A DNA stretch of 64,000 nucleotides from Podarcis vaucheri (taxonomy: Eukaryota): assembly GCA_965113315.1 (NCBI GenBank), contig OZ220363.1; one strand, 5' to 3'. The translations under genes were made by a program, and so were the position numbers. Below the pieces are notes generated by a model. The model worked only from the letters and a program-made list of their open reading frames with translations, had not been told where the DNA came from and ran no database searches. This document shows, piece by piece, positions 1-64,000 of the stretch. Every line of letters starts with the position of its first letter. The stretch's first letter is position 1.

Positions 1-313
1 TGATCAGTAATGACTTCTGCTCTAAGAATCACCTTCAAATAGGGAGCTAACAGGAACCCTTTTCAGAAATGTGCATTCAGTGGACGCATGCAGGGCTGGT
101 GGCACTGTTGTGGTAACTGGCTCTGTGCCCACCCTACATGCTTATCACTGTGCATTGGCACCATGCTTTTGACATACAAATGCATACGTTTGCACATGTG
201 TAGGGCAGAATCTATACACTACTGCCTTGGTTGTGATGAATGCATGAAGCCTTGCCTGCATTTTTGAAAAGTGCTATGGCATGGCAGGCATTGAACACCT
301 GTAATTCACATAA

Positions 314-481
<168 letters not shown>

Positions 482-1373
482 TGACAAGTAGCTTGTTCAG
501 TTATATGCCCACCCAGGGCCTGTTTAGATCTCTTACACTCTTTTGTGGAAATCAACACTTCAGTTTTATCATAGTTTATTGTCAGCTTTACAGTAGCTTG
601 ATAATTTAGTTGTGAGTCTTTTTAGGTCCAGCCTGGGATTGTAGAGTAATACAGCTCACTGTAATAAAAGGATTTCTATACTAGCCAGTCTTGGGCAAGT
701 GGTGCTGTGAACCCTGAATGCTTTCCTCCCTAATCTATATGCTCAACAGCCTTAACTGAAAGGTTCTAGTCTTAACCCATGGCCGCCTTAAATCTCATGA
801 CATTGGAATGGGATTGGTAAAAACACTCTTGGGATTACCTCAACCTCAGTTATTGAATTGTCATATAGCTGTCTTATAAACAACAAGAAGCAACCTTTTT
901 ATAAAAAATTTTTGAAGGATTTTAATAGACAACAAGGATACATACAATGTCTCTGTTCTCAGTTCATAGAGTCCTTTCTATAGGTCAGTTACATTCGGTG
1001 TGAGACACTGCTGTCATAGAGATTATGAGGTGGAAGAAGTGAATGGGGGAAGAAAGGGGGTAATGATTTTCCATTATTTTGACAAATAACCCTTTACTTA
1101 ACAATGTCACATCTAGTTTTTCTCAGATCTTCATGTGCTGAATCCAAGGCTGACTAAAGATCTGTAGAAATATAGTTTGCCTTTTTGGTGTTTGGAAGAT
1201 TTTTCAGCTGAAATGAACAAAACTAATGCATGGTCCATAGCTTTTTCTCCTAGGATCTCTTCCTATACATGTTGGAAAGACAGTGCTGTAATTTGGATCA
1301 CTGTAGATATGTAACATGATATTTTTTGGAAATAATTCAATAAAAGGGTGTTTGGAGAGCATTTCCTTTAGCC

Positions 1374-1495
1374 CAGTCTTCCCCAACCTGGTATCACTAT
1401 TTATTTTGGACTATAATTATCATTAGCCATGCTGGTGGGGACTGATGGAAATTGTAGCCCAAAACAACAGAAGGGCACCAGGTTGGGAAAGGGTG
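1374..1495. mobile_element. Degenerate hAT-type MITE (ACTACAACTCCCA-core family)
   Basis: Termini cagtcttccccaacctggt / accaggttgggaaagggtg; internal ggactata...tgtagccc palindrome; imperfect 8-bp flanks ctttagcc/ctttacac. Confidence 0.65.
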
Positions 1496-1620
1496 CTTTA
1501 CACTTAAAGGAAGTTTTCTTTCTTTAAGAGAGCTGCTCATCGAGATCTAGCTGGGTTAAGGTGAGATGAAGCAGCTACTAGCTTTTGAAGGTAACTGTCT
1601 TATTGTATCCTTTCCCACAG

Positions 1621-1709
1621 ATCATAATAGATGGCCACCTGCACCAGATGGAGATAATGCCAAAGCACTCAAGAAGTTACTTTCAGGAAAAGCTTTGTCA
1701 AAGCTGTAA
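1621..1709 (+). CDS. PECR: PECR last coding exon with C-terminal PTS1 (SKL)
   Basis: Strong acceptor tatcctttcccacag|AT; phase 1 matches the previous exon; translates (D)HNRWPPAPDGDNAKALKKLLSGKALSKL*. Confidence 0.9.
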
Positions 1710-2133
1710 AACAAAAGAAATGGGGTTAGCCCCCTTCCATGCCTGTCAGTGGATAAATGCTGCCTTTCAGTAATTGACTGCAATCTTGAGGATCACAGCC
1801 CCACTGGGGTAACAAACTGTGCCTTAGTTTTCTTCTTATGATTCCTCTGAAGAAAGTCCTCCAGAACCAAACAACTGTCAACATGTGCTGCTGCTGGCTT
1901 TGATGTAAAAGGGTAAATGCATCTCTCATGACTTCTGCTTTTGCAATTTGCACTCTAAGCTCTGCTCACTAAATCACGTACATATGCTGCATTAACAAGG
2001 TGCTGAAGTGAATTACGGTCCAAGTTCTGTAGCTTGCTATCATCACAGCCTTTCTGATTGCCATGCATTGATTACTCACTTCTGCCATAAGAGTCTTTGG
2101 CACAGCTCCCAGAGATGAGAGATGTTGGTGCAC

Positions 2134-2139
2134 AATAAA
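2134..2139 (+). terminator. PECR: Probable PECR poly(A) signal
   Basis: AATAAA about 425 nt after the stop, followed by GT/T-rich sequence. Confidence 0.55.
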
Positions 2140-2229
2140 CTGGTGGTTTGTATCTATGTTCAAAGTTGTGTTTTATCTTCAGTGGGAGTAGGCAGTATGG
2201 GTACTAACTGCCACTTGAAAACATCTTTA

Positions 2230-2447
2230 GGTAAAAAAGGTAAAGGGACCCCTGACCATAAGGGACCCCTGACTCTCGGGTTGCGACGCTCATCTTGCTT
2301 TATTGGCCGAGGGAGCCGGCGTACAGCTTCCGGGTTATGTGGCCGGCATGACTAAGCCGCTTCTGGCGAACCAGAGCAGCGCACGGAAACGCTGTTTACC
2401 TTCTCGCTGTAGTGGTACCTGTTTATCTACTTGCACTTTGACGTGTT
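2230..2447 (-). mobile_element. 5'-truncated Sauria SINE
   Basis: ggtaaa(a)ggtaaagggacccctgacc tail (reverse of ACCTTT repeats); near-identical to 23973-24190. Confidence 0.85.
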
Positions 2448-4199
2448 GCAAGATAGTTTATTTTTCTAAACTAGCACTGCTTGTCTTAGACAGTTTGACT
2501 TGCAAGCCTTCAGGCTGGTATGTGCCATAGCCATCATACTGACTTAATTCTAGTGATTAGAGAAGTTGTCCAGAAACATTCCCCCCCACACAAAGGAGCT
2601 GAAGAGGAGAGGTGGCAGATGAAGAACTGAAATATGGATACTTCATTATCACTGCAATTACCAGAACCCAAGGGGAAGAAAAATCATTAGAGCTATAAGA
2701 GGAAAGCTCATGTTAGCTGCAGTTCCTTGCTTTTAATGAATTGCATTTTATATATTTATTTTGCCAAATAAAAAAGAAAATTAGCAAAATGTCATCCTGC
2801 CAGAGTGTAATACTTTGAAGGGGTAGTTTCAATGCCAAGTTACTGCACAAATTTAAATGTTTAGTATCTAAACATTGGTTCTTGGGAGTCCTCATTTTCC
2901 TCTAGGCGGAAGTGTAGTAGCAAAAAAAGGAATGGAATATCCTTTTCTTCCCTGATAACAGTGCATCTTCTTTTCATAATTGACCGCTGTTGTGACAGTT
3001 AGGAAGTTTGCATCACCCTTTGCAAACACTGTTGAACAACGGATATCTATCAGTTTATGAACTGTCTTGTTAGCAAGGAAATACTCATTTATTTGAATAT
3101 CCACATCACTTTTGAAGTTCACCTGCCTTTTGAAGTTCACCAACGATGCCTTTTGATCTACTCAGATGTGTACTATCCTTCACTGATAGACCAGATTTAT
3201 AACCATAAAAGACAGTTAGTAGGTTACTGTATTTCTGGAAAACGTAATTAACAGATTGCCTTGGTGTAGGGTGGCTGCATTTAATTCAATCTTTGACGAG
3301 AACAAACATCAGCAACCTATTAAGGAACCCTTTAGTGACTCTTCTGCTATTTCCCTGCCTACTTTGGCCCACAGTGCTTCAGGAAGGACTGGCTTGTTTG
3401 TCTTTCTTAAGCAGTCCAGAGAAGCTCCAAAAAGTAATAATGGGAACATTCATAATTGAAGACACGTGAGATATCTTCACTTACGCTCTTTGCTGATAAA
3501 GCCAGATGCTGGAAAACAAGATGTCTATGGGCTAACAAACTACTTTCACTCCATTTTTTCCTTTGCTCTCTTGAATGTATATTGTGAAACACTTTTCTTA
3601 CTATGGACTTCAGAATGTGTTGCACAGCATTGACATCTTGACCCTAATGTCACTTTATTTCCTGTTTCATAGTGATGGAGGGTTTCTATCCTGGAGGTAA
3701 TCATAGTTAAAACATTTGCTTTTATTTTTATTTTTCCATCCTGGATTAGATGCTGTTCTTGTGTTTGACACTGTGCTTCCGTTTAACTTCCAAACGGTAT
3801 TGTTCATTTCTGTACAATGGGCCGGAAATCAACAATGCACAAAACACTTCCTTAAAAACAAACAATGTCTCCTTCACATGGGTTTATGCAAAGAAAACAT
3901 TTAACAGAAAGGTGTACACACATATATATTACACAGCATAAGGCTTACTAGAACTACCGCAGGTTCCCAGAATGGAAAAGGCTGTGTTTCCGATTCCACC
4001 TAGTGACTAGCCAGACTATTACATTTCATCTATTTATAGACAACTTAATTTTCAGAATTTCTGCACCTTGCCCATAAACGTGTTTTAAAAATAATAATAC
4101 AGGAAACAAGAATGATAAAAATTTGTCTCCCGAATAAGCCAGCCTTAAGCCATGCCTGGCGTGCTCTGGTCCATGGGGTCATGAAGACTAAACGACTAA

Positions 4200-4460
4200 A
4201 CAACAACAAAGCCATGCGAGTTCTGTTGGCTTGTTGACATCCCTCGCCAGCACAGCATTCCTGCACACACGCGCTCTCCCCAGGCTGCGTCCTAGGGGAT
4301 CGAACCCGCGATCCAAGGACGGGCAGAAAGGCAGGCAGGCAAGCACTGCCCCAAAGAGATCCACAAGGCGGTAGGGGAAACTGCGCATGCTCCTTCTGAT
4401 AATCGCTTTTCGCGTCATCGGCCACTGTGTGGCGAGCGTCGCTCGCGAGGTACGGAGAGC
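4200..4460. promoter_or_regulatory. Upstream CpG cluster: possible alternative MAP3K2 promoter/first exon or divergent promoter
   Basis: CpG-rich; NRF1-like TGCGCATGC (4382-4390); CTCGCGAG palindrome (4442-4449); donor-like GAG|gtacgg at 4449/4450. Confidence 0.5.
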
Positions 4461-5179
4461 TCTGGATTGTGCACCACAGAGATAAGAATAGTAGAGAAGG
4501 CCATCATTATATCGAGACGGAGAATTTCAGGGTTCGCACAAGAGTGTGTGGGGTCAGAAGCGAGCGCTGCCCATAGAAATCAGTGGAGAAACAGGATTTT
4601 GTAGGAGGTGAAGCTGAAGTGAGAAGCAGGGCTGACTTTCCACTCAAGGCCGCCTAATGCAAAACACCCTTCAGCTCAATCTTATTCATTTGCCTCCTCA
4701 AATCAACCTGTCAGGCCAGCTCCAATATGCAGTCGCATGCAAAAGCATTATGTTTTTAAAACTCTAATTACTAAAATAAATATATTTAACAATATACACA
4801 AGAAATCGGGACGTGAACAAGATAGAGTATGAAGTTCTGACTTTTCTACCTTGTTTGAGGAGAGCTCTAACTATATTAAAATTGTGGCTTTCTCCATTGT
4901 TAGAAGGAGAAAACATTTACAATTAACCCGGAAATTTCTTCGTAGCAAAATCCAGTTTTACAAATATACGATTCAGATCAATTTTAGAATGGAAATGCCA
5001 GTTAATTTCTTTGGATCCTGCAACTTGCAGACTTGTGAGTCCCAATCAAGGAAGTTCTGCTTCTGTACTGTATAAGAGTTGCGTTTATCCTCAGTTGGTA
5101 GTTCTCTGACACAAAGCATATTTATTTCGGCGCTGGATTTATTTTATTTTATTTTTTTACATCTTAGAATCCCCAAGAC

Positions 5180-6200
5180 CTCCAGCGCTGTCGCTCTGCA
5201 CTCAGAGGAGATAATAGATGCCGGGTTTCCTTTTTATTTTTTCCCCCCGACAGGCAGTTGGACGCTATGGGAAGACGGGGTGGGTGTCCTCAGACGTCAC
5301 CGGAACTACAACTCCCATGATCCCTCATTATTGGCTACGCTGTCATGGGGCTTGCTGGGAGTTGTAGTCCTACGACTTCACCGGGTTATAAAAGCTATCC
5401 TTTTGGGAGACTCTTTCTCCGAGCGCGCTTCTTCAGGCCACTCGCGAGCCCCTTTCCGAATAAAGTCTCCGTAGGGGGACGCGGCTCTTTCCCTCCTTCG
5501 TGCCATTTATTTATTTATTTAGGCGCGACGTGCGTCGTGACGTTACGACGTTCCCGTCTTGTGTGTGTACGGGAGTCACGGGCTCCTGCGTGGGGGGAGG
5601 CGGAGCCTGAGGAGATCTTGAGGAGGAAAAAGAACAGGGGTTGCTTGTGAGGGGTGGGGGTGGGGGAAAGGTCTGCTCGAATAGGAGACGGGCACCGGGT
5701 TGGGGTGGTGGGGGCTCCTTGCGCGCTTCTTTCCCTTCCCCCTCCGGCCCCCGGGTAGCGCAGGGGAGAGTGAAGGGGGGCCGCTGCCTCATTGGCCACT
5801 TCCACCTCCCCCCCCCGGCTCTTTCTGTGGGTCTGTCCCCCTACCCCCGCATCGACGTGCTGCTTGCCCCCTCCCTGCGGAGGGGGTGTTGCTGGGCCTG
5901 CTGTCCCCCCCCCGCGCTCCTCACTGGTACCCGGTGAGGGGTGAGAGTGGGTCTGACCTCAGCTGAAAGCCAGGATCCTGGACCCCTCCGGTGTTCGAGG
6001 CCTGGAGCTGCCGGCTTCTGGGGGGGAGGAAACCCTCCGCCTCCCCCCCCCCACTTCCTCGTCTCTGCCCCACAGGTAGGTAGTGTGCACGCGCGCGCGT
6101 TCATGTCGCCTGCTCTGGTGTCTGAGGAGATGGGGGAAAGGAGGCTCTTGCTCTTGGTGTAGGAGACCCCACCCCCCTTTGGAGCTCATAGCCATGCATG
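5180..6200 (+). promoter_or_regulatory. MAP3K2: MAP3K2 CpG-island promoter and non-coding first exon region
   Basis: High GC and CpG; CRE-like GACGTCA (5293-5299); inverted ACTACAACTCCCA pair (5305-5317, 5356-5368); ATTGG (5330-5334); CTCGCGAG (5441-5448). Exon 1 boundaries not determined. Confidence 0.75.
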
Positions 6201-8867
6201 TAACCTATATTTATTATATATGATATATTATCTTTATTTCTAGTGGGTCACTTTTCCTGGTTGCGGTTGTAATTGGGAAAAGCCAAGTACCGAAAGTCTC
6301 TGGGGATTCGGGGTTTGGGAGGACCCTTGAGTTGTCATTGAGGAAGAAAGGGGAGGAGTAAATTGTGGTTTCTTTCTATGCCATCCTGCGTGTGTGTCTA
6401 CTCAAATGTAAGTCCCGCTATCAAGAGTGTGGCTGGGATTTTGGCATGTGTGTGTGTCTTTGGAAAGGAGGTGAGGTTTGTGAGTTCTCTAAACCATAAG
6501 GCTTGGTGTAAGCATACTTATTTGGGAATAAGTCACACTGTGTGTACATTTATCTGAGAATGGAAAAAAGGTTTTTGTATAGCGTCTTTTTGCTCTGCTA
6601 CCACACGTGCAAAGACACATTTCCAGCAGAGGAATCTGGTTTCAACTGCAGAGATGAGGTATGGAGAGAGAGGAAATAAGCAAGAATCCACAAGATACTT
6701 GCAAAAGAGCATCAGGTAAGAAGTAGGCCACAGTTTAACACTGTGGTTCAAAAAACAGGATGTCAGCACAGATTAGGCTTGATGTTAAAATGAGATATTG
6801 ATTTACTAGAAGTATAAAACGGGGTTTTAATCCTGATTTGGGATTTTATGGAGGAGTTGGTGCAGTTTTGGTGGCCATGTTGGCTAGTGACAATTTTCAG
6901 TGTCTAGTTGTGGAGTGTAGTTAGAGGTTATGGTCAAGTTGAGTGACTTCTACTGTCAAGGAATATTGGGTGAATGTGCTGTTTTTTATGTGTTGCGGCT
7001 TGTAACTTGTACTACCCTATTAATGTCATTTTACTTGAGTTCTTGATGTTGTGAATTTATGAGAATTGCCTATCAGGTATTTTCAAGAGGGAAAGTGAAC
7101 AAAGAGCTCCTTTTGCCCTGAGTTGTGAAGTGTGGAAATACATGCAAGGAATTTATCTAGCTTCCGTTCTTACTTTGCAAACAAATTCTTCAGGGTTTGC
7201 CACAACATTGTTGGTTAGAAGATCAAAGCTGAAAGATGCTGACCACAACTTAGTGATATTTGTGTTTCATGCTTATTTTCTGTTGAATGGCTAAAAAGGC
7301 TAGTGGAAGTTCACTTTTGGAATAATGAATTTTCATAGAATACTGTATCTGTGCTCTCTCCACTCACAAATCCCCCTGGAATTCCCCCACATTAACCCTT
7401 TTCATTCCCACTCTACGCAACTGTTAAGCTCACTTTTCATTTTCCCAACCTCATTTCAGAAGCCACCTCTCCTATTCTGCAACCTTGCTTTGAATGCCTG
7501 TTTTCACCTTCATCCCCATATCCATGCCTCCCTCTCTCTTTTTGTGCAACCCCTGCACACAGACCACCCCCATAGTAACCTCCTGTATCTTCCTCCTCCA
7601 AATACATTGCATCCACTAACCATCCTTTTCACCTTCCATCCAGTTATGACGAAGCCATCATCCCCTCCTGGGGGAGCCTTTTATTCCTCTGCTTTCATCT
7701 TCATCCCAACTCCCATGCCTCCCACTCCCTCCTTCTTTGCAACTTCCTCTGCACCCATTTTCAACTTCACCCCTTTTTCTTACCTCCTCCTTCCTATTTT
7801 TTTCTAACTCTGCCTTGCACACAGACCACCCACCAATTCCATGCCTTCTCTTCTCTCCTATTCTGTAGCCTCTTTTGCACATATACCCCATGCTGATATG
7901 CTACTACATTTTTAAGAGGAATAGAATTTTAAGAGGAAGTATGCTAGTTAGCTTGTGTTGATGGATGTTGTACATATATGGGTGTTTGCTTGTTAATAAA
8001 ATATATCTTCAATTACTACATTGAATCTGTAACTCCATGGGACCAGAAATACATGGGACCAGACAACACATGAGAACAGAAATGCATTCTGTGAAGGTAC
8101 TATTGAATATCTGAGGGCTCCACATTTTTATCTCTTTCACATGAGGCAGACCTGAGGGAGATGCTTAAAACAACCAATTTTCCCCTTTCAGTTTTCTCCC
8201 CTTTTTCCTGTACTCAAACAATGGCAGAAGCTTCAGTAAAGCAGGGATGTAAGAACACTGAGGGTTGTTGTTGTTGTCTAAACCAATTTTAACAAGGAGA
8301 AATACAAGAGGTGGGTACAACACATAAGCTAATACCAAAAAGCTAACACAACAGAGCCTTCCCTGACTCTTTTCTCACTCTACTCAAACTCTATTTTCAA
8401 CTGCCACTCCCCCCTTCAGTGCTGCAAATTTGTGACTATCAGTTGTATATTTTAATTTAGGAACAAAATTCAGTTTCATGATCATAATAAGCTGAAAGAT
8501 GTTGCTGTCAGGGCAGAAGCATATAGGATAAACAACTTAGCAATGTTTTTTGGGGGGAGGAAAAATAGTATTTTGATTCTTGCAATTCCTTGCCATGTTA
8601 ACTTTACAATATTAAAACATTACAAAAAGGGTTGTCATTCAGACTATTTTCAGCCCAAGTAAATGCTGATGCAGACTTCCTCTAGAAACTGTAAAATTGT
8701 GAAATGATTTAATTATCACCTTGGTAGAAAATGACACTTATAAAATAACTCACAGAACACATTTAACTTGATGCCAAAAAGCAAAGAAGTGGTTAGCAAT
8801 GTAGATGTAAAGTTTTTTGATGTAAAAAAAAGAGAGGTCTGTATAGCCAGAACCATTAAACCATTTA

Positions 8868-9222
8868 CAGTGGTACCTCGCAAGACGAATGCCTCGCAAG
8901 ACAAAAAACTCGCTAGATGAAAGGGTTTTTTGTTTTTTGAGCTGCTTCACAAGACAATTTTCCCTGTGGGCTTGCTTCGCAAGATGAAAACGTCTTGCAA
9001 GTTTGTTTCCTTTTTCTTAACACCGCTAATACAGTTGCGACTTGACTTCGAGGAGCAACTCACAGAACGTGGTGTAGTAGCCTTTTTTGAGGTTTTTTAA
9101 GACTTTGGTGATTTTTGAAGCTTTTCCAAAACTTTCCCGACACCGTGCTTCGCAAGACGAAAAAAATCGTAAGACGACAAAACTCGCGGAACGAATTAAT
9201 TTCGTCTTGCGAGGCACCACTG
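8868..9222. mobile_element. Tc1/mariner (Tigger/pogo-like) MITE
   Basis: TIRs cagtggtacctcgcaagacga / tcgtcttgcgaggcaccactg; TA on both sides. Confidence 0.9.
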
Positions 9223-11473
9223 TATTAGCTGAACATTATTGCTCCCACCCTCTTGTACTCTGCATAACTTGCTACATTGGTTGGTATGTGAACTGAGCTA
9301 TGTTCAAGGTATTGGTAATTGACAGATAAAGCCTTGAACTACTCAGGGCCAGGTTACCTGAAAGAGCTGTTTGATCTCTTAGCTAATCAACCTGAAACCC
9401 TATTGGTGATAGTGGATCCTAAAGATTATTTTATGGCAGGGGTGGAGAATCTGCAGTCCATGGACCTATTCTGGGCCACCAAGCCACTCAGTTTGGTCTT
9501 TGAGGCCATTTCAAGTGAACTCTGCCCAACTGTCCTACACATGATGTCATTTTGATGTCAGGTGTGGGGTATGTAAGGGAACGGTTTGACCAAAAGCACC
9601 TTGGCATACACTGCCAGTTGGCAGTGCCAGCAACACCCCTATTTTACAATAGTTCCCAAGTGCCCAGCTATCAACTAGTTGTTGGGTGCTTGGTAGCTGC
9701 TGTACAGGGGGCTTTGCCAGCCCTGTGTTTGGTGCTCAGGTGTCAAGCCTAGAGCTTGCAAAGACTTTGGGCTAAGCTTCCGGTTTTGGCACTTGACAGT
9801 CATCTGCTATCATTATGAAATCAGATGATTTATAGATGGATTGTCCCTCCCTTCTGTCAGAGTTGACTTGCAGGAGTGGAGGGTGATAAAGATATGGCCC
9901 ATTCGGCCAAAAAGGTTCCTCACCATTGTTGAGTGATGAATTGGAAGGGGGCATTTTGTACGCTTGGAAGGCCCTTCCCTGTGCAATCTATCAGTTATCT
10001 GCTTGAAGCCACACCTTGTTCAGGCCTCTCCTGTCCCCTAAGGCTGGACTCTGTCTCTTTGTATCTCTGTTTCCTGTATGTTTATGATGGTGTTCTTGTG
10101 TTTTATTGTTTGTTTTTATTGATTTTATGCTGTCTTTTATTGTATATGTGTACTCTGCTTCAAATTTTTCTAACGTTAAGCAGTCTATAATCCCCCCCCC
10201 CAATAAGATAAATAGTATGGGGCACTTTTTTCCTTACCTGTACCAAGAACAACTCTCAGTGATAATCTCTATACAGCCTTGCCAGCTAAATAGTGTTGGT
10301 GTTATGAAATTCTTGGCTTGCGAAGAGAGTAATACTTAAAATAAAATAAACAGTTTCAACTTAATGTGTGCAGTGCTGAAGACTACCCAAATCCATGAAA
10401 GTTTCTGCTTATCTTCAGTCTTAATTGTTTAGGCAGCAGACGGGTTTCAAAAGCGTTAGGAACAGAGGAATTTCATAATTCAACACACATGTTCTTTCTG
10501 ACTTTAAAATATCCAGATGTTTCTGTTGTTCATTTCAGCCCATTTTTTTTAGTTTTCAAGATTTGTTTTTTGCAAGAGCAACCTGCAACACAGTTTTGTA
10601 GTGTGGGGTGCTTTAGTACAGCATCACGGCTACTCTATTCTCCCCTACCTACCCCTGTATATACGTATGCAGTGCCAGTATTCTATGGCTACCAAGTATA
10701 TTCAGCCCCCATTGGGCTGTTCTGGAGATTAATTTCCTACTGATGGTTTCCCCTCTAAATATTTGTTTTTAATTTATGAAAACCTTGGGGTTCTTTCAAG
10801 CCTGGTGAAACCTCCTCCTCCTCTGCATGGATAGTTCCAAAGGGCTGTCACTTAGCTAATTTTGATTGCTATTAGTCTGTATAAATGCAGTGTGGAGTAT
10901 GGACTGTTTCTGTTCAGGGTTCCAGCCACTCTGTCCCATTCTCCTCTCTGCCTCCCACAGGTCCCCCATCTAACAGTCAGTATTCTGAGCAGAGGTGGCA
11001 AACACACCTTTGTGCTGAATCCCAGATACATTAGAATCTTGGATTTCTGTGAACAGCTCTCAGTTCTGACCCTGGGGACACTTTAAATTAGTTTATGTGT
11101 ATGAACGAGGAAGTGACCTATCAAGACAGTGAAATGGCCTTGTCGATCCATTTTATATCTGTGTCTTTCTCTGGCCATTGCATTCCCGCTCCCACATAGT
11201 TTATAGTTGTTGTTTTTCATGACAGTCAGTCAGCATTTTGTGCCCTATGGATAGGTTTCAGAATTACCTGGTTTGGTTTTCCAAATGGGAAACCACCAGT
11301 AGGAAATTAAGCTCCAAAATTGTGTTGCAGGTTGCTCTTGCAAAAAACAAATGGTTTCCCATCTAAATAGATAGATAGATAGATAGATAGTACTCCTGCA
11401 ATCTTCAGGGTTAGCTGGTTTCTTTTTGTGCATGGGTAGTGGTGTTTCAGCTACTTTGTGTGAGTACAAAATA

Positions 11474-11697
11474 CAGTGGTACCTCGGGTTAAGTATTTAA
11501 TTCGTTCCGGAGGTCCGTTCTTAACCTGAAATTTCTTAACCTGAAGCACCACTTTAGCTAAAGGGGCCTCCTGCTGCTGCTGTGCCGCCGGAGCACGGTT
11601 TCTGTTCTCATCCTGAAGCAAAGTTCTTAACTCGAGATACTATTTCTGGGTTAGCGGAGTCTGTAACCTGAAGCGTATGTAACCTGAGGTACCACTG
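11474..11697. mobile_element. Tigger-like MITE
   Basis: TIRs cagtggtacctcgggtta / taacctgaggtaccactg; TA target duplication. Confidence 0.9.
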
Positions 11698-11889
11698 TAC
11701 TTAAATATAGTTGATATGATGGGGAGAGAGATGGAGGTAGACAGAAACATACATATGCAAACCTGCTGAGAAAGTAAAATGCGGAGGTGCTGTTCCTGTA
11801 CATGCATGTAGCAGCTTCTTTGAATTGTGGCTTTAGTTGGTTCGGATAGGAACACATATATAAAACCAGACTTTCATTTGCATTGCAAT

Positions 11890-12450
11890 CATCTATAACA
11901 GAAAGCTGTTGATATTCTGCATTGGTGTCTGGAGGCAGTATTGAGCAGGATAAGGGCTAATAAATTGAAACTTAATCTAGACAAGACAAAGGGGTTGTGG
12001 AATAGGGGTTCATCCTGTTCCAAATTTGACAGTACTCTCCTTGAAGAATCACGTTCACAGTTTGGGTGGGTTGTGTGCTTCTGAACCTTGCTTTGTACCT
12101 GGGTGCTCAAAGAGCAGTTGTAGCCAGGAGTGCCTTTGTCCTGCTTAGCTGGTGTGACAACTGTGTCCATTTCTACGAGGTCGGACCTGGTCATGGTGAC
12201 CATGTAGACATAGTTGCATCCAGATTGGATTATTGAAGCATACCTTTCCAAAGTTTTTTGAAACTAGTTGGTCGAGAATGCTGGCTTGTGGGATGATGTT
12301 ACACCTGTCCTGCCAGGCTGCACTGACTACTGATTTGTTTCAAAGTATAAATCAAAGTGTTGGTGACTTACGACCAGGATACTGTGGACAGCCCCCTCCT
12401 GTATCTTCCTGCCCTCACCTTAAGATATTACTGAGATGCTCCTCTCTATG
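11890..12450 (+). mobile_element. Degraded L2-like LINE ORF2 fragment
   Basis: tgtctggaggcagta...gctaataaattgaaacttaatctagacaagac (N-K-L-K-L-N-x-D-K-T motif typical of L2/CR1 RT C-terminus); many disruptions. Confidence 0.6.
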
Positions 12451-12459
12451 TCCTAACTG

Positions 12460-12715
12460 TAAGAACAGAAGGAAAGCCTGCCAGATCAGTCCAAAGGCCC
12501 GTCTAGTTCAGCACCTTGTCACGGTGAGCTGCCTTTGAGAAACCCACAAACAGGACCCAAGCACAAGAGCACTCTCCCCTTCTGTGGTTTTTGGCCACTG
12601 GTATTCCATCGCATATTGCTTCTGACCACAGAGGTAAAGAATAGCCATTATGGCTAATAGCCACTTATCTTCCATGAATTTGTACAGTTCCCTTCTAAAG
12701 CCATCCAAGTTGGTG
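12460..12715 (-). mobile_element. CR1 LINE 3' fragment
   Basis: Reverse CR1-type tail; minus strand translates DGFRRELYKFMEDK. Confidence 0.7.
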
Positions 12716-13591
12716 CCCAGCTACAGTATGATGCAGGCATGGTTGCTAGGGTCTAGATAAACATCCTTCTCTGCAGCTACACCTAAATTTTTTAACACTT
12801 GGATACTTCCCCCTTTTTTTACAGTGTTTCACTATATGGCAAAAACCTTTTTGTTTGGGCAGGTATTGTTTTATCATTTGGGTAGATTATATTAATCTCT
12901 ATTTTAGCTGCTACAACTTAGCTCTCTTTTAATTATATTGTGTTAATGTTTTAAAAAGAATTGTATTTTATTCTGGGTTTTAATTGTTAGCTGTTCTGAA
13001 TGGTGCATAGGCGCCAGTAGGGTGGGAAATTTATGTTTTATTGTATTTGTAAAATGTATCTGCTTTTCACTACTAGTAGGCCCAAAGTGTGTACAATGTC
13101 AATAAAACAACAAAATTCATAGTAATGTATCAATAAGACACACCAAGATAAACACAATCAGCATATGCAAGTAACAGTGTAGCAACCTACAACGATGTTA
13201 ACTGCACACTTCCGGATTTAAGTTCGACAAATGAGCAAGTCCAGAGGATAGCTGTCTTCCATAGTGTTTCATTTTATTGTTGAATCAATCTGATTTTGGG
13301 TAGATCTTAACTTGGTCTTCTAATGTTGGTGGACACTGAATTTTCAACAAATCCTGTGAATTGTCTATTTCAAGCATTGATGGCATGTGATGGTCTGTTA
13401 GTACTGATTAGTTTGCTTGAATTTATTTTTTCTGCTGGTTCTGATTTTAATTTTTATGGATGCATGCTTTTAGTATTCTATGGATTTGCTCACTTTCCCT
13501 ATGGTTTTCAACTTCATTTTTTAAATATTCATACATATAGTCACTCAGGTTATTTTGAGAAAGGTGACTAAAATGTAATAAACAATATATG

Positions 13592-13760
13592 CCGTATTTT
13601 TCGCTCTATAACACGCACCCGACCATAACACGCACGTAGTTTTTAGAGGAGAAAAATCCGTAGGCATGCCACCCGTAGGCATTTCCTCCATAACACGCAC
13701 AGACATTTCCCCTTACTTTCTAGGAGGAAAAAAGTGAGTGTTATGGTGCAAAAAATACGG
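13592..13760. mobile_element. Pogo/Tigger-like MITE, internally deleted relative of 47639-48009
   Basis: TIRs ccgtatttttcgctctataacac / gtgttatggtgcaaaaaatacgg; TA at the right end. Confidence 0.85.
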
Positions 13761-14334
13761 TAATTATTATGACAACACAGTTGTAAGTGAGCTTCAGCTT
13801 TTTACTTCTTTAGAGGAGAGTGGCATTTACTTCACAAATATATTTCATCTTTATTAAAGTTTACCACCTCTGTTGCCCCCCCCCCCACCTTGTGATCCCT
13901 ACAGTCATATCTGTCCAGACAGGTTTCTTTTATTATTTTAGTATATGATTTAAGATCAAGAAGAGGTTAAAACAACAACAGCTTTATTGTGTCAGTACAG
14001 CCAACATAATGCTTCTCTGCTGCATGGTAATTTGGAGGTCTGAGAAAGGGACTGTGGTTTGCAGAGCTATTATAATACAGCAAAAGCTACAACATTGCAT
14101 TGTTGGCTATTCACGAACAGTAGTCAAGTAATTCCTATAGTAGTCTTCATCCATACTTCTTCATGAAAAAGCTGATGGGAAAGGATGTGGCTGACCTGTA
14201 ACTAATTTCCAGTGGCTTATTATATTTAACATTTGGGACATAGCAATCTTCTTTTTTTATGCCTGTAATCATAGTCCTTTCTGAACTGTTTATTCTCTTC
14301 ATTGCTGTAATTTATGTGTTTGTTTTTCATATAG

Positions 14335-14400
14335 GCAACAGAAGTGTTCTAATGGGAGAACCATTCTTCTGAAGTAAAGGTTTGCTGGCTGGCTGCAGCT

Positions 14401-14404
<4 letters not shown>
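14335..14404 (+). CDS. MAP3K2: MAP3K2 exon containing 5' UTR and start (ATGG, 14401-14404)
   Basis: tttttcatatag|GCAAC...GCTATGG|gtgagt. Confidence 0.88.
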
Positions 14405-31193
<16,789 letters not shown>

Positions 31194-33997
31194 TGGCCTG
31201 CTTCAACCCAGCTGTCACCTACTGCATTTATTTTCTGACTGCACTTTTTTTTACACAAGGTTGAGAAAAGACAAGGGAGAAGTTGTTTCTCTTGATTCTT
31301 TATTTCATATAGATTGTTAATAATCTCTGCATATTTACACTGCAGATTTCGTTCCCCATTTAGGACTTAAGATCTTTTTGTTTTGGTAATGTACTGATGT
31401 GGTTCGCATAAAGCACTTTAGTACATATTCATTCCTTATTTAAGGGGGGAAAGGCAAGTTATTGGGACTGCCAGGAATTGTGTGTTAAGGTTTTTTTTCC
31501 TAGCACTACTGATTAACTCAGGATGCAGGAAAAATATACATGTTGTTAGCAGATATAGAAAAGGAAAATGTGTCCAGTTGTTCTTTGTAATATGTAGATA
31601 GATGCCCTGGGAGGTTTTGGTTGTGTTTCAGCTTTGACATGAGGCTCATCCACAGTATTGGAAACAGGTTTAAAAGCTGCAAACTCAAACTGCCGACCAA
31701 GTTGATTCTGGAAAAGAAATCTGACTAGTGCATCGCCTGCAACCAAATGTATATTTATAATTTTAAAAGAATATACAGGAGGGTTCCCTAGCTGAAGTAG
31801 TTCAAGAGTCTTTTGAGTCAAGTAGTTCTGATGTGTGAATGTTCTAGACCAGGAATCGTAGATAAACAGATTACTGTAGATCCATAAACCTTTACAGTTG
31901 AAGAACAGGCTTCACATAACGTGCCACAAGTTAGTTTGCTTAATCTGCTAAGAACCACAATGAGTTGTGCTGGACGGGGCCTCTGGTGGCCAGGGTGAAG
32001 GCTAGTTTCTCTCTTGATAATTTTCTGTTCTGCATCCTTCATGCTGTCCCAACTGGTCTGTCTGTTGCATAAAATACTTAATGAGACCCAGTCTTCCTTC
32101 CTTCCTTCCTTTATTATCATGCTTACGATGAAATTTTAAAGTACTTGAATAGGTATCAGTGACAAAATTAAGCCGTTACCATTTATGTTGATGCTAAACA
32201 GAAGTCTTTGTGTTAAGTACATTTGATTTAATAATCAAATAGTATTTGCAGAATTTGCATCATGGTGAGCCTGCAGAATTTGGCTTTCCAGGTTTTTTAT
32301 ATGGAGTGTAGACGATCCCTACTCTTTTTAAGCAAAAAGAGAAAGCAAGCGGAGTAGAAATAGATATGGAGGTTTCCATGTGCATCGCAACAATATAATT
32401 AAGTTCCGGCACACTGACCCTGATGGAGGCACAAAGAATGAGGTACCATTTTTACTGTCCTTTTTCTAAAGTGCATTTTATACCTTATCTGACTGTTAGT
32501 AATTAAAATAATTTCAGATTTGACATTAGTATCCCAAATGTGTACATTCATATTTGTACACCTGAATATAGTCTTGAAAAGAAAAGAAACCCCTTTAGAA
32601 TGCTTTAATACTTTCTGTCCCTTCAAGAAATTGGGAAAAGTTCCTGAAAGGAAATAATTCTAGTTTCCAGTGCCACAGTGTCTGTTTTCCAGAGGTGATG
32701 TTTCTTAATGCTGCTATTAAACGTTTCCTAGGGAAATTCAGTGCAGCCTGTATAAAAGCATCCTTGGCAAACCAAACATACTGCAGGTGTGCAGCTATTA
32801 CATGGACAGTGCATAGTCAGTGACACTATCTTCTATTAATAAGCTAAAAAAATGTCATAAGTCTCAACAACAATCAGATCTGGAACAATGTAATGCTATG
32901 CATGTGATACGTTGCATGCATGTATATAACGCTCCCAATACTTTAGCCACAGGTTAGAAATAAGAGTTGCAAGCCCTAACTCCTGTTTACAGTTGTAAGT
33001 GGTTAAAGCCAACAAGGGAAATTTGCAGTTGGGAGCAGGGGCACAAGAGGCTTAGAGATAATATCTGATCCTTTAGCTATGGTTAAAGGATGCAGAGCAA
33101 TATGAGAGCACTCAAAGTTTGGGAATTGAAAGTTTATTGAACAAAATTTACTCTAGGTCACACTAAGAGACTCTTGCAGTTTTCTATGAAATATAGTACC
33201 TAATGTAGAAACTATCATACTGAGTGGACTTCTAAGAATAATAATTTCTTTAGTTCTTAAAGAAGCAAATCCTTTTAATTGTGTATAAAAAAGAAATGGT
33301 CAATTTTTGCTACCAAAAAAGAAAAAAGAAGTATAATAGTCTGGTGTGATTCCAGTGATTGACTTTCCTTCTATACCATAGGTATTGATCCCTCTCTGTG
33401 GCCTACTATCTGTTGTCTTCTCCTACAGACGTGTGCTCATCTTTCTTATACACTCTTTTTCCAGTTCCTCGTAGGAAGATCCCTAAGGTTCAGATTTCTA
33501 AACTCTCATCAAACTGTAACTATGCAAATTGTGTAAAACATGCAAATCAAGTAAACATATACAAATGTGCATTGTTCGGTCCATTAATAGAATGTGGGAT
33601 GAGGCTAAGATGGAAGTATTGACTCCCCAGTCTCCAAAGTGTACCAAACTATGTTGAGCATATTTGTTCCTCCGTTGTCACTGTTTAGAATTGTTTAATA
33701 TCTAGCAGACAATCATTGCAGCCTGTAAGTGACCTCTTATAAAGTGTTGCTGCACCAGCTAAAGACTTGTTGAACTGAAAGTCTTCCTCCAGTGCAGTGA
33801 TTTGAGGAGCATGTTTAATGAACCTTCCCCTCTACAGAAAACAGTAACTAGGGTTGCAATCCTGAGCACACTCACTGGAGAATAAGCACCATTAAACAAG
33901 ACAATAGTTACTTTTGAGTAAATACGCATAGGACTGGGCCATTGGATTTGCCCCCTCCAATTTTCATCAAAATCTCACCTGCTTTTTGGCTGAGTGG

Positions 33998-34325
33998 TCA
34001 TAGAATTGTAGAGTTGGAAGGGATTCCAAGGATCATCTTCTATCCCAACCCTCTGCAATGCAGGGATCTCAACTAAATCATACATGACAGGTCGCCATCC
34101 AATCTCAGCTTGAAAACCTCCAAGGAAAGAGAGTCCACCGCCTCTAATGGAAGTCTGTTCCACTGTTGAACAGCTCTTCCTGTCAGAAAGTTTTCCTGAT
34201 GTTTAGTCAGAATCTTGTTTCTTGTAACTTGTAGCCTCTGGAGCAGAGAAAACAAGCTTGCTCCATCTTCATGTGACAGCCCTTTAGATAATTGAAAATG
34301 GATCTCGTATCTCCTCCTAGTTTTT
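33998..34325 (-). mobile_element. CR1 LINE 3' end
   Basis: tcatagaattgtagagttggaaggga tail; minus strand translates NFLTGRAVQQWNRLPLEAVDSLSLEVFKLRLD. Confidence 0.85.
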
Positions 34326-37308
34326 AACAGCTGAAAGAGTGTACACTTTTTAACATGATTCTTTGAATATCTGTTTTGAGCTGCAGAATATAAATTTGGT
34401 GCTAAAGTCACTGGCTGCCTACCCTTGCTGTTTAGCTGTGTCAAGAACAGTGTCTCTTGGTGCTTTTTATTATTGGATTGCTAATCATTTGGGATTTGTC
34501 GTATCACCTCTTGCCTTTAGAAGTCTCAGATATGTGTAAGCCATGATTGAGGAGAGGATGGAAGAGTGAATTTTTTTTAAAAAAAGCACCTAGGAAAGTT
34601 ACCAAGACTTAATCTTAAAATGTGAGGATGGAAAAATGTGCTAAAATCTAGAAATGAGGCTTGCTTTTAGGAGTCTGGATCTGCCTTAACCTGTTTATCT
34701 TTAGCTCAGCCACCTATACCATAGCTGCTGTTTTAGTGTCTGAGGCAGAGGAGGAGTGGTGATGGTTTCGGTTTTCTTTTCATCCCCACTGTTCAGGGTG
34801 GGTAGCAGTATAATCTTAGGAGAGATCCTTGTGGAAGGAAATAAAGTCAGCATTTTTTGGCTTCTTATTACACACCACTCACTTGTGGAACCTGAAGGGA
34901 GAATGTGAATCTCTGAAACTCTAAATTTTGAGCAGTTAAAAGGGGCCTAAAAATGTTAACATTACTTTATAGTGTACAGGTATGATAGTACTCATTGATT
35001 ATGTGAAGGGTAACAATGTTATTAGAGTATTAGTTGTGTAGGTACAACATAGAGCAAGTAGGACAATACCTCTTACTGGTCATTTAGGGGGAATATGCAA
35101 ACGTTTAGAGTCGTTTCAGAGCTTCAGGCATTCAGAGTTCAAATAAAATCCAAACAGAATTTGCTTTGTAGTCAGGCTTTTTGGTTATTTATCTGGGTGC
35201 AGTTCTCTAGGCCAAAGCAAGTAGATGCTACTAGCAGGCTACACAGATATGAGTTCTGCTTTTCTAGAGTTCTTTGCAATCTAAATCTTACTAGATTGGG
35301 GGGGGGGGAGCCTTATGGGTTTGGGTTATATTGCTTACTATCTGCATATTTTCCCACACCTTTTTTGTTCCTAAACAGAGCAGCTTACAGTAACCCAAAA
35401 TCTGTTTTAAAGCCGCTTTATGATCTGAAGTAGTATGCTGTTTCATCCTCTCATTTCCTTTGTTCTAAAGAACCAGAGCCTTGACAGAGGGCTAGAGGGT
35501 TCAAATTGCATCTCTGTTTATTTTGGTCTCTGAATACCTGTGCTGAAGCATGCAGTTCAAAAGTTTGCGCTATTTTAACAAGGTTACTTCTGTTACCAAA
35601 AAGTATGAGAATGGACTTCAAAAAGAATGTATGAATTGCAGCATATGAATTTTAAACTCTTCTTGAATTGTTTTAAAAGGAACTATTTGAAGCTTGGCAG
35701 CATTCAGATTCTATATTAACCCACCAGCTTGCGGTGCACAGCTTGTTTCTCTCAGCTGCAGGTCCATTTCCTTATTATGGCTAGACAAGGGTTTGGGGGA
35801 ACCTAGCAGAATAAGGTGCCTGCTTTCTGTGCCTTTCCCCCCCAGTACTGCATTTTGTCTTGACAATGGCAATGTAAAAGTGCTGCAGAGAGATAAGTAG
35901 CTCTGGAGATTTCAAAAATCTGAATTACTGTCTTTAATACCATTTAGATGACATAAATACTATCACAAACACATGCTTATATAGGAGTCCCAGTGGTTCT
36001 TTAACATTGTTGCTAGTTATTATGAAAAACACTTGTGATTTGCCCCCTAAGCAGCATGGGGAGTGGATCAAAGGTGTCTGATTCTTAATCCTTAGCAATT
36101 TTGTACTTAATGTAGTGCAAGTTTTGGATATAAGCCCTTTGCCTCACATGAATTGGTCACTGAGGTCACCAAACCAAAAAATGCAGTGAGGAATTTTAGT
36201 GAATGGCAGCAGCTCTGATGTTAAGGAGCCCAAAAGTTACCATTTTGTTTACAATTAAGACTTTGCCAAATGGGACAGCAGAGTGTTTACATGATTACTT
36301 TGTGGGTTGCTGTCTAACTGACAAAACCGCTTAGCGCTTTTTAACAACATCTACAAGAAGTGTACACTTTTATTTAGAAGAAAAGTACCGATCTCCCAGT
36401 AAGTTGCATATATCCTCCCCCATGCACTGGGGTGCATAATGAATCCTAGTGACATTGTCAGTTCATTAAATCCCCCTTTCTAGGTGTGTATTCTAAAATT
36501 CTTGTGTTCCTAGAATTCCAAAGATGCAGGGAGAATGAGGCCATGAAGCCAATAACCTTGCGTACAACTGCTATCATGTATAGGCTATTTGCAGAGAAAT
36601 TTTAAATCATGAATATTCTTCATGTTTCTTAAGGACAATTATGAGAAATTGGTCTGGGAACAGACTGTGATCAAATGATCATTCTAGGGTGAAACTAGAA
36701 ACAACAAAAAGCTGGTGAAAGGACCGTCAAAGCAAAATAAAGATTCTTCTCTCCAAACATAAGTTGCAGATCTGGCAGCAACAATTGTCAGCCATGCTAG
36801 TTGGCTTTTGTCACTGTTTTTAGCAGAATTTAGATGGCACACTGATGGCACATTTTAGCCAGTCAGAAATGACGTAATGCAATAATGCATTAGTGTCATA
36901 ACGTCTTGTATTTGGTATATCTTGAAAGTTGTCATCTTTTGGAGAAGAATTGGATGAACAAAACATTGACATGGAATCCATCCATTGTCTGTAGATTTTT
37001 GATACCTAAAATAAGTTTTTGAAAATCAGGAAACAACCCTAACATGATTTGTTGAAGTTAAAAGTAAAATGAAGTTTCACCAAAATCATGTACAGTCTAT
37101 TGGAAGCAATTTGAATCTGCAGCACAAGCTTTACGCTTTAGTCCTTAGATTTCTAAAGCGTTTTATTTTTTGTAGTTTGTTGCACTCATTTTTCAGATGC
37201 ACACCCCACGGAGTGAAACTTAACCTATTTAGTTATACAAACAACAAAAATCAAGCAGAGTGCCTTTATCTGTATGCCTTAATTTTGTTTGTTTGTATAT
37301 TAATTACA

Positions 37309-37673
37309 GGGACGCGGGTGGCGCTGTGGGTAAAAGCCTCAGCGCCTAGGGCTTGCCGATCGAAAGGTCGGCGGTTCGAATCCCCGCGGCGGGGTGCGCT
37401 CCCGCTGCTCGGTCCCAGCGCCTGCCAACCTAGCAGTTCGAAAGCACCCCCGGGTGCAAGTAGATAAATAGGTACCGCTTACCAGCGGGAAGGTAAACGG
37501 CGTTCCGTGTGCTGCACTGGCTCGCCAGATGCAGCTTTGTCACGCTGGCCACGTGACCCGGAAGTGTCTCCGGACAGCGCTGGCCCCCGGCCTATAGATG
37601 TGAGATGGGCGCACAAACCCCAGAGTCTGTCAAGACTGGCCCGTTCGGGCAGGGGTACCTTTACCTTTACCTT
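37309..37673 (+). mobile_element. Full-length, CpG-rich (young) Sauria SINE
   Basis: GGGACGCGGGTGGCGCTGTGGG head; B box GGTTCGAATCC; (ACCTTT)3 tail; 13-bp TSD tatattaattaca (37296-37308, 37674-37686). Confidence 0.93.
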
Positions 37674-38246
37674 TATATTAATTACAATAGTGGACAAGTG
37701 ATGCAGGACCAGCAAGATCAGTCTTTGAAATGTAGAAAATGGCAAATTCCCAGTTGTTACAAGTTACTTGTTCGTCTGCAGAAATTTCAGATTTAACTAC
37801 CTAGTTTCCACCACCCCCGCCAGCCAAGTTCTATACAAATACTCAGAATGCAGCCAATGTTAAGCTTGTTGAACAAACACTTAACTCTCGCCACTGGAAA
37901 TCAATAGCACTTAATTTGGTTTGACAGTGTCCTTTATTCTTAAGCTAAGTGGGAAGTAGGAAGTTCTACCACCACATTGTTCTTGTTTTTTTAAAAAATA
38001 ACCCAGGCTTTGACTCTTGCACTCTGTTCCAGAATGCATTTTTAATGCTGCAGCTGCCCTAATGTCCAGTAGTTCAGTGAGCTGCTAACAGCTGCCCTAT
38101 ATAGTCTATGATGGTACTTATTCTGAAGGAAGGTGTTAAATAGGACCTCTGGAAGATCACAGGTTCCCAGCCCTTGGCTTAAAGCATGTGACAGTATTGC
38201 TTTTGTATAGACAAATCAGATGCCGTTTCAAAGAACACATTTTCTT

Positions 38247-38252
<6 letters not shown>

Positions 38253-38297
<45 letters not shown>
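38253..38297. repeat. (TA)n microsatellite
   Basis: Direct observation. Confidence 0.95.
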
Positions 38298-38303
<6 letters not shown>

Positions 38304-41300
38304 CAAACCTTGTTCCTGCCATTGTCCAGATTTAATGCTGCATCAATGAGTCAGTTGCACTAGCAATCCTTTCAATCATCTCTGCAGCAGTGTCTGATGA
38401 CTGCTGCAGGTATTTAAGAGAGCCTGTCAGCATTCACAATATAGTTCCTTTTTTTCCTTTTTTAAAATATGTGATCTTTGGAATATATCATGCCTATGCG
38501 GGCTGGGGACAGACTTTATTTGTTTGAATGTAAGTCCTTGTGGTGGTATTGAAGTTAGCAAAGGTACTACCACCAGCATACCAGTACTTAATTGCTGGTT
38601 GGTTCCTTTTATGTATTATTGGCATGTGTGCATTTGCAAATCACTGCAAACCAAAGCTTTTCTACCCCTGTACACAGCCCAAAGTGATATTTATCTAGCT
38701 TAGAGACTGTTAATTGTTGTCCAATTTTTAAGCTTTGCTGGACATAACGACTTCCATGTGCAACCCAAGAGGCTGTGTGAGCAGAAATATTTTTAAGGGT
38801 GCCAATGAAACTGTGTGATGTAAGAGTTATGCTTAGTAGCCTCTGTGGAATTTCAAGGGCTCACTCCTGGGTTTGCAAGGTACACCAGTCCTTGTGGTGG
38901 TGGTGGGGGCAGCAAAATGTGCAGGTCCTGATAACTACCGTAACTGCAGGGGCTAATGAGTGCTTTATTGGGCATTGCCTGACTCGTGTTCAGTGTTGAT
39001 GTAAAGACAGCCCTGTTGGCGTAGCAAGGAGATTATAGTACAGCAGCAAAATTTGAAAAGTGATCCATACCTCAGGGAAAATCTTACAGGTTTTAAATGA
39101 AAGGTGGAGGTGTATATAACAACTGATCCAAAATCCGACTTTATGCAGAAGCTAGGAGAAAGATCATTTGGTATGGAAAATACTCTATTACACACTTACA
39201 TAAATTCATCTGAAACTTTCAGAAATGAAAGCCATTGGAAGAAATGTTCCTACTTAAAAAAGAAATGTGTGTTTATGCATAATGTGTTGGAAACTGGAAT
39301 TGGCTTTTACATTGCAGTGCCACGTATTTCATTTCTTCTCAGCATATACTTAATAATGCTAAATGTGTTAGATTCTACTTTGTAGATGGTGGAGGCACCC
39401 CATCAACCCATCCCTGGCTTAATCTCTTAATGGAAAAATATTCTTATGCTATCCATTGAACTGACCAGAATTGGCCTTTAGGCGAAGTATAGAGCAAATA
39501 CTCATGAAAACGTGGAGGAATCTGTCACAAGAAAAAGCTATGCCTGAAATGGTGCAGCATTCACAAGGCAGTGACCACACTGACCTTCACACTGTGTCCT
39601 GCAGATTGATATGGGAACTTCTAGGAAGAAGCTTGATAATGTGGACCTGCATCATCTGATAGAATGGTTTGATAAGCCTCAAGCCTGACTAGTCTTTTGT
39701 GTGCTGTGCTTTGCAATTGTACAATTAAATTGTACAATTAAAGCAGAAGAAATAGAATCTAGAATGTGTACAAAAGATGGGCAACATCGGTGGGTATGGT
39801 GCATCAGTTATGGTGGGCTGCTTCAGTGCGGAATAATATCTGTCAGTCGTGATTATTCATGTGGGCATAACCATTCTATTCTGGAGATTACAATTACAGA
39901 AAGAAATGGAAACATTGCGACTACCTCAAATACAAACTTTAAATACAGCAACGAGTTCATATGTAAAGACTGCCGTGCAAAAAACCCCTCTGTCCACGGA
40001 AGTTTCGTCTCTCACTACAATGCTAGAAGAATTGATTGAACCTTAAGCAGTAAAATTAGGACACAGTTTGGCTTTGATGGAATGAATCTAGGAATTGTTC
40101 TTGTGTCCTCATTCTCAAGGATAAAGAAGTTCTCTGCTTCACAAGAGGCCAGCTTGCTAAAGAAAAATAAAAGTGATTGTGAAATCGCAGGCTGAAATTG
40201 GAGCTGGACCCAGATTCTTTGTCAAATTGTGCCCTTGAAATGTCAGCGATTCTTTAACATTGCTCTGCTTCGCAGACATGTGGATGGCAGCTATGGATGC
40301 AAAAACCTCCACAGGGAGCAGCACATTTCCCAAGACACTACCTCCAGCCATTTTCATGGCAGATTTGTGAGGTCTACACGCTAGATCTGAAAGTAGGGCC
40401 TGGAAACTTGAAAAGTTCATTCTTATGATAAGGCTTTTGATGATATCCTTAAATGCTGCTGGGTGTAAGTACAAGATGGTATCAAGGCTTGCATGTAGTA
40501 CAGCTTGCCTATGCTATAAATGTGGCTTGGCACACATAGCATCATGCAGTGATTGCCAGGGCAACGGATGTGGGATCCAAAGGTGCCTTGCTTAAGCAAA
40601 TAAATAATACTTCAATCTGCATCAATCAGGGGAAGATCATATCCTGAACTATTCCCAATAACCCTGCCCCCCGAAACCAGAGTTGGTGTTAGGGGGGCCG
40701 CTGAGCACTGCGGCGCAGAAAAGGGAGCAGACGATTCTTGCTCTGTGATGGAAAACTGCTTGTAGTTCTCTGGATCAAAGCCATGGTTGGCTGATGTGAT
40801 GAAACTTGACACCAGATCGTGCAGCATAATAAAGTATCACTAGTTTGTTAATTTTGTAGAGTGAATTTTATGGAGATTTCATAAATACTTGGAATGAAAT
40901 ATGTATTTCATGTCAAAATTTGCCCTTTGTTTAAACTATGATCACCACATATTAGCAATGGAGTTTTGGATAGATTATATATATATCTTCACCTTTCATT
41001 TAAGTACTTCTGTACTCCCCCTCCACCACCCCTGGTCTAAACCACCAAAAGTTGTATTTCTGTGGTTTCAAAGTTTGCAGCTGAAGGGAAGGAGGTGAAT
41101 CTTTAGGTCAGTATAGTAGGCCAAAGTATTTCTTGTGCCATAGCAAACCAGAACATTGCAGAGTTTACGGGAGAAGTAGTCCATTTTATTCCAAATAATT
41201 CAGAACAATACTTCTCCCTTGGCTATCTTGGTTCGGTGTAAGTCAGACATGCATCCAAGTGAGCAGGACTTAAGATTTCTAAACTGCTGGTTACTGAGAA

Positions 41301-43980
41301 ACTTAGCATCAAAAGCATTTTATTCATTTATCTTGCGTATGCCAACTTTTTCTGCATTTCTAAAATAAGAGTACTTGACACAACTAATGCTATTGGAAGT
41401 AGTTGGAGTCAGGTGAAAGGGGTCTTGTATAGGAAGAAGGGTTATTTTAATATACATATATTTTAATGGATTTGACCTCCTCTCTCCTTAATAAGAAAGG
41501 AATAACTACAAAAGGTTACTGAAATTCTCTCTGGCTATTTGACTGTAATGCGTTCAAACCCTGTTGGTAAAGGATGTCTCCCTCCTGAGACCCCTCCTAG
41601 GCTGTCAGACACTGAACAAATTCACAGACTAGTTTAATATCAGAGGTTGAACTACTCACAAACTCTGTTTTTAAAAAAGATTGTCCCAGTTTTGAATACC
41701 ACCACACACCCACACACACAATGGGCACATGATCATGACCTAAAATAAAAGGTTTGTGCTTTCTTTTTGGAACAGGGTATTTAATCTGTCTAAATTTCAC
41801 GTGGCTTGCTATTTGTTAGTATCACAATTTTAAAGCTTGATAATGTTTGTCCAAAAGTGGAAACTTTATTAATTGCAACCCAAACGTGCTCAGCCTGCCA
41901 TCTGTACCTTGCACCATTTTCTTAAGAAAATGTCACTGTAAGTTATGGGGAAGAGATGTTGGTTAAAGCAGACTTTTGCTTTTAAAAAAGCTAATAATAA
42001 TAATGATAATAATGATGATGATGATGTATATCTACCCTTTGGATCTAATGTAGATTTTTTTATGCAGCTGTCAAATTCTCTATTTAATCCCTTGGTTTCT
42101 CTGTAAATGTTTTTACTCTCTGTTTGAATGCTGGGCACAGTTTGTAACGTATGTACACAACGGTGTTTTTTTCTATCAATGTTAACTTTTTTGCACATTT
42201 TTTGAAATTGTTTAATTTGTACACTGTTTTAATACTCTGACCAACTGTTATGGAGTGTATGCGGATTATGTATGTGTGCAATGTACTACTGTTTTGAATG
42301 AGGATTTTTAGATTCCGTATAAATGCGTGTCCGCTTCTGGCTTTACCTTGGTTGAGGAACTCAGGACATTAGCTTTGCTTACTAGTTCCCCCACAATAGT
42401 CCAAATCCAGCAACTTGGTTGTACCTGCAGAGCTTTGACACAGATACTGAACTCTGTGTGAATAGGGACTTCCCAGTTCACTCCATGCTATTTGGGGCAC
42501 CTGCCAGTTGACTAGTCAAATATGGTCAAGTTGACCACCATCCAACATCATGAATTCAATGTAACAGTTAACTTGGTTCTGTTTTGTAGCTAGTGCATTT
42601 CTGATTGCTTGCCCATTTTTTTTTGCTGGAAGGCTAGCCAGATTCCAAATGCTTTTTCACTGATGTGCAGAGTGCACACACCCAGCTTCTCAGAAGCATG
42701 GCGTGAACAGGAACAGGGAAGCCACTGCTTAATAGAGCTTCAAATATGTGTCAGATCCTCTGCGGAGTTTGGATTGTGGTAAATGTGTCTAAGAACTTTC
42801 CAAATATAGGGTACATAAAAATGCCTTCTATGTACTGTCTGTCCTGTTTCCCACAGACCTATTCCAGTTTCATTTCTACATGTTTTTTAAAAAATTGTTT
42901 TTTAAAGGTACTGCATTTAGTTAGATGAATATATAAAAGCTTTGAGAGATAATTTACTAGATAAATATATTTTCAGCTGGCTGATGTTCAGAAAATATTT
43001 TATTTTTTGTTTTTAACCATTCAAAATGTATTTGTATTTCCAAAATTAGACATGAATTGTATATTAAAACACTCTGGCTGGATAATGGTATGGTTTGTCT
43101 TGTAAGGTTTCTCTCTCTCTCTCTTTTTTAAGAGCTAAAAATGTTTCTGTGATACAGAGAATAATAGTACTGTTCTGAAAAGCTGAAGGCAATCTTTCAA
43201 TTTAGAGCTGCTTGAGAAAATTGAGACACAAAACCAATCTTAGAAAAGTCAGATGTTTTTATTGCCTGTTCTTTTTTGTTACATTGAATGTAATGTTTCC
43301 CGCTTTCCTTATTTTCTGGTACTGGGAAAAAATAAAGCATGTTGAAGGTACTAGCAGAATACCAAGTAATACATAAATTTGCCAGCCTAGTTCATGGCTT
43401 GAAAGATTATTTGTATGATTCTTAAGACTTGCCAACAAAAAAATTCTCATGTTGGGTAAATAGCACACTGGTGGATATAAAAAACCAACAGTTAGGAAAA
43501 GTGGTATTCTCTCTTTCTCTCTTTCTTTTTTTAAAGAGCCTACTAATAGCCTGGTATGGTGTGGTATGTTCCATTGTTCATGCACATTTTGACCTTGTCA
43601 TAGTCTCAAAAGTGTGCTTGTACAAAATGTATAAAAGCATTTTGATTTTTTTAAAACAACAACTATGTATTTACCTGTCATTTTTTTGCTGGTAAATGGC
43701 TTTTATTTTATTTGGGTTTTTTATCGATTATAAAAAGAAGCCATGTTTATATTCTGTGTTTGACCAAATTACTTCTGTTTTATGAAATTTGTATATTGGT
43801 GGTACACATCTTCGTGTAGGATGATTGTGCATGAGGACCTGCAAGAATTAATACGATGAAAGATTGGAGGTTGTTTTTTTTCTTCCAAGTTAATTCTGGA
43901 AAGGTTATGGTGCAAAGGTTTACTGGATGTAACCTTATGAGCTTATGGAATGACTATAGAGAATGGCACTTCTAAGTGTT

Positions 43981-43986
43981 AATAAA
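43981..43986 (+). terminator. MAP3K2: Candidate distal MAP3K2 poly(A) signal
   Basis: AATAAA followed by ...ccactttgttttttgtctttt downstream element. Confidence 0.55.
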
Positions 43987-45514
43987 ACAAATATTTATTT
44001 CCACTTTGTTTTTTGTCTTTTCTAAGTGCATTAATACTTGGTATTTACATAATGCTTTGGAATGATACCCAACAAGTCATGCTTGGAGTAGACCCAGTGG
44101 AATTAAATGGACAATTCAGTTTCAGTTTATTTCAGATTTCAATTGAGCTATGACATAGCTGGAAATTATCCTTAATGTACTGACAGGGTTTCATGTACAG
44201 CATTTCAATAATTATTACAACACTGCAGGGTAGGTTGGTGAAATCCAGTGCATGCTTTACCTAGAAGTAAACCATTCTGTGTCCTCTGGGGCTTACTCCT
44301 TAATGTGTTTAGCACTGTAGCTTCATTATTGTATCTACTATGCAGCACTATACAACTTGCAGGTAGTGTTGGGTGTTCATATATAATTTCCTATATTGCT
44401 TTCCCCACCCCAGTGTTCATAGTATTAAAACAGCCACCTAACTGATTATTGATTGGTAAAATTGGTATACCTCTCAATATAAAAAGAAATCTATACATTT
44501 ACATGAAATATAATTAAGGGAGTAGGGGGAAGGTGGATATAAAATCATATAAAAATACAACACCATCAAATAATTTTTAGAAGTCAAAACTGAGTACTGT
44601 AGAACTATATCATAGGTATAACTTGAGTAGTGCACAAGAAAGAAAAAGTTTAAGAATTAGAAATGAGCGAAAGCTTGGGTAACAGTTGTTTAAAGCTGGT
44701 TACTGTCTCAACCTTTTGAGCCACCCAGGAGAGGGCATACCAAATGGAGGGTACCACCACCAATAAATCATCCTCCTTGTCTAGGTTTACTTACAAAAAC
44801 ATGAAAAATGTAATGATGCAGAACATCTATTACGCTTTGTGTACTTCTTACGCAGGGCAAAACATGTTAAACAATCCAAAGCAGACAAATGTTTATACAA
44901 ATAAAACCAATGTTTTAGACTTAATACCTATAGTCAAATAGCTCAGGCCAATGGCACCACCATATATTATTAACATGCACAAGCCTATAAATGTGGACAC
45001 ACACTCCAGCCCCCATGCAGCTTACATAGGGTCTGAACATGCATCTTCACGCATGTGAGTACATTGCTTTGAAGTCTTGCAGCTAAACTATGTAAGCCGC
45101 CTCAACTGAAAAGTGTTAGGTGGAAAAAGTGGTATGAAACCCAAGTTCACCAACTTGGATGGATTTAAAGGAGGATTGGACAAACTCGTGGAAGTGAAGG
45201 CTTATGTTGAACCTCTGTATGCCAGTTGCTGGGAATCAAGGGGGGGGGGGCTGTTTTACGCAGGTCCCATTGGTGGACTTCCCAAAGGCATCCAGGCAGC
45301 TATTGTGAGCAGGATGCAGCACTAGATCCAGCAGGGCTCATGCACTCAGTGCCTGCATGCCTGAATTTAACAACTCACATTTGGTGTGTTTTATTGTTTG
45401 TTTCTCGAACAACCATTGCCAATCAGCTAATTGTCCCTGCACTTAGTTCCTTCCTGGCCCCTTTCTTTATGAGAGCCATGCACACATGGCAGGTACCTGA
45501 TCAAGTGGACTATC

Positions 45515-46100
45515 CAGGGCTGGATTTAGGTTTGATGAGGCCCTAAGCTACTGAAGGTAATGGGGCCCTTTATATGTCCAGCTGTCCTTTGTCAACAACA
45601 AATTGTCCGTGTTTGTTTGTGTTGAATATATGCTATTGGTAATTTATGGACCTAATAAGGTATCTAAAGCCATTTGGACATACAGAATGTAGGCACCCTA
45701 TATACAGAAATGCAGTGGCGTAGCGTGGGTTGTCAGCACCTGGGGCAAGGCAAGTAATTTGCGCCCCCTAACCCGTGGATTTGCGCCCCCTAACCCTAAC
45801 CCCCAGATGTTGCGCCCGGTGCGGCCGGCCCCCCCCTGCACCCCCCCACTACGCCACTGCAGAAATGAGCAAACCAGTGATATTTTAGGGAGCAGACTAG
45901 CAGGCGGAGCCCATTACTTACACCATAGGAGACTACACAAAACACTGTTGCTGTATGTAGGTTTTATTTTATTTGTTGTTTATCTTATATTTTGGAAATG
46001 TACATCCAGGTGTTCTTTTCCTTTAATTTTTTTGGGGGGACCCCAAGAGAGTGGGGTCCTAAGCTATAGCTTGTTTAGCTTATACGTAAATCCGGCACTG
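45515..46100. mobile_element. Non-autonomous DNA transposon (hAT-like), host of a nested MITE
   Basis: TIRs cagggctggattta / taaatccggcactg; sub-terminal ccctaagcta repeats; no clean TSD. Confidence 0.75.
45713..45859. mobile_element. Nested hAT MITE
   Basis: TIRs cagtggcgtagcgtggg / ccccactacgccactg; perfect 8-bp TSD CAGAAATG (45705-45712, 45860-45867). Confidence 0.92.
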
Positions 46101-46194
46101 GCTAGCCCACGGATGCTTAGGCTGCCTAATAAATCTGTTAGCCTGCGAGGTGCCACAAGTCTCTGGGCTGCATCTGTCGTGGATGCTTCAGCTG

Positions 46195-46262
46195 AGATTC
46201 CTGCATTGCAAGAGGGCTGGACTAATGACCCTCGGGGTACCTTTCCAACTCTACGATTCTAC
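46195..46262 (+). mobile_element. CR1 3' tail at the edge of the ERCC3 CpG island
   Basis: gattcctgcattgcaagagggctggacta...ttccaactctacgattcta. Confidence 0.7.
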
Positions 46263-46596
46263 GACACCCGACGGTCAGCGACCTCCTTTCTGCCAAACGG
46301 CCGGCCCTGCTGCGCTCCCCGGCAAATCCGCCTCTTTCCTGGGCACTTGGGAAAGCGGCTCCAGGCTGAAAGAGGCCCCATCGCGGCAACTTTAGCCCTG
46401 GGGGCGCACGCCTCTTTCCCTCCCGCGCAAACCCCCCGTTCCTGTCGCCCCCCCCCCACATATCGGCCATGTTATGGAGGCGGAGAGGAACCGGATTCGC
46501 TCCCTGTCCTGCTCCGGAAGCGGCGGGGCGAATGGGAAGGGACGCGGAAGGGAGGCGTGAAAGCGGCGTTGCGCACTCTGCCGAAGCCGCGTCCCG

Positions 46597-63711
<17,115 letters not shown>

Positions 63712-64000
63712 GCAAGTGGATATCATGGTAGCCTGTCAAGTTTGATGTGGAGCAAAGAGGAATTTAATGTTCAACGCCGCTCACCACACCCACCGCCCAA
63801 GGGAAGTGGCCCTGCCTCTACCTGCTTCAGTGGCAGTGGCTTCCATGATGAATGAGAGGAAAGGAAGTAGAAAGTTATTTTCCCCATTCCTGTCCATCCT
63901 GCAAGAAAGAATAAAAGGAGGGAGTTTTTTTCAGGATACAGGTGGTGAATGATTATGAGGGGACACAACCTAGCTCCGAAAATAAAGTGTGTGTGTGTGT

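Follow-up and report, generated by a model that had tools for sequence, protein, structure and literature searches.

Transposon-borne binding sites for ZNF143 have already been proposed in mammals, where MLT1J would have carried SBS2 sites into promoters (PMC3627581). At mammalian SBS2 sites, whose motif is 25 bp long, ZNF143 and THAP11-HCF1 compete, and in human cells ZNF143 ChIP scores are higher where more SBS2 motifs are present (PMC3627581). The motif is held by 95% of ZNF143 peaks, mostly at active promoters, and the ZFP143 motifs carried by mouse B2 SINEs are unbound (PMC11687419). Among hAT elements, the non-autonomous hAT-N1_AC of Anolis carolinensis is 135 bp long, with an 8-bp duplication and a 57-bp inverted repeat (PMC3014272), and MITE domestication has been described in Xenopus (PMC12676858). 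A literature search with partial coverage of subscription journals gave no report of a squamate MITE with ZNF143/THAP11 sites or of ZNF143 at MAP3K2. The lizard MITE pair described here adds to the mammalian proposal, as a possible exaptation.

We analyzed a window of 64,000 nucleotides from Podarcis vaucheri contig OZ220363.1 (assembly GCA_965113315.1), in which a 64-bp module, ACTACAACTCCCA..TGGGAGTTGTAGT at 5305-5368, holds two ZNF143/THAP11 motifs in opposite orientations. Like MLT1J, it appears to come from a transposable element with a 25-bp ZNF143/THAP11 site; MLT1J, however, is an LTR retroelement with ChIP-backed binding, whereas the lizard element is a DNA MITE with an inverted pair, known from sequence alone (PMC3627581). 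It resembles hAT-N16_XT and the other MITEs of Xenopus liver enhancers in that all are non-mammalian hAT MITEs bearing factor motifs, but the Xenopus cases are distal, tissue-specific, and chromatin-backed, and ZNF143 and THAP are nowhere named in the body of that paper (PMC12676858).

A known relative is hAT-N1_AC, which has in common with the lizard family the length of 135 bp, the 8-bp duplication, and the inverted repeat (PMC3014272). One lizard copy (L032) opens with exactly its published first 20 bases, two others (L035 and L112) do so with a single substitution, and its 57-bp arm would take in the ACTACA..TCCCA motif at the lizard position; the relation is known from these printed 20 bases, the core lying outside the comparison (PMC3014272). 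This match to an Anolis repeat also points to a lizard as the host. The promoter copy differs in being nearest to an older subfamily with a CAGGGGTGGG start and an ATTGG spacer, and host motifs are not mentioned in the portion of PMC3014272 that describes hAT-N1_AC. With the native M4, Ronin-binding, and SBS2 motifs the module shares a CpG-island, housekeeping-type promoter and the motif itself, both arms fitting ACTAYRNNNCCCR and the right arm fitting CTGGGARWTGTAGTY (PMC5006282, PMC10329844). Native sites in the lizard genome differ by having neither the MITE spacer nor its flanks, and their pair spacing is variable.

Gene setting and motifs of the module

The gene 3' of the module contains PB1 and kinase exons, and its last exon matches MAP3K2 alone among solved structures (E 4.5e-42), in agreement with the first-pass annotation, which had placed the module upstream of MAP3K2 and inside a CpG island. 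The island extends approximately from 5201 to 6100, as judged by composition, with a CpG o/e of 0.87 to 1.05 across 5201-5800. Next after MAP3K2 is a helicase gene, which we take to be ERCC3/XPB. In an RNA-like contig of a close relative, which spans 5575-6073, exon 1 runs from 5575 and is joined via 71 other letters to an exon at 14720. Because the contig reaches 5575, the non-coding exon 1 (5575..6075, plus strand) begins at or before this position, which is a lower bound for its 5' end; raw-read depth is about 1 over 5273-5763. The module is 207 to 270 bp 5' of this 5'-most base, or less than 500 bp from the start on its upstream side when the related organism's contig is used as a proxy for it. 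The earlier wording "core promoter" is too strong for a module at least 207 bp 5' of the contig. Published motif positions center at about −70 to −81 bp, and the typical native site is closer to the start than the module, at −207 to −270 from the lower-bound start.

Several native promoter-type words lie closer to exon 1, namely, CTCGCGAG at 5441 (with TCGCGA at 5442), TGACGT at 5538, and a G-rich box at about 5593. We presume that the words in 5441-5606 are BANP-, CRE-, and Sp-like.

The module sequence was found at 5305-5368 as claimed. In its left SBS2-type motif (5305..5329, plus strand), the 13-bp core (5305-5317) does not differ from the family majority, and agreement with the published Ronin motif is 14/15. 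The right, inverted motif (5344..5368, minus strand; core 5356-5368) matches the Ronin motif CTGGGARWTGTAGTY at 15/15 positions over 5355-5369. Both 13-bp cores are perfect, and against the SBS1 consensus the arms score 15/18 and 16/18. The motifs had been described as 13-mers; they are present, but the full SBS2 motif is 25 bp, so that the two motifs take up 50 of the 64 bp and leave 14 bp of free spacer (5330..5343, plus strand), at the center of the MITE fold-back. The right motif has shifted toward the native form, reading CCCAGCAAGC compared with CCCAGCATGC in native sites and CCCATCAGCC in the family.

The hAT MITE family and the origin of the module

The exact paired-arm pattern occurs at 4,287 places in the genome, with none in the control. 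The arms span 62 bp in 44 of the 50 places listed, compared with 64 bp at the promoter, and none of these 50 has CCAAT in the spacer, as judged by eye. Paired motifs at spans other than 62 bp occur at 678 places, and the 50 listed are mostly indel variants of the MITE; among those examined (15 first-listed and 10 hand-picked), 1 of the 10 hand-picked pairs had no MITE match. Five near-identical loci with common flanks, at or near contig ends (L062, L063, L065, L066, and L068), suggest a multicopy subtelomeric block.

The family consists of short, non-coding, high-copy elements of 135 to 139 bp with CAG..CTG ends and YARNG-type terminal inverted repeats, and its 8-bp target-site duplication matched at 7 to 8 of 8 positions in 12 of the 28 loci tested and was also seen in two window copies. 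Terminal inverted repeats starting with YARNG are among the defining features of hAT MITEs (PMC3014272). The family majority sequence forms a near-complete fold-back (−64.6 kcal/mol) in which both of the long inverted arms carry a motif, and the inverted pair is a by-product of this fold-back. To obtain unselected copies, we took sixty evenly spaced 10-kb stretches, which yielded 53 copies at ≥18 bits; by extrapolation from these 53, the genome has about 1.4e5 copies (1.05-1.83e5), or about 88 per Mb. In the right arm, 21 of the 53 copies have the motif base and 21 have G instead.

The first-pass annotation had proposed that the family carries a ready-made inverted ZNF143 plus NF-Y cassette. 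Among the 37 unselected copies spanning both arms, both motifs are kept in 5, and the full cassette, with CCAAT, in 1. At the promoter itself, ATTGG at 5330-5334 (CCAAT on the minus strand) is in a non-consensus context. This context has drifted from the GGCCAATGG of the family to AGCCAATAA, which does not fit the NF-Y consensus RRCCAATSR, and consensus matches in 4201-6100 number zero. With CCAAT present in 14 of the 53 unselected copies, the NF-Y part of the proposal is weak, and the CCAAT of the module is probably a passenger.

Three copies in the window, at 18074, 50503, and 52571, had been cited as sharing the core, and none has an intact cassette. The full-length copy at 18037..18172 (minus strand, 8-bp duplication GGCTAGAA) has a broken right arm and a spacer without CCAAT; the full-length copy of another subfamily at 50474..50601 (plus strand, duplication 7 of 8) has both arms broken; and the copy at 52531..52608 (plus strand), the 5' half of a member of the older ATTGG-bearing subfamily, has a broken arm. 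More decayed copies are found at 1400-1490, 38123-38175, 50366-50446, and 62958-63031.

Alignments of the module with the window copies gave E values of 2e-4 to 0.03. We built an independent profile seeded by the 52531 copy, not by the promoter, from 29 aligned matches, of which 25 were kept after removal of 4 near-duplicates. Against this profile the promoter scored 45.6 bits (E 1.5e-13) over 5292-5381, which bears out the claimed whole-length likeness to the family, spacer included. The matching stretch (5292..5381, plus strand) corresponds to columns 28-114 of about 136; it is the middle portion of a hAT MITE in a decayed state, its terminal repeats and target-site duplication past recognition. 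The word GGGGTGGG at 5277-5284 fits the MITE left end only by allowing three gaps, and the best target-site duplication at the promoter copy, 6 of 8 among many registers of the 1,800 tried, was not above chance. To judge from its sequence, the promoter copy is a decayed fragment and not an intact element. Its origin from the MITE family appears highly probable, and the transposon-derived motif pair at this promoter is real and well supported. A subfamily with the promoter's GTCAC flank was considered and rejected, having only 6 matches in the genome, with unrelated spacers.

Directly 3' of the relic is a candidate TATA-like word, TATAAAAG (5387..5394, plus strand). It occupies the expected course of the MITE right arm, from whose family sequence it is separated mostly by transitions, and it may derive from the relic or be due to chance.

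Mammalian counterparts

In the mouse, Ronin gives a weak peak at the Map3k2 promoter, and the one motif called in it, a 15-mer, is non-canonical (q 0.32; PMC10329844 Tables S1B and S1D). Mouse Map3k2 is nonetheless expressed, and its level is unchanged on Ronin loss (log2 change 0.17, p 0.36) (PMC10329844). MAP3K2 does not appear in the ZNF143 peak tables for human and mouse (PMC3627581; 9 of the 10 files covered), which do list NUP153, ATP5J2, IWS1, and other MAP3K genes; the look-up of the human MAP3K2 island among the peaks used presumed coordinates. For the orthologous promoter in mammals, these published tables give a mouse peak with a weak, non-canonical motif only, and the module appears to be absent from the mouse promoter. 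It is not an amniote-wide element, and the mouse and human tables fit a lineage-specific insertion. In a search of sequencing runs, DNA matches came from two close organisms only, and no RNA match was listed.

Function of the promoter copy

In our preferred reading, to which we give a probability of about 0.5, a MITE core sits in the MAP3K2 island and its motifs likely bind ZNF143/THAP11, adding a modest lineage-specific input beside native elements. Whether the module makes a real contribution to transcription seems evenly balanced. An ancient insertion would have placed a MITE copy in or next to the CpG island, most likely at its upstream edge, where the copy would have stayed unmethylated and lost its ends. 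The two SBS2 sites would then have opened to ZNF143, which is activating, and to THAP11-HCF1, in competition, and this input would add to that of the native elements closer to exon 1. The reading is favored by homology beyond the motifs, arms that agree with the family majority at every position, a right motif nearer the native form, four CpGs, and a mouse promoter without a canonical motif. It is weakened by the ascertainment of the locus, the arm-keeping copies elsewhere, the lack of an island excess, the distal position, the unbound B2 motifs, and the unchanged mouse Map3k2.

The alternative that comes closest is a neutral relic, a MITE copy whose presence at the island's upstream edge was simply tolerated, with arms intact by chance and any binding without effect on MAP3K2 output; we consider it a serious contender, not far short of even. 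At a density of about 88 per Mb, selection is not needed to account for promoter-proximal copies; if 15,000 to 20,000 promoters are assumed, chance would place a copy within 500 bp of several hundred of them. Overall, the MITE family keeps its arms better than any other part, and both arms survive in 5/37 unselected copies and in 3/23 equally diverged ones. The mouse gene needs no such module, and the native promoter-type motifs closer to exon 1 (TCGCGA at 5442 and TGACGT at 5538) also suit a dispensable relic.

Set against this is the contrast between the arms (100%) and all flanks (53%) in identity to the family majority, which none of the 37 unselected copies equaled (1/37 when the near flanks alone were taken), the flanks being more decayed than in nearly all of these copies, at a locus that had been picked for its arms. 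The right motif, moreover, has moved toward the native form, and real ZNF143 binding is usually seen at perfect motifs in unmethylated islands. For "co-opted," the term used by the first-pass annotation, position and this one ascertained contrast between intact arms and decayed flanks make a possible case.

The first-pass annotation had also suggested that the family seeds such sites at promoters genome-wide. Some island copies with an intact arm do exist, but no enrichment in islands was seen. Strict islands held 0 of the 53 unselected copies (2.6 expected from 5.0% of the sample) and loose islands held 3 (5.2 expected from 9.7%), in a sample that is 0.04% of the genome and with a mask that also picks up CpG-rich young repeats. 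CCGG precedes the motif at 140 sites, and of the 100 that we examined, 92 were MITE copies, 9 of them with CpG-rich flanks. The second arm was intact in 2 of these 9 island copies (1 of 8 without the MAP3K2 locus), compared with 19 of the 83 elsewhere. The lack of island enrichment and of preferential arm retention favors the neutral relic. Among the best relatives of the module, 29 were examined, and 1 of them is in an island.

A second island MITE core, at L179:1505-1566 (G000:C1:8038007-8038068), has both arms perfect, a CpG-rich spacer, and decayed flanks. The host gene belongs to the TOMM20 family (MAS20 domain, E 3.7e-11), and the core is in its intron 1, about 100 bp from the intron start, with a young full-length MITE copy about 70 bp beyond the core. 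The site draws attention because nuclear genes for mitochondrial proteins are targets of ZNF143 (PMC11687419). Seven further MITE copies (L244, L246, L251, L257, L259, L262, and L271) have one intact motif and CpG-rich flanks.

A bolder reading, which we hold to be doubtful, is that hAT-N1-like MITEs keep a ZNF143/THAP11 site in each arm since these host factors serve the element, and that island copies such as those of MAP3K2 and L179 are selected squamate-specific inputs, a reptile counterpart of MLT1J that rewires housekeeping promoters. In this reading THAP11, itself transposase-derived, would loop DNA between opposed motifs.

The locus offers a testable case in which a reptile DNA transposon supplies a promoter with the motif that is most conserved among vertebrate housekeeping promoters, and which the mouse counterpart of this promoter lacks. 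If binding and selection are true, the MLT1J idea would be widened to squamates and to MITEs; if not, the about 4,300 perfect inverted pairs are a warning that, being transposon cores, they would swamp ZNF143/THAP11 motif scans of lizard genomes with repeats.

CpG sites of the module

Four CpGs in the core of the promoter copy fall at positions where the family has TG or CA, compared with 0 to 3 in the 53 unselected copies, as the first-pass annotation had described. It had read them as protected ancestral CpGs, which was not borne out. At such sites the family is almost all TG or all CA (e.g., 33 TG and 0 CA), and because it is near-uniform at each site, the pattern is unlike that of copies each losing an ancestral CpG on their own. 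In the context test, the result was borderline, with 6/21 against 1/20 (p 0.053) and a p value of 0.13 with the arms left out. Other island copies show a like but non-significant gain of CpG (28/90 versus 14/60 sites, p 0.20, six copies). The CpGs suggest an unmethylated setting more than a protected ancestral state. Copies with the same spacer CpG gave 19 matches, and none of the 18 others is in an island.

The same data bear on capture, in which the promoter sequence would be older and an ancestral hAT would have taken it up and spread it as the MITE core. CpG at the promoter where the family has fixed TG or CA looks as if master copies had decayed from a CpG-bearing source (context p 0.05 to 0.13), and Anolis hobo derivatives are reported to take in genomic DNA (PMC3014272). 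The homologous stretch, however, belongs to the long inverted arms of the element (a 57-bp repeat in hAT-N1_AC), the module is missing in the mouse, and the CpG gain in the other island copies shows that it can follow from the setting. We therefore regard capture as improbable.

The CRE-like word GACGTCA, said to arise from these CpG changes, is present at 5293..5299 (plus strand), inside the MITE left flank. It is a half-CRE (AGACGTCA), and it also occurs in a non-island MITE copy (L231).

Homology outside the motifs

We repeated the comparison with both 25-mers hidden, so that only the left and right flanks and a 12-bp spacer counted, using a scoring matrix derived from the 53 unselected copies. 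The masked module scored 16.6 bits in the matching orientation and 0.5 in the opposite one. This score was reached at none of 14,240 real CpG-island positions and at 2 of 29,890 random ones, and all 15 native island motifs (10 from 30 loci and 5 from 100 loci) scored −11.2 or less. The spacer alone gave a p value of about 1e-4, and each flank gave 0.02 to 0.04. The likeness is not confined to the motifs, and the earlier claim that the flanks also match was upheld.

Convergence, that is, a native inverted ZNF143/THAP11 pair that resembles the MITE merely through the common motif, can draw on the native inverted pairs without MITE homology that exist in this genome (L076, span 73, and L093, span 75), on the 25-bp motifs making up most of the module, and on the loss of any terminal repeat or duplication at the promoter copy, but it was rejected as very improbable because the orientation-specific masked score stands out from all native and island positions, alongside the profile match (E 1.5e-13), and the native pairs differ in spacing and have no MITE homology.

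Other features upstream of the module

A single-copy CpG-rich patch (o/e about 0.85) lies at 4200-4620, 700 bp 5' of the module. It contains GCGCATGC at 4383 and TCGCGA at 4443, and close to 4296 is a word resembling a tRNA B box. The patch has zero raw RNA reads and no tRNA gene, and a tRNA scan of 3800-6500 found no tRNA; it is possibly an upstream or antisense promoter element. Farther upstream, on the same strand, positions 314-481 encode an exon of a short-chain reductase (adh_short_C2), presumably PECR-like.
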